A stretch of DNA of 64,000 bases. Origin: Ignavibacteriota bacterium (GTDB lineage Bacteria > Bacteroidota > Ignavibacteria > UBA10030). The first letter of the stretch is position 1. Every line of letters starts with the position of its first letter. The position numbers and the translations under genes were made by a program. This document shows positions 1 through 64,000 of this stretch, piece by piece. The stretch covers positions 3,040,001 to 3,104,000 of the forward strand of contig OY969585.1 in NCBI GenBank assembly GCA_963701295.1, in the 5' to 3' direction. The notes under the pieces were generated by a model. The model saw only the letters and a list, made by a program, of their open reading frames with translations, was not told where the DNA came from and ran no database searches.

Positions 1-499
1 CTTCCCATGAGTTGCTCACCGAAAAAAAAGCATCTGTAATACTGTCAAAGATGGTGATTATTTGTTTCTGAGATCGTTCGAGCTCTTCTTCCAATCGCTC
101 GTTTTCCCACTCTGCTCTCCGCTTTTCAAGAGCATTCTGGATGGCACCAGGTAACCGGCGAAGACTCGATTTCAGAATGTAATCATCGGCGCCTTCTTTG
201 AGACATTCCACTGCTATTTCTTCATTCTTCATTCCAGTAACGAGAATAAATGGAATTTTTGTCCCTCTTTCACGAACGATCTTCAGCGCCTCTAGACCAC
301 TGAACTGAGGTAATGAATAATCTGCAAGCACTACGTCCGGAGAGAATGTTTCAAGCTCCTTTAAGAATTTACTCTTGGAAGCAACTCGGCGTGTGTTATG
401 TTCAATGTTTGCGTTCCGAAGTTCTCGATCGATCATTTCAGCATCGATAGGAATATCTTCTAGAATCAGAATGTTTAAAATTTCGGCTTGTTGTATCAT
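1..499 (-). CDS. Receiver-domain + PAS signalling protein (3' end runs off the window)
   Basis: Hand translation from ATG at 499: MIQQAEILNILILEDIPIDAEMIDRELR...VVLADYSLPQFSGLEAL...GADDYILK (REC), a coiled coil, then IFDSITDAFFSVSNSWE (PAS start). Open to the window edge and absent from the ORF track. Confidence 0.85.
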   Translation of the reverse strand, partial: MIQQAEILNILILEDIPIDAEMIDRELRNANIEHNTRRVASKSKFLKELETFSPDVVLADYSLPQFSGLEALKIVRERGTKIPFILVTGMKNEEIAVECLKEGADDYILKSSLRRLPGAIQNALEKRRAEWENERLEEELERSQKQIITIFDSITDAFFSVSNSWE

Positions 500-536
500 A
501 ACGTTTGACCTATTTTTTCCCCCGCTTAGTGTTTTC

Positions 537-1313
537 CTATGTCTTTGGAAGTGTGAAATAAAACTGGGCCCCATTATCCACTTTTCCCTCAGCCCACACA
601 CGTCCGCCATGTCTTTGGATAATCCGCTTGACAATAGCCAGACCAACTCCTGTTCCATCAAATTCTTCTATCTCGTGCAATCTGTGAAATACGCCAAAGA
701 GACGATCGACATATTGCATATCAAACCCAACTCCATTATCATGTATGCGATACACTATTTCCCCATCATATGAATATGAATTGATTTCCACTTCTCTTTT
801 CTCTCGATAACGAGTATACTTGAATGCATTTGAAAGAAGATTGTACCATACTTGACGAATGAACGTTACATCTCCATATGCCGGAAGTAATGGGTGAAGT
901 ATTATTGCGTACGAGGATGGTACGGTTTCACACACCAGTAATTCGTCAATAACCTTTTGTGCTATCACTGTCATATCAATAAAAGAATGTTGGGGATCAG
1001 ACTTAACCAATTTCGAAAATGCGAGCAACCCGTCAAGCAGTTTCTCCATTTGTTTGGAACTTTCTGTAATCTGCTGTAACAAGGTAGACTCTTTCGTATC
1101 GAAATTCGCTGCATGTCGTTTACTGAGCCACTCACAATTGTTTTGGATTGCACGCAACGGTGCACGCAAATCATGCGATATAGAATACGATAATGCTTCT
1201 AATTCATTGGAGACAGCCTCAACAGTCATGTCCAGAGTGTGTTGATAAGATACAAGTTGGCTTCGCATACTCTGGACATCTTCTTTCCGACTTTCAGCAA
1301 TTGTATATTCCAT
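537..1313 (-). CDS. Cytoplasmic histidine kinase (HisKA + HATPase_c), no input domain
   Basis: H-box ELEALSYSISHDLRAPLR, N-box QVWYNLLSNAFKY, G-boxes DNGVGF and GTGVGLAIVK. Likely start ATG 1313 (MEYTIAE) overlaps the cheB stop as TAATG. Confidence 0.9.
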   Translation of the reverse strand: MEYTIAESRKEDVQSMRSQLVSYQHTLDMTVEAVSNELEALSYSISHDLRAPLRAIQNNCEWLSKRHAANFDTKESTLLQQITESSKQMEKLLDGLLAFSKLVKSDPQHSFIDMTVIAQKVIDELLVCETVPSSYAIILHPLLPAYGDVTFIRQVWYNLLSNAFKYTRYREKREVEINSYSYDGEIVYRIHDNGVGFDMQYVDRLFGVFHRLHEIEEFDGTGVGLAIVKRIIQRHGGRVWAEGKVDNGAQFYFTLPKT

Positions 1314-2470
1314 TATAGAACTTCTCCTCTTCCAATAGGAATGCGTGCTTTTGCCCATGCTTGCGCCAATCGTTCGAGTGCTACTGCTATATTATCAAGC
1401 GATAGCATAGAATCCACAAGACCTTCTTCATGTGCTGCCCGGGGCATACCATACACTACACAGCTCTCTTCATCTTGACCGATTACATATCCGCCTTTCG
1501 ATCTGATATGCTTCAGTCCTTCGACCCCATCTTTTCCCATGCCGGTCATAATAATACCAAGCAACGGACCTTGAAATGCCGCAGCAGCAGATGTCATCAT
1601 GATATTTGCTGAAGGACGATATAAGATGTCTGCTGGACCGTCTGAGATTTCTATTATTACACGAGAACCGTTGTTACTAAACGCCATTTGTTTTCCACCA
1701 GGAGCAATCAGAACTTTTCCGGGTTCAAATACTTCCCCATGCTCAGCTTCTTTGACATGAACCCTACTGATACTATTTAACCTTTCTGCCAATGTTCTGG
1801 TAAACTGAGGTGGCATATGCTGAACAATACCGACACCTAAGGGAAAACGTTCGGGAAGTTGTGGAATAATATTGAGCAGCGCTTGCGGTCCACCGGTCGA
1901 TATTCCAAGTACTACAGCGTGAAATTTCAATACCACACTTTCGAAACTAATATTCTTCGGTTTTTGCTTGTGATGAACTGTTTTACCATGAGAAGACTGT
2001 ACCAGTCTCCTCATACGAAATCGTGTCTGCACTAAACGGCTCCGTGCAATTTGTTTTACTTTCTCAATGAGTTCGTCTTTGATATTTTTGATATTGATCG
2101 AGATATATGACAAATCTTTAGAAATAAAATCAACGGCTCCTAAGTCAAGTGCCTGCATGGTAGCTTGTGCACTTTCTGTCGTCAAAGAACTCACCATAAG
2201 CACAGGCACCGGCATTTGATCCATAATAGTTTTGAGTGCAGTAAGTCCATCCATCCCGGGCATTTCAATATCCAATGTAACGATGTCTGGTTTCAAGGTG
2301 CTGATCTTTTCTATTCCTTCGTTTCCATCACTGGCAGTCCCAATGACACGAATTTCGGGATCTGATTCGAGCATGAGCTTCAACGATTTCCGCATGAATG
2401 CGGAATCATCAATCACAATAACTTTCACTATATTTTCTTCTGACGGCATCATAAAATCTTCCCTACTCAT
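1313..2470 (-). CDS. cheB: Chemotaxis methylesterase CheB (REC + methylesterase)
   Basis: REC VIDDSAFMR...DIEMP. Catalytic motifs GISTGGP, VQHMP, MTGMGKDG, VVYGMP. Confidence 0.97.
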   Translation of the reverse strand: MSREDFMMPSEENIVKVIVIDDSAFMRKSLKLMLESDPEIRVIGTASDGNEGIEKISTLKPDIVTLDIEMPGMDGLTALKTIMDQMPVPVLMVSSLTTESAQATMQALDLGAVDFISKDLSYISINIKNIKDELIEKVKQIARSRLVQTRFRMRRLVQSSHGKTVHHKQKPKNISFESVVLKFHAVVLGISTGGPQALLNIIPQLPERFPLGVGIVQHMPPQFTRTLAERLNSISRVHVKEAEHGEVFEPGKVLIAPGGKQMAFSNNGSRVIIEISDGPADILYRPSANIMMTSAAAAFQGPLLGIIMTGMGKDGVEGLKHIRSKGGYVIGQDEESCVVYGMPRAAHEEGLVDSMLSLDNIAVALERLAQAWAKARIPIGRGEVL

Positions 2471-4176
2471 GCTACCTTCCCAAAATGATGGGCAACTAAT
2501 TCGATAAATCGACCTACATCGATAACTAAAATAACACTCCCGTCTCCAAGAATAGTAGAACCCGCAATACCAGGAACATCACCGAGGTAATTGCCCAATG
2601 TCTTGATAACTACCTCTTTCTGTCCTTGGAGAGAATCGACGAGAAGTCCAATTCTTTTTTCTGCCCATCCGACTATCACAACATATGAAACAACCGAGTG
2701 TTGAATAGTTTGGTTTTTTCCAATGATGTCGGACATTCTTGCGAGCGGCAGAATAGTATCACGCACTCGTATAACTTCACGTCCTTGAATGCTGTAGATT
2801 TCTTCAGGAGTAATCCGAACGATTTCGAGTACTGCACTCAACGGAACAGCAAATATCTCATCAACTACTTTCAAGAGGAGACCCTGAATAATCGCAAGTG
2901 TCAAAGGTACCTTCAAAGTAATGATTGTTCCTGTCCCTACATTTGAATCGATCTCGACGATACCTTTTAATTTTGCTATGTTGGTTTTGACAACATCCAT
3001 TCCAACCCCTCTTCCCGACACATTTGTAATTTCTTGTTTCATGCTAAAACCCGGAATAAAAATTAAATTGAGAGCATCGGATTTTGACATTTCTGTCGCT
3101 TCAATTTCTGAAATCAACCCCTTTTCGATCGCTTTCTTTTTTGTTTTATCAATATCAATGCCGCGGCCATCATCTTCCATGGTGATCAGAATGTAATTTC
3201 CATCACGCTCTGCGTTGACTACAACTATTCCTTGCGCCGGCTTCCCTTTGCTCTTTCTCTCTTCGGGAGATTCGATGCCATGATCGACGGCATTACGAAT
3301 CATATGAATGAGTGGATCTTTTAATTCTTCTATAATGGATTTATCTAATTCAGTTTCTTTTCCATAGATCTGGAGATCGACTTCTTTCCCTGTCATGCGC
3401 ATAACCTCTCGGGCAACAAGCGGAAGTCCGCTGAACACTTTTTCTATTGGAACCATTCGTGTTTTCATGACCGCCATTTGAAGTTCCGTTGTCACAAAAT
3501 CAATCTGACTGCTGACATCGGCAATCTGCTTCGACATGTCTAAACGTTCATATTTTTCCGTCAAGGATTGTGTAGCTTGTGAAAGACGGTTGCGAGCAAG
3601 GACAAGTTCTCCGATAAGATTCATCAAATCGTCAAGTCTGTCAACATCAACTCGGATGGTTGTATCAACTGCATGTTGAGGCTGAATCTCAGTCAGTTCA
3701 GCACCATGGACAATTGGTTCTAGTATTGATGATGCTTCAGCTTGAACTGAAACCGGCGTAGTTTGCTGTTGCATCCCTCTCCGCAATTTTTCTAGAATAC
3801 TATCCATTTCTATAGGTTGCAGATTCCGACTTTCAATCCGCTGTAAGAGCACACCCGCGGTCTTATGAACGTCGATAAGCACATCAATTATTTCACTAGT
3901 GGCAGTGCAGTCGCCCTTCCGAAGTTTATTCAACAGGTCTTCACTCGTATGTGCCAATTCAGCAATTTGGTTGAATCCAAGAAATGACGATGTTCCTTTT
4001 AGTGTGTGCATTTCTCTGAAAATATTGTTCAGCACATTCACATCTAATGGAGCTTTTTCCAGTGCAAGCAGATCCTGACTCAAGTGATCGAGAATTTCCC
4101 TTGCTTCAACAAGATAGCTTTCGAATATTTCCCGCATCTCTTCATCAAAACCAGGTGCTGTCTGTTCATTGTCCAT
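2467..4176 (-). CDS. cheA: Chemotaxis histidine kinase CheA (HPt, dimerisation, HATPase, CheW-like P5; no apparent P2)
   Basis: IFREMHTLKGTS (HPt), TIRVDVDRLDDLMNLIGELV, HMIRNAVDHGIE, SGRGVGMDVVK, LTLAII. Confidence 0.97.
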   Translation of the reverse strand: MDNEQTAPGFDEEMREIFESYLVEAREILDHLSQDLLALEKAPLDVNVLNNIFREMHTLKGTSSFLGFNQIAELAHTSEDLLNKLRKGDCTATSEIIDVLIDVHKTAGVLLQRIESRNLQPIEMDSILEKLRRGMQQQTTPVSVQAEASSILEPIVHGAELTEIQPQHAVDTTIRVDVDRLDDLMNLIGELVLARNRLSQATQSLTEKYERLDMSKQIADVSSQIDFVTTELQMAVMKTRMVPIEKVFSGLPLVAREVMRMTGKEVDLQIYGKETELDKSIIEELKDPLIHMIRNAVDHGIESPEERKSKGKPAQGIVVVNAERDGNYILITMEDDGRGIDIDKTKKKAIEKGLISEIEATEMSKSDALNLIFIPGFSMKQEITNVSGRGVGMDVVKTNIAKLKGIVEIDSNVGTGTIITLKVPLTLAIIQGLLLKVVDEIFAVPLSAVLEIVRITPEEIYSIQGREVIRVRDTILPLARMSDIIGKNQTIQHSVVSYVVIVGWAEKRIGLLVDSLQGQKEVVIKTLGNYLGDVPGIAGSTILGDGSVILVIDVGRFIELVAHHFGKVA

Positions 4177-4219
4177 AGATCATCATTCTATAATATGATA
4201 TATTGCCGATATACTTTCT

Positions 4220-4831
4220 TCAACTGCTTTTTTCATTTTCTTTCCACGCCGTCACAACTTCATCGATCTTTGATTGATGTTCTGGTGTTTTCATGTACGA
4301 AGCATTAACATCGAACGATTTGGGACCGGCTTTATCCTCTTCAACATAACGTCTCGCTTCGTCGGTTTTCTTCTTCGCAGTTTCAAAATAATTCAGCTCA
4401 TTCAGCAATTCCTTGCGAACTGACTCTATCAGATGGTTTGCTGCGCCAATTTTCTGTGCCGTTATATCCTGTACCTGTAAAGCTACCGTGATATTGCTTG
4501 TATTCTCCTTCAATTCTAATAGGGTTTGTCTGATTCCTGTAAGCATTAATAGTTGACGTTCAGAAATTCCTTTCTCATCGAATTCTTTTAAACCATTCTC
4601 TACCATATGAATCTTCGTTCCCATCTGGTCGAGTACGTCGAGAATTTCAACTGTAGCAAGTTCCGTCGCTTGTGTTACCGTGTTCAATTGAACCGATGCA
4701 TTAGGAATCTTACTCGAACTGTCTTCAATTGCATTCTTGATGCGATCGAGCAATGTAATAACCTTCTGGAGTGCAGTAATTACGCTTTCTGTTGTCCCTG
4801 CATCCTCATTCACTTTTTTTTCATCTGGCAT
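4220..4831 (-). CDS. CheZ-like phosphatase (copy 2)
   Basis: Helical protein with TQATELATVEILD and ALQVQDITAQKI (CheZ DxxxQ catalytic motif), plus a C-terminal QSKIDEVV peptide resembling the CheY-binding tail. Lies between cheY and cheA. Confidence 0.75.
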   Translation of the reverse strand: MPDEKKVNEDAGTTESVITALQKVITLLDRIKNAIEDSSSKIPNASVQLNTVTQATELATVEILDVLDQMGTKIHMVENGLKEFDEKGISERQLLMLTGIRQTLLELKENTSNITVALQVQDITAQKIGAANHLIESVRKELLNELNYFETAKKKTDEARRYVEEDKAGPKSFDVNASYMKTPEHQSKIDEVVTAWKENEKSS

Positions 4832-4900
4832 ACTTTCACCTTTTGTTTTATACAGTGCAATAATAGTTTATTTTTTTGTTCAGATTTTCACATTTCACGT

Positions 4901-5638
4901 TTATAATTGTCCGGCACGTGCCTTACTTAACAAGGACTCAACCATCTTCTTCCGCTCTATATCACCTACGATTTCCGGATCATTCGGAAGTGGAAGATTG
5001 ATGGAGAGCGGCTGAACTGTTGGAATGCTAAAGAATCCAGTTGTGAGCTTTCTCAGCTCTTCAGCAACCGCCTGGATCGTACCCATGACTGTACCAATGT
5101 GTTGCTGAGTGATATCCTGCACTTGAAGTGCCATCATAATTTCTGTGCAATCATCTTGAAGGTCCTTCAACAATCGTTCTAGATTGCTTGTCGGACCGCT
5201 CATTTTCATACTGCGAAGGTGCGCTGCCCACGCTTCAGCAAGCGCTACAATGTCCGCATCCCAACCCGATTTCTCGACCAATGTCTTCACGATTCCTGCC
5301 ATTTTATTCGTTGCAACACCAAGATCAGATGCTATCATACCTGAGGACACAGAAGTGATTACTTGGTCAAGTGTTGCCACCATTTTATCCAACGTATTTA
5401 ATATTTGGGTAGACGCTTGTTCCGTCGCTTCTGTCACACGTCCGAGTTGACCGGCAGCCTTGGGGATATTCACCATCGCCACTTCCAGCACTGCTTTGAG
5501 ATCTTCAATAGCTGGACTAATATCATTCAGAAAACCAGCAATTTCATCGAGAACCGGTATAGTTCGCTGACCGTATTCACAGAATACTTTCACTTCAGCG
5601 GCTTTTTGTAAAACTTTTTCAACTTCCTGTTGATTCAT
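4901..5638 (-). CDS. CheZ-like phosphatase (copy 1)
   Basis: VTEATEQASTQILN and MALQVQDITQQHI (DxxxQ motif); C-terminal RKKMVESLL. Immediately downstream of cheY. Confidence 0.7.
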   Translation of the reverse strand: MNQQEVEKVLQKAAEVKVFCEYGQRTIPVLDEIAGFLNDISPAIEDLKAVLEVAMVNIPKAAGQLGRVTEATEQASTQILNTLDKMVATLDQVITSVSSGMIASDLGVATNKMAGIVKTLVEKSGWDADIVALAEAWAAHLRSMKMSGPTSNLERLLKDLQDDCTEIMMALQVQDITQQHIGTVMGTIQAVAEELRKLTTGFFSIPTVQPLSINLPLPNDPEIVGDIERKKMVESLLSKARAGQL

Positions 5639-5690
5639 AACTCTATCCTCTCAGGATCATATTATTGTAAGAACGATTTTTCATCCCGCT

Positions 5691-6083
5691 CTATTCCGTA
5701 CTCACTTGAACGGTCTTGAGAATACCCTCGATCTTCTCTTTCAATTCCTGCGGCGTGAATGGTTTCATAATGTAACTATTAACTTTTGCCTGAAGTGCCT
5801 CTACGACATCATGCTCGGTTCCGCGGGTGGTGATCATGAGAATCGGCATGGATGAATACAATGGATTCGATCGAACAATTTTGATAAAATCCAATCCGTT
5901 CATTTCGGGCATATTCCAGTCGGTAATAATAAAATCCACTTTGCCGCTTGGAAGTTTTTCAAGTGCCTCTTTTCCATTTGAGGCTTCAATTGTATCTGTG
6001 AAACCCACAGTCTTTAACGCATTAGTGATAATGCGTCGTATGGTGATCGAATCATCCACAATGAGAATCTTTATTGATGCCAT
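5691..6083 (-). CDS. cheY: Chemotaxis response regulator CheY
   Basis: KILIVDDSITIRRII...ITDWNMPEMNGL...YIMKPFTP, a canonical CheY signature. Confidence 0.92.
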   Translation of the reverse strand: MASIKILIVDDSITIRRIITNALKTVGFTDTIEASNGKEALEKLPSGKVDFIITDWNMPEMNGLDFIKIVRSNPLYSSMPILMITTRGTEHDVVEALQAKVNSYIMKPFTPQELKEKIEGILKTVQVSTE

Positions 6084-6182
6084 GGTACTATCCTTTTATA
6101 GTTTTATTAATAATATTTTTTCTTATTCTTTCTATTATTCATCTTTTTTCTATATCAAAGTGCAACTTTGTGTGCACAATAA

Positions 6183-6190
6183 GTATCGGC
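6183..6190 (-). promoter_or_regulatory. Possible sigma-28 (FliA) -10 element upstream of cheY
   Basis: GCCGATAC on the minus strand about 100 bp upstream of cheY. The -35 match is poor. Confidence 0.3.
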
Positions 6191-6225
6191 AAAGGAACGA
6201 TTTGCTAATAGGATATTTCCTATGC

Positions 6226-6612
6226 TCACCCTGTATGTGGAATTGTTTTATGGACAAATCGAAAAACTTCTCGTTGAATGGCTTCAGTGCTGAGAGGTTT
6301 TTCTAAAAATGCAAGCGCTCCACTTTCTAATGCAAGGTCTTTGTCCTTCAAATCGGTCATCGAAGAGAGGACGATAATCGGGATATCCTGATACTCGGGC
6401 GTCTCTCGAAGTGTACGGATGAATTCATATCCATCCATATCTGGCATATTAAGATCGGTGATGATGAGATCGAACTTTTCTGACGGCATTCGCTCCAGCG
6501 CTTCTATTCCATCTCCCGCCGTAACCACTCGAAATCCTTTCATATTCAATGCTGCAGCAACGAACTTCCTCACAGTCGCTGAATCGTCTACAACTAGGAC
6601 TACTTTTTCCAT
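6226..6612 (-). CDS. Single-domain CheY-like response regulator
   Basis: VLVVDDSATVR...ITDLNMPDMDG...FLEKP. Confidence 0.9.
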   Translation of the reverse strand: MEKVVLVVDDSATVRKFVAAALNMKGFRVVTAGDGIEALERMPSEKFDLIITDLNMPDMDGYEFIRTLRETPEYQDIPIIVLSSMTDLKDKDLALESGALAFLEKPLSTEAIQREVFRFVHKTIPHTG

Positions 6613-6618
6613 ACTCTA

Positions 6619-7500
6619 CTACTCCTTCTTATAAGCGGTCGTCTTAGGAATGCTCACCAGTTTAAATGCGGTTGAAATCCTGTGCAACATTTCCGAGAAA
6701 CCTATAAAGAGATATCCGCCCCGATTGAGGCTGTTGAACAGATCTCCAACAACCTGGATTTTTGCCTTCTCATCAAAGTAAATGAGAACATTTGCGCAAA
6801 AAATGAAATCGAAGTGCATCATGTTCCGCATCTTTTCCCGATCTATCAAATTAATGTATTCGAAACGAACCAGTTCTTTTACTTCTTTTCGCAATCGATA
6901 GACACCGTTGGATTGGTCAAAATATTTATTCAAATATAGTTTCGGCGTATTGCGGATTGCATATTGATTGTATTCTGCTTTGTGTGCCATGTCGAGTACT
7001 GCTCTATTAATATCTGTGCCGATGATTTCGATACGCAACTCCGGATATCGAGGTTTAAGGTGTTCGAGATACAACATAGCTAATGAATAAGGCTCTTCCC
7101 CGGAAGAACATGCAGCACTCCATATTCTCAGTGTTCGATTATTATATGCCTTCTTTGCTTCGATGACTTCTTCAGCAAATTTCTTTTGAAATGCATCGAT
7201 CTGCGCATCGTTCCGAAAGAAAAATGTTTCGTTAATTGTGATCATATTGCATAAAAATTCAAATTCACAATCTTTTTGCTGACCGTACCTCAACAAATGA
7301 AGATACTCTTCGAAATGGTCGACCTTGAGTACTTGCAGGCGTTTGACAAGTCTTCCCTCGATTAAGTACTTCTTCTTCTCAGGGAAAAAGATACCAGTTT
7401 TCGAATAGATGAAGTCCCTTAGCATAACGAAGGTTTCTGCCGTAAGCTTCGGAGAAGAGTCAACTCGGATTCTATCTTGGGCCTGTTCAAACACGATCAA
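6619..7500 (-). CDS. cheR: Chemotaxis methyltransferase CheR
   Basis: ITINETFFFRN, RIWSAACSSGEEPYSLAM, GTDIN, FCANVLIYFD. TTG start overlaps the upstream stop. Confidence 0.96.
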   Translation of the reverse strand: MIVFEQAQDRIRVDSSPKLTAETFVMLRDFIYSKTGIFFPEKKKYLIEGRLVKRLQVLKVDHFEEYLHLLRYGQQKDCEFEFLCNMITINETFFFRNDAQIDAFQKKFAEEVIEAKKAYNNRTLRIWSAACSSGEEPYSLAMLYLEHLKPRYPELRIEIIGTDINRAVLDMAHKAEYNQYAIRNTPKLYLNKYFDQSNGVYRLRKEVKELVRFEYINLIDREKMRNMMHFDFIFCANVLIYFDEKAKIQVVGDLFNSLNRGGYLFIGFSEMLHRISTAFKLVSIPKTTAYKKE

Positions 7501-8951
7501 GTTGCTCCACGATCAAGTGACTCATTTCTGTAATTTGATGTAATCGCTTCCAATGGAATTCCAGCAGCTTGGAACGCCATAAGAGCGGCTTCTCGCACCA
7601 TCTCGTTTTCGTCTTCGACAAATCGAGCGATACATTCTAAAGCACGGCGTGTTGGCATAGTTACAAGCTGTTCGATCATATGCACACGAGACCAAGGATC
7701 CATGTCAACCATAACTCTTTGAAGAAATACAGCAGCACGATCACAGTCGATTCGAAAGAGTGTATCTGCAATAATTTCCCAATCTTCTTGATTCGCCTCG
7801 TACCAAGCTTCTGAGGCTATATCAAATGCCCGTTCCAATTCACTGTCATCAATCCTGTATCCACGAAAACCCTTATAGGAACGCACAAATTCACCGGCAA
7901 GTTTACCAAGCAGCATCATGATCTGTATTTTTCCACGTGTTATTCCTGCTTCGAGGCACTCGACAGCTATTTGAAAGACACGTGGTCGGACTGACATCTG
8001 CGCTACTATGACACAATCCATCTCTTCAGAAATCCCAAGAGAAAGAAGCAGTTCTTTTGTTACAACAGGATCCTTAAATTGAATAAGTCCTTTTGCGGCA
8101 CTCAGTTGAATTTGATGATTATCATTATGCAAAGCGTGCAGTAAATCATTTCGCATTTTGTCATCTAATTGATATTCTAGATTACATCGTTCGATGATTA
8201 ACATAACTTCGTGCAGCAGTATATCCCGAAGTGGATCTTTGATAGCTTCATAATTTGCTAGAAGCACTTCAAGTGTATCAGCATCTCCTACAATTCCTAA
8301 AGCGTCGAGCAACGCGAAGAGATATATTTGCTCCGCGTTGCCGACGTTGATTGCATCCCGATATTTACCCTCGAGGTATTCACGGACAGAATCGCCGCCA
8401 ATTTTTCCGAGCGCTTCAATTGCAATGATACGGGTGAATGGATAATGCTCAAACGTATTGAAAATTGGTTTAACCGCTTCTCGGCTACCGATATTGCCGA
8501 TAGCCTCAATGGCTGCAACAAGGACATTCTGATCTTGATCTCTCAAGAGCGGTAAAAGGTAATAAATAGGCTCCTTGCTCTTGATTTCGCCAAGAATATC
8601 CACTGCTAATTTGCGAATGTCCTTGTCAAGATCACTCAAATATGGAACAAGTGCGTGAACGGAAGCTCCTCGTAATTGTACGAGCAATTTTGCAGCGAGG
8701 TTTCGAGAAGTGATATTTTCATCCCCGATATGATGGACGATCGCACGAGCAGTAGCCACTCCACCGATGCTAAGAAGTGTACGTGAGACAGCATCCTCGA
8801 CTCCTCTGTTTTCATCCCCCAAGGCCGTGGAAAGAACTGCAAGGGCATTCCGGTCATCACATCCAGATAGATCTTCTGCAGCTCTGCGTCGGACATCAGG
8901 ATCCGGATCTGTCAGCAGAAGACAGATAAGGTTGTTCGTATGTTTATTCAT
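7497..8951 (-). CDS. HEAT/PBS-lyase repeat protein
   Basis: Repeats such as DPDPDVRRRAAEDL, DLDKDIRKLAVDILG, DQDQNVLVAAIEAIG and DENEMVREAA. Coupled to cheR. Confidence 0.9.
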   Translation of the reverse strand: MNKHTNNLICLLLTDPDPDVRRRAAEDLSGCDDRNALAVLSTALGDENRGVEDAVSRTLLSIGGVATARAIVHHIGDENITSRNLAAKLLVQLRGASVHALVPYLSDLDKDIRKLAVDILGEIKSKEPIYYLLPLLRDQDQNVLVAAIEAIGNIGSREAVKPIFNTFEHYPFTRIIAIEALGKIGGDSVREYLEGKYRDAINVGNAEQIYLFALLDALGIVGDADTLEVLLANYEAIKDPLRDILLHEVMLIIERCNLEYQLDDKMRNDLLHALHNDNHQIQLSAAKGLIQFKDPVVTKELLLSLGISEEMDCVIVAQMSVRPRVFQIAVECLEAGITRGKIQIMMLLGKLAGEFVRSYKGFRGYRIDDSELERAFDIASEAWYEANQEDWEIIADTLFRIDCDRAAVFLQRVMVDMDPWSRVHMIEQLVTMPTRRALECIARFVEDENEMVREAALMAFQAAGIPLEAITSNYRNESLDRGAT

Positions 8952-9111
8952 AGGGCTTACTTTTAAAAATTCTGGCTCAATTTATTTATCATGAGTTGCC
9001 CATAGGTACTCTTTCAGAATCTCGACTCATTTTGTCAATTCAAGCAGAAGACTCTTTTACAGCTTACTTCGCAGCACTTATTCATATTCACCTTCATCAT
9101 TACATGCCTCT

Positions 9112-10086
9112 TTAATCTGACATGCTTGGCAGTGCAATAACTTTCTGGATATCCGGATCATCAAGATTATCACGAGTTATCACGCACACATCGATGTCAA
9201 TCTTGGAGGGAACTTTCTTTCCACGAATATAATCGACAATTGTCTTAACACAAAAGTATCCCATCCGTGCTGGATCTTGGGTGACAAGTGCACTGATTTC
9301 ACCATTCTTTAATGCTTCAACTGCAGGAGCCGGTGAATCGAAACCAACAAATTTGACTTTACTGGTCAGGTTAAGCTTTCGTAAAGCAAGAAGCATACCC
9401 ATTGTTGATTGTTCATAAGAGCAGAAGATACCATCAGCTTCCTTTAGTTTATCAGCTATCTTCATACATTCATTCAAAGTTTCTTCTGTTGTACCGCTCA
9501 CATATCGATTCTTCTCGATCAAATGAATGCCTTTGTATTTTGATATAGCTTCAAGAAAACCTTCTTCACGATTCGTAATATTGGATTGGCCAACTTTGAC
9601 TCGCAGCATAACAACCTTACCTTTTCCTCCAAGGAATTTGACTAATTGCTCACCTGCAATACCCCCTGCTTTTTTGTTGTCTATACCGACGATACTGATG
9701 AAATCTTTTCCTGGTGTTCCTTTAAGCACACTATCAAAAATTAGGACAGGTATTTTTTTCTTTGCAGCTTTAGCAACTGGTCCAGCTAAAGCTTCCTTGT
9801 CCAATGGTGCGAGAGCTATCCCAGACATACTATCATTGATGCACTGCTCAACAATTGAAATCTGTTGTGCCACATCATCATCCTTTAACGGAGCTTTCCA
9901 GACAACCTCAACACCTCCTAAGGCAACCGCTCCTAATTTTACACCTGAGTGTACTGATTTCCAGAAAATGGCAGAGTTGCTTTTAGGAATAATAGCAATC
10001 CTAATTTTTTCTTGTGGAAGTACAATTGTCCATATTCCAGACATAAGGATCAAAATAAACAGGAAATCAATAATTTTCTTTTTCAT
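9112..10086 (-). CDS. Periplasmic sugar-binding protein (RbsB/Peripla_BP_4-like), no cognate ABC permease nearby
   Basis: Signal-like N-terminus MKKKIIDFLFILIL; IAIIPKS...FWKSVHSG, DNKKAG, REEGFL, VGFDS, QDPARMGY. Confidence 0.9.
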   Translation of the reverse strand: MKKKIIDFLFILILMSGIWTIVLPQEKIRIAIIPKSNSAIFWKSVHSGVKLGAVALGGVEVVWKAPLKDDDVAQQISIVEQCINDSMSGIALAPLDKEALAGPVAKAAKKKIPVLIFDSVLKGTPGKDFISIVGIDNKKAGGIAGEQLVKFLGGKGKVVMLRVKVGQSNITNREEGFLEAISKYKGIHLIEKNRYVSGTTEETLNECMKIADKLKEADGIFCSYEQSTMGMLLALRKLNLTSKVKFVGFDSPAPAVEALKNGEISALVTQDPARMGYFCVKTIVDYIRGKKVPSKIDIDVCVITRDNLDDPDIQKVIALPSMSD

Positions 10087-10177
10087 AATTCTATCTCTTT
10101 CGTTTAAATACATTTTGCATTGAAAATAAATAATGCGGAATAAGTTTCCTGCTCGTTATAATTTTTATCTAATCGAT

Positions 10178-10681
10178 TTAGCTTGTTGACTCAAGTTGTT
10201 GTTTCTCTTTATCTCGAAGAAGTCGTTCGAGATCTAAAAGAATGAGTAAACGATTCTCGAGCTTTGCGACAGATATGATATACTCTGATCCGATACCGGC
10301 AATAATGGCAGGTGGTGGTTCTGTTATATTTTTGGGAATCCGTATCACCTCACGTACTGTATCCACAATAAAACCAACAACCATGCTGCCTAATTCGACG
10401 ACAATAATACGTGTATTTTTATCGCTTTCTTTTGGAGGGAATCCAAAGCGTTTTCTTAAATCAATGATAGGAATAACTTTTCCACGGAGATTAATGACAC
10501 CTTTGACAAACTCCGGTGAATTCGGCACTCTTGTAATCTCTACCATTCTATTAATTTCCTGAATGCTTTGGATATCTAATCCGAACTCTTCTTGCCCAAT
10601 CGTAAAACTCACAAGTTGAAGAAGCTCTTCCGTCTGAGCTTTCACTCCCCTCTGTGTCTTTAGATCCATTGTAGTTGTCAT
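10178..10681 (-). CDS. cheW: Chemotaxis coupling protein CheW
   Basis: QLVSFTIGQEEFGLDI, ITRVPNSPEFVKGVINLRGKVIPIIDLRKRF. Confidence 0.97.
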   Translation of the reverse strand: MTTTMDLKTQRGVKAQTEELLQLVSFTIGQEEFGLDIQSIQEINRMVEITRVPNSPEFVKGVINLRGKVIPIIDLRKRFGFPPKESDKNTRIIVVELGSMVVGFIVDTVREVIRIPKNITEPPPAIIAGIGSEYIISVAKLENRLLILLDLERLLRDKEKQQLESTS

Positions 10682-10968
10682 CGGTGTACTCCTTCTATGA
10701 TCATATGAAACTTCAAACCTCTTCGTGACTCTCGTGTGCTACCAATCTATACTTTGGTCTGCAAAGTAACCTCTGCTTCTCGCTGACAAGAGAATAGATT
10801 GTACTGCTGATCGATGAAATTCTTGATGATTTTATTCATTTTTTCTTCTTTTAACGACATTTTCTTTTCCAACGTAATAATCTCCTAAGAACTATTCTTA
10901 TCGTCAGATGCGTGTTTAATTTGCGCAATAGTAGCAAGCGATACCATCAGTAAAAATCTGATTCTTCT

Positions 10969-11000
10969 ATAAGGTTTAGCCTACCTCAGATGAATCCTAC
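10969..11000 (-). promoter_or_regulatory. Tandem UvrY/GacA-like response-regulator boxes upstream of the che cluster (putative)
   Basis: Minus strand GTAGG-attcat-CTGAG directly followed by GTAGG-ctaaac-CTTAT, resembling GTAAG-N6-CTTAC. Adjacent to a NarL/UvrY-family regulator. Confidence 0.35.
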
Positions 11001-11316
11001 GAATAAAATCAGGTGTGATGAAAACCGCGCCTCCGATTACGATAAGTGTTAACTATTAGATATTAACATTCGTTTTGGGACTAAATTGACCATCCCAAGA
11101 TGAAGAACCGCATAATTGTACAAATTTCCAATTACGGATAAAAACGAAGAGTAAAAAAACATCGATGAGGAAAGAAAGAAGACGGTAACGCCCTGACAAA
11201 AAATCGTCAGAATTTCCGATAAGAGAGGACGAACAATCTCAACTATGCAAGCTATGCCTTAATGAATTAACGAAAGTATCATAAGAATGTCGAAATATTA
11301 TGATCTTAAGAAAGGG

Positions 11317-11949
11317 CTATGTCGTTAAACCATTTTGGAGAGCATACGTCACGATTTGTGCATTGTTCTCCATACCCATTTTCTGCAAAATATGGGTTCG
11401 ATGTGTGCTCACTGTTTTGACACTCACCGAGAGTTCTACTCCGATTGCTTTTAAGGATTTACCTTTTGCGATCATCAACATGATTTGATATTCACGATCG
11501 GAAAGATGTTCATGCGGAAGCTTCGGCGATCCTCGACTTACGCTTTGCGCGATTGATTCTGCAAGCAATTGTGAAATATATACCTTTCCCGATGCTACTC
11601 GTCGGATTGCCTGAATAAGCTGTTCAAGCGCTATGTCTTTCGAAAGATATCCGGAAGCACCAAGGTTCAATGCACGAATCCCGAACACTTCTTCCGGATT
11701 CATGCTTAATACAAGAATAGCCATGTCCGGTTTTTCAGACTTTATTCTTCTTATTGTCTCAAGCCCATCAAGCTTCGGCATTGAGAGATCAAGTACCAGA
11801 ACATCAAAGTCTGCGTTTCGAATCTTCTCCATAACCTCGAGACCATCAGACGCTTCATCTTCAACTTTAATATCTGGTACGTCTTTCAGAATTGTTTTGA
11901 GGCCTTTTCGAACTATCGGATGGTCATCCGCAATAAGAACACTAATCAT
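11317..11949 (-). CDS. NarL/UvrY-family response regulator (REC + LuxR HTH)
   Basis: VLIADDHPIVRKGL...LDLSMP; HTH LSDREYQIM...SVKTVSTHRTHILQKM. Confidence 0.95.
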   Translation of the reverse strand: MISVLIADDHPIVRKGLKTILKDVPDIKVEDEASDGLEVMEKIRNADFDVLVLDLSMPKLDGLETIRRIKSEKPDMAILVLSMNPEEVFGIRALNLGASGYLSKDIALEQLIQAIRRVASGKVYISQLLAESIAQSVSRGSPKLPHEHLSDREYQIMLMIAKGKSLKAIGVELSVSVKTVSTHRTHILQKMGMENNAQIVTYALQNGLTT

Positions 11950-14753
11950 GGTTTTCTCTCTCCATTATTCTCTTTGCTGAGTGGTACTTCCACCAACAGC
12001 ATTGTTCCCTTCCCAGGTTTACCATCAACAGTAAGCGTTCCGCCAACCATCCGAATCCGCTCACGTATTCCGACAAGGCCTAATGATGTATCTCCTGCCA
12101 ATTCCTTCTTCGTAATACCACGTCCATCATCCCGAATAGAGAAGACTACAGAATCCAACTTTTTCGATAATCTTACAAACACATTTTGTGCTTGTGCGTG
12201 ACGCACAACATTGGTCAATGCTTCTCGAAAAATCCGATAGAGAACTGCGCCGATCTGTCCCTTTATTTCGAATTCAGCAGGCTCGATCGTTACAATACCT
12301 TTAATACCTATTTTCTTTTCCATCTGATCGATATCCCATTGTAATGCTCCACCAAGACCAAGCGCATCGAGCTGCGGCGGCCGAATCTCTTTTGAGATTC
12401 GTTTCACTGAAGCCAATGCTTCATTTAACGATTCCATCATTTCATTGGTTTTCGCTATAACTTCAGGATCGCCTTTAGTTCCCTCTAATCTAAGCCAACT
12501 TAAGTCAAATTTCAAGATGGTCAGTAATTGACCAAGGTCATCATGAAGTTCGCGCGAAATCCGCTTACGCTCTTCCTCAAGGACATGTTCAAGATGCTCT
12601 GTAAAGTGCTGCAACTGCTTTCGTGAAGCCTCCAATTCTTGCTCCGCTTTTCGGCGTTCCGTAATATCACGGCTCACCATAACCATCCGCCGTTCACCGG
12701 ACGAAGTATCATAGACTCGTCCTGAAGATTCAAACCAGTGCCAGCCACCCATTCTATCGCGGTAACGATACATCGCACTTCCGCCCTGTTTATTGAGAAT
12801 TTCTGCAATGAGTGCTTTATCTTTACTATACACTTTTGAAAGCACATTCGTTCCAACCATATCTACTGGTCTAAAATCAAGGATAGACTTAACATTTGGA
12901 CTGACGTACAGAAATGTGCCTTCAGAACTTATTTCTGTAACAAGATCCGTTGAATTTTCGACGAGTAGACGATACCGTTCTTCGCTTTCGCGCAGTGATT
13001 CTTCAGCATGTTTACGTTCAGTAATGTCAAAAACAAATCCTTCGTAATAAAATATTTGCCCAGTTTTATCTCTAACATCATGAACCGTCATCAAAACCCA
13101 TATGGTGGAACTATCTTTCTTCTTCCATCGAGTCTCGTAACTCATTGCCACATTATGACCGGCCATATCATGTTGAAAGATAATTTGTTCCAGATCTTTT
13201 GTATCATAGTAAATCGTTTCTCCCATGTTACATCCAACAAATTCGTTCTCAGAATCATATCCCAACATTTGTGCAATACTGCTGTTGGCACTGAGCAGCT
13301 TCCCCGATCGTGTCGATTGATAAATACCAATAGGAGCCCATGTAACAATATCTCTATATTTCTTCTCACTGACTTGGAGCGCCCTCTCTGCCCGTCGCCG
13401 TTTTGTTATATCGGTGGCAACTCCAACCAAGGAAATAGTCTTTCCTTCTTTCACAACAGGAGCTTCTTGGATCTCCAACCAAACATGACTTCCTTTTCTA
13501 CTTAATAACTCAAGTTCGTAGGCTGGTTGCCGCTCTCCTGTCTGGATTGCTTTGTTTGCGTGTTCATAGCCAAGCTTATTGACTGGATTGTCAGTCATAA
13601 AATCCGCGAACCGAACTAATGGTTCATCTGGTTCGCATTCGAAAATGTCATTGGCTTGAGAACTGAGGTATGTAAACACCAGATCTGTATTACACGAATA
13701 GAACAAGTTCGTACTGTTTTCTACAATATTCCTTAATTTTTCATCGCTTTTACGTAAAGTTTCTTCAGCTTGCAGACGCTCTGTGATATCACTGACGAGA
13801 GCCTGGAGATATATTTTATTGCCGAACTCAAGACGATTTAAAGAAACTTCGGCATCGAAGAGAGTTCCATCCTTGCGGGAGAATTTCCAATAAAACCGCT
13901 GAGATATCCCCCCCAGTGCAGCGTCAATAATTTCAAGTGCCTTTTCTTTTGAGTTTCGGTTATCAGGCTGATGAGTAGGGCTAAATTCGCGTACAAAATG
14001 ATCGATAATGTCCGTCAACCTTTCACATTTGAACATTTTAAGTGCCATAGAGTTGCATTCGATGAATTTATCATCGCTGAGAATAAAGATAGCATCATTG
14101 GCACCTTCAAACAGGGCGCGATAGCGTTTTTCAGACACTCTCAATTGATCGGATTGGTTATGAATTTCTCGTTCGTCATGTTGCAGCCGAATCATGTTTC
14201 TCCTCAGATTATCAGAAAGAAACCAAGTCGTAATTGCCGTGAGACCTACCATCACTTCAAGATCGACTACGTCGCTCCAGTTTGTATATACGCTGTACAC
14301 ATTCTGAATTGTGCCAGTAATTTCCAAATATCCTATTAAGCCAATAGACAATAAAGCAGCACACGTGACAATCAAATAGTACCTGCGATTTAAAACGAGT
14401 CCTGCAGCCACAAGAATTCCAGGGATACTAAAAAGCACAATGTCATGAAGACCATTATACATCCATGCGAGATAGTCAATAATTCCAAGCATACACCACA
14501 ATAACACGGTACCCGACCAGCTCAGTTGTTTTCGATAGAGCAAAACTATTGATACGAAAACAATGCAGCACATAAAGAAGATCGGTACCACGTCGCGAAG
14601 ATAGCCGGTAAAAAGCCGGTAGATGATAAGTCCACTTAAACCCATCATAGTAGCAATTGCTATGATATTAAGTATTAATGCAATACGGTCCTGCTCCTCA
14701 TCTTGAAACCGAGGAGGTGCAGCAAGATTTTTTATGCTTTCATACAATGTCAT
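11946..14753 (-). CDS. Membrane multi-PAS sensor histidine kinase (HisKA_3)
   Basis: Several N-terminal TM helices, four PAS/PAC units ending DITER/DITKR, H-box EEERKRISRELHDDLGQLLT, REALTNVVRHA, DDGRG, LGLVGIRER. ATGA-coupled to the regulator. Confidence 0.93.
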   Translation of the reverse strand: MTLYESIKNLAAPPRFQDEEQDRIALILNIIAIATMMGLSGLIIYRLFTGYLRDVVPIFFMCCIVFVSIVLLYRKQLSWSGTVLLWCMLGIIDYLAWMYNGLHDIVLFSIPGILVAAGLVLNRRYYLIVTCAALLSIGLIGYLEITGTIQNVYSVYTNWSDVVDLEVMVGLTAITTWFLSDNLRRNMIRLQHDEREIHNQSDQLRVSEKRYRALFEGANDAIFILSDDKFIECNSMALKMFKCERLTDIIDHFVREFSPTHQPDNRNSKEKALEIIDAALGGISQRFYWKFSRKDGTLFDAEVSLNRLEFGNKIYLQALVSDITERLQAEETLRKSDEKLRNIVENSTNLFYSCNTDLVFTYLSSQANDIFECEPDEPLVRFADFMTDNPVNKLGYEHANKAIQTGERQPAYELELLSRKGSHVWLEIQEAPVVKEGKTISLVGVATDITKRRRAERALQVSEKKYRDIVTWAPIGIYQSTRSGKLLSANSSIAQMLGYDSENEFVGCNMGETIYYDTKDLEQIIFQHDMAGHNVAMSYETRWKKKDSSTIWVLMTVHDVRDKTGQIFYYEGFVFDITERKHAEESLRESEERYRLLVENSTDLVTEISSEGTFLYVSPNVKSILDFRPVDMVGTNVLSKVYSKDKALIAEILNKQGGSAMYRYRDRMGGWHWFESSGRVYDTSSGERRMVMVSRDITERRKAEQELEASRKQLQHFTEHLEHVLEEERKRISRELHDDLGQLLTILKFDLSWLRLEGTKGDPEVIAKTNEMMESLNEALASVKRISKEIRPPQLDALGLGGALQWDIDQMEKKIGIKGIVTIEPAEFEIKGQIGAVLYRIFREALTNVVRHAQAQNVFVRLSKKLDSVVFSIRDDGRGITKKELAGDTSLGLVGIRERIRMVGGTLTVDGKPGKGTMLLVEVPLSKENNGERKP

Positions 14754-15117
14754 CTTAATCCTCGATAAAATACGTACTATCCATGATCAGAGAGAGAACG
14801 TTCATCTTGCATGGAATTTTTCTCGTTGTTCAAAGATAGTTGAAAATGGTGCTACAAAGAAGAGAGGAAATAAGGTTTTTTTGAAAATTATACTTGAACC
14901 ACATTTGCGGCTTGTCTGCAACATGATAGACATTGGGCTCAATACATTGCTTTGATATCTAAGAATACGTTTTATTTGTTGCTTATTTTGGTATATTTTA
15001 TCGATAAAGGCAAGGATTAATAACAATAATAGACTCATCAAATTCAAAGGGAAAAAACATTGAATTGTAGTATTTTAATGAGAAACATTAAATTTGATAA
15101 AGTGTATAGAGAAGGAA

Positions 15118-16404
15118 ATGACATTGACCGATACGCAAATCAATATTCTTATAGTAGAAGATAGTCCGACACAAACAAAATTACTTCGTTTTATCCTCGA
15201 AGAGAACGGATACATCGTTAATTCGGCAAACAACGGGGTCAAAGCATTGGAATGCATCCGCCAGAGGAAACCGAACTTGATCATAACCGACATTATTATG
15301 CCAGAGATGGATGGCTTTGCATTATGTAAAGCAATCAAAAGTGACCCCTATTTGAAATCCATTCCGATCATGTTGCTTACCTCTCTTTCCGATCCACAAG
15401 ACGTGATTAAAGGACTTCAGGCTGGAGCCGACAATTTCCTCACAAAACCCTACGAAGATACTTTTCTCATTTCCCGTATTCAATACATCTTTGAAAATTA
15501 TGAGTTGAGGAAAAGAAAATCTTCAAACGCAGATATAGAAATAGTATTTGAAGGCCAGAAATACTTCATTAATTCTGACCGAATACAGATTGTCGATCTT
15601 CTTCTTTCGACATACGATAACGCGGTCCAGAAAAACAATGAACTCCATAAAGCTCATGCAGATCTTTTAGAGATTCATCGTCAGCTCGAACAGAAAAATA
15701 TTCAACTCGAAATATTGAATCAGGAAAAGAACCACTTCTTAAGTATCGCCGCCCATGATCTGCGTAATCCTCTTACGACTATTTACACTGCAGCCGACCT
15801 CATTACAGAGGAACTAAAAGATAAAACCAGCTCAGAAACAAAAGAATTTCTTGAGATGATCAAGCAATCCAGCAAATTTATGCGCAGTCTCATTGAAGAA
15901 TTATTGGATGTCAGCGTGATTGACTCTGGAAAACTCTCGATTCATCTTGAACCAGTGAATTTGATGGACCTTATCCGTAATAATGCGGCCTTGAATCGTG
16001 TCATAGCCGGACGAAAGCAAATTACCGTTGAATATCATTGTGCAAACGATTTACCGATTCTCCAATTGGATCGTAAAAAAATCGAACAAGTGCTCAACAA
16101 TCTTATTTCGAATGCTATTAAATACTCATTTCCACAATCGAAAGTTGAAATTCATTCTAAGTGTGAAAGCAATAATCTTATCATCTCCGTAAGCGACGAA
16201 GGTCAAGGAATTCCTCCAGCTGAAATGGATAGACTTTTTAAACCCTTTTCAAGAACCAGCGTGAAAGCCACTTCCGGCGAATCCAGTACAGGTCTTGGGC
16301 TTGTTATTGTGCGCAAGATTATTGAAGCACATAATGGCCGTGTCTGGGCTGAAAGCCAAGTAAAGAAGGGTTCGACTTTCTATATTTCCCTCCCTATTCA
16401 GTAG
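15118..16404 (+). CDS. Hybrid response regulator-histidine kinase (REC + HisKA + HATPase)
   Basis: ILIVEDSPTQ...DIIMPEMDG; AAHDLRNPL; NNLISNAIKY; GLGLVIV. RBS GAAGGA precedes ATG 15118. Confidence 0.92.
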   Translation: MTLTDTQINILIVEDSPTQTKLLRFILEENGYIVNSANNGVKALECIRQRKPNLIITDIIMPEMDGFALCKAIKSDPYLKSIPIMLLTSLSDPQDVIKGLQAGADNFLTKPYEDTFLISRIQYIFENYELRKRKSSNADIEIVFEGQKYFINSDRIQIVDLLLSTYDNAVQKNNELHKAHADLLEIHRQLEQKNIQLEILNQEKNHFLSIAAHDLRNPLTTIYTAADLITEELKDKTSSETKEFLEMIKQSSKFMRSLIEELLDVSVIDSGKLSIHLEPVNLMDLIRNNAALNRVIAGRKQITVEYHCANDLPILQLDRKKIEQVLNNLISNAIKYSFPQSKVEIHSKCESNNLIISVSDEGQGIPPAEMDRLFKPFSRTSVKATSGESSTGLGLVIVRKIIEAHNGRVWAESQVKKGSTFYISLPIQ

Positions 16405-16651
16405 TCATCAAGCACAAAGACTTTCGAATCAAATAGATGACGAGATGTCGGAAGTCTGCTCCAGAATGCTGGATGGAGAAAAATTCACGATTCCTTATGT
16501 GTTTGATGATGACGATTTTTTGAAAAGATAGAAACATTATCGGCGAGTTCTTCACAGTAGCTTAAATTGGATACAATTAATTTCGCAAAATGAATTCTCG
16601 ACTATTTCAATGGGATTTTACTTTTCCACTTTCTGAAATATACCGTTGAAA

Positions 16652-17239
16652 TCAAAGAAATGACCTCACATCGGTTGCAACCATACCTGCTTTTTTTGCT
16701 GCCTCTAATCCTAGATCACCATCTTCGAATACCTGGCAATATGGAGGCGAAACACCGATTTGCTTCGCCGCTTCGAGAAAGATGTCAGGTGCTGGTTTCG
16801 GTTTTATATCATCATCGGCTGTAACAATGGCTTTGAAGAGTGTGCGAATACCGAGAGCCTCTAACTGAATGTCAACATTTTCCCTGGAACTTCCCGAAGC
16901 AACAGCCATTGGTAGTTTCTCCTTATAGTGCAAGACAATATCCACTATAGGTCGAATCGGCAAAAAATCTTTTCTGTGATTTCGAAAATACTCTTGCTTG
17001 GCGCATGCTATTTTCAAAGGATGGAGTTTGAGATCGAATTGCTGATTATACAGTTCAACAATATTTTCTCCCGGCATCCCTTTCTTGGAGAAAATGAAAT
17101 TATAATCCCCCATGGCTCCTGTTTCTGTAATGGCATGTTCCCATGCTTTCATGTGCAGCGGCATAGAATCGACTAGTGTACCGTCACAATCGAAAATGAG
17201 CCCTTTGATATAGCTTGGAACTTTGAGAGACTTCATCAA
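16652..17239 (-). CDS. HAD-family sugar phosphatase (YqaB/beta-PGM-like)
   Basis: FDCDGTLVDS, KPAPDIFL, FEDGDLG. Confidence 0.88.
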   Translation of the reverse strand: MMKSLKVPSYIKGLIFDCDGTLVDSMPLHMKAWEHAITETGAMGDYNFIFSKKGMPGENIVELYNQQFDLKLHPLKIACAKQEYFRNHRKDFLPIRPIVDIVLHYKEKLPMAVASGSSRENVDIQLEALGIRTLFKAIVTADDDIKPKPAPDIFLEAAKQIGVSPPYCQVFEDGDLGLEAAKKAGMVATDVRSFL

Positions 17240-17248
17240 AGTCCTGAG

Positions 17249-18733
17249 TTAAAAAGGATTTTCCGTCGGATAGAAGGCTCCTACAGGATGATTGAAGAAT
17301 ACTTCTTCGAGACCCAGCATTTTGCATGCAGCAAATAGTGTTTTGCCGGCATGTTTAAACGCAATAGCTGTATGATGCGGGAAGTGTTTTTCGATGAGCA
17401 CATGCCGATAGAAGCGCCCCATTTCCTTGATAGCAAAAACTCCAATAGATCCAAACGACTTTGGATTGATCTTTAATACCTCGCCATTTGCCACATACGC
17501 ACGAATCTCTGCATCGGTCGTTGATTGGATGCGGAAGATAGAAATCGGGCCGGCTTTAATTTGACCTTCCAATGTACCTCGTGTGATATCTGGTTTACTT
17601 TCCGGCTCCATAAGCCTGTGCATGATCAATTGGTATTGCATAATCGGCTGCACCAAACATCCGGAGGATGTATTGCCGCAATGAAATCCCATCCAAAGAT
17701 CGCTCAGTGTGTAATTGCCGATTGCCTTCTTATTTTCTTTGTACATATCCTTCGGAACAGAATTGTTAATATCCAAGATCGCTGGCGGAACTTCTGTTGC
17801 ACAGATGGACATGTATTCACTCAGAGCTCCATAAACATCAGCTTCACAAGCGACAGGAACGCCCTTTGCTGCCAACCGAGAATTCAAGTAGCAAGGGACA
17901 TGTCCAAAATGTTTTTCGAATGCAGGCCAACATTTATTGGCAAACGCTGCATATTTCGAAGCGCCGAGGTTTGCGTTCATGAATTTTTCAAGCGCATATT
18001 CATATTGCGCAAGCTTTTCAAGAAGTTCGGGATAGGTGTTGCCTTTCCCAAGTTCTTTATTCATCTCCTTTGCAATAAGTTTGATTCTCGGATTTCCTTT
18101 TTCAGTTTGAACGATATCCAACAAATCAAGTTCACTGTTTTCCATGATTTCAACGCCCAAATCATAAAGCGGCTGAATCGGCGCATGACATGTCAGGAAA
18201 TCGAATGGGCGTGGTCCGAAGGAGAAAATTTTTAAATTACGAACACCAGCAACAGTACGGGCGATGGGAATAAACTCTGCCAGCATCGATGCAACATCTT
18301 CCGGATCACCAATCGGATATTCAGGAATGTATGGTTTCAATCGTCGAAGACCGATATTGTATGATACACTCAGCAGTCCGCAATATGCGTCACCTCGCCC
18401 GTCGATGAGATCCTTTCCAGTATCTTCGGCGGCGGCAACAAGCATGACTGGACCATTGAACTTTTCAGCAAGCAATGTTGTAGGGCCCTCTGGACCAAAA
18501 TTCCCTAAATACAGTACCAGTGCATTGACATCCTTCTTCTTTAATTCGTCCAACGCTTTCAGTACATCCCGCTCATTCTCAATAATTGTTTCTATTTCAA
18601 TGACAGGTACTTTGGCCTTTTTACATGCGGTTACGACATTCTTACGGCGCTTATGTGACAATTCAACAGGAAAACAATCTCGGCTTACCGCAACCACACC
18701 AAGTTTTATGACCGGAATATTTTGCATGAACAA
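17249..18733 (-). CDS. L-fucose/L-arabinose isomerase family protein (probable non-AraA L-arabinose isomerase)
   Basis: RGDAYCG, KCWPAF, VACEADVYGA, LDINN, GFHCGN, HFPHHTA motifs of the FucI-like superfamily. Located in the araB/araD operon. Confidence 0.8.
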   Translation of the reverse strand: MFMQNIPVIKLGVVAVSRDCFPVELSHKRRKNVVTACKKAKVPVIEIETIIENERDVLKALDELKKKDVNALVLYLGNFGPEGPTTLLAEKFNGPVMLVAAAEDTGKDLIDGRGDAYCGLLSVSYNIGLRRLKPYIPEYPIGDPEDVASMLAEFIPIARTVAGVRNLKIFSFGPRPFDFLTCHAPIQPLYDLGVEIMENSELDLLDIVQTEKGNPRIKLIAKEMNKELGKGNTYPELLEKLAQYEYALEKFMNANLGASKYAAFANKCWPAFEKHFGHVPCYLNSRLAAKGVPVACEADVYGALSEYMSICATEVPPAILDINNSVPKDMYKENKKAIGNYTLSDLWMGFHCGNTSSGCLVQPIMQYQLIMHRLMEPESKPDITRGTLEGQIKAGPISIFRIQSTTDAEIRAYVANGEVLKINPKSFGSIGVFAIKEMGRFYRHVLIEKHFPHHTAIAFKHAGKTLFAACKMLGLEEVFFNHPVGAFYPTENPF

Positions 18734-18743
18734 TTCTCCTTAA

Positions 18744-19436
18744 TTATTTCTTTTGACCGTAATAAGCATCCGGTCCGTGTTTTCGGTTGAAATGTTTTTC
18801 GAGGATGTACATGGGCAATTCGGATACCTTCGGATTCAGCTGTAACGTTCCGAGTGCCATCTGTGCAATGTTCTCAAGCGCAATAGCATTCTTCACTGAC
18901 TCAGCAGCATCTCTTCCCCAGGTAAAGGGTGCATGTCCTGCGACCAAAATACCGGGATTACTTGCAGCGTCCAACGATGCGAATCGTTCGGCAATAATTT
19001 TTCCTGTGTTGCCTTCGTAATCGCCGTTGACTTCATCTTCCGTAAGGAAACGGGTAACTGGAACTGGTCCATTGAAAAGATCTGCGTGTGTTGTTCCAAA
19101 ACATGGAATTTCCCGACATGCCTGTGCGAACATTGTTGCGGAAATGCTGTGTGTGTGAGCAATTCCTCCTATAGCTGGAAACTTGCTATACAATAGAACA
19201 TGCGTCGGCGTGTCAGACGATGGACAGTAATTCCCTTCAACTACCTTGCCATTTAAATCTACTACAATCATATCTGCAGCGGTCAGCTTGTTATACTCAA
19301 CACCGCTCGGCTTGATGACGATCTTGCCATCAACTCGGTTTATACCGCTGACATTTCCCCACGTCAATGTTACCAACCCAGATTTCACCAGCGCAACGTT
19401 TGCTTTGTAAACCTCTTCTTTTAATTGTTTTAACAT
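18744..19436 (-). CDS. araD: L-ribulose-5-phosphate 4-epimerase
   Basis: LTWGNVSG, IKPSGV, PSSDTPTH, HTHS, GTTHAD, RKHGPDAYYGQ. Confidence 0.95.
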   Translation of the reverse strand: MLKQLKEEVYKANVALVKSGLVTLTWGNVSGINRVDGKIVIKPSGVEYNKLTAADMIVVDLNGKVVEGNYCPSSDTPTHVLLYSKFPAIGGIAHTHSISATMFAQACREIPCFGTTHADLFNGPVPVTRFLTEDEVNGDYEGNTGKIIAERFASLDAASNPGILVAGHAPFTWGRDAAESVKNAIALENIAQMALGTLQLNPKVSELPMYILEKHFNRKHGPDAYYGQKK

Positions 19437-19437
19437 T

Positions 19438-21405
19438 TTATTTTCTCGGCAGCCATACTTTCATCGTCCCTGCACCACGATTCGCCCAGGCATAATACGG
19501 AATAGCAGTAAATTTCCGCACGCTCTGACCGTCTCTCGTTGGAACATCTCCTGATATGATATTCACACCACCGAGTAAGTCATTTCGTTTTTCCGTTTCT
19601 AACGCGGCAGCATCAGGGAACATAAGGTTTTCTATTTGATTATCGTTATCAATTCCTTCAACACAATATACAATAGGGCCATATTCAAGTGCTGTCAGAT
19701 TCTCATCATCTTTAACTCTTTTGTCAGCAACTATGCGGCGGACACTCATAGGGAGACTAATGTTTATACTATCTCCAGACTCCCAAATTCTGGTAATTGC
19801 CGCATAACCATGATGTGTGTTATAGTTTATTTCTTTGCCGTTTAATGTAATCATAACTTTGCTGTTTTTAATATCGGTATAGGCATATAATTCGCTTGGA
19901 AGAACTCTGTTTTGTGTCCACCCAGGCATTCGAAATTTCAGAGTAAGTTGCTCAGGTTTTTCTAGGCTGATTCTGACACTAATCTCTCCTTGCCAAGGAT
20001 ACTCAGTCTGCTGTTCAATCTGTACCAAATCATTTCCTAAGCTCACTTTTGCCCTGCTGGATATATAAAGATTAACATATAAAGTATCTTTTTGTACAGC
20101 GTAAATCAAACCTGGTAGAGAAGGAATAAAACGAATTAGATTCGTGGGGCAGCATGAGCAATCGAACCAGGGCTGACGGGTTCCTGAACCGTTATTAAAC
20201 TGGAATTTACCATCAGCTTCAAGGGGGTTCACGTAAAAAAAGTTTTTACCGTCGAGTGATATCCCGGAAATCAAACCATTGTACAATGTACGTTCAATGA
20301 TATCGAAATACTTCGCATCCCCTGTAAGCATGAACAAACGATTATTCCAATAGACATCGCCTATCGATGCACATGTTTCGTTGTACGCAGTCAGATTTGG
20401 AAGGTCAAAATCTTTTCCCATCGATTCGCCACCATGTGTTACTCCAATGCCTCCAGTGAGAGCTATCTTTTTCTGTACCATATTGTTCCAGATGCTTATG
20501 ACCGCTTTCAAGTAGGCAGAATCTCCATATATCGCGGCTATATCGGTCATACCGGCATACATGTACACTGCACGCACGGCGTGGCCTACTATTGCCTCCT
20601 GTTGAACGACAGGTTTATGATCCTGGCTGTATTCACCGTACAGGAGATGCGTAGTCGAGTCGCCCCTCAAGTCGAGAAAGTATTTGGCGAGTTCTAAATA
20701 TTTTTCATTGTGGGTAACCCGAAAAAGTTTTATCAATCCAGTTTCAACAATCTGATGACCGGGCGGCAAAGTAATTTTCCCCGGACCAAAAGTTTTTACC
20801 AACAAATCGGCATTCTTGATGGCTATGTCAAGAAATGTTCGCTTGCCTGTAGCATTATAATGCGCTACAGCAGCTTCAAACATATGACCACTGTTGTAGA
20901 GTTCATGGTTTGATGATTCGCCAGTCCAGCGTTTCCCAGTTTTCTGCGTCCATTGACCAGGAGGGTTTGTTGGATCGATGGTACACCAGGTAGTAAGATA
21001 GCCATCAGGTTCTTGACCGGTTCTTATAATAGCAATAACCGAATCGATGTAAGTATCCAATTCCTTGCTCGGGGTGCTGATCAATGAGTATGATGCTCCC
21101 TCGATGATTTTATATACATCCGTATCGTCAAAGGGCATTTGCCCCCTGACTTTACCCTTCTTTTTCCCTCCGGCAATAAGGAAGTTCTCCAGGCGGCCTT
21201 CTTTTCGGCATTTATCAAAACCAAATGCTATGGTGGTATTTTGCACCGTCCTAATTTTCGGCAACCAAAAGTTGTCGGAAATCTCTACTTTCTTGATGTC
21301 GATCATCGAAATTGGGTAATCTGCATACTTATTTTGCTGTCCATAACATTGCGCGAAAAAAGAAAATAAAAATATAACGTGATAAAAAGTTAAGAACTTC
21401 TTCAT
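19438..21405 (-). CDS. GH127 beta-L-arabinofuranosidase
   Basis: Signal peptide; HELYNSGH, GHAVRA, YNETCASIG, CSCCPTN (Zn-Cys motifs), IPYYAWANRG. Confidence 0.93.
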   Translation of the reverse strand: MKKFLTFYHVIFLFSFFAQCYGQQNKYADYPISMIDIKKVEISDNFWLPKIRTVQNTTIAFGFDKCRKEGRLENFLIAGGKKKGKVRGQMPFDDTDVYKIIEGASYSLISTPSKELDTYIDSVIAIIRTGQEPDGYLTTWCTIDPTNPPGQWTQKTGKRWTGESSNHELYNSGHMFEAAVAHYNATGKRTFLDIAIKNADLLVKTFGPGKITLPPGHQIVETGLIKLFRVTHNEKYLELAKYFLDLRGDSTTHLLYGEYSQDHKPVVQQEAIVGHAVRAVYMYAGMTDIAAIYGDSAYLKAVISIWNNMVQKKIALTGGIGVTHGGESMGKDFDLPNLTAYNETCASIGDVYWNNRLFMLTGDAKYFDIIERTLYNGLISGISLDGKNFFYVNPLEADGKFQFNNGSGTRQPWFDCSCCPTNLIRFIPSLPGLIYAVQKDTLYVNLYISSRAKVSLGNDLVQIEQQTEYPWQGEISVRISLEKPEQLTLKFRMPGWTQNRVLPSELYAYTDIKNSKVMITLNGKEINYNTHHGYAAITRIWESGDSINISLPMSVRRIVADKRVKDDENLTALEYGPIVYCVEGIDNDNQIENLMFPDAAALETEKRNDLLGGVNIISGDVPTRDGQSVRKFTAIPYYAWANRGAGTMKVWLPRK

Positions 21406-21462
21406 GTTATAGGATCGAAAGTAAATACATTATTAGCATGAACTCAGTCATTCGTTGGTAAC

Positions 21463-23163
21463 TTACTTTGTTTTCCTCACTTGATCGCGCAATTTCAGTA
21501 AGTCTTTCATCACATTGAACATATTCCCATTCCATTGCTTCGTACCAAATCCATCGTGCAACTGATGATAAAGTGCATAAAGCTTCTTGTAGACTTCTTG
21601 ATTTTCTTTGATCGGCGTATAGAGCTTGCCGTTTCCTGTCATTGCTTGCCGTGCTTCATCGATAGAATCGTACCCGCCGGCACTCTTTCCAGCTGCTACG
21701 GATGCAAAGATACCAGCACCAAGCGCAGGTGTTTGCTCGCTGCAGGAAATTTTCATCGGTCGACCTGTGATATCTGCATAAATCTGCATCATCAATTTAT
21801 TCTTCATTGCCAATCCACCACAATTGATCACTTCCTTCACTTTTACGCCATATTTTTCGATGCGTTCGATGATAGCGAGAGCGCCGAAGCCGGTTGCCTC
21901 AATTAACGCTCGATAAATTTCTTCCGGTGTTGTATGCAGCGATTGACCTACCAGCATGCCGCTCAACCGAACATCGACGAGAATCGTTCGGTTGCCGTTA
22001 TTCCAGTCGAGGGCAAGAAGCCCGCTTTCGCCAGGCAATAATTTCGATGCCGCTTTTTCAAGATTTCTAAATTTCTCGTCTTGTGTCTTTCCGTATGACT
22101 CATCGACGAGATTGTTTACAAACCAGAGGAATATATCCCCTACTCCAGATTGACCCGCTTCGATACCATAGTAGCCATTCATCACCGAACCATCGACAAT
22201 TCCACAAACACCCGGAATATCATTCAGTTGTTCTTTATGTGGATGAATCATAATGTCGCACGTGCTCGTTCCGATAATCTTTACGAGCGTACCGGTAGAA
22301 ATTCCTGCTCCAACGGCTCCCATATGAGCATCGAACGCACCGACTGCAATGACAACATTCAAGGAAAGGCCCAGCTTCTTTGCCCAATCGAATGAAAGAG
22401 ATCCCACCCGCTGTTCCGCAGTAAAAGCCTCATCATAGAGCCGACTTCGCAATGCTCCTAAACCAGGCGAGAGTGTTTCGAGGAACTCAATATCAGGTAA
22501 CCCTCCCCAATTCCGATTGAACATCGCTTTGTGGCCGGCAGAACAAATCCCTCTCTTGATTTTCTTTGGCGAGAGTTCACCCGACAATACCGCCGGAATC
22601 CAATCGCAAATTTCTACCCAACTATCTGCAGATTCGAACACCTCTGGCGCAATATTTTTGCAATGAAGAATTTTACTCCACCACCATTCGGAGGAATACG
22701 TGCCGCCAATTTTTGAAAGATATTGCGGCCGGATCCTCGCTGCAAGTTCGGTGATCTGTGCTGCTTCTGCATAGCTCGTATGGTCTTTCCAGATCCATAC
22801 CATCGCGGCGGGATTATTTTTAAACTTGCTATTAAAACACAATGCTTGACCCTGCGCGTCGACAGGCATCGGACTGCTACCTGTTGTGTCAACACCAATT
22901 CCGATTACATCTTGCGGGGAAAATTTTGACCGATTTGCTTTTGCTCTTTTAAGAGCTTTTTTGATTGTTACTTCAATTCCTAAAATGTAATCAGCGGGAT
23001 TCTGCCGTGCCAAATGCAGGTTGGCAGAATCTACAATCACTCCGTCTTTTCCTGATGGATATCGAAAAACCTGGCTTGCTAGCTCCTTTCCATTGGCAAC
23101 ATCGATGATTAAGGAACGGCAAGAGTTGGTTCCAAAATCTAATCCGATAACATACTTTGACAT
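21463..23163 (-). CDS. araB: L-ribulokinase
   Basis: FGGY kinase: GLDFGTNSCR, DTTGSSP, WKDHT, YSSEWWWSK, DAHMGAVG, LDWNNGNR. Confidence 0.93.
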   Translation of the reverse strand: MSKYVIGLDFGTNSCRSLIIDVANGKELASQVFRYPSGKDGVIVDSANLHLARQNPADYILGIEVTIKKALKRAKANRSKFSPQDVIGIGVDTTGSSPMPVDAQGQALCFNSKFKNNPAAMVWIWKDHTSYAEAAQITELAARIRPQYLSKIGGTYSSEWWWSKILHCKNIAPEVFESADSWVEICDWIPAVLSGELSPKKIKRGICSAGHKAMFNRNWGGLPDIEFLETLSPGLGALRSRLYDEAFTAEQRVGSLSFDWAKKLGLSLNVVIAVGAFDAHMGAVGAGISTGTLVKIIGTSTCDIMIHPHKEQLNDIPGVCGIVDGSVMNGYYGIEAGQSGVGDIFLWFVNNLVDESYGKTQDEKFRNLEKAASKLLPGESGLLALDWNNGNRTILVDVRLSGMLVGQSLHTTPEEIYRALIEATGFGALAIIERIEKYGVKVKEVINCGGLAMKNKLMMQIYADITGRPMKISCSEQTPALGAGIFASVAAGKSAGGYDSIDEARQAMTGNGKLYTPIKENQEVYKKLYALYHQLHDGFGTKQWNGNMFNVMKDLLKLRDQVRKTK

Positions 23164-23178
23164 GTCCTATTCCTTTTC

Positions 23179-23277
23179 TTATCCGACAAAGCAGAGATAG
23201 CCAGCAAAGATAACACCCAGCAGAATACTGAAATAGATATCAATCGCGATCCAATCCAGAGTTTACAGAGTGCCCAC
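23179..23277 (-). pseudogene. Internally deleted remnant of a sodium:solute symporter
   Basis: RBS GGAAAGGAG, then GTG GGC ACT CTG TAA ACT CTG GAT TGG... reading MGTL*TLDWIAIDIYFSILLGVIFAGYLCFVG*. This resembles an SSS N-terminal helix (LDWxxIxxYF) joined to an SSS-like C-terminus. Confidence 0.6.
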
Positions 23278-23295
23278 GTCTTCAGTCTCCTTTCC

Positions 23296-24435
23296 CTATT
23301 TCGTTGAAAATTGATAGATAGTTGTTTGCTCGTACGTTTCACCCGGTTTGAGAGTGGCAGATGGAAATTCCGGTTTATTTGGTGAGTCAGGATAACACTG
23401 TGCCTCTAAACATAATCCGGTTCGATACTGAAAAGCGATTCCTTTGCCCTTTGCAGTCCCATCAAGAAAGTTACCGGAATAGAATTGAAGTCCTGGCTGA
23501 TCCGTATACACGATCATTAGACGTCCGCTCTTTTGCTCGTAAAGTTCCGCTGCTTTACGGATCTTGCCTTGAATATAATTTTTAATGACCCAGTTATGAT
23601 CATATCCCCGACCGAAAGCCAATTGTTCAAACTTATCGTCCACATGCGCACCAATCGTAGTCGAAGTACGGAAATCCATCGGAGTTTTTGCCACATCGAG
23701 AAATTTTCCAGTTGTAATAAGATCTTTATCGATCGGTGTGAATACGTCAGCTTCGATTGTTAAAAAATGGTCCAGAATTGTATTCGTGAAAGATCCTGAC
23801 AAATTGAAATAAGAATGGTGTGTTGGATTGAGAATAGTGACTTTATCCGTTGTTCCCGCGTACACAATTCGCAATTCATTTTTATCGGTCAAGGTATAGG
23901 TGACTGTCAAGGTAACTTTGCCCGGATATCCTTCTTCACCATCAACGCTGATATATGTTAATTCGAGAGAAGGACCTGCGCTGTCATGCACCGTACGTGC
24001 ATTCCATAAGACTTTATTAAATCCGATTTTCCCGCCATGGAGATGGTTCTCACCACTATTGATTGTCAACTGGAATTCTTTTCCATCCAATTTGAACTTG
24101 CCTTTGCCGATACGATTGCCATAGCGTCCAACAATAGCACCGAAAAAGCACTTGTCGCTCATGTAACCTTGCAGTGAATCATAACCGAGAACGATATCTT
24201 CATATTTTCCGTTACGATCCGGAACAGTCAGTGATGTGATAACCGCTCCGAAGTTGATGATTTTCATTGTTGCGCCGGATTTATTCATTAGCGTATATTG
24301 ATATACCTCGTGTCCATCCGGAAGTTTTCCATAAAGAGTTTTTTCGATCACGCTATTTTCCTTTTTGTTTGGTGTAAATGAAAGTAAAACACTAGAATAA
24401 ATAAGAAATGCATAGAATAATATTTGCCTTATCAT
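23296..24435 (-). CDS. galM: Aldose 1-epimerase (mutarotase), with signal peptide
   Basis: GRYGNRI, NHLHGG, EEGYPG, NPTHHSYFNL, GYDHNW, QFYSGNFL, CLEAQ. Start 24435 chosen for its RBS GAAGGGG. Confidence 0.93.
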   Translation of the reverse strand: MIRQILFYAFLIYSSVLLSFTPNKKENSVIEKTLYGKLPDGHEVYQYTLMNKSGATMKIINFGAVITSLTVPDRNGKYEDIVLGYDSLQGYMSDKCFFGAIVGRYGNRIGKGKFKLDGKEFQLTINSGENHLHGGKIGFNKVLWNARTVHDSAGPSLELTYISVDGEEGYPGKVTLTVTYTLTDKNELRIVYAGTTDKVTILNPTHHSYFNLSGSFTNTILDHFLTIEADVFTPIDKDLITTGKFLDVAKTPMDFRTSTTIGAHVDDKFEQLAFGRGYDHNWVIKNYIQGKIRKAAELYEQKSGRLMIVYTDQPGLQFYSGNFLDGTAKGKGIAFQYRTGLCLEAQCYPDSPNKPEFPSATLKPGETYEQTTIYQFSTK

Positions 24436-24501
24436 AATCTGCCCCTTCATTGAATAAAGATTAGTTTCAGAGATCGATAGAAAATAATATTCACAGACTT
24501 T

Positions 24502-24559
24502 ATATGCACGCATATTTGAAATATGCGTTTACGTTAATGAATATGCAAGCAATTGTCAA
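24502..24559 (-). promoter_or_regulatory. Putative sigma-70 promoter and palindromic operator of the ara operon
   Basis: TTGACA (24559-24554)-N17-TAACGT. Perfect inverted repeat ACGCATATTT-G-AAATATGCGT (24508-24528) overlaps ATATGC-AC-GCATAT (24502-24515). Confidence 0.55.
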
Positions 24560-25049
24560 TATTTTTACCTGTACAAGACATCTCTTTCACTCATATTCTT
24601 TATTCATTAATAAATGAAGAGCGCAAATGTTTCCTGTCTGATACGATATACTTTTTTATCGGCAAGCCTAGAAATAAAGTCACTAAAGCGTTCGCTTTAA
24701 TGTCGAAGACCATTCTCTGTATCTTGCTCTATTTTCATTAGGTGTTCAATTCATTTATTAATAATCTTTGAACATTCCATAGTGAGAGCTGAACTGGAGA
24801 GCTTCAAACGTTGTACTTTGTGCCGCAATGGGACCGCCCTCTGAGTTCTTCACTTCTCATTGATAAATCCCTATTAACCCGCGCAATAAATTGCACTGGC
24901 TATCGGTTTTTCCAGCTGAACTTCCTTTTGAATCTGTTGTTGATTTATGCTACACCATTCTTAGAACAATCATTCGTTATAAATTCATCGCTGTCATTTT
25001 CTCATAAATAAACATTGATACAAACCTATAAAATATTTCTAATTATTGC

Positions 25050-25078
25050 TTGACATAATTATAAATATTTCATATCAT
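25050..25078 (+). promoter_or_regulatory. Near-consensus sigma-70 promoter of the XRE gene
   Basis: TTGACA-N17-TATCAT, ending 10 nt before ATG 25088. Confidence 0.6.
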
Positions 25079-25087
25079 GTTATTGAA

Positions 25088-25579
25088 ATGACCATTATGA
25101 CATTAACAGAAATCCGGAAAGAAAAACGTTTCAAAACAGTAGATCTCGCCACGAGACTCGGAATATCCCAGGGATATTACTCTCATCTCGAGCGTGGTAA
25201 GAGACCTTTCAATGATGTGCTCCTTAAAAAAACCGCGAAGGTTCTTGGAGTCCGAGTCGTTACGTTGCGAGAAGCCCTAAAATCACATCCGACTGATTCG
25301 TATAAATTAAAGAGCTGGATGTCGAACATCAGGATTTATGGCTTGCCGCTTATCAAGGCATTTCATTATTACTTGGAAACAAACGGTATAGATGCCCAAG
25401 CTTTTGACGATGCAAAGCTAAAAATAAAAATGAAGGAATTTGTCGAAGCTAATATCGGTTTTTCTGTTTTAGCAGAACTGTCAGAAAACAAAACTCTTTT
25501 AAGTCACATCCGTGAAGTAATCGGTGTCTATGCAATACTCATGAAGAGTGGTCTGTCAAACAATAAATCAAAAACTTAA
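25088..25579 (+). CDS. XRE-family HTH regulator with unknown C-terminal domain
   Basis: LTEIRKEKRFKTVDLATRLGISQGYYSHLERGKRP (HTH_3). Start is 25088 or 25097. Confidence 0.85.
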   Translation: MTIMTLTEIRKEKRFKTVDLATRLGISQGYYSHLERGKRPFNDVLLKKTAKVLGVRVVTLREALKSHPTDSYKLKSWMSNIRIYGLPLIKAFHYYLETNGIDAQAFDDAKLKIKMKEFVEANIGFSVLAELSENKTLLSHIREVIGVYAILMKSGLSNNKSKT

Positions 25580-25589
25580 CATCAACAAT

Positions 25590-26582
25590 ATGAACACAAT
25601 TGAAAAAATGCGACACGTCGCCGATTTTCTGGTCAGCCAAAAAAAGTTTACTGAAGCATATACGATCTTTGATGAATTGTTTCGTCAAATTTGGGGCATC
25701 TTTGGCACGATACAATGTAGTTTTTCAGGATATTCGAATAGTCCAGTAGGAACAAAACTTTCTTTCGATCATATGCTTCGGAAACAATATCCTGAACCTG
25801 CTGTTAATGCGCTCTGTTCAAGAATGTATAACATCAATCTTTCATTGACACTCAATGAGTTTGTCCGGATCATGTACGGCCATTTACAATGTATCAACTC
25901 ATCTTGGCAAGTACGCAAAGAAATTTCTCCAGATATTGTATTAAGCGAATACGCTGTTCTCTACACACTAGCCCTTCAACCCTTACAGCAGCGAAAACTC
26001 ACTCCAATCTTCTCAATTGTTACAGCCATAGTCGACAGAAGCAACAAAGTGAAACGAATTATATCTAATTACCCCCGAAGTACTGTTGAAAAACTTCTTT
26101 TAGAAAATGCCCAGAAATGTAAGAATAATGAGTGGAAATCCATCAATCATCTTTTGCTTGATTACCTTCTTAACAGTGGCGAACGTAAATCAGAGCTCTT
26201 CAGAAAAGTTTCTAGTATTGTTGGCCCTTACTCTTATCGATTTCAATACAACTATTATTCTTCTGATCGATACAAGAAATATGAACGATATGAGCACAAC
26301 GAACGCCACGAAAGATACAAGCAGCAAACAGCTTCCTCCTCACGAACATTCTATTCTACAACTGCAACTGACGAAGAAAAGAATGTATATTACGGACATT
26401 TAATTGGTTTGATGGGAAAAGTAACAAAAGAGCAAATCCATTCAAAATACATTGGTTTGATTTCTCTCTATCATCCGGATCGGGTACAACACCTAGGTCC
26501 CGAGTTGAAGGAACTAGCTGAAATGAAATCAAAAGAAATTAATGCAGCATACGATTGGTTTAAATCAAAATATCATATCTAA
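25590..26582 (+). CDS. Hypothetical protein with C-terminal DjlA-like J-domain
   Basis: C-terminal KYIGLISLYHPDRVQHLGPELKELAEMKSKEINAAYD (HPD motif). The helical N-terminal region is unrecognised. Confidence 0.8.
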   Translation: MNTIEKMRHVADFLVSQKKFTEAYTIFDELFRQIWGIFGTIQCSFSGYSNSPVGTKLSFDHMLRKQYPEPAVNALCSRMYNINLSLTLNEFVRIMYGHLQCINSSWQVRKEISPDIVLSEYAVLYTLALQPLQQRKLTPIFSIVTAIVDRSNKVKRIISNYPRSTVEKLLLENAQKCKNNEWKSINHLLLDYLLNSGERKSELFRKVSSIVGPYSYRFQYNYYSSDRYKKYERYEHNERHERYKQQTASSSRTFYSTTATDEEKNVYYGHLIGLMGKVTKEQIHSKYIGLISLYHPDRVQHLGPELKELAEMKSKEINAAYDWFKSKYHI

Positions 26583-26749
26583 TAATATCATTTCGCAAAT
26601 CAATTTGTATATCTGTTTAACTGTATCCTTGGTTAAATCATGGACAAGCCACTCTTGACAGTATGCTCAAGAAAATCGGTATTCTTTGTTGGATGAAGGT
26701 AGGACATATTGTAGGCGAGGAACAGAAGGGCACTTTTTAGGATAAAATA

Positions 26750-27105
26750 TATGCCCCGGTAAAAATGGAGGCTTGGTTCTATGAACCGCTCAAAGTGTTT
26801 ATGTTTTCATATTGTTGCCTTATTCTTGTCCACCGTCGATACATAGAATCCTCGATCATTAAAAAGTAGGCGTTTAAAGTTTTACCTCTTCCCTTATAGT
26901 TCACTGCAAAATGGAATACACCTTTCCCCTTTCCAAACCCTGCCGCTATGTTCATGACATGCTTGGGAGGAATGGATACCAGCGTATACTCATAATCCTC
27001 CAGAAATTGTCTTTCTCATATTCGACTCTTCTTCTCTCACACCAGATTGTCAGACATCTCTCCAAGATACCGTCGCAATTTCTTGGACCGTGTCTCCTGG
27101 CTTAA
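26750..27105 (-). mobile_element. tnpA: Decayed IS200/IS605-family element (tnpA pseudogene and right-end remnant)
   Basis: Minus-strand translation LRRYLGEMSDNLV*EKKSRI*ERQFLEDYEYTLVSIPPKHVMNIAAGFGKGKG...[frameshift]...RGFYVSTVDKNKATI* matches Y1 transposase motifs (SIPPK, KGKS, RGYFVSTVG). Followed by CTTTGAGCGGTTCA...AAGCCTCC...CCGGGGC, a degenerate end hairpin. Confidence 0.8.
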
Positions 27106-27447
27106 TTTTTACATGAATACTTCATGTGCTATAAATTGTTCCGCGTATTTGTCTTGAATCTCCGGCATGCTTCAAGTAATTCACGTATACAGGAAATTCA
27201 ATGTTTTTAAGTATAAATCAAACTCTATGAATCTTTTAATATAGCGGGAAGTTTACTAATTTTAAATATTTTTGCATATATTATAACGTTTCAATTACAT
27301 TGAAATCACATGATTTTATCATGCAACTTAAAGCACAATAAACGTGAAAAATTTTCTGTTTGCTTCTATGTCGTAATTTATTTCAATTCATGACATTTTT
27401 CAGTCATATTGCAATTTTTAGAAAACTCATCAGCGGAAAGTGATTAA

Positions 27448-28350
27448 TTGAAATTAAATCGTTCTTCATATCGGATCTTTATAGCTAGTGTGTCACTTTT
27501 TCCCCTTATTTATTTTCAGGCTAAATCCCAACATGGTCTGGTACAAGATGATCCTGTACTAGCCCCAAATGTTGTTGTTTCACCTGTCATTGATGGAAAT
27601 GGACATGATTCATGCTGGCAGAATGTCCCCTGGCAGAGTATTGCTCAAGTGTGGATTCCTTATGGAGTAAAAGTAGACTCTAATATTTATTCAGGACGAT
27701 ATAAAGTAGTGTGGTCTTCGAGAACCAATCTTCTATACTTTCTCGTGGAAGTCACAGACAATGTATTTGTCGATGGTTTTATTCCCGGCATTACATCTGA
27801 TATTTATAATTATGATATCATTGAAGTCTTCATAGATGAAGACAAGTCCGGTGGGCTCCATGTGTTTGATGGCACAGGCAGTGTCGGACGTGAGTGGGGC
27901 ACCAATGCACAGAACGCCTTTGCATATCACATTTATGCTGATTTCCCAAAAGAAGGAGAAGTCACAACTCAGTGCTATGCGTACGATCTAGGTGGAACAA
28001 GTTGGTCGGATGTAAAAAGTATGGACTATACTTCTCATATTCCATCGTTTGCATTGTGCAGAACCGGACACAAGGCTGTGTGGGAGTTTTCTTTAATCGT
28101 GTACAACGACACCTACAAAGACACTATGACCCGCAAAGAAAATGCTAGACCGCAGTTGCAAGCCGGCAAAGTAATGGGACTCTCTGTAGCTTATTGCGAC
28201 AATAACCATCCCGAGAAAAATCCGAAGGTACGAGACTATATGTTCGGCTCTGTCTGGGAACCAAGTCCCGGAAATTTCCATTGGATGAATGCAGATTATT
28301 TTGGAGTTGTCAAACTGGTTGGCTCTATCCAATCAAAACAATTAAAGTAG
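27448..28350 (+). CDS. CBM9/DOMON-like sugar-binding protein (secreted)
   Basis: Signal peptide; PVIDGNGHDSCW, YKVVWS, LYFLVEVTD, IEVFIDED, GLSVAYCDN. Confidence 0.7.
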   Translation: MKLNRSSYRIFIASVSLFPLIYFQAKSQHGLVQDDPVLAPNVVVSPVIDGNGHDSCWQNVPWQSIAQVWIPYGVKVDSNIYSGRYKVVWSSRTNLLYFLVEVTDNVFVDGFIPGITSDIYNYDIIEVFIDEDKSGGLHVFDGTGSVGREWGTNAQNAFAYHIYADFPKEGEVTTQCYAYDLGGTSWSDVKSMDYTSHIPSFALCRTGHKAVWEFSLIVYNDTYKDTMTRKENARPQLQAGKVMGLSVAYCDNNHPEKNPKVRDYMFGSVWEPSPGNFHWMNADYFGVVKLVGSIQSKQLK

Positions 28351-28354
28351 AACA

Positions 28355-30305
28355 TTGCTTGGGATTAGAATGCGTCTCTCAATTCTTTTTTTTGAAGTAA
28401 TATTTTGTCTGACTTTCACATATTCTGCAGAGACTGACTTTCTTATCAAGAGTCCGGATAACAATATTATTGTCCACTTTGGATTATCAGACGACAAACG
28501 AGCTTTTTACAGAATTGACTTTTCTGGCACGCCAGTTCTCTTGGAATCAAGATTAGGAATACTACGAGAGGACGCTGATTTTACAAAAGCCTTGTCTTTC
28601 AAATCAGCCTCTGTCGTAGAACCTATAAATTTTGAATATTCTCTTGTTAACCGAAAATGTTTCTACCATGCAACTCGACGTGTTTTTCATTTGAAAAGCT
28701 TTTCCGGTCAGCACATGGATATTATTTTCCATGTATCGAATGATGGGATTGCATTCCGGTACTTCTTCCCCGATACATCAAAGGATATAAAAAAAATATC
28801 GGCCGAAATCAGTACATTTCAATTCTTTCCGGGTACAAAAACATGGATTCAACCGATTGCAGAATCCAAATCTGGTTGGTGCCAGGTCAATCCATGTTAC
28901 GAAGAACACTATCAGCAAAATGTTGAAGTCGAGAACCTCATAACCAATAAAGCTGGTTGGATATTCCCTGCGCTATTTCACTCTAACAACTATTGGATGC
29001 TTCTTACAGAAACTGCTCCAGATCGCAATTATTGTGGTAGTCGTTTACAACACGATTCTACCAGCACCGATTTTCATATCGGTTTTCCGCAAAAGACCGA
29101 AAACTTTTCCGGTGGATCGGTAAATCCGGAATCAACTTTGCCTTGGTATTCGCCATGGAGAATTATTTGCATCGGAAAAAATCTCAATATTATTGTTGAA
29201 TCTCATCTCGGAACCTATCTTGCTGAACCCAACAAATTGAAAGACATCTCTTTTGTGAAACCCGGTAGGGCTTCCTGGAGTTGGCCTTTGCTGAAAGACG
29301 ATTCAACTGTGTATAGTGTACAAAAACGTTTCATTGATTATGCGGCAGAAATGAAATGGGAATATTGCCTGATCGATGCAAATTGGGACACGATGATAGG
29401 CTATGAAAAAGCTAAAGAGCTTTCAGCTTATGGCAAGCAAAAAAATGTCGGTATTCTGCTTTGGTATAATTCTTCCGGCGATTGGAACTCTACGACCTAT
29501 CATCCCAAAAGCATGTTGCTGACGCACGAAAGTCGAGTCCGTGAATTCACTCGCTTAAAAGAAATGGGTATCAAAGGTATCAAAGTTGATTTTTTCGGCG
29601 GCGATGGACAATCGATGATGGTGTATTACCAGGATATTTTGGAAGATGCGGCTTCGTTTGAGTTGATGGTGAACTGCCATGGTTCTTCTTTCCCGCGGGG
29701 CTGGCAGAGAACATATCCAAATTTGATCTCGATGGAAGGCGTGCGCGGATTTGAGTATATAACCTTCGATCAATTCAATGCCGACCTTGAAGCAAATCAT
29801 TGCTGCGTCCTTCCATTCACACGCAATGTATTTGATCCGATGGATTTCACTCCAATGTGTTTTTCAGAAATCCCAAATATAAAAAGAAAAACGACCAATG
29901 GGTTCGAACTTGCCCTCTCGGTGATTTTCTGGTCTGGGATACAGCACTACGCTGAAATTCCTGAAGGCATGGCAAAAGTCCCTGATTATGTGCAGAATTT
30001 TCTGCAAGAGCTTCCACCACAATGGGAAGAATCACGTTTCGTTGAGGGATTTCCAGGTAAGTTTGTTGTTCTTGCCCGAAGATCTGGAAACACTTGGTAT
30101 GTTGCAGGAATTAATGGCGAACAAATCGAGAAAAACATACAAATTGAACTACCATTCTTAAATAAATCAGTAACTGGAACACTGATTTCTGATGGTGACA
30201 ATATTAGGTCGTTCACAATAAAATCATTGAAAATAAATGTGAGAGAGCCAGTCAATAGTCACACTCAAAGAAAACGGCGGTTTTGTTTTAAAGGTTTCAG
30301 AATAA
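28355..30305 (+). CDS. GH97 glycoside hydrolase (frameshift near the 3' end)
   Basis: KPGRASWSW, RFIDYAA, GIKVDFFGGDG, NCHG, EGVRG, GH97-type C-terminal domain. The family-like ending VTLKENGGFVLKVSE* (stop 30305) lies in a shifted frame; the track frame runs on to 30427. Confidence 0.85.
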
Positions 30306-30350
30306 TTATTGTAGATTTATTTAAATCATATTTTGCAAGAAAGATACACT

Positions 30351-33194
30351 ATGAACAACTTTCTATCTTCCACTTTCACATTGCTTCTCTTGTTGCTTTC
30401 AATCAATATTTATACTCTTGCACATGAAAAACAAACAGATGGAGTTCTCTTTGAACTCCAAAAACAAAAAGAAACAGATCCTCAATGGCTTAAAGTACAG
30501 GTCTGCACTGAAAATATCATTCGCGTGATCGCATCGCCAGAGAAATCCTTTTCAACTCGGCAAAGTTTGATAGTGGACAAGAAATCCTGGGAGCCGATAC
30601 AGTGGAATGTCACGGAAAAAGGAGAATGGGTCGAGATATCTACCTCTGCAGTTACAGTTCGTGTCCATTCAAAAACCGGTGAAATTGTTTTTGTAGACTC
30701 AAAAGGCCGTGTGCTGTTGCAAGAGATCAATGGAGGCGGAAAAATTATAACTTCCACAGAAGTTGCGGGAGAAAAGACATTCCATATACAGCAGCTTTTC
30801 AATTCACTCGATGATGAAGCATATTATGGACTCGGCGGTCACCAGAATTCGATCATGAATTACAAAGGGCATGACGTCGATCTCTGGCAGCATAATATGG
30901 TGGAAGTTGTTCCTTTTCTTGTTTCGAATAATAATTATGGAATTCTATGGGATAATAATTCTCATTCAAAATTCGGGGATATCCGGGAGTTTGAATCTCT
31001 CTCGACACTAAAGCTTCTAAGCAACGATAGTTCTAACACCGGGTTGACTGCTGAATATTTCAAAGACACAGCTTTTACCACTCTCGTAACGTCTCGCATT
31101 GAACCAAGAATTGAACATGAATTCGTAGATGTTAGTAACGAATTTCCTTTAGGTTTTCAGCAAAATGTAACTGCTGTTCGTTGGAGCGGTACCATCGAGA
31201 GCAAAGAGTCTGGTATTCACAAATTCAGACTCTATTGCAGTGGTTATACAAAATTATGGCTGGATGGCAAGCTTGTGGTTGATTCGTGGCGGCAGAATTG
31301 GAATCCATGGATACATCTTCCCTGTCTTGAAATGAAAGCTGGGAAAAAATATCAAATTAGGATCGAGTGGATTCATTCCGGCGGTTACATTGGTTTGAAA
31401 TGTCTAACTCCGGAAAAGGGAGATACAAAAAACCGAATGTCATTGTATTCAGAAGTAGCCGATCAGATCGATTATTATTTTATCCATGGTGACAATCTTG
31501 ATCAAGTGATCAGTGGTTACCGCACAATTACCGGTAAAGCACCGATGATGCCGAAATGGGCAATGGGATTTTGGCAGTCACGTGAGCATTACAATTCCCA
31601 GGATGACATTCTTTCGACAGTAAAAGAATTCCGAAAACGCCAGATACCTCTCGACAATATTGTTCAAGATTGGTTTTACTGGAAAGAGGATCAATGGGGC
31701 AGCCAAGAGTTCGATATGGATCGTTATCCAGATCCTGCAGGAATGATTAAGACTCTTCATAACGATCTGCACACTCAGATTATGATTTCTGTCTGGCCAA
31801 AATTTTATGTCGGAATTAAAAATTACGATCTCCTAAATGAGAAGGGTTGGCTCTACAAGCGTAATGTTGAGAAGGAACAGAAAGATTGGGTTGGTCCTGG
31901 ATATGTTTCGACATTCTACGATGCATACAACTCGGATGCACGTAAGCTTTTCTGGAAACTTATAAATGAGAAACTCTTCAGTGCAGGAATAGATGCTTGG
32001 TGGCTCGATTGTTCTGAACCGGATATTTCTTCCAATCTCTCTAGAACTGAAACAATCCTTCGCCAGAGTCCAACTGCATTAGGTTCGGGGTATCGGTATC
32101 TTAATGCTTTTTCCTTAATGAATGCGAAAGGCGTGTACGAAGGTCAGCAAGCCACAAATCCTGATCAACGTGTATATATACTCACACGCTCCGCATTTGC
32201 CGGTCAGCAACATTATGCCGCAACAACTTGGAGCGGTGACCTAGCTTCGCGTTGGTATGATCTTAAAGCACAAATCTCATCGGGCATGAATTTTACGCTT
32301 TCCGGAATTCCATACTGGTCTATGGACATCGGCGGCTTTGCCGTAGAATCTCGGTATGAACATCCAACAGAAGCCGACCTTGATGAATGGCGTGAGCTGA
32401 ATACTCAATGGTACCAATTTGGAGCATTCGTTCCAATCTTCCGTGTTCATGGTCAATTTCCACTTCGTGAAATTTATAATATGGCTCCGGAAGATCATCC
32501 AGCATATCAATCTATGCTTAAATACAATAAGCTGCGCTATCGACTGATGCCTTACATCTATTCGCTCACCGGAATGGTTACTCATCAAGATTATACGATC
32601 ATGCGCGGACTGGTTATGGATTTCGGCTATGATAAAAACGTGTTGAATATTAGCGATCAGTTTATGTTTGGTCCAGCATTTATGGTTAATCCTGTGACCA
32701 AATATAAATCACGATCGCGGGCAGTCTATCTTCCTTCCGGGAGAGGCTGGTATGAATTTGCATCCGGTAAGTATTTTGCCGGAGGGCAAACAGTACAAGC
32801 CGATGCACCTTACACTGAAATTCCTCTTTATATAAAAGCCGGCTCGATTATTCCATGCGGACCGGAAATTCAATACACCACAGAAAAACCGGCAGATCCG
32901 ATACGATTGTTCGTATACACCGGCAGCGATGGTTCATTTACGGTCTATGAAGATGAGAATGTTAATTACAACTATGAAAAGGGATTATTCTCGACCATTC
33001 CGATGAGTTACAATGAAAATAATCATACACTTACTATTGGAAAACAGCAGGGTAACTTCCCCGGCATGCTCAAATCGCGAACATTTGAGATCGTCTTCAT
33101 TGGAAAACAAAAACCATCTGGATTTGATTTCCAATCGAAACCGGATGCTCAAATCACATACGACGGCAGTGAGCAATTGATTAAGATGAAATGA
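30351..33194 (+). CDS. GH31 alpha-xylosidase with inserted PA14 domain
   Basis: Signal peptide; PA14 (GLTAEYF...VRWSG...DSWRQNW); WWLDCSEP nucleophile region, WSGD, MDIGGF, RVHG. Confidence 0.92.
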   Translation: MNNFLSSTFTLLLLLLSINIYTLAHEKQTDGVLFELQKQKETDPQWLKVQVCTENIIRVIASPEKSFSTRQSLIVDKKSWEPIQWNVTEKGEWVEISTSAVTVRVHSKTGEIVFVDSKGRVLLQEINGGGKIITSTEVAGEKTFHIQQLFNSLDDEAYYGLGGHQNSIMNYKGHDVDLWQHNMVEVVPFLVSNNNYGILWDNNSHSKFGDIREFESLSTLKLLSNDSSNTGLTAEYFKDTAFTTLVTSRIEPRIEHEFVDVSNEFPLGFQQNVTAVRWSGTIESKESGIHKFRLYCSGYTKLWLDGKLVVDSWRQNWNPWIHLPCLEMKAGKKYQIRIEWIHSGGYIGLKCLTPEKGDTKNRMSLYSEVADQIDYYFIHGDNLDQVISGYRTITGKAPMMPKWAMGFWQSREHYNSQDDILSTVKEFRKRQIPLDNIVQDWFYWKEDQWGSQEFDMDRYPDPAGMIKTLHNDLHTQIMISVWPKFYVGIKNYDLLNEKGWLYKRNVEKEQKDWVGPGYVSTFYDAYNSDARKLFWKLINEKLFSAGIDAWWLDCSEPDISSNLSRTETILRQSPTALGSGYRYLNAFSLMNAKGVYEGQQATNPDQRVYILTRSAFAGQQHYAATTWSGDLASRWYDLKAQISSGMNFTLSGIPYWSMDIGGFAVESRYEHPTEADLDEWRELNTQWYQFGAFVPIFRVHGQFPLREIYNMAPEDHPAYQSMLKYNKLRYRLMPYIYSLTGMVTHQDYTIMRGLVMDFGYDKNVLNISDQFMFGPAFMVNPVTKYKSRSRAVYLPSGRGWYEFASGKYFAGGQTVQADAPYTEIPLYIKAGSIIPCGPEIQYTTEKPADPIRLFVYTGSDGSFTVYEDENVNYNYEKGLFSTIPMSYNENNHTLTIGKQQGNFPGMLKSRTFEIVFIGKQKPSGFDFQSKPDAQITYDGSEQLIKMK

Positions 33195-33242
33195 GACAAC
33201 AAATTAAATGAAAGAAGTGAAAATAGATTGAGGAAGAATGAA

Positions 33243-34925
33243 ATGAAAAAGTATTATTATGTTTTATTAGCTTGCGTTACAACTTTCTTTATGCTCATTG
33301 GCTCAGTTGTGTATGCAAAAACACTAAGCGACACCGTGCGAATGGTGTGTGTAGGAAACAGCATAACAGCAGGTTGGACGACTATTAATGCAACAACGGA
33401 TGCGTATCCTGCACAACTCGGGAGCATGCTCGGAAACAACTGGATTGTTTTCAATTCCGGCGTATCCGGCCGCACCATGTTACGTCAAGGCGATTATCCC
33501 ATTTGGAACGAGGCATTATTTAAAACCGGACTAGCATTCAATCCTGATATCGTTACTATTCTTCTGGGAACGAATGACAGTAAACCATGGAATTGGATAT
33601 ATAAAGATGCATTTGTGAATGATTATAAAGCGATGATTGATACGTTTAGAACACTACCGAGTCATCCGGTAGTATGGCTGGGCTTACCGGCTCCAGCATT
33701 TCGAGACACACTAGGAATTCGCGATTCGATCATCACAACCGACATCATTCCAATGATCCAGCAAATTGCATTAGATAAAGGCTGTCCGATTATAGATTTC
33801 AATACGGCAATGAGAAGTTATTCCGTTTTTTTCTCCGATGGAATTCACCCCAACACTACCGGTTCTGAAGCAATGGCAGAAGTAGTGTATAAAGCACTTA
33901 CAGGTAAATCGATTACAAGGGTTCAGGATGAAAATTGCGCGGCGAAGAAAACGGTAACTGTAAGCGGATCAATCGACTCGACTCTTTTTGGCGGTGGCAA
34001 TTTAGTTGATGGCATCCGCACAACAACCTGGACAGCGAATGGATTCCCTTCACAAGCAATAGTGGATTTCGGTTCGGTCCAAACAGTGGATTTCTTCCAA
34101 CTCGATTTTGGAAATTATGCAAACGCCGGATATCAATATCAAATAGAAACTGCTATAACTGCCGGCGTGTGGACAACAGTTATTGATAGCACAGCACGAA
34201 GAGATACAAGTTCCGTTTTTGTTCTTGCAAAAACAGATTCAATCCAGGCCCGCTATGTGCGTCTCACAATAACCGGAGCTGTTCATCCAAGAGGCGATAC
34301 CGTGTGTATTGCAGAATTCCGTGTTGTAAAAGCAAACGGAGGTGCACATGCGCCAGCAATCATAATTAAAAAGGTGAGCGCCAACAAAATAAATGCTGTG
34401 TATTCATTAACTCTCTTCTGGCCAAAAGATGAAAAGGGAGCTGCAATGATATACCAGCGAACCGGACAAAACGGGTTATTCCTCGGTACCACTGGATTAA
34501 AACCAGGAAATTCCTCAACAACTCAGCAGTACGTTAAGGTTGGAAATGTTTATGCATATTGTGCAGAATCTTTTTTAGACGGTGTGGAAACTTTTTCAGA
34601 TACTCTTAGCATAGATACAAATCCAACAGATGTCGATGAAACCGAATTGGATGTTATTCCTTCTGGCATTGTACTGCAGCAGTGCTATCCTAATCCATTT
34701 AATCCAATAACAAACATTTCTTTCAGTTTGCCAACAAAATCTTATATCTCATTGAAAGTTTTTGACCTTCTCGGAAGAGATGTGGCAACCATTGTCTCGG
34801 AAAATTTATCAGCGGGTAATTATACACGGCAATGGAATGCGTCAGGGATGTCAAGCGGTATCTATTTTTATCGTTTGCAGGCCGGGTCGTTTACAGAAAC
34901 CAAGAAACTATTATTACTTAAGTAA
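33243..34925 (+). CDS. SGNH/GDSL carbohydrate esterase + F5/8 (CBM32-like) domain + T9SS CTD
   Basis: CVGNSITAG, GVSG, LGTNDSK, DGIHP; discoidin-like ARYVRLTI; CTD QCYPNPFNP...SSGIYFYRL...KKLLLLK. Confidence 0.85.
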   Translation: MKKYYYVLLACVTTFFMLIGSVVYAKTLSDTVRMVCVGNSITAGWTTINATTDAYPAQLGSMLGNNWIVFNSGVSGRTMLRQGDYPIWNEALFKTGLAFNPDIVTILLGTNDSKPWNWIYKDAFVNDYKAMIDTFRTLPSHPVVWLGLPAPAFRDTLGIRDSIITTDIIPMIQQIALDKGCPIIDFNTAMRSYSVFFSDGIHPNTTGSEAMAEVVYKALTGKSITRVQDENCAAKKTVTVSGSIDSTLFGGGNLVDGIRTTTWTANGFPSQAIVDFGSVQTVDFFQLDFGNYANAGYQYQIETAITAGVWTTVIDSTARRDTSSVFVLAKTDSIQARYVRLTITGAVHPRGDTVCIAEFRVVKANGGAHAPAIIIKKVSANKINAVYSLTLFWPKDEKGAAMIYQRTGQNGLFLGTTGLKPGNSSTTQQYVKVGNVYAYCAESFLDGVETFSDTLSIDTNPTDVDETELDVIPSGIVLQQCYPNPFNPITNISFSLPTKSYISLKVFDLLGRDVATIVSENLSAGNYTRQWNASGMSSGIYFYRLQAGSFTETKKLLLLK

Positions 34926-34937
34926 GGAAGAGCTAAT

Positions 34938-37256
34938 TTGAAAATGAAAAACTTAAGCATCATTCTCATTTTTCTGGCAATGAGCAATGTATACGCTCAA
35001 CAGCCGGCGTATAAAAATCCGTCATTGCCAATTTCACAGCGAGTCAACGATCTTCTCCAACATATGACATTGGAGGAACAGGCAGCCCAGCTTTATGAAT
35101 TATTCTCCAGGGACACTCTCGCATTTGATGCAAACGGAAATTTCCTCAGTGTTCAAGATACTGCAATTCTCAACCGCGGCGTTGGCAGCTTTGGTACCTG
35201 GGCACTGTGGCGTGAGCGTTCGCTTCGGCATCGGGTGCAATGTATAAACGGTATTCAGCAATACATGATTGAAAAAACACGACTTGGGATTCCGATATTT
35301 ACATTCGGTGAATCTCTTCATGGTTTTATGGCTAATAGTGCAACCTCATTTCCCCAAGCTATTGCACTCGGATGTACTTGGGACACTGCGTTAGTCAAAC
35401 AGGTCTTTTCTGCTTCGGCTCTTGAAGCAAGCTCACGCGGAACCCGACAGGTCCTCTCGCCCGTCATCGACTTAGCACGTGATCCGCGATGGGGACGCAC
35501 AGAAGAATGTTACGGTGAAGATCCATACTTAGTATCGCGGTTTGCGATGGCAGCAGTTTTCGGATTCCAGGGACGTGACTCACTCATCGATAATCACCAT
35601 GTCGCTGCTACATTAAAACATTTTGCTGGGCATGGTCAACCGGAAGGTGGCCGAAATATTGCTCCGGCAAATTATTCGGAACGCGAATTTCGAGAGGGAC
35701 CTCTTTATCCATTTGAAATGGCTGTAACAAAAGCTCATGCGCGGTCGATTATGGCATCATACAATGAGTGGGATGGAATTCCGAACCATGTTAATCACAA
35801 ACTTCTTACTGATATTCTTCGCGGAGAGTGGGGTTTTGACGGATTCGTTATGAGTGATGGCGGCGGCATGGACGTGACCTATCGTGAACACCTTGCTGCT
35901 GCCGATTCAATCGAATCAGGTATTCTTTCGATCAATGCAGGAATCGATTATGAACTCGGCAGAGGAAGCTGTTTCGGGACACTTGCCCAACAAGTAAAGA
36001 ATGGAAAACTCTCTGAAGCTGTCATCCGACGAGCTGCAGCTAATGTGCTGCGTGTGAAATTTGAATGCGGATTGTTCGATCATCCGTATGCTGACATCAA
36101 TTTGATGGAGCGCGTCACCAATTCCAAAGAGCACAAGGCACTTGCTCTCAAGGCCGCACATAAAGCTATGGTGCTTCTGAAAAATGATAAAAAAACTCTT
36201 CCTTTCGATCCCGCAAAGATCAAAACGCTTGCAGTCATTGGTCCAAATGCCGCTGACATTCATCTGGGCGGGTACTCATCTTCCCCAATGGAAGGTGTGA
36301 GCGTGTTGGAAGGAATTCGTGCATTCGCCAAAGATAAATTCCAGGTGCTTTATACTGAAGGATGTAAGTTGACATTGAACAAGGAATGCAACTGGCATGT
36401 CGACGAAAATCCAATTCTCAACAATCCGGAAAATGATAGAAAGCTCATAGTCGAAGCAACGGAAATTGCAAAGCGAAGTGACGCAATCGTTCTCGTCTTA
36501 GGAGAGAACGAATTAATTTGTCGCGAAGCCTGGAGCGAAAACCATCTGGGTGATCGGGACAATTTGGATTTAGTCGGACAGCAAAATGAGCTGGCTGATG
36601 CAATTTTAAAAACCGGAAAACCAACCGTTATTCTGCTTATCAATGGTCGTCCCATTACTATCAATGAATTGAGCAAAAAAGCGCCTGCAATTATCGAGTG
36701 CTGGTACCTTGGACAAGAGACTGGCCATGCGGTTGCCGATGTAATTTTTGGAAAAGTCAATCCTTCCGGCAAACTCACAGTGACCTTCCCTCACTCAATT
36801 GGACAACTGCCTTGTTATTACGACCACAAACCATCTCGCTTTCGTAGTTATGTGTTAGCTGATTCAGCTCAGCTCTACCATTTTGGCTTTGGATTGAGCT
36901 ATACTCAATTCGAATATTCCAATCTTTTCGTTTCCCCGAAAACAATTTCGGTAAACGGTACAGCAGACGTTTCGATTGATGTGCGAAATAGCGGAGCCGT
37001 GGAAGGTGACGAAATAGTTCAACTCTACATCCATGATATAATAAGTCTTCCTACGCGACCGGTGAAAGAGTTGAAAGACTTCACTCGCATCAATCTCAAA
37101 CCGGGTGAGACTAAGACAGTTAAGTTCATTCTCACTCCAGACAAACTGGCCGCGATTGGATTAGATATGAAACGAATCGTTCCAACAGGAGCTTATGAAA
37201 TTATGGTTGGAAAAAGTTCTGTCGATGTAATTCGCGATACTCTGATTGTAAAATAA
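34938..37256 (+). CDS. GH3 beta-glucosidase/xylosidase
   Basis: DPRWGRTEECYGEDP, KHFAGHG, MASYNEW, VMSDG, NPSGKL, Fn3-like C-terminus. Confidence 0.93.
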   Translation: MKMKNLSIILIFLAMSNVYAQQPAYKNPSLPISQRVNDLLQHMTLEEQAAQLYELFSRDTLAFDANGNFLSVQDTAILNRGVGSFGTWALWRERSLRHRVQCINGIQQYMIEKTRLGIPIFTFGESLHGFMANSATSFPQAIALGCTWDTALVKQVFSASALEASSRGTRQVLSPVIDLARDPRWGRTEECYGEDPYLVSRFAMAAVFGFQGRDSLIDNHHVAATLKHFAGHGQPEGGRNIAPANYSEREFREGPLYPFEMAVTKAHARSIMASYNEWDGIPNHVNHKLLTDILRGEWGFDGFVMSDGGGMDVTYREHLAAADSIESGILSINAGIDYELGRGSCFGTLAQQVKNGKLSEAVIRRAAANVLRVKFECGLFDHPYADINLMERVTNSKEHKALALKAAHKAMVLLKNDKKTLPFDPAKIKTLAVIGPNAADIHLGGYSSSPMEGVSVLEGIRAFAKDKFQVLYTEGCKLTLNKECNWHVDENPILNNPENDRKLIVEATEIAKRSDAIVLVLGENELICREAWSENHLGDRDNLDLVGQQNELADAILKTGKPTVILLINGRPITINELSKKAPAIIECWYLGQETGHAVADVIFGKVNPSGKLTVTFPHSIGQLPCYYDHKPSRFRSYVLADSAQLYHFGFGLSYTQFEYSNLFVSPKTISVNGTADVSIDVRNSGAVEGDEIVQLYIHDIISLPTRPVKELKDFTRINLKPGETKTVKFILTPDKLAAIGLDMKRIVPTGAYEIMVGKSSVDVIRDTLIVK

Positions 37257-37310
37257 TCGTTCTTCAATATTCTTCACTTTCAAAAGAGATCAAATACCGA
37301 GGTAAATATT

Positions 37311-39293
37311 GTGAAAAAACTTATCATAACAATCTTCTCATTACTTGCTCTATCAGCGTCAGTGAACTCTCAAACGAGCACATTGGTGATCGATGCTTCG
37401 GACCTCAGGACAAAAATCAACAAGAATATCTATGGGCAGTTTTCCGAGCATCTCGGTAATTGTATCTATGGCGGTATTTGGGTTGGAAAAAATTCAGAGA
37501 TTCCCAATACCAATGGAATCCGAAATGACGTGGTTAAAGCGTTGAAGCGTATAAAAGTTCCGGTACTTCGCTGGCCGGGCGGATGCTTTGCCGATGAATA
37601 TCATTGGAAAGATGGTATTGGCCCGCGCGACAGTCGTCCCGCTATGGTCAATACCAACTGGGGCAGTGTTACTGAAGACAATAGTTTCGGCACACATGAG
37701 TTTCTTGAGTTGTGTCGACAAGTAGGATGTGATCCATATTTCACTGGTAACATTGGCAGCGGGACTGTGCAGGAACTTTCGCAATGGGTTGAGTATGTCA
37801 ATTCCGATAATGTTAGTCCAATGACTGAACTCCGGAAAAAGAATGGACAAGAAAAATCGTGGGGAGTGAAGTATTGGGGTATCGGCAACGAAAACTGGGG
37901 CTGTGGCGGGAATATGAGACCGGAATTTTATGCTGACCAAGCAAGACGGTATGGAACATACATGCGCGATTATGGAAAGAACAAGGTGTTTAAAATTGCG
38001 TGCGGTCCCTCTGACGAGGATTACAACTGGACGGAAGTTTTAATGAAAGGTGCTGCCGGTTTCATGAACGGATTATCACTCCATCACTATTCATTCAATG
38101 ATGGAAAGATTGCGGCCGATTTTGATGAATCGGGATGGTTTGACATTCTCAAGAAGACTCTGAAAATGGAAGAACTCATTACCAAACACAGCGCTATTCT
38201 GGATAAGTATGATCCGAACAAACGTGTTGCACTCGTTGTAGATGAATGGGGAACATGGTATGGTGTTGAACCCGGCACCAATCCTGGATTTCTCTATCAA
38301 CAGAATACGATGCGTGATGCGATAACTGCCGCCTGCAATTTAAATATTTTCAGTAATCATTGCGACCGAGTGAGGATGGCGAACATCGCTCAAATGGTAA
38401 ATGTTCTTCAAGCGATGATTCTCACCAAAGACGAGAAGATGGTTCTTACGCCAACGTATTACGTATTTGATATGTTCAAAGTACATCAGAATGCACTATG
38501 GGTGAAAACAACTATTGATTCTCCAAATTATGTATTCGGCGAACAAAAACTTCCCGCGGTCAATTGCTCTGCTTCGATTGATGATCATGGAAAACTTCAC
38601 ATTACACTCTGTAATATTGATCCGAAATCACAGCAAAGAATTTTTTGCAGCTTGAAGAAATTCAACGCAAAAGCAGTATCAGGACAGATACTGACTGCCA
38701 CAGAAATGAGCGCACATAATTCATTTAGCGCCCCCGTTGCTGTTGTGCCTCAACAATATTCTGGCGCTCATCTCAAGAATAATATCTTAGAAATAAATCT
38801 CCCCCCGATGTCTGTTGTCGTTCTGGAACTTGAAGGAACGTATGAGTTGTCGCCATCATTGGAACTAAAGACTCCAGAACCTGGAATCCAGTATGAATAT
38901 TATGAAGGCAAATGGAGTAATATTCCATACTTTGACTCATTAACCGTTAAGCGGTCGGGCGTGATTGAGCAATTTGTAATCCCTGAAAATAATTCCGGCG
39001 AGAATTTCGCAGTCCGATACGTTGGGTATATAAAAATCCCGGTAGATGGTTTGTATACGTTCTATACTAATTCAGACGATGGCACAAACCTGACAATTGA
39101 TAATACTGTCATAGTGGAAAATGACGGACAGCATGCCCCACAGGAACAATCCGGTATTGCAGTGTTAAAAGCTGGTTTTCATAAAATTCAAGTGAAGTTC
39201 TTCCAAGGGCCTGGAGGAAAAGTTCTAGATGTAGACTTTGAAGGACCAGGATTTACGAAACAGCTTATTTCATCCCATATGCTGTACCATTAG
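37311..39293 (+). CDS. GH51 alpha-L-arabinofuranosidase with C-terminal PA14 domain
   Basis: [48 protein letters not shown]; PA14 motifs SDDGTNL and NDGQHA. Confidence 0.93.
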
Positions 39294-39306
39294 CAAAAGG
39301 ATAATA

Positions 39307-39525
39307 ATGAAGAAAGACTTAATCCGACGAGATTTTCTTGACTGCATAGTTGGCACTAGCCTTACGTTCTCCAACGTCATTTTGCCCTATTCACTTCTAA
39401 GCCAAGACCTTCACCATTCAAATAACGTCCAATCGAATATTTCAAATCCTTATCTGTTATGGTACAAACAACCAGATGCCCTAATATCATATGATGGTAA
39501 TAAGCAATCTATCAAGATGGAATAA
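39307..39525 (+). pseudogene. 72-aa chimeric remnant: Tat-GH95-like N-terminus fused to a GH31-like C-terminus
   Basis: MKKDLIRRDFL...LLWYKQP parallels GH95 [11 protein letters not shown]...LWYDKP. The continuation [17 protein letters not shown] parallels the GH31 ending PDAQITYDGSEQLIKMK*. Confidence 0.65.
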
Positions 39526-39527
39526 AA

Positions 39528-41936
39528 ATGAAAGATAAAATAAATCGCCGAAAGTTTCTTAAGAGTGCCGCATTTGCTAGCGCAGTGCTACCTCTTTCTA
39601 TGTTCTCTTCACGTGTTTTCAGTCGGGAACGTCCAGCCACTGGTGATATTCCTGTTGATACACAGGGTTTATTGGCGTTATGGTATGATAAGCCGGCCAC
39701 CCAGTGGATTGAAGCCCTTCCCATTGGAAACGGACGGTTGGGTGCAATGGTTTTTGGTGGCACTGAAAACGAACGTTTGCAACTCAACGAAGACACCCTC
39801 TATGGTGGCGGTCCATATGATCCAAATAATCCTGAAGCGCTGAATGCATTACCCGAAGCTCGGCGTTTGATATTCGAAGGAAAATATAAAGAAGCTAATG
39901 ATCTGATCGGTGAAAAAATGATGGCACGACCCATCAAACAAATGCCGTTTGAACCAGTTGGTGATTTAAGGTTAGAGTTTCCAGGACATGAAACCGTTTC
40001 AAACTATCGCCGTGAATTAAATCTCAATACGGCCATTTGTAAAATCTTATACAGTTATAAGAAAATCAATTTTTCACGTGAGATTTTCTCAAGTCCAGTT
40101 GATCAAGTAATCGCCATAAGTTTAACTGCCAGCACTCCGGGTCAGATCACTTTCAATGCATCGATGACCACGCCACAGAAAGCCTCGCTCGAAACTGAAT
40201 TAAATCATACGCTCGTCATGCGTGGACAAAATGCAGAGTCCATGGGTATTCAAGGAGCATTGAAATTCCAAGCTCGCATTCAGGTCATCGCACAAGGAGG
40301 AAGAGCTATAGCAGAAAAAAACAAAATCTCCGTAAGCAATGCTGACTCGGTTGTGTTGTTGATTGCCAGTGCTACAAGTTACAAAAATTACAAAGATATC
40401 AGCGGTGATCCAGAAGAACTAACGAAAGCATATCTAACGAAAGCGGTTACGAAGCAATATGCTCAAATACGCGAAGCCCATGTGCAGGAACATCAGCGGT
40501 TATTTCGTCGTGTTCACATAGATCTCGGCACGTCTGATGCTGCTTTATTACCTACAGATGAACGGCTAACGAAGTTTTTGGAAGGCATTGATCCTCAATT
40601 AGCCGCACTATATTTCCAGTATGGTCGATATCTTTTAATTTCCTCTTCACGACCTGGCACTCAACCTGCAAATCTCCAAGGAATCTGGAACGAATACATG
40701 ACGCCTCCTTGGGAATGTAAGTACACAATCAATATTAACACTGAGATGAACTACTGGCCAGCAGAGCCGACAAACTTACCGGAGTGTCATGAACCTTTAC
40801 TGCGGATGGTAACAGAACTTGTCGAGAATGGAAGTCGAACAGCAAAAGTTCAATATGGTGCTGGCGGCTGGGTCTGTCATCATAACACGGATCTTTGGCG
40901 CGCCACAGCACCAATTGACGGACCACTATGGGGCTTTTGGCCAACCGGTGGAGCGTGGCTTTGTACGCATCTATGGAATCATTACGAGTTCAGCGGAGAC
41001 AAAGATTTTCTGTCAAGAATTTACCCTGTCATGAAGGGTGCCGCACAATTCTTCGTCGAAACGCTTGTTGAGGAACCGAAGCATAAATGGCTTGTAACAA
41101 ATCCAACTATCTCACCGGAAAATATTCACCCGGGCGGCGTGGCAATCTGTGCCGGACCGACGATGGACATGCAAATACTTCGCGATCTGTTTTCATATTG
41201 CATAAAGGCTTCGGATATCTTAGGAATTGATAAAGAATTTAGTACAAATCTTGCTTCTGTTCGTTCACGCTTAGCACCGATGCAGATTGGCAGGGCTGGA
41301 CAGTTGCAGGAATGGCTCGAGGATTGGGACATGGAAGCGCCAGAGCAACAGCACCGTCATGTCTCGCATTTATATGGTCTATATCCAAGCAATCAAATCA
41401 CACAGCAAGAAACACCGGAATTGTTTGCGGCAGCAAAAAAAACGTTGGCAATCCGCGGCGACGTAGGCACTGGTTGGAGTCTGGCGTGGAAAATCAACTT
41501 CTGGGCACGATTACTCAATGGTGATCATGCATACCTGCTTTTGCAAAAGGCTCTGACACCGGTCTTTTCCAAAGAGGTTAATCGTAGTGGTGGAGGTGTA
41601 TATCCTAACCTGTTCGATGCACATCCGCCTTTCCAGATCGATGGAAATTTTGGAGCAACATCCGGCATTACCGAAATGCTATTACAATCACATTTAAGTG
41701 AAATCCATCTGCTTCCTGCCCTCCCGGAAGTGTGGCAGACAGGCAGTATCAAAGGACTGCGGGCAAGAGGCGGTTTCGAAGTGGACTTTGTATGGAAAGG
41801 TGGAAAGCTTTACAACGCGACGCTCAAGAGTGTTTGGGGGACTAACTGTACAGTTCGCTATGGGAAACAAACCCGGACATTCCAAATGAGGCCGGGAGAT
41901 ATTCTTAATTTGGATGGAAATCTGGGACTCAGCTAA
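39528..41936 (+). CDS. GH95 alpha-1,2-L-fucosidase, Tat signal
   Basis: NRRKFLK; [53 protein letters not shown]. Confidence 0.95.
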
Positions 41937-41969
41937 TTAGTCTTTGAATTGTAATCTTCAATAATAAAG

Positions 41970-44490
41970 ATGAACTTGTCTAAATTTTCACAAATCAAGA
42001 GAATCAGCAGGCTTCTGATATATGTCTGCTGTCTGACCACATTTACTCTTGCGCAGGAATTTCTACAGCATCGATCCAGCTTTAAGTTGGAAAAGTGGAA
42101 ATTCTATAAAGGAGAAATCCATTCAGCAGAAAGCGCCGGGATTATTGATGAAACCGGTTGGCAAGAGGTCAGCGTGCCACACACGTGGAATGCACAAGAT
42201 GTTCTGACAGACGGACCTCGCTATTACCAGGGGGTAGGTTGGTACCGTACCAGCTTTAGCGTGCAGCGTGATGAAAAGAATAAACGATTCTTTGTGCGAT
42301 TCGAGGGGGTCTCTCTTGTTGCGGATGTTTTTCTCAACGATCATTATTTAGGAAGTCACAAAGGCGGCTATTCTGCTTTCACATTTGAAATCACTCCGTT
42401 CCTCCGCATCGGACAAAGTAATCGAATGTCTGTGAAAGTAAATAATATAACTCAAATGGATGTCGCACCTTCAGGCACATATCTCTATCCCATCTTCGGA
42501 GGAATTTATAGGCCTGTAACAGTTTTTAGTACCAACGACGTTTGTATATCACCGTTAGATCATGCCTCCAGCGGCGTGTATATTCATCCTATCTATGTTT
42601 CCAAGGACACTGCTGATCTCACTATCGAGACATTGATTGATTATCGTTCAATACCTCTTGTGAAAACCCAATCATCGGAACTTCTACCGCCTGAAGGAAA
42701 GAAAGGGATTGGATTATATGGTGAGTATTTTCCAAATCCTGAATTCAGTGGAAGCCCAACACATACGACGGTTGATAATGAAGTGTTGTTTGATTATGGC
42801 AACAAAGGTCCATTTGAAGATATGCCAGTCGATAATTTCTCTGTAATCTGGACAGGTCGATTTATTCCTTCAAAATCCGGTTTCTATAAATTTATTTTGA
42901 AAAGTGATGATGGTTCTCGACTTTACTTCGACGGCAAACAGGTCATCGATAATTGGGGAAATCATGCTGCCCGGGAAAAGACCTATGAAGGTTTTTTAAA
43001 TTCAGGGAAGGAGTATCAAGTAAAAATCGAATATTACGAACAGAGCGGTGACGCCTCAGTAATGTTCGGATGGATGTTTACACCGGAGGATGATCAAGGA
43101 TTGGAAGTACTACTTTCCTCTTCTGTTATTGACAAGAACGGATTAGTTGTCGCTGATGCGCAGGAAAAAATAACATTGAAGAAAAGCGAGCAGAGACAAA
43201 ACACCAATAAAATCCATATCACCAATCCTCACTTGTGGAATGCTAAACGAGATCCATATCAATATACCTTGAGAGTAAGTTTGAAAGATATGAAAGGACA
43301 AACTCTAGACATAGTCGAACAACCGATAGGGATTCGATTTTTTGAAGTAAATCGAGACCGGGGTTTGATCCTTAATGGAAGACCTTATCCTCTCTATGGT
43401 GTATGCCGTCATCAGGAATGGGAAGGTCTCGGACCAGCTCTTTCAGATAAAGAACATATCAAAGATTTTGAACTCATTAAGGAATTAGGAGCGAATGGAA
43501 TTCGTTTTGCACATTACCAACAAGCGGATATTATGTATCGGCTTTGCGATGAAAACGGTTTGATTGCTTGGGCTGAAATTCCGAATACGCCGGCATATCG
43601 CACAAACCTTCCCTCCTATTTACAGAATTGCAAGGAGCAGCTTACTGAATTGATTAAGCAAAACTATAACCATCCTTCGATATTCTTTTGGGGATTATAC
43701 AACGAGATCGATATTCCAAAAGAAGATGTCATCGTACTTAATGAAACCGCAAAGCAACTTGATCCTCATCGACTGACAACGCAAGCGGATAACGTTCAGG
43801 TAAACGGCAGACACTTTGTAACAGATGTTTCCGCATGGAATTGGTACTTCGGTTGGTACTATGGTAACTTTGAAGACTATCTTCCCTGGTATGATAAGGT
43901 TACATAAAGAGCATGCCAACTTGAAAGGCGGATTAAGTGAATATGGTGCAGAGGCTTGCATCGGCCAACAGGAAGAAAATCCTAAACGGCCCGATCCGAT
44001 TGGCAAATTCTTTCCAGAACAGTATCAGCGTTTGTACCATGAAGAAGTATGGAGAGCAATCAAAGACAGAAAGGATATCTGGTGTAAATTCATTTGGAAC
44101 ATGTTTGATTTTAGCTGGACATATGCAACGCGCGGCGATAAACCTTACAAGAATTATAAAGGTCTTGTTACTCATGATCGCAAGGTGAAGAAAGATGCTT
44201 TCTACTTCTATAAAGCTAATTGGTCTGACGAACCTGTTCTGTATATTGTCAGCAGGCGAAATATAAAGCGAAAAGAAGTCCAGGTGCCAGTTGAGGTTTA
44301 CAGCAATCTTCAAAAAGTGGAATTATACGTCAATGGCGCTTTGATTTCAAAGAAACCTATGGAATCAGACATTCACAAAATAACGTGGAAACAGATAGAA
44401 TTAAAGCCCGGAAAAAATCAAATAAATGTTATCGGTTATAAGGGCGATAAAATATTCACCGATGCCTGTGAGTGGGAATACACGAAATAG
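41970..44490 (+). CDS. GH2 beta-galactosidase with PA14 insert, split by an apparent 1-nt insertion near 43898
   Basis: ORF 41970-43907 (GVCRHQ, RFAHYQ, WGLYNE, NWYFGWY) continues in another frame as LHKEHANLKGGLSEYGA...WNMFDF...KGLVTHDR to 44490. Confidence 0.85.
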
Positions 44491-44596
44491 TACGAATGGT
44501 TTAACTTTTATTGCACGATGTGAAGGCTTAGCAGTTATTCGATTTTATTTTTATCTATCTTATAATAAAGGTTATACAATATAAGGAGCATTACCT

Positions 44597-47050
44597 ATGA
44601 ATACGAAAATTCAGAAACCAGGAATGTCATTTTCCCATTCATGTTTTTTCCTTCCAATACTGCTTTTCTTGATTCCATCCATGGCTTTTTCATTAAATCC
44701 GAGAAAGACCGAAAACTTCGGGAAGAATTGGAAATTCAATTTAGGCGACGTTCCAAACGGTCAAGAATCTGGACTGAACGATTCTCACTGGCGAACATTA
44801 GATCTACCGCATGATTGGAGTATCGAAGGTCAATTCAGTAAAGACAATCCTGCCACACCTGGCGGAGGCGCTCTTCCCGGAGGCATCGGGTGGTACAGAA
44901 AAACGTTCAGCTTGCCAAATTCAGAAAAAGGACGATTGGCTTTTATTGAATTCGATGGTGTGTACAGAAACAGTGAAGTGTGGATCAACGGCCACTATCT
45001 CGGCAAACGTCCTTACGGTTACAGTTCTTTCCAATATGAATTGACCCCTTTCCTGAAATACGGGGAAGAGAATAATATTTTGGCGGTCAAGGTTGACAAT
45101 TCACAGCAGCCAAATTCTCGCTGGTATTCTGGCTCGGGAATTTATCGAAATGTTTGGTTGGTGACAACCGAAAAAACTTTTGTCGATCACTGGGGTACCT
45201 ATATCACAACACCACGAGTGAATGGACAATCGGCAAAAGTCGTAATTCAAACAAAAATCCGCAATACATCAACAAAGAATCAGCCAATCATTCTGACGAC
45301 TCTTATCACCGACAAGAACGGCAAGAGAGTGTCCGCGATTGAGGCAAAGAAAATAATTTCAAAGAATTCTTCCGATGAAATTGAACAGAGTCTCACCATT
45401 GAGAATCCGATACTTTGGTCTATTGAGAATCCATATCTGTACAAAGTTCTCACCATGATTGAATCTGACAGCAGTGTATGCGATAGATATGAGACATCCA
45501 TGGGAATCCGTTCGTTTGATTTCGATACAGCAAAAGGTTTTGTCCTGAATGGCAAACAGGTTAAAATCAACGGAGTCTGCAATCACCACGATCTTGGCTG
45601 CCTTGGGGCAGCAGTAAACCGCCGTGCATTAGAGCGTCAATTGGAAATCTTGAAAGAAATGGGCGTTAACGGCATCCGCACATCGCACAATCCTCCCGCT
45701 CCCGAGCTTCTCGATTTATGTGATGAAATGGGATTCATTGTCATGGATGAAGCCTTTGACATGTGGAAAAAGAAAAAAACTGATTTTGATTATTCGTCGA
45801 ATTGGAATGAGTGGCATCAACGCGATTTAGAAGACATGGTTCTCCGGGATCGAAATCATCCCAGTATCTTCGTTTGGAGTATTGGAAACGAGGTCGTAGA
45901 ACAATGGGATAAAAAGGACAGCAGCGGCACAAGTATTGCTAAGGAGTTGTGCTCGTTGATACGAGCGCTTGACATTACCCGTCCTATTACCTCTAATTGC
46001 AATTCCATCGATTCGTTGAATCCAGTGATTCGTGCAGACGCACTCGATTTGATCGGGTATAGTTACAGCCAAAACGAGTATTATAAATTTCATACAACGT
46101 ATCCTGGCAAGAAACTCATTGGCTCAGAAACGGTCTCATCGTTAAACTCACGCGGCTGTTACGATATGCCTTCCGATAGCATTAGACGATGGCCAAGCAG
46201 ATGGGATCTCCCTATCCAAAACACGAATCCTGACTTGACTTGTTCCGCATATGACAATTGCAGCGCCCCCTGGGGTTCCACACATGAAGAAACATGGAAG
46301 GTGATGAAGAAATATGATTTTATTTCCGGGCAATATATCTGGGCTGGTTTCGACTATCTTGGAGAACCAACTCCGTACGTCTGGCCTGCACGCAGTTCTT
46401 ATTTTGGTATCGTAGACTTAGCCGGTTTCCCGAAAGATGTTTATTATATGTATCAAAGTGAATGGACGCACAAACCGGTTTTGCATCTCTTCCCACATTG
46501 GAATTGGAAAGAGGGCCAAACAATTGATGTGTGGGCTTATTCAAATTGCGAGGAAGTGGAATTATTTCTCAATGGGATTTCGCTCGGCACAAAGAAAAAA
46601 AATGCCGATGATCTTCACCTCATGTGGCGGTTGACGTACTCACCGGGCACATTGAAAGCAATCGGCCGTTCCGGCGGGAAGAAAATTCTGACTCAAGAAA
46701 TCAAGACAGCCGGAGTTCCAGCAAAGATCGTACTTGAAACCGATAGAAGCATCATTACCGCTGATGGAAAAGATCTTTCATTTGTCACCGTAAAAGTTTT
46801 AGATGCGCAAGGCACTTTAGTGCCGCATGCAAATAATTTGATTCACTTCGATGTTGCAGGAGAAGGAAAAATAATCGGTGTTGATAATGGACTCCAAACA
46901 AGCGATGAATCCTTTAAATCAGATAAGCGAAAGGCATATAACGGCCTTTGTCTGGCGGTGATTCAATCTACTGAAAAAGCCGGAAGGATTATCCTGCGTG
47001 CAACATCTGAAGGAATGAAAGAAGTGACAACGATCATCAACTCGAAATGA
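44597..47050 (+). CDS. GH2 beta-galactosidase (DUF4982-type)
   Basis: LPHDWSIE, SRWYSGSGIYR, NHHDLG, RTSHNP, WSIGNE, GFDYLGEPTPY. Confidence 0.93.
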   Translation: MNTKIQKPGMSFSHSCFFLPILLFLIPSMAFSLNPRKTENFGKNWKFNLGDVPNGQESGLNDSHWRTLDLPHDWSIEGQFSKDNPATPGGGALPGGIGWYRKTFSLPNSEKGRLAFIEFDGVYRNSEVWINGHYLGKRPYGYSSFQYELTPFLKYGEENNILAVKVDNSQQPNSRWYSGSGIYRNVWLVTTEKTFVDHWGTYITTPRVNGQSAKVVIQTKIRNTSTKNQPIILTTLITDKNGKRVSAIEAKKIISKNSSDEIEQSLTIENPILWSIENPYLYKVLTMIESDSSVCDRYETSMGIRSFDFDTAKGFVLNGKQVKINGVCNHHDLGCLGAAVNRRALERQLEILKEMGVNGIRTSHNPPAPELLDLCDEMGFIVMDEAFDMWKKKKTDFDYSSNWNEWHQRDLEDMVLRDRNHPSIFVWSIGNEVVEQWDKKDSSGTSIAKELCSLIRALDITRPITSNCNSIDSLNPVIRADALDLIGYSYSQNEYYKFHTTYPGKKLIGSETVSSLNSRGCYDMPSDSIRRWPSRWDLPIQNTNPDLTCSAYDNCSAPWGSTHEETWKVMKKYDFISGQYIWAGFDYLGEPTPYVWPARSSYFGIVDLAGFPKDVYYMYQSEWTHKPVLHLFPHWNWKEGQTIDVWAYSNCEEVELFLNGISLGTKKKNADDLHLMWRLTYSPGTLKAIGRSGGKKILTQEIKTAGVPAKIVLETDRSIITADGKDLSFVTVKVLDAQGTLVPHANNLIHFDVAGEGKIIGVDNGLQTSDESFKSDKRKAYNGLCLAVIQSTEKAGRIILRATSEGMKEVTTIINSK

Positions 47051-47114
47051 ATAATTCGGTAATCTCAAAGTATCTTTTTTTTTGCATGACCTGAAATAAT
47101 GGAGTAACAATTAC

Positions 47115-49862
47115 ATGAATACGATAAACAAGGGTATTCAAAACAAACACCTCATGTTAGTATTCTGTGCACTCATCACTGCATGCATAGTTGCTCACAC
47201 CATAAGTTCGGCACAAAATGGATACATCTGGAAAAGTGTCATAGTAGGTGGCGGTGGATTTGTTCCAGGTATAGTATATCATCCGACCGCACAAGGTCTG
47301 GCCTATGCCCGCACTGATATAGGTGGTGCATACCGATGGGATAATTCTGCCGGCAAGTGGATTCCAATAACTGATACGATGTCAAGGAACATTAACCAAT
47401 CAGATTACATGGGCATATTATCGATTGCCTTAGACCCAAATGACACAAACCGTATTTATATGGAGTGCGGAAAATATACACAAACGGGGGCAACATATGG
47501 CGCCGTGCTTGCTTCGACTAACAAAGGAGATTCATGGACGATCATTCCTCTAACTGTGAAGATAGGCGGCAATGAAGATGGACGCGGAACCGGTGAACGA
47601 CTACAGGTTGACCCGAATTTGGGTTCGATACTTTTTATGGGTACTACTACAAGTGGATTATGGAAATCCACGAACTATGCTGCGTCATGGACAAAGGTGT
47701 CGTCGTTTTCACCAAGTAATATCAATTTTGTGCGCTTTGATCCTTCAAGTGGATCTCCAGGAAACGCCACTCAACGAATATTTGCAGCAGTTGTTAACAC
47801 GAGCGGACAAAGCCTCTATCGCAGCGACGACGGTGGTGTTACATGGACCGTCGTTACAGGACAGCCAAACGGTGTCATGGTAATTAGATCTGATATTGCC
47901 GACACAATTTTGTACATCACTATGGCAAACTATCAGGGTCCGAACAGCGCAACCACAGGATCGGTTTGGAAGTACGGAATTCCTCATAGTTCATGGAAGA
48001 ACATTTCACCACCATTAGGTTCGTACGGTTTTAGTGGTATCTCGGTATATCCGAAGAATCCTAACATCCTTATCGTGAGTACACTTGATTGTTGGTGGCC
48101 CGAGGACGAGGTATATATGTCCACCAATGGCGGTACAACCTGGACAAAACGACTGTCAACAGGGATAATAGATTATAGTTATGCCCCGTATATTCACTCC
48201 AACATTCCATCATGGCTTGCAGTTTGTGTGATGGATCCGTTCGACTCAAGCAAGGTGATGTTTGGAAGCGGATATGGAATTTTTGCATGCGATAGTTTGA
48301 ATGCGGCGAAACCGATTTGGCACTTCAGAGATCAAAACCTGGAGGAGACTGTCGCAAATCAAATCATTAGTCCGCCTTTCACAAATTTATTATCCGTTAT
48401 GAGTGATGCTGGCGGATTCAGGCATGATAACCTTGATGTTTCACCGCCGGATAGATTTTACCCTAACAAATGGTCAACAGGTTCGATAGCATTTGCAGGA
48501 AAAGTGCCGTCGAAAATAGTGCAAGCGTATTATAGTCCATCTCCCTTCGGTTCTTATTCCAATGACGGCGGTACCACATGGCATGATTTTTCCTCGTGTC
48601 CAGCTCGCGCAACAGACGGAGGTACTTGGGCGATAGATGTATCCGCTGATGGGAATACAATAGTTTGGGGACCGACAAGCGCATTCTTGTCCTATTCCAC
48701 AAACAATGGAAAGACGTGGACAACCTGTAGTGGAGCGCCGGCGGTGCCACCTGTTGCAGATAGAGTTAATCCAAATAAATTTTATGCTTATGCTGGTACA
48801 CTGGGCAAAATGTGGATATCCACAGACGGAGGCAAGACGTTTAATCAAGGTCTTACGGGATTACCAACGTGGTCACAAACGGATGGAAATACGGTAGCGG
48901 TGCCGGGCCATGAGGGCGATTTGTGGATATGCTGCGGTACAGGAGGACTATATCACTCGATAAATTCTGGTACATCTGCAACAAAAATCAGTTTTGTAAC
49001 AGAAGCGTATCGAATAGGATTTGGCAAGGCGCAAACTGTGGGCGGATATCCAGCAATATATTTATATGGAACTGTCAGCGGAGTATTGGGATTCTTCCGT
49101 TCAGATGATGGCGGTACATCATGGACACGTATCAATGATGACAACCATCAATACGGTTGGATACACCAGATCACAGGGGATCCAAGAGTATACGGCAGGT
49201 GTTATATTTCTGCTGAAGGACGGGGCATATCATACGGACAACCGGCAAACGGTGATACGACTGATAATCCATCGAGCTTCAGATTCCTTACAGTTCCAGG
49301 CGACAGTTTGAGACAATCCTCTCAGAGTATTACAGTTTCATGGTCTAGAGCTTCGGATCCTCAAACCAATCCACTCACGTATATTATACACTTTCTTGGC
49401 CCTACTACAGATTCTACTTTCTTTACAACTGATACCACGGCAACATTCTTTCCAGGAAATCTCCAACCCTCAAGCTCATATATCCTTACTGGCTATGTTA
49501 CAAATGGATACGATACTACTGCCACTTCTAACAGCATTTCATTTCCTTCTGCATTAAATGTAACCGGTGTCAAGGAAATGTCTACAAGTGTCCCCATGAG
49601 TTATGCACTATACCAAAACTATCCCAACCCCTTCAATCCGCAAACCACGATTTCTTATTCGTTACAACAAGTAAGTACTGTTACGCTGAAAGTGTACAAT
49701 CTCATGGGCCGCGAGATCGCAACACTTGTGAAGAATGAGAAAAAAGCACAAGGCAATTATGAAATCACTTTTGATGCTTCGAACTTGTCAAGTGGAGTGT
49801 ATTTCTTCAAGCTGCAGACAGAGAGGTTCATAAAGACGAAGCAGATGGTGTTGGTTAAGTAA
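47115..49862 (+). CDS. GH74 xyloglucanase + T9SS CTD
   Basis: GGGGFVPG, YARTDIGGAYRW (first catalytic Asp), GRGTGERL, SVMSDAGGF (second Asp), Asp-box repeats, GRGISYG; CTD QNYPNPFNP. Confidence 0.93.
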   Translation: MNTINKGIQNKHLMLVFCALITACIVAHTISSAQNGYIWKSVIVGGGGFVPGIVYHPTAQGLAYARTDIGGAYRWDNSAGKWIPITDTMSRNINQSDYMGILSIALDPNDTNRIYMECGKYTQTGATYGAVLASTNKGDSWTIIPLTVKIGGNEDGRGTGERLQVDPNLGSILFMGTTTSGLWKSTNYAASWTKVSSFSPSNINFVRFDPSSGSPGNATQRIFAAVVNTSGQSLYRSDDGGVTWTVVTGQPNGVMVIRSDIADTILYITMANYQGPNSATTGSVWKYGIPHSSWKNISPPLGSYGFSGISVYPKNPNILIVSTLDCWWPEDEVYMSTNGGTTWTKRLSTGIIDYSYAPYIHSNIPSWLAVCVMDPFDSSKVMFGSGYGIFACDSLNAAKPIWHFRDQNLEETVANQIISPPFTNLLSVMSDAGGFRHDNLDVSPPDRFYPNKWSTGSIAFAGKVPSKIVQAYYSPSPFGSYSNDGGTTWHDFSSCPARATDGGTWAIDVSADGNTIVWGPTSAFLSYSTNNGKTWTTCSGAPAVPPVADRVNPNKFYAYAGTLGKMWISTDGGKTFNQGLTGLPTWSQTDGNTVAVPGHEGDLWICCGTGGLYHSINSGTSATKISFVTEAYRIGFGKAQTVGGYPAIYLYGTVSGVLGFFRSDDGGTSWTRINDDNHQYGWIHQITGDPRVYGRCYISAEGRGISYGQPANGDTTDNPSSFRFLTVPGDSLRQSSQSITVSWSRASDPQTNPLTYIIHFLGPTTDSTFFTTDTTATFFPGNLQPSSSYILTGYVTNGYDTTATSNSISFPSALNVTGVKEMSTSVPMSYALYQNYPNPFNPQTTISYSLQQVSTVTLKVYNLMGREIATLVKNEKKAQGNYEITFDASNLSSGVYFFKLQTERFIKTKQMVLVK

Positions 49863-50169
49863 GGACAAACAACGGTTTAGACAATGGATGTGAAGAAACC
49901 CACCGATAAACTGATTAAAAGACAAATACAGAAACATTTATTGATCATGGAAATAATGTTCTCACCTAATCTGATACAAATCATATGACCGGAAAGCAAG
50001 AGTGTCTTCTCCTGCCTTCTGCTAATTGAATCCGATTTTCATTTCACTGTGCGTTATCATAGTTCCCTTTATCTTTTCTCAGAGAAACAATACATCTGTC
50101 GTCTTCATTTTTACAGAATAGCATAGGTTCTTTACTTCGTCTTTCTGTACCGTCAAGTCATTATTCATT

Positions 50170-53100
50170 TTATTTGATAAGCATCATTTGCTTTGATTGT
50201 GTAAATGTGTTAGCAATTATTCTGTAGAAATAGATACCGCTGGATAACGAAGCTGCATTGAACTCCACCGAATAATACCCTGCTTGCTTCGTTTCATGTA
50301 CCAACGTTGTTACTACCCGCCCGAGAATATCATATACCTGCAAAGTAACATAGCTCATCTGAGGCAGCTGATACTTGATCATCGTTGAGGGGTTAAATGG
50401 GTTCGGATAATTCTGACACAGAATATACTCATAAGGAATTGGGCTTGTCTTTTGAACACTCGTTGTCCATCGAACATCTGTTCCGCCGAGAACAAGTTCA
50501 GTTATTCCTCCAGATGGGTTAATGGTATTCACGCCACTCGGCCATATACCATCAGCATCCGTTGCAAATACAACAAGAGAACCAGTTGCAAGAGATCGAC
50601 GTTCTACACGCCTGACACCATTGGGTAATATATTGGGCAGAATAACACCGAATGAGCCGTCAATGCCATTCACATGAGTCGCATAGAATGCTGCATAATT
50701 GTTATCAATACTATTGTCGGTTCCATCGCTTTCGACAAACGACCCTGAAATCGGCCGGCCTGTTCCTGCCATGTTATCATAGATGAAGACAAAGTCTTTT
50801 GGGTTTGCTGCACTGGTGCAGCGAAGGCCAGTACCGGTACTATCAGCAACCAACGGATCCAGTTTTACGACTCGCACAGAATCGTGCATCGTCAAATGTT
50901 TAACCACGGCGGTACCAGACATACCATCATTCAGCCATATACGCATAAAAACATATTTCCCGGGGACAAACCGGTCATTTCCTGTCGGCTCGGTGATGAA
51001 CCAACCTTCATATGCTCCCGATGAATCTGTTTTCAAAATTCCATATGATCCTGTTGTATCGAAACTCGGTTTCGATGTTCGAATAAAGTCGCCTGTTGCT
51101 GAAGCGAATATACAATTGCCTGCACCGTCTGCAGAATCTGGATCTGTTGAAATTGCGATTTGATTGACGAAGTAATAAGTAGTATTCGTCAACAACCCTG
51201 TAAGTCGCGCTCGATACGCAAATGGAATTCGATCAGAATTCTTTTCCCAGTTAATTCCTTCTATATATTGTGGCAGGATAACTGATGTTACCTCAGCACC
51301 CTTGAGAGTCATTGCATTCGCTGTAGGTATTGTATCTGTTTTGTAATTACATGTATTGATATTGAATCCATCCCAAGCATACGGAAAGATTGAATAATGA
51401 TACGAAGTAAGGGCGGTAAGACCGGTCATGCTCACAGATGTCGTTGTACCCGACGGTACCAAAGCTGCAACTTTTCCATCGCCAAGAGAATCACCTACAG
51501 CATAGCTGGTAATATCTTTTGGAACGGCAGTAGGATCAAAGCCAATCCGTTGAAGTATAATGTATCCAGATGCTCCTGTTGCAGCATCCCAAGATAGATT
51601 GATTTGATTCGCCGAGACAGCTTTTGCAGAAAATGAATCCGCAGATGTAGAAGGTTCAATAGATAGAGTATAAAATGTTGCATCCGGTGAATACCCCGTC
51701 CCAATTCCATTTATTGCATAACCGCGGAAGTGAATAAACGTTCCAGATGGTAGGCTGCCTATCAGGACACTAAAAATTTGATTTGTATCTAAAGCGATGA
51801 GTTTGTGATCAGCCGTTGTCGGATTAGCAGATGTTGACCAGACGACACCTCGCTCAGCGATTGGGTCATTTCCATTTGAGATAATCTTTGAACCGAGGAC
51901 TGCTGTTGTTGATGTAATATTCGTAACAGTAGGTAAGATCAACGTTGGTGAAGAAGTATTCAGTGTAAAAGACGCTGTGATGGTCCTATTTTCGTTCATT
52001 ATTACTGTTAAAATTATATCTGTTTCATGTCCTGTAGGAACATCTCCTGCCCACGCCACGAAATGGTACGCGCTATCGGGATTCGCTGTGAGTTGAACAG
52101 TTGAGCCATATTGATAACTCTGTTGGTCTGGCACCTTTGTGATTGTTCCGTGCGAGGAATTCACCGTCAATGAATAGACTGAAGAGAGCATCGCATTAAT
52201 AAATGTTCCGTTTAGTGAAGCATTTGTAAATGTGAGCTTTGTTTGATTGTCGAGCGAAGCCATTGCGGAACCGGCAGCGCCGGAACTAAGATCCGCTGCA
52301 ACATAAAAATACCCTCCTGATGTTGCAATTGGCTGAGGAGTAGAAGAGATATCGAACGTAACCTGTGAGGATGGTGAAGCGACTGTTGACAGTAAAGTCG
52401 ACGAACCGACGCTAAACGATGCAGCAGTAGAATAATAAAGCTTAAGATTTGTGAGACCGCTGTATGTTCCAGACAATGTAACGACAACCTGAGTGAGCTT
52501 GCCACCAGTGATGTTTCCTGCAAGCTTGAATCTTCCAATTGGATTGTCATTTGTATTGGGAATGCCAATTGGTGGAGCATAGGATGTTCCATTCGTAAAT
52601 GAGATGAATGGAATCGGTGCAAATGCAACGCCATGCAAGAGAGTATTTGCAGCACCTGTTATCAGCGTTGTAAATGACGAACTAGATCCCGCATCGGTAA
52701 CTGTAACTAATTTATTATCTGTCGTGGTGGCATAGATAATTGCATTGGAGCCCGTCCAATCTACAACCAGCCCAGTTGCGCCTGTAGTTGAACTGGGTGC
52801 TAACAAATAAGTAAGTGACCAACTTGAACCGCTATATGTCCATTTTTGCACGCCTCCATTTCCATCTGTTCTATCATCAGCAACATAGATCGTATTGCCA
52901 TTTATTGAAAATCCAAAGGGGCTTGAAGTGGACGTCGGAAAACCGTTTAATAAAGTAATAGTTTGACCTGAAGTGGTTGGCACACCCGATCCTACCGATG
53001 ATATTCCGAAACATGAGCTTTTATTACTAGAAACATACAGTTGACTATTAAAAATATTTATTACGCGAGTATTCGTAACCGTTGTTGATAATTGCGTGGA

Positions 53101-53622
53101 ACTTATTGCTCCAAGCGTGGCATAACGTACACCGCCAGCAGCACCAGAGACCCAAAACGCTGTTCCATCATTTGTAACGGCACCGCGAATATTATTTGCA
53201 GAAGATGCATCTGTCAATTGCGTTGTTATATCTATTGAGGCGCTAGCATCAATTCTTGCGACAACTCGATTATATGCTGCAGATGTTGAGCTAGCGATCC
53301 CTGAAATCCCAGGAATAGCACCATATCCTGCGATAGTAAGATAGCGTCCATCAACAGAGCCAACGATCGATCCTTCACTCGATGCTGTTCCCGAAAGTGT
53401 CAAGGGTGCATTGCTTCCCGAAGATGAAGTTGGCATCGCGATAGATTGCACAAAAGAGCCGCCGGTTGTATATTCATCGAGAAAAACAGCTGTTGAAGCA
53501 CTGGTGAGCGAGTCACCAACACCTACCCGGACCACAACTATATTCCCCGCAGTAAATGATTGTGCAGCAACAGTGAGACAACCAAAAACGATGAGAGAGA
53601 ATACCCATAGTATTTTTTTCAT
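50170..53622 (-). CDS. Large Ser/Thr-rich T9SS-secreted surface protein (propeller-like N-terminus, InlB-B-like and Fn3-like modules)
   Basis: Signal peptide; FTAGNIVVVRVG...VFLDEY N-terminal domain; YQYGSTVQLTANP...F.AW.GD; ERGVVWSTSANP; CTD QNYPNPFNP. Confidence 0.75.
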   Translation of the reverse strand: MKKILWVFSLIVFGCLTVAAQSFTAGNIVVVRVGVGDSLTSASTAVFLDEYTTGGSFVQSIAMPTSSSGSNAPLTLSGTASSEGSIVGSVDGRYLTIAGYGAIPGISGIASSTSAAYNRVVARIDASASIDITTQLTDASSANNIRGAVTNDGTAFWVSGAAGGVRYATLGAISSTQLSTTVTNTRVINIFNSQLYVSSNKSSCFGISSVGSGVPTTSGQTITLLNGFPTSTSSPFGFSINGNTIYVADDRTDGNGGVQKWTYSGSSWSLTYLLAPSSTTGATGLVVDWTGSNAIIYATTTDNKLVTVTDAGSSSSFTTLITGAANTLLHGVAFAPIPFISFTNGTSYAPPIGIPNTNDNPIGRFKLAGNITGGKLTQVVVTLSGTYSGLTNLKLYYSTAASFSVGSSTLLSTVASPSSQVTFDISSTPQPIATSGGYFYVAADLSSGAAGSAMASLDNQTKLTFTNASLNGTFINAMLSSVYSLTVNSSHGTITKVPDQQSYQYGSTVQLTANPDSAYHFVAWAGDVPTGHETDIILTVIMNENRTITASFTLNTSSPTLILPTVTNITSTTAVLGSKIISNGNDPIAERGVVWSTSANPTTADHKLIALDTNQIFSVLIGSLPSGTFIHFRGYAINGIGTGYSPDATFYTLSIEPSTSADSFSAKAVSANQINLSWDAATGASGYIILQRIGFDPTAVPKDITSYAVGDSLGDGKVAALVPSGTTTSVSMTGLTALTSYHYSIFPYAWDGFNINTCNYKTDTIPTANAMTLKGAEVTSVILPQYIEGINWEKNSDRIPFAYRARLTGLLTNTTYYFVNQIAISTDPDSADGAGNCIFASATGDFIRTSKPSFDTTGSYGILKTDSSGAYEGWFITEPTGNDRFVPGKYVFMRIWLNDGMSGTAVVKHLTMHDSVRVVKLDPLVADSTGTGLRCTSAANPKDFVFIYDNMAGTGRPISGSFVESDGTDNSIDNNYAAFYATHVNGIDGSFGVILPNILPNGVRRVERRSLATGSLVVFATDADGIWPSGVNTINPSGGITELVLGGTDVRWTTSVQKTSPIPYEYILCQNYPNPFNPSTMIKYQLPQMSYVTLQVYDILGRVVTTLVHETKQAGYYSVEFNAASLSSGIYFYRIIANTFTQSKQMMLIK
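52201..52602. repeat. ~400-bp exact direct repeat, copy 1
   Basis: Identical by eye to 54331-54732 (offset 2130). Flanking paralogous sequence has scattered mismatches. Confidence 0.9.
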
Positions 53623-53697
53623 AATTGTTTCCTTTAAAAAACACGAACACGTTTTACAGCAATCATTTAGAGAATATACAATTCAACGACTTTACTG

Positions 53698-55758
53698 TCA
53701 TTTAATCAACACCATTTCCTTCGTTTCTTTGAATCTTTCCACTTGCAAATTATAGAAATACACTCCGCTTGGCAGCAAGTGTGCATCGAAAGTCACCAGA
53801 TAGGATCCCGCTGTTTTTTGTTCATTCACTAATGTTGCTACTTTTCGACCCAGCATATCGTACACTTTCAAACTAACGTAACCGGTAACTGGTAACTGGT
53901 AACTTATTACCGTTGTCGGATTAAACGGATTAGGAAAATTTTGATTCAACGCAAACACTTTCGGTGTTTCTATCGTTACCTGAGCTTCTTGCAGATATTT
54001 GAATGATCCATCGTTATTCACTTGCTTCAAGCGGTACGCATATGTACCGGAAGAAATTGTATTATCACTAAATACATAATTGTGCGGACTGCTGCTGGTT
54101 CCGTTACCCTCCACAAATCCAACGCAACTCCATGCTATCTTCTCCCAATCAGATGAAGAGTTAGATGGATTCTGACTACTAACAACTCTTCTTTCCACCT
54201 CAAACCCATAATTATTTATCTCTGTTGCTGTGCTCCATTTGAGCATTGCGGTCGAGCCAGTTGTTACTGCTGTAAAGGTGGTCATTTCAACGGGTAGGGT
54301 TACATTTCCAGAAGAAAGATTCGCGCCGGAAAATGTTCCGTTTAGTGAAGCATTTGTAAATGTGAGCTTTGTTTGATTGTCGAGCGAAGCCATTGCGGAA
54401 CCGGCAGCGCCGGAACTAAGATCCGCTGCAACATAAAAATACCCTCCTGATGTTGCAATTGGCTGAGGAGTAGAAGAGATATCGAACGTAACCTGTGAGG
54501 ATGGTGAAGCGACTGTTGACAGTAAAGTCGACGAACCGACGCTAAACGATGCAGCAGTAGAATAATAAAGCTTAAGATTTGTGAGACCGCTGTATGTTCC
54601 AGACAATGTAACGACAACCTGAGTGAGCTTGCCACCAGTGATGTTTCCTGCAAGCTTGAATCTTCCAATTGGATTGTCATTTGTATTGGGAATGCCAATT
54701 GGTGGAGCATAGGATGTTCCATTCGTAAATGAAATGAATGGAATCGGTGCAAATGCAACACCATGTAAGAATTTTTTTGTAGCTTTTGGAACGAGCGTTG
54801 TAAATGGTGAACCAGAGCCCGCATCGGTAACTGTAACTAAATTAGTATCTGTCGTGGTAGCATATATGATTGGATTGGAGCCTGTCCAATCTACAACCAG
54901 CCCACTCGCACCTGTAGTATCACTGGGGGCTAGCAAATAGGCAAGAGACCAACTTGAATCACTATAGGACCATTTTTGAACCCCTCCATTTCCATCTTTT
55001 CTGTCATCAGCAACATAGATGGTATTACCGTTTATTGAAAATCCGTAGGGACTACCTGTATTCGGAAAACCGTTTAATAATGAAATAGTTTGACCTGAAG
55101 TGGTTGGCATACCAGATCCTACCGACAATATTCCAGTATCTGTTTTTGCACAAGAAACATATAATTGATTATTAAAAATATTTACTACACGAAAATTCGT
55201 AAGCGTTGTTGATAATTGTATGGAAGTTGTTGCTCCAAGCGGGGCGGCATAGCGTACACTACCAGCAGCACCAGAGACCCAAAATGCTGTTCCATCATTT
55301 GTAACGGCACCGCGAATATTATTTCCAGTAGACGCATCTGTCAATTTCGTTGTTATATCCATTGAGGCGTTAGCATCAATCCTTGCGACAACTCGATTGA
55401 CCGTCGCAGATGTTGTACTCGCAACCTTAGTTGTTCCAGGTCCAACACCATACCCGGCGATAGTAAGATAGCGTCCATCAACAGAACCCACAATTGATCC
55501 TTCGCTCGACGCCGATCCTGAAAGTGTCAAAGGTGCATTGCTTCCCGAAGATGAAGTTGGCATAGCGATAGATTGCACAAAAGAACCGCCGGTTGTATAT
55601 TCATCGAGAAAAACAGCTGTTGAACTACTGGTGAGCGAGTCACCAACACCCACCCGAACAACCACTATATTCCCTGCGGTAAATGGTGATTGAGCAGTGA
55701 GAGAGGAACAAATAGCAATGCTGAGATTAAATACCCATAATATTTTTTTCATAATCAT
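53698..55758 (-). CDS. T9SS-secreted paralog of the adjacent 1150-aa surface protein
   Basis: First ~475 aa are highly similar to 50170-53622, followed by an LPVEM..F..WSTATEINNYGFEVER Ig-like module and a QNFPNPFNP CTD. Confidence 0.8.
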   Translation of the reverse strand: MIMKKILWVFNLSIAICSSLTAQSPFTAGNIVVVRVGVGDSLTSSSTAVFLDEYTTGGSFVQSIAMPTSSSGSNAPLTLSGSASSEGSIVGSVDGRYLTIAGYGVGPGTTKVASTTSATVNRVVARIDANASMDITTKLTDASTGNNIRGAVTNDGTAFWVSGAAGSVRYAAPLGATTSIQLSTTLTNFRVVNIFNNQLYVSCAKTDTGILSVGSGMPTTSGQTISLLNGFPNTGSPYGFSINGNTIYVADDRKDGNGGVQKWSYSDSSWSLAYLLAPSDTTGASGLVVDWTGSNPIIYATTTDTNLVTVTDAGSGSPFTTLVPKATKKFLHGVAFAPIPFISFTNGTSYAPPIGIPNTNDNPIGRFKLAGNITGGKLTQVVVTLSGTYSGLTNLKLYYSTAASFSVGSSTLLSTVASPSSQVTFDISSTPQPIATSGGYFYVAADLSSGAAGSAMASLDNQTKLTFTNASLNGTFSGANLSSGNVTLPVEMTTFTAVTTGSTAMLKWSTATEINNYGFEVERRVVSSQNPSNSSSDWEKIAWSCVGFVEGNGTSSSPHNYVFSDNTISSGTYAYRLKQVNNDGSFKYLQEAQVTIETPKVFALNQNFPNPFNPTTVISYQLPVTGYVSLKVYDMLGRKVATLVNEQKTAGSYLVTFDAHLLPSGVYFYNLQVERFKETKEMVLIK
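54331..54732. repeat. ~400-bp exact direct repeat, copy 2
   Basis: Identical by eye to 52201-52602. Confidence 0.9.
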
Positions 55759-55820
55759 TTCCTTTTAAAAACATGAACAAATTTTATCATGATTGAATAT
55801 AGAATACAACTACTTTACAG

Positions 55821-58256
55821 CTATTTGACCAAAACAAGTTTCTTCGTTTCTGTGAACGATCCTGCCTGCAGACGATAAAAGTAAATACCGCTTGGTAATC
55901 CTGAGCCATTAAAGTTTATCGAATGCGATCCTGCTTTTTGTATCCCATCGACGAGCGTTCTTACCTCTCTTCCCAATATATCAAACACTTTCACACTGAG
56001 ATAACCGGTTACTGGTAACTGATAACTAATAACTGTTTCCGGATTAAATGGATTAGGATAATTTTGTAAGAGCGCAAATGTTGTGGGATGTTCTGATCTT
56101 GAAGTATCCACAGAAGTTATTGATGGATCAACAAATAATGTAATTTCATGAAGCGCACTACAGGTGTCTCCATACCAAATCCGTGCTTTGATATCAGTGG
56201 ATTCGTTGATAATGATTTCTGCTTCACTTCCACCATCAATAGCTGAACTCACCTTTCCACCGCCAATGCTTCTCGGGTCTTGATAATCAGTCGTGTAATA
56301 GATTGTTCCAGAGGCATTGGGATTTATCAACTTTAATTTATAGCCTGCTCCAATTGTTAGACTGCTTGCTTGAAGGACTGTATCAATATTTTGAAAAATA
56401 GGCGGATCAATATTGGGATACAGCTTTATTGCTTTATCCTTCAATTGATTTAAAACTATATTTCCGCGTTTGGGAAAGTAATTATTCATAATGTCATTAA
56501 TCGCTGGAAGCCAATCGTTATCTTTTGTGGCTGTAGGAATGAGGTAGGTATCACCCCAGCGAGCAGATTCACCAATAATTGCCATGTTAATTTCTTGTGC
56601 CCGCGAAAAGAAAAGCGGTTTTGTTTTTTCAGGAGTCAAAACTCCATGATTGAAAAAATGTTTATACACATGATCAGCAAAACGGATTCGGTATTCCGGA
56701 TTGTCTGATAATCGAAAGTGCAGCCATTGCGGATGAAATTGTGCAAAATTACTTACCGTCATTTTGAAGCCATCAGTTAAATTTCCTATGTTTACGCGAT
56801 TTTCGTTGAGGCCAATCCCCGGACCTTCTCCTGGTGTTGTTCTCAGAGTATGCTCTGCGTCATGGGCAAAGAACTTGAAGCCATCGGTTCCATTTCGATT
56901 ATAAATGGCATAAAAATTATTGGGATTCTTGTTGTTTCCAAATTTCGTTGTTGGGCTATCAAAATTTCCTGAGTAGAAAATATCGATCATGAAGTCGATC
57001 AGATTATCTATATCGACGAGGACTTTATAGCTTGTATCACGCATACCGCCCGGATTTAGTCCTTGCAGTTTGAAGTAATTCGTATTTGTCTGAAATCCAG
57101 AAACACAGAGATTCCATACATCATGCCACGAATCCGTAGTACCATCTGTCGCTTCAATTTGGTAATTGTCATCTATCTTTATCACATCGTAATCGTCTGA
57201 GCTTCCACCAAAATAGCTTGCAGCGTACTTCGCTTCGGAGCGTTCCTGAGTTTGAAACAATCCCCAATACACTCCATCAATATAAAGATGATAGAATCGA
57301 CTTCTTGTGTAAGGCTGCCCCATTTCTCTTTGCATGTCTCGACAAAACACATCACTGATCATTGTGTTGTATTGCCCAAGATGTCCGGGATAACTCCAGG
57401 CATAATTTTGTCCAGTGCGCAAATCCACTTTGTCGAATTTAGAAACTCCCTCTGATCCAAAAAGCGGATAATCTAACTTGCCTACTCCATACTCACTTCT
57501 GAAAAAGAACCGAAATGCATGCTTGGGATCATCTCCATGCCGGCTCCAGCCTCCTCGAATCCGAATACCTGCATTGATCTGAAAGCCATCTGTTCCATTT
57601 GGATTAAGTAATTCAATAGATGCAGGGCGTTCCCATGCATCACCATCTTCCAATGCATGGTTATAGATACCGCTATCCGCACCAAACAGATTTTTCAGAT
57701 CTGTCACTATAGAAATTGTCGGGATAGCTAAAAGTGCGCTGTCAATTTTGTCTTTATAGAGTGTGCTAGTAAGGACATTGAGATCCATACCGTAATGCAT
57801 GGATTGAACCGATGAAGAATCCAGCCAATCAGCACTGGGCTTGACACCGCTCGGAGATAAAGCTCCGACTTTATCGATGAATAAATATGTTTGAGTCATG
57901 CTTGCACTGAAAGAAGAATCAGGCTCAAGCGTGCATGCGCGAACAACGACAGCGGGTGCTGTTGGTCGATGACCGGTGGTATCTTCCGGATCAATAAGAA
58001 TTGTCACTGGTGAATTTTGACTTAATGCAGTAGCAGATGTTTGAGGTTCCGAACCATCAAGCGTGTACTTAATGATCGCATTTGAAATCTGGGAGCTCAC
58101 AACCACCTGAAACTTGGTTTGATAGAAGCCATGTTTCACGGAAAACTCGGGAACATCTGTTGAAGCAAGACCGGGCTTGGCGTTGAGAACGATTGAACAA
58201 CACCAAACAACCACAACAACTTTTATTAAAGAAACTATAATGCTTGTATTTTTCAT
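55821..58256 (-). CDS. CotH-family kinase + chitobiase/Fn3-associated domains + T9SS CTD
   Basis: FSVKHGFY...YTLDGSEP; WERPASIE, GIRIRGGWSR, LYIDGVYWGL, NNFYA, HDAE; CTD QNYPNPFNP. Confidence 0.8.
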   Translation of the reverse strand: MKNTSIIVSLIKVVVVVWCCSIVLNAKPGLASTDVPEFSVKHGFYQTKFQVVVSSQISNAIIKYTLDGSEPQTSATALSQNSPVTILIDPEDTTGHRPTAPAVVVRACTLEPDSSFSASMTQTYLFIDKVGALSPSGVKPSADWLDSSSVQSMHYGMDLNVLTSTLYKDKIDSALLAIPTISIVTDLKNLFGADSGIYNHALEDGDAWERPASIELLNPNGTDGFQINAGIRIRGGWSRHGDDPKHAFRFFFRSEYGVGKLDYPLFGSEGVSKFDKVDLRTGQNYAWSYPGHLGQYNTMISDVFCRDMQREMGQPYTRSRFYHLYIDGVYWGLFQTQERSEAKYAASYFGGSSDDYDVIKIDDNYQIEATDGTTDSWHDVWNLCVSGFQTNTNYFKLQGLNPGGMRDTSYKVLVDIDNLIDFMIDIFYSGNFDSPTTKFGNNKNPNNFYAIYNRNGTDGFKFFAHDAEHTLRTTPGEGPGIGLNENRVNIGNLTDGFKMTVSNFAQFHPQWLHFRLSDNPEYRIRFADHVYKHFFNHGVLTPEKTKPLFFSRAQEINMAIIGESARWGDTYLIPTATKDNDWLPAINDIMNNYFPKRGNIVLNQLKDKAIKLYPNIDPPIFQNIDTVLQASSLTIGAGYKLKLINPNASGTIYYTTDYQDPRSIGGGKVSSAIDGGSEAEIIINESTDIKARIWYGDTCSALHEITLFVDPSITSVDTSRSEHPTTFALLQNYPNPFNPETVISYQLPVTGYLSVKVFDILGREVRTLVDGIQKAGSHSINFNGSGLPSGIYFYRLQAGSFTETKKLVLVK

Positions 58257-58432
58257 TCACTTTATTTCTGCGGCCCAAATACAATACAACAGGTCTGGAT
58301 TTATATTAATATAAAATGTTTGCCGTTTCTCAACTGCTGCAAGCAGTGAAATTTCTTACCATCGAAAAACAACGATATGTTTATTCAAGAGTATACATTC
58401 AACCGTACACGATCAATAAAACTTTCTTGGGT

Positions 58433-60403
58433 TTATTTTACTAAACTCATCTTCTTCGTATCAACAAAATCATCTGTTTGCAATTTGTAGAAATAAATAC
58501 CACTTGATAATTTCGATGCATCAAACACAACTTGATAAGAACCAGCTGGTTTTTTCTCTCCCTGAAGAAGCACGGCGACTTCACGACCGAGGACATCGTA
58601 CACTCGCAGTGTAACGGTGCTTGATCGTGGTAATATATAGGAAATCATCGTCTGTGGATTGAATGGATTCGGATAATTTTGATTCAATCGATACTGATTG
58701 ACCACCGCAATAGTCTTATTGTTTTCTACTCCGGTGTTGGTACCCGGTTCAACAAGAATATATTGAACTGACCGTGGAGGTGATGTAAATTTTATATCTC
58801 CTGCGGTCGAATATGCAGAGGCAGGAATAGCAGTCAGTGTGTCAATCGGCCCGCCGATCTGATACTTCGATCCTACTCCATTGACATACACTACCTGTGA
58901 GAAATCACCATTATCCGTGCCGCCTGTCAACGAATACACATAATACCGATCACCATATCCAAATTGCTGTGCGAGTGTTAATTCTACCGTTTGTACTGTC
59001 GTCCCTTTATTCACCACGACGACACCGGCATGCCCTGATGCAAACCGAGATACGTACGCCATGACATTCGAGCTTCCTGTCACGGTCGAGTTGACCATTT
59101 GATCACCGAAAAATTTTTGGAAATAATACATATAAAAGAACGGTGGATGTGGATTCCACATGGGGGGATTACCCGGTTCACCCCCTTGATTGAACATCCC
59201 TTGATCATCACCACCAGAGTATCCATTGGCAAGATCCCATCGACTGGACATGCTGAAACCGTCTTTGGCCAATTCACCAAGCACAAGAGCAGCATGCATA
59301 CCATTGACAAATGAACACATCTGCTTGGATCCGACCGCAAAAATATTCCATTCAGTCAGTGCAATCGGTTTTAATTGCACTTTATTTTGAGTTGCAACCT
59401 GTTTAACAAAGTTATAGATGGAGCTTGAAACAGCCGTGGCCGAATTAAGAATAGTCGCAGCCGGTGTATTCTCACCGTAGTTTGTGAAATATGAGTGCAC
59501 AATAAAAAAGTCCGCAGCATCTCCTGCCTCTTTAAAGAAGCCGCTATCCCATGTCGATTCTGTCGATGTACCGGACGGCTGTTCATACAATACCGCGCCG
59601 ATATATATTGGGTTCCCATTTTCGGCGGCGGCGGCTCGCATAGAATCGGCGTACACCAAAAAGTGTTTGCCATAAAGATCGCCCGTCTGGATCACCGGTT
59701 GACCATCTTTATTCCGTTTCGGATCTATCATGTATCCAGCTTGCCAATTCCCAAAATCCTCATTGCCAATTTCCCAGAACTTTGTTTGCCCTCCATCGTA
59801 CCTTACCCAATTAGCTGCATAGTGAGCTGCAGCAGCTACTGGATCTGAAGATGTCCCGTAACGAGCATAACCATAGTTGATCGTTATGATGCCGGTGGCC
59901 CCGGTATAATTCAGCATGGTATAGTAATTATCAACGGAGAGAGTCCAAGTTTGTGAATTTAAATTTTGACCACCATACCAGTATGATGCGAGGGTGTTTT
60001 TTCCGCTGCTTCCATCTACGAGGGAATCAGGGGTATCAGAAGGCGGCTGAGATGCATCCCAAAAGAAAACACTACTGAGGTTGCCTCCCGGATATCGTAT
60101 AATATTTGGAGATAAAAGCGTGATATATGAGAGCAATGCCGGTTGGTGAATGACATCTGACATATATATATTTGCATTGTTGCCGTACAAATATTGTGAA
60201 ACTTTTGCGATTGTATCGTTTGCAAATATCGTAACCGTTACCGTGGGAGACGCCGATGTTTTTACTCCATCCTGATATACTGGAGTTGATATATATTTTG
60301 ATGCAAAATCATTAAGGAAACAATTTGCATTGGTTTGCCCAAACAAAGGTATACTACTCATGATAGCCGTTGCACAAACATTTATGACGTATCGAATTTT
60401 CAT
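58433..60403 (-). CDS. Clan GH-A glycoside hydrolase (GH44/GH51-like) + T9SS CTD
   Basis: LYGNNAN, IRYPGG, WEIGNE (acid/base), LTEWN (nucleophile); CTD QNYPNPFNP. Confidence 0.75.
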   Translation of the reverse strand: MKIRYVINVCATAIMSSIPLFGQTNANCFLNDFASKYISTPVYQDGVKTSASPTVTVTIFANDTIAKVSQYLYGNNANIYMSDVIHQPALLSYITLLSPNIIRYPGGNLSSVFFWDASQPPSDTPDSLVDGSSGKNTLASYWYGGQNLNSQTWTLSVDNYYTMLNYTGATGIITINYGYARYGTSSDPVAAAAHYAANWVRYDGGQTKFWEIGNEDFGNWQAGYMIDPKRNKDGQPVIQTGDLYGKHFLVYADSMRAAAAENGNPIYIGAVLYEQPSGTSTESTWDSGFFKEAGDAADFFIVHSYFTNYGENTPAATILNSATAVSSSIYNFVKQVATQNKVQLKPIALTEWNIFAVGSKQMCSFVNGMHAALVLGELAKDGFSMSSRWDLANGYSGGDDQGMFNQGGEPGNPPMWNPHPPFFYMYYFQKFFGDQMVNSTVTGSSNVMAYVSRFASGHAGVVVVNKGTTVQTVELTLAQQFGYGDRYYVYSLTGGTDNGDFSQVVYVNGVGSKYQIGGPIDTLTAIPASAYSTAGDIKFTSPPRSVQYILVEPGTNTGVENNKTIAVVNQYRLNQNYPNPFNPQTMISYILPRSSTVTLRVYDVLGREVAVLLQGEKKPAGSYQVVFDASKLSSGIYFYKLQTDDFVDTKKMSLVK

Positions 60404-60537
60404 ATCAAGATTCCTGTGAATAAAATTCAATGCTATTCTAATATTAAATTCGCATTGAGTCAATGCTGAGCGTCAACTGTGCTTCAATAATCTTATCTCT
60501 TGTTAAAATGTCTGAGGGAATGAACATGTGTACTATG

Positions 60538-60583
60538 GAAAAGAAAGAAAAAGGGTCGATTTCGAAAATTTCAAATCGACCCT
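60538..60583 (-). terminator. Rho-independent terminator after the IPT lipoprotein gene
   Basis: AGGGTCGATTT-N10-AAATCGACCCT hairpin followed by a T-rich tract on the minus strand. Confidence 0.75.
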
Positions 60584-60674
60584 CTCTGTCGCGGATTGTT
60601 CTATTGTCACATCGTCATTCCAATTGACAACACATTTCCTCTGATGTATTGGAATGACTGAAAATTATTCAAAC

Positions 60675-61928
60675 TCAATAGTATGGAGCACCGTTAATTC
60701 CTATATCAACCTTATAAACATACCAATTTATTGCTGGACTCACATTCGCGTTTCCACTTATCAGATAAAGCTTAGTACCTATGCAAAAATCCCTGCAATA
60801 GTCTGGAATAATACCTTTGTAGAGGGTTTCTGAGTGCTGCGTTGCCACATCAACAACAAGAATGGGATCCGGTGAATAGAAACCGATATACAGTTTACTT
60901 CCATCGGCAGAAAATGAAATACTTCGTATAGGACTATTAGCATACGTTGTTGTGGATAAGTCATAAAACAGAGTTTTATCACCAACTTTGCTTGTATCTG
61001 CAAGTGAACTGACCCAGATCGCATGACCAGTTGGCGTTCCTGCTGCAACATAGAGATTTTGATTTTGCAGATTTGTACCAAATACGCGAATCGCCCAAAT
61101 TGTATCTGTTGTGTTATTAAATACGGTTTCTAGTCTAGCTGATTTATTTGGGCGAATGACCTGCAGAGTAGTCCTTACTCCGCCTGCATATAGATATCCA
61201 TTGACATCAAAATCAAAACAGGTAAGGAATTTGGTGCTTTTATACCACAAAGAATCAGTTCCTGTTTGCATATTGATCATGCCCACTTTTTGGGCACCAA
61301 TACTACCAGGGCTAACATAAGTAGTTCCCATATAATAGAGATTTCCATCAGGACCAATTTTCGCCACCGTTGGACCTCCCGTACTTTGTGTCGCAGTTGC
61401 CACCGTTGTCCTCACGCCGTCTGGTGTTATTTTATAGACCGTAAAAGGAGTAGTTCCTTTGATAACATATAAGTTTTCTGCATTATCTAAAGCAACGGTA
61501 TTCAACTGGTCGTTCGCTACAAAGGAGCCAAAACTGCTAATGACACGATTGACTTTATAGGGACCTTTTTTTACAGGATAAAGCGCTTCGTATGATACTA
61601 CCGAAATAGTACAGGTATCGACCGAAAGATTAGGACGATACACCGTAATTGCAGTTGTACTCGAAGACGCTATTATCGCAGGGACGTTACCAAAATAGAC
61701 GAGATTGACGCTTGAAGCATCGGCGAAGTTTTGCCCCTGAATAGTTATAGTACTAACACCGGCAACTGCCGAATCGGGGGGGATAATTTGAGTAATCACA
61801 GGTATCACCGATCCCCCGGCGGGTTTATCCCACTTCGGTTCGGCAACATCATATTTGCATCCGGTAATAACCGTGATCAATGACGCTAAGACAAGGAGAG
61901 TCATTGTGAAGAAGCGTTTGGCTTTCAT
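60675..61928 (-). CDS. IPT/TIG-domain lipoprotein with beta-propeller-like C-terminus
   Basis: Lipobox ITGC; PVITQIIP...ITIQGQNF...VYFG (IPT); repeats such as DNAENLYV, GPDGNLYY, DVNGYLY and FSADGSKLY. Confidence 0.8.
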   Translation of the reverse strand: MKAKRFFTMTLLVLASLITVITGCKYDVAEPKWDKPAGGSVIPVITQIIPPDSAVAGVSTITIQGQNFADASSVNLVYFGNVPAIIASSSTTAITVYRPNLSVDTCTISVVSYEALYPVKKGPYKVNRVISSFGSFVANDQLNTVALDNAENLYVIKGTTPFTVYKITPDGVRTTVATATQSTGGPTVAKIGPDGNLYYMGTTYVSPGSIGAQKVGMINMQTGTDSLWYKSTKFLTCFDFDVNGYLYAGGVRTTLQVIRPNKSARLETVFNNTTDTIWAIRVFGTNLQNQNLYVAAGTPTGHAIWVSSLADTSKVGDKTLFYDLSTTTYANSPIRSISFSADGSKLYIGFYSPDPILVVDVATQHSETLYKGIIPDYCRDFCIGTKLYLISGNANVSPAINWYVYKVDIGINGAPYY

Positions 61929-61948
61929 AATTTTATTCCTTCCTCAGT

Positions 61949-63007
61949 TCAAAATAAAAATCGAGCGGTCATTCGTTGAACGTTGTTGAATACCCCATAT
62001 GGAGTATATGAGTAATCAAAAGCAAATCCAAATTGAGAGACCCCAACTCCAAATGATAGTCCGCTGTTTTCATCATTATTAGTAATATACCCGCCACGTA
62101 AGGAAAGCATATTCATTATCTTGTATTCTAATCCAATTTTCAACTGTTCAGGATGGTCCCGATAATGACTTGCATCAATGCTCATATATAAGGATTGGTT
62201 CAACGGAACTTCCCCGATCAGGTCCATAAGATTCATTGAGATTCCAAGTGTGAATGTCAATGGCAGTTGAAATTCTTCCTGCGCATATTGAACGTTTTCT
62301 GAAAAATTTCTAACCGACATACCAAACACAAGACTTTTTATACCAGTTTTGAATTGCGTTCCGAAATCTATCACCCACGTTCCCGATTTATTAGGAACAG
62401 TTACCGCACTATCTACATATTTTCCCGTGGTATGCCCAAGAGAATCAAGGAGTGGTACTTGTTTGTATACATTAGGGATATAACTATTTCCCAAATCTTG
62501 ATGAGCCCAGCGGATATGAGCTCCAACGCCAAATCGGTCAGTTAACCGTTTGGCATACCCAACACCGATTGCATAGGAATTCAATTTAAAGATGTCGATA
62601 TCATCGTATCCTTTATCAATATTTTGATCTACACGCGTACTGATAAAATTGCCATAGTCCACATATTGGGCGCTAAAACCAATAACACCGTAATTACCCT
62701 GTGCCGGATTAATGGCCATACCCACTGTATAGTGCCTGATATCGGCAATCCACTGGTTTGTACTGGCTGATACTTCAAAGAAATTTTCCATCCAGGACAT
62801 TCCAGCCGGGTTAAAAAACAAGGAACTGGAATTGGTTTGAAGACTGGTCATTGCTTCTGCCATCGCTGCAGCCTTGGCATCTGAAACGACACTCAAGAAT
62901 TGATATCCTGTTTGTGCTAATTTTTGATTGTCTTGCGTAAACCCATATTGGTGTAGCAGGCTTACCATCAAAAAACTAACTATGATTCTACCTATCTTCT
63001 TTTTCAT
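61949..63007 (-). CDS. PorV/PorQ-family outer-membrane beta-barrel
   Basis: AQTGYQFLSV..DAKAAAMAEA, SLFFNPAG, GYAKRLTDRFGVG, LSLRGGY, FDYSY, C-terminal F. Confidence 0.8.
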   Translation of the reverse strand: MKKKIGRIIVSFLMVSLLHQYGFTQDNQKLAQTGYQFLSVVSDAKAAAMAEAMTSLQTNSSSLFFNPAGMSWMENFFEVSASTNQWIADIRHYTVGMAINPAQGNYGVIGFSAQYVDYGNFISTRVDQNIDKGYDDIDIFKLNSYAIGVGYAKRLTDRFGVGAHIRWAHQDLGNSYIPNVYKQVPLLDSLGHTTGKYVDSAVTVPNKSGTWVIDFGTQFKTGIKSLVFGMSVRNFSENVQYAQEEFQLPLTFTLGISMNLMDLIGEVPLNQSLYMSIDASHYRDHPEQLKIGLEYKIMNMLSLRGGYITNNDENSGLSFGVGVSQFGFAFDYSYTPYGVFNNVQRMTARFLF

Positions 63008-63018
63008 TGATCAACTCC

Positions 63019-64000
63019 TTACCTGATAATCACGAACTTACGGAAAGTAGATTGGCCTGCACTAAAAATCTTATCACCTTTTTGGAACATCGTTTGGCCT
63101 TGAGAATATATCTTATGTAAATTTTCATCAGTAATATCATACTTAGCAATTTCATCTTCTTTGGCGTATGTATCTTCGGTGACTTCGACATACAAGATAT
63201 AAATACCACTGACTACGACCTGACCTGAAGAAGTCTTTGAATCCCAGATTTCATCACCCGATCCATTGGTATGAAGTATTTCCAAAATCTTTGTCCCATT
63301 TTCAGTAAATATTTTTAACCTGCATTTTGGTGGAAGTCCATAAAACACAATACGGTCATATTGGAATTGATCACCAAACTGCCATTTCCGTGACCGAATG
63401 TCGTATGGATTAGGAACTACCCGAATTTCACCTAATAAATTAGCTGCAGGCCTAAGCAAATTTGCCGCAACACTCGTTAATGTTAAAAACATGCTGCTAT
63501 ATAAAGGAGTGCCCGGCCTGAGATCATTCTGTGTACCGTCATCCTTCGATTGAATAGAATAATAATAATTAAACCCTCTCACAGCGGAAGTATCATCCCA
63601 GGTGTTACTCGTATAGGATTTATCGCATTCAAAAACCTTTGTATACACTGTACGAAAATCCTTCACACTGCCTACGGCTCTAGTGATCACATACCCATTA
63701 AAATGTGGATCTGCTGCAGCATTACCAGACCATTGCAAGTTTATACGATCACCCCCTGATGTAACTATGAAATGATCAGGTGCTGGTGGAGGCTGAGGGA
63801 GAGTATAACCAGAATAATAATTTCTGAGCGCACTGTGCATGGTTTGTTTAATAGAATCCACTCCTGTAAAAATCCAAGCTTTCGTGTATTCTTCATATGG
63901 TAAGCTCGCCGGAAAATAGCCAGGAGGACGGGTAAGAGGGGGATTGAGCGTAGGTGCGCTTGCGGCTGTAAAATATTGATACCAGTTTTCACCGACCTCG
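63019..64000 (-). CDS. Large secreted protein with atypical (FlgD-Ig-like) CTD; 5' end off the window
   Basis: Frame open to the window edge (EVGENWYQY...TGVDSIKQ); PQPPPAP plus Fn3-like module; IRVVPNPY...RIVFYGLP...KIFTENG...WD...SGIYILYV...KFVIIR. Confidence 0.75.
   Translation of the reverse strand, partial: EVGENWYQYFTAASAPTLNPPLTRPPGYFPASLPYEEYTKAWIFTGVDSIKQTMHSALRNYYSGYTLPQPPPAPDHFIVTSGGDRINLQWSGNAAADPHFNGYVITRAVGSVKDFRTVYTKVFECDKSYTSNTWDDTSAVRGFNYYYSIQSKDDGTQNDLRPGTPLYSSMFLTLTSVAANLLRPAANLLGEIRVVPNPYDIRSRKWQFGDQFQYDRIVFYGLPPKCRLKIFTENGTKILEILHTNGSGDEIWDSKTSSGQVVVSGIYILYVEVTEDTYAKEDEIAKYDITDENLHKIYSQGQTMFQKGDKIFSAGQSTFRKFVIIR

Follow-up and report, generated by a model that had tools for sequence, protein, structure and literature searches.

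The window (the whole 64,000-nucleotide stretch analysed) ends in three closely spaced genes on the minus strand, with intergenic gaps of 11 and 20 bp. They are the last three genes of a four-gene outer-membrane cassette encoding a TonB-dependent transporter (TBDT), a CTD partner protein, a PorV/PorQ-family barrel and a lipoprotein. The initial annotation had considered a TBDT just outside the window probable, and the gene directly upstream, past the window edge and 35 bp from the full 760-aa CTD gene, indeed encodes one. The following features were assigned (L001 coordinates are window positions minus 60000):

63019-64000, minus strand: 3' part of the 760-aa CTD-partner gene, 5'-open at the window edge (whole gene L001:3019-5301)
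63058..63183, minus strand: loop joining the two final CTD strands, with an insertion of 39 aa (alignments)
61949-63007, minus strand: PorV/PorQ-family barrel gene, 352 aa (NF033709, 179 bits)
60675-61928, minus strand: lipoprotein gene, 417 aa, IPT/TIG plus beta-propeller (PF01833, E 5e-10; lipobox ITG-C)
60540..60586, minus strand: terminator-like hairpin (at about 60548-60586; fold energy) with its U-rich tail
L001:5337-8594, minus strand: TBDT gene, outside the window, upstream of the 760-aa gene
about L001:8730-9100: promoter with a broken LacI remnant, outside the window
L001:9239-9673, plus strand: IS3 remnant, outside the window
L001:10075-18378, minus strand: second tandem cassette, outside the window

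The description of three tight genes closed by a strong terminator was accurate for the genes and their spacing, but not for the strength of the terminator. The hairpin has an energy of -20.8 kcal/mol (z -2.9), 3/200 shuffles fold equally well, and a simple terminator scan of the region did not include it among its calls; 'plausible' is therefore better supported than 'strong'. A scan for sigma-70 promoters did no better than chance (63 vs 58), a plasmid search gave no match, and a search of sequencing runs listed none with RNA.

The TBDT scored 81 bits against the SusC family model TIGR04056 (cut-off 368), its best stretch being restricted to the N-terminal part. The TonB_dep_Rec barrel Pfam gave no match in the cassette TBDTs, and no close relative beyond the N-terminal domain was found among solved structures. 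The surrounding region is an arabinose/xylose (pentose/hemicellulose) CAZyme locus with GH31, GH51, GH95, GH2, GH3, GH97, GH127 and GH43 genes and sugar kinases, and a LacI gene or LacI remnant heads each of the two tandem cassettes. The proposed adjacency to CAZymes was thus confirmed, with regulator and sugar metabolism co-located. Other cassettes of this genome adjoin starch, GH94 or GH16/GH30 genes. GH/CBM genes were found within four large genes of 6/8 other own cassettes, compared with 4/13 other TBDTs (Fisher p 0.08), and two own cassettes lie amid housekeeping genes without CAZyme neighbours, so that CAZyme linkage is not universal.

Canonical susD is absent, as anticipated, from this single-contig, 99% complete genome: none of PF07980, PF14322, PF12771 or PF12741 matched, while B. 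thetaiotaomicron controls did. The gene directly behind the TBDT encodes the 760-aa CTD protein, not a susD lipoprotein. Order-wide, the CTD class occurs in 59/61 genomes (1-18 copies) and SusD_RagB in 7/61. Phylum-wide, only 1/18 genomes with at least 8 SusD matches carries the CTD class, and the copy numbers of SusD and cassette are inversely related over 95 genomes (rho -0.59, an overstated value because related genomes are not independent). A strict exclusion of SusD by the cassette is refuted by their coexistence in 38/121 genomes of the phylum; in two genomes, 6 SusD matches occur alongside 10-11 cassette CTDs. According to PMC10576277, susCD is only scarce in CAZyme clusters of Ignavibacteriales. 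The cassette is a concrete candidate for their uptake route.

We favor the reading that the cassette likely builds an outer-membrane unit for the uptake of sugars, probably from plants, in which a dedicated PorV-family barrel holds the partner at the surface and the lipoprotein is accessory. The substrate would be a xylose- or arabinose-containing oligosaccharide, with control by a LacI repressor. Alternatively, the TBDT-like protein could be a secretion or assembly component for the partner rather than a nutrient importer, the cassette then displaying a surface adhesin. PorF is such a TBDT-like T9SS protein and is listed among T9SS components; the score far below the SusC cut-off, the lack of a close solved relative past the N-terminal domain and the two cassettes without CAZyme neighbors are consistent with this role. 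We nevertheless regard it as improbable, since LacI sequences head both tandem cassettes in a pentose/hemicellulose locus, other cassettes lie beside starch, GH94 or GH16/GH30 genes, the genome has SprA, and cassettes become fewer as SusD copies increase.

The sugar-uptake reading gains from the recurrence of the cassette. In the own genome, the cassette profile scores >400 bits on 10 TBDTs, and behind each of them (10/10) come the genes for a CTD protein and a PorV-family barrel, in this order. Among 13 loci of partner relatives, the TBDT lies upstream in 12/13, a barrel was called downstream in 11/13 and the lipoprotein was present in 12/13, the misses being contig ends or one uncalled ORF. 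In a barrel-first sample from six other families, a TBDT lies at most three genes upstream of 25/26 cassette-like barrels but of 0/15 other PorV-family barrels, the 190-bit split between the two groups having been chosen after the scores were seen. Across 35 cassettes, pairwise identities of TBDT, CTD protein and barrel co-vary (Spearman 0.70-0.79; 0/2000 permutations), which is no sign of contact, since block duplication alone yields co-divergence. Conserved synteny of TBDT, CTD protein, barrel and IPT protein was thus observed for the three-gene core, in the own genome and in relatives, but not for the lipoprotein, which is present in only 5/10 own cassettes.

The 352-aa barrel is a cassette-specific PorV/PorQ-family paralogue. 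It exceeded the cut-off of 90 bits for NF033709 (PorV_fam) but scored only 73 bits against the PorV equivalog (cut-off 250) and 87 bits against the PorQ equivalog (cut-off 220); the only match in a PDB sequence search was PorV 6h3i_F. The best-scoring PorV-family gene of the genome, at 2968861, lies beside a PorU-like gene and is the housekeeping PorV. Note that the likely PorU identity of the PorU-like gene (1329 aa) is based on size and position. Grouping of the cassette barrel with housekeeping PorV was rejected in an AU test on a quick tree (p=0.0007; LG+G4, 29 of 65 rows), in agreement with the earlier view that the two are distinct. Deep branches among the cassette barrels are weak in the quick tree (SH-aLRT 80-85), and the genome has a separate clade of solo PorV-family barrels. 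It also encodes SprA and a true PorZ (at 1390893); a GldM search of the genome gave no match, its control being silent as well.

The partner CTD reads VVPNPY...FRKFVIIR and, as first described, is unlike the QNYPNPFNP-type tails. TIGR04183 gave no match on the 760-aa protein at E<=0.01, and the tandem paralogue reached 20.5 bits (cut-off 23). The protein thus lies outside T9SS type A as defined by TIGR04183 or PF18962 over cut-off, with a fold that is still CTD-like. In contrast, the six other cargo genes of the window all exceed the TIGR04183 cut-off (five at 42-48 bits, one at 38.7); QNYPNPFNP is exact in 4/6 of their CTDs, the remaining two having QCYPNPFNP and QNFPNPFNP. A search of the genome with the CTD-class alignment returned exactly 10 matches, as against 98 PNPFN-type tails. 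The internal insertion of ~40 aa does exist (39 aa, measured against the tandem paralogue) and forms short strands in the AF2 model (pLDDT 87-97). However, it is a variable loop: the closest relatives have it, a few others have a shorter form, and neither the tandem paralogue nor the majority of cassette CTDs has it at all. It is therefore ruled out as a marker of the CTD class.

When PDB sequences were searched with a CTD-class profile, the top matches were PorZ (E 2.8e-5) and PorU (0.01), whereas a control profile from canonical tails matched neither at E<=1. The PorZ CTD also matched the partner CTD in structure (VIA-align Z 12.1). The cassette CTD is thus nearest to the uncleaved PorZ/PorU tails in sequence, and to the PorZ CTD in fold. 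Three reports describe the PorZ and PorU tails as unremoved and PorZ as anchored by PorQ (PMC11285876, PMC5562754, PMC10947112). In this T9SS attachment complex (PorQ-PorZ/PorV-PorU), a single surface protein that keeps its CTD is thus anchored by a PorV-family barrel. The initial annotation had instead taken type B as precedent. In type B pairs such as SprB/SprF and Fjoh_3952/3951, as in the cassette, each substrate gene has its own shuttle gene immediately downstream. This PorP/SprF model was rejected, since the barrel belongs to another family: TIGR03519 scored only 19.7 bits (cut-off 90.55; control genomes gave no match either). The type B CTD model TIGR04131 had no match in the genome, its control also being silent. 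Because the CTD is closest to the PorZ/PorU tails, PorQ-PorZ is the better precedent. The likeness is partial: PorQ-PorZ is a single-copy housekeeping pair in LPS attachment, whereas the cassette barrels are multi-copy and TBDT-linked; the barrel of this cassette falls short of the PorQ equivalog (87 vs 220 bits), and its partner resembles PorZ at the CTD only.

In the proposed sugar-uptake unit, the type IX system would export the partner via SprA, and the cognate barrel, not housekeeping PorV, would collect it. The partner would stay bound to this barrel through a likely uncleaved tail, as PorZ on PorQ, and its body, placed at the transporter mouth, would take over what a SusD lid or a glycan-binding protein does. 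CTD likeness is no proof of retention, because cleavage still occurred when a PorZ/PorU-like hairpin was grafted onto RgpB (PMC11285876). The barrel might instead serve its partner privately but only transiently, as a shuttle: the partner would be passed to the PorU sortase, cleaved and LPS-attached or released, and would act close to the transporter with no stable complex of the three. PorZ and the PorU-like gene are at hand in the genome, and PMC12618676 describes type-B shuttles as cognate and acting in targeting. We consider this unlikely, as one barrel per partner in 10/10 cassettes fits 1:1 retention better than recycling, and the CTD is nearer two uncleaved tails than cleaved ones.

Retention would leave the partner body at the surface. 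The protein consists of a signal peptide, a predicted supersandwich with linker helices (~30-500), an FnIII domain (~510-590) and the PorZ/PorU-like CTD (~621-760), and its AF2 model has a pLDDT of 92. A Pfam scan of the 760 residues gave nothing at E<=0.01, and the partner profile found only weak matches, mostly FnIII, among PDB sequences. The body aligned with dextran dextrinase over the N-terminal portion of that enzyme (259 aligned, rmsd 3.5, VIA-align Z 18.4), with matches of similar strength to GH15/GH65/GH94 enzymes, all confined to their N-terminal, non-catalytic portions. It is thus predicted to be a galactose-mutarotase-like beta-supersandwich of the carbohydrate-enzyme type, without a catalytic barrel. 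The (alpha/alpha)6 catalytic barrel of GH15/GH65/GH94 enzymes is missing from the model, in which FnIII is preceded only by helices of short length plus a linker pair. The structure search also showed this supersandwich fold in proteins unrelated to sugars, for example in the periplasmic domain of YidC. In the ESM Atlas, only unnamed clusters were found, most commonly in Fidelibacterota, Gemmatimonadota and Zixiibacteriota. The body has at most marginal scores with the bodies of lipoprotein-less cassettes, and one mechanism may therefore not cover all cassettes.

The lipoprotein (AF2 pLDDT 93.5) is predicted to combine IPT/TIG with a beta-propeller, the architecture of the Bacteroides lipoproteins 3hrp, 3tc9 (BT_3476), 4hw6 (BACOVA_00264) and 3kya. 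The first three were the top Foldseek matches (E 1e-12 to 1e-10, TM about 0.5), at only 10-12% identity. These Bacteroides proteins are located in PULs, and two of the structures were titled 'auxiliary nutrient binding protein' by their depositors. Given this predicted match, the lipoprotein is SusE-positioned-like and not, as had been suggested, a replacement of SusE-type surface binding. It occurs in 3/26 cassettes of the barrel-first sample and is an add-on of one cassette subtype, the conserved unit being TBDT, CTD protein and barrel. TBDTs from lipoprotein-bearing cassettes carry eight subtype-specific insertions. These would fit glycan import with the lipoprotein as lid; the CTD protein would then belong to a new family and act at the surface in an accessory role, as enzyme or binding protein. 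The non-SusD lids known so far are lipoproteins (bioRxiv 10.1101/2023.03.17.533168), and many positions of the CTD protein are invariant, including aspartates and aromatics. This arrangement appears unlikely to us, since the lipoprotein is missing from half of the own cassettes and 23/26 in relatives, whereas a CTD protein is present throughout and mostly directly behind the TBDT, in susD's place; moreover, the fold match spans the non-catalytic part of the enzymes.

We therefore retain the sugar-uptake unit with the CTD protein at the transporter. Like SusC/SusD PULs, the cassette has the TBDT first, a constant partner directly behind and an IPT lipoprotein farther down, as well as a divergent regulator, surrounding CAZymes and many paralogous copies per genome. 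It differs in a TBDT outside the SusC family (81 vs 368 bits), in a partner that is no lipoprotein, lacks a SusD match and has a predicted beta-supersandwich and T9SS-type tail, and in including a PorV-family barrel. Of the initial annotation, the TBDT, the absence of SusD, the separate barrel, the synteny and the CAZyme locus held up, the first four being points whose opposite it had named as grounds for rejection; its views on the insertion, the lipoprotein, type B and SusD exclusion did not.

We see about even chances that a second glycan-capture architecture exists in FCB lineages, Ignavibacteria-like ones and others. In it, a private PorV-family barrel would tether, next to a TBDT, a lid or binding protein that is secreted by the T9SS, carries no lipid and is defined by its own CTD class. 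It would largely trade off with SusC/SusD across the phylum, the four-gene subtype adding the IPT-propeller lipoprotein and matching transporter insertions. If so, the cassette would mark polysaccharide loci in lineages overlooked by susCD-based tools, add one more class of T9SS tails, served by barrels of its own, and link nutrient import directly with type IX secretion. A search of the accessible literature found no description of a TBDT-CTD-PorV cassette, and by term counts PorV, T9SS and Ignavibacteri are absent from a 2026 review of glycoside transporters. Named lipoprotein homologues come from Melioribacter and Rosettibacter, which suggests cultured hosts.

The window's right-hand edge falls within a minus-strand gene. 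Reading on in the source genome (a single contig, G000:C1, 3.64 Mb, 99.3% complete, of which the window covers 3040001-3104000) extended this ORF to a protein of 760 aa, here called the partner, and a TonB-dependent transporter (TBDT)-type gene lies 35 bp upstream of it, just beyond the window as the initial annotation had suspected. L001 denotes the stretch whose positions are window positions minus 60000.

60675-61928, minus strand, lipoprotein with an IPT/TIG domain
61949-63007, minus strand, barrel, NF033709 (PorV_fam), 179 vs 90 bits
63019-64000, minus strand, 3' part of the partner gene, ORF open at the window end
L001:5337-8594, TBDT-type gene, outside the window
L001:10075-18378, second full cassette, directly upstream in tandem

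The three window genes are tightly spaced as described initially, with the remaining gaps measuring 11 and 20 bp. The terminator said to close the trio is plausible: a terminator-like hairpin follows the cassette (z -2.9, equalled by 3 of 200 shuffles), but a simple terminator scan missed it.

The same arrangement recurs in the genome. Behind all 10 TBDTs scoring >400 bits against a profile built from six cassette TBDTs, a CTD protein and then a barrel were found. The cassette CTD class has exactly 10 matches, versus 98 PNPFN-type tails, and PorV_fam reaches 14 loci above cut-off (19 matches). The nearest loci elsewhere carry the labels Bacteroidota and Ignavibacteriota bacteria, which suggests an Ignavibacteria-related host. 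A search with the partner gave 13 loci (labels including Ignavibacteriota, Calditrichota and KSB1) with consistent gene order in all 13 as far as the DNA extends; a TBDT was present in 12, a called barrel in 11 and the lipoprotein in 12. In five of them a short extra gene (about 200-230 aa) precedes the barrel. We also drew a partner-independent sample of 40 stretches around PorV-family matches from six genomes of other families, covering every match listed for five genomes and 3 of 5 for the sixth, G016; two stretches lack a barrel ORF and L029 duplicates L003. At a 190-bit split chosen after the scores were seen, 26 of 41 barrel ORFs matched the profile of the genome's cassette barrels. A TBDT lies within three genes upstream in 25 of these 26 and in 0 of the 15 below the split, and 21 of the 26 show the order TBDT-CTD protein-barrel. 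The anticipated synteny is conserved for these three genes. The lipoprotein belongs to it at 12 of the 13 partner-search loci, in 5/10 cassettes of the genome and in only 3/26 cassette-like loci of the independent sample. The individual parts are already known; we found no description of the TBDT-CTD-PorV-family barrel combination in the literature searched.

The barrel is distinct from housekeeping PorV, as its proposed private role implied. It falls below the PorV and PorQ equivalog cut-offs, and in a quick 65-row tree it sits in a 17-row clade (SH-aLRT 100), every member of which precedes a lipoprotein, with housekeeping PorV in a separate clade (SH-aLRT 100). Joining the window barrel to PorV was rejected (AU test, 29 of the 65 rows, p 0.0007). 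Identities of TBDT, CTD and barrel co-vary (rho 0.70-0.79, 35 cassettes), indicating inheritance as a block and not contact. Eight subtype-specific insertions set the TBDTs of lipoprotein-bearing cassettes apart (14 vs 21 cassettes).

The partner's CTD had been called atypical, and it indeed fails the type A CTD model, a test that each of the other six cargo genes passes. The reported insertion of ~40 aa is present (39 aa, between the last two CTD strands) but missing in most of the class; judging from topology and motif positions in excerpts of PMC11969387, its expected orientation is away from the end that binds the barrel. The class is recognised instead by an extended loop behind PNP[YF] and by a lengthened segment ahead of the SG-Y motif. 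The class profile matched PorZ (E 2.8e-5) and PorU (0.01) first, and the partner CTD matched the PorZ CTD structurally (Z 12.1, rmsd 2.7, 87 aligned). A canonical-tail profile matched other sorting domains (8glj_D, 8glk_D) and neither PorZ nor PorU. According to excerpts of PMC11285876, PMC5562754 and PMC10947112, PorZ and PorU tails stay uncleaved and PorZ is anchored by PorQ. Two points count against arguing from CTD likeness: RgpB with a grafted PorZ hairpin is still cleaved (PMC11285876), and a PorZ-type hairpin also occurs in a few canonical tails. On balance we favour a model in which the partner would be exported via SprA, then caught and retained by its own barrel, by analogy with PorQ and PorZ. 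In this model the retained partner would act as a lid or glycan-binding partner of the TBDT, with the lipoprotein as a putative accessory to this unit. That the barrel is instead a transient shuttle appears unlikely to us; that the TBDT-like protein serves something other than import appears less likely still.

The T9SS genes SprA and PorZ are present, and a 1329-aa putative PorU-like gene, its PorU identity being inferred, adjoins the best-scoring PorV. GldM gave no match in the genome, though its control was silent as well. SprA (G000:C1:3470808-3477759) is split into ORFs of 2035 and 310 aa and 3 of the 10 cassettes contain a split gene (those at G000:C1 2007592, 2504727 and 2875200), reflecting either assembly frameshifts or pseudogenes.

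The AF2 model of the partner (pLDDT 92, 116 sequences) starts with a large beta-sandwich, followed by linker helices, an FnIII domain and the CTD. Structurally it comes closest to the supersandwich regions at the N-termini of dextran dextrinase, GH94 phosphorylases and enzymes of GH15/GH65 (Z 18.4, rmsd 3.5, 259 aligned), whose catalytic barrel the model lacks; the predicted common fold is no indicator of function. The tandem paralogue has extra CBM5/12-like repeats ahead of its CTD. For the lipoprotein, IPT plus a beta-propeller was predicted (pLDDT 93.5). This putatively surface-exposed protein would share its architecture with its top structural matches, Bacteroides proteins, two of which are titled auxiliary nutrient binding proteins. 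A reading in which the lipoprotein rather than the partner forms the lid we consider improbable.

Canonical susD had been presumed absent, and SusD models found no match in the source genome while controls responded. Among 61 genomes of the order, 59 have the CTD class and 7 SusD_RagB (1-2 matches each). Across 121 phylum genomes, which include kin and so are not independent, counts of CTD matches rather than whole cassettes gave 38 with both, 31 with the cassette CTD only, 26 with SusD only and 26 with neither. The 38 genomes with both exclude mutual exclusion. The CTD class occurs in 1/18 SusD-rich genomes (a SusD count of 17 meaning at least 17), and 19/21 cassette-rich genomes have 0-1 SusD matches. 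The relation is a trade-off.

The tandem cassette shares 57% (TBDT), 62% (CTD) and 64% (barrel) identity with the window cassette; a terminator and an IS3 transposase remnant lie between them (the latter, together with a LacI remnant, within L001:8730-9673). The tandem cassette is headed by a divergent LacI gene, beyond which come a sugar kinase, an ORF that resembles xylose isomerase in its sequence (no Pfam match at 1e-6), a symporter of the sodium:solute type and a pair of GH31 genes. The promoter region of the window cassette closely copies that of the tandem one: it holds the broken 5' end of a LacI gene and shares the operator-like near-palindrome, and exact copies of the 14-base core of this palindrome exist at these two sites alone. 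On the downstream side of the window cassette come a GH51-like CTD protein (E 3e-5) and, further along the window, GH31, GH97, GH3, GH51, GH95, GH2, GH127 and pentose-pathway-type genes. The substrate is probably xylose/arabinose glycans. CAZyme linkage within the genome is suggestive only (6/8 other cassettes vs 4/13 other TBDTs, p 0.08, with seven flanking genes crossing locus borders excluded).

Several variants were observed. At the head of the lipoprotein-type cassettes at G000:C1:2277923 and 2875200, the place of LacI is taken by genes for a solute-binding protein, an ATPase of histidine-kinase-like type and a sigma-54 activator. Another cassette, at G000:C1:2007592-2016814, adjoins rpoA/rplQ, with a GWxTD-domain gene behind and no CAZyme nearby. 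A canonical PNPFN-type CTD protein, and no barrel, directly follows a further three large TBDT genes (953-1033 aa; G000:C1:599255, 2443164, 76565), possibly a second SusD-free arrangement; one of the three is accompanied by GH26/GH130 genes and another by galactose genes. At G000:C1:2668671-2672079 and in the stretches L027 and L046, two PorV-family barrels without a TBDT stand behind a protein of 500-517 aa whose tail is PorU/PorZ-like, an order kept in three families. A rearranged cassette occurs in four other families (L017, L033, L039, L054): one or more CTD proteins and an unknown protein of 560-870 aa come ahead of the TBDT, which the barrel follows, and these barrels form their own clade. 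A small unannotated gene (~200-230 aa) separates partner and barrel in L008, L009, L011, L014, L015 and L051, lipoprotein-like where its start was read. Within the window, adjacent CTD proteins at 50170-53622 and 53698-55758 share a near-identical N-terminal region of ~480 aa, without family assignment, and differ in their C-terminal parts; they are a recent duplication.
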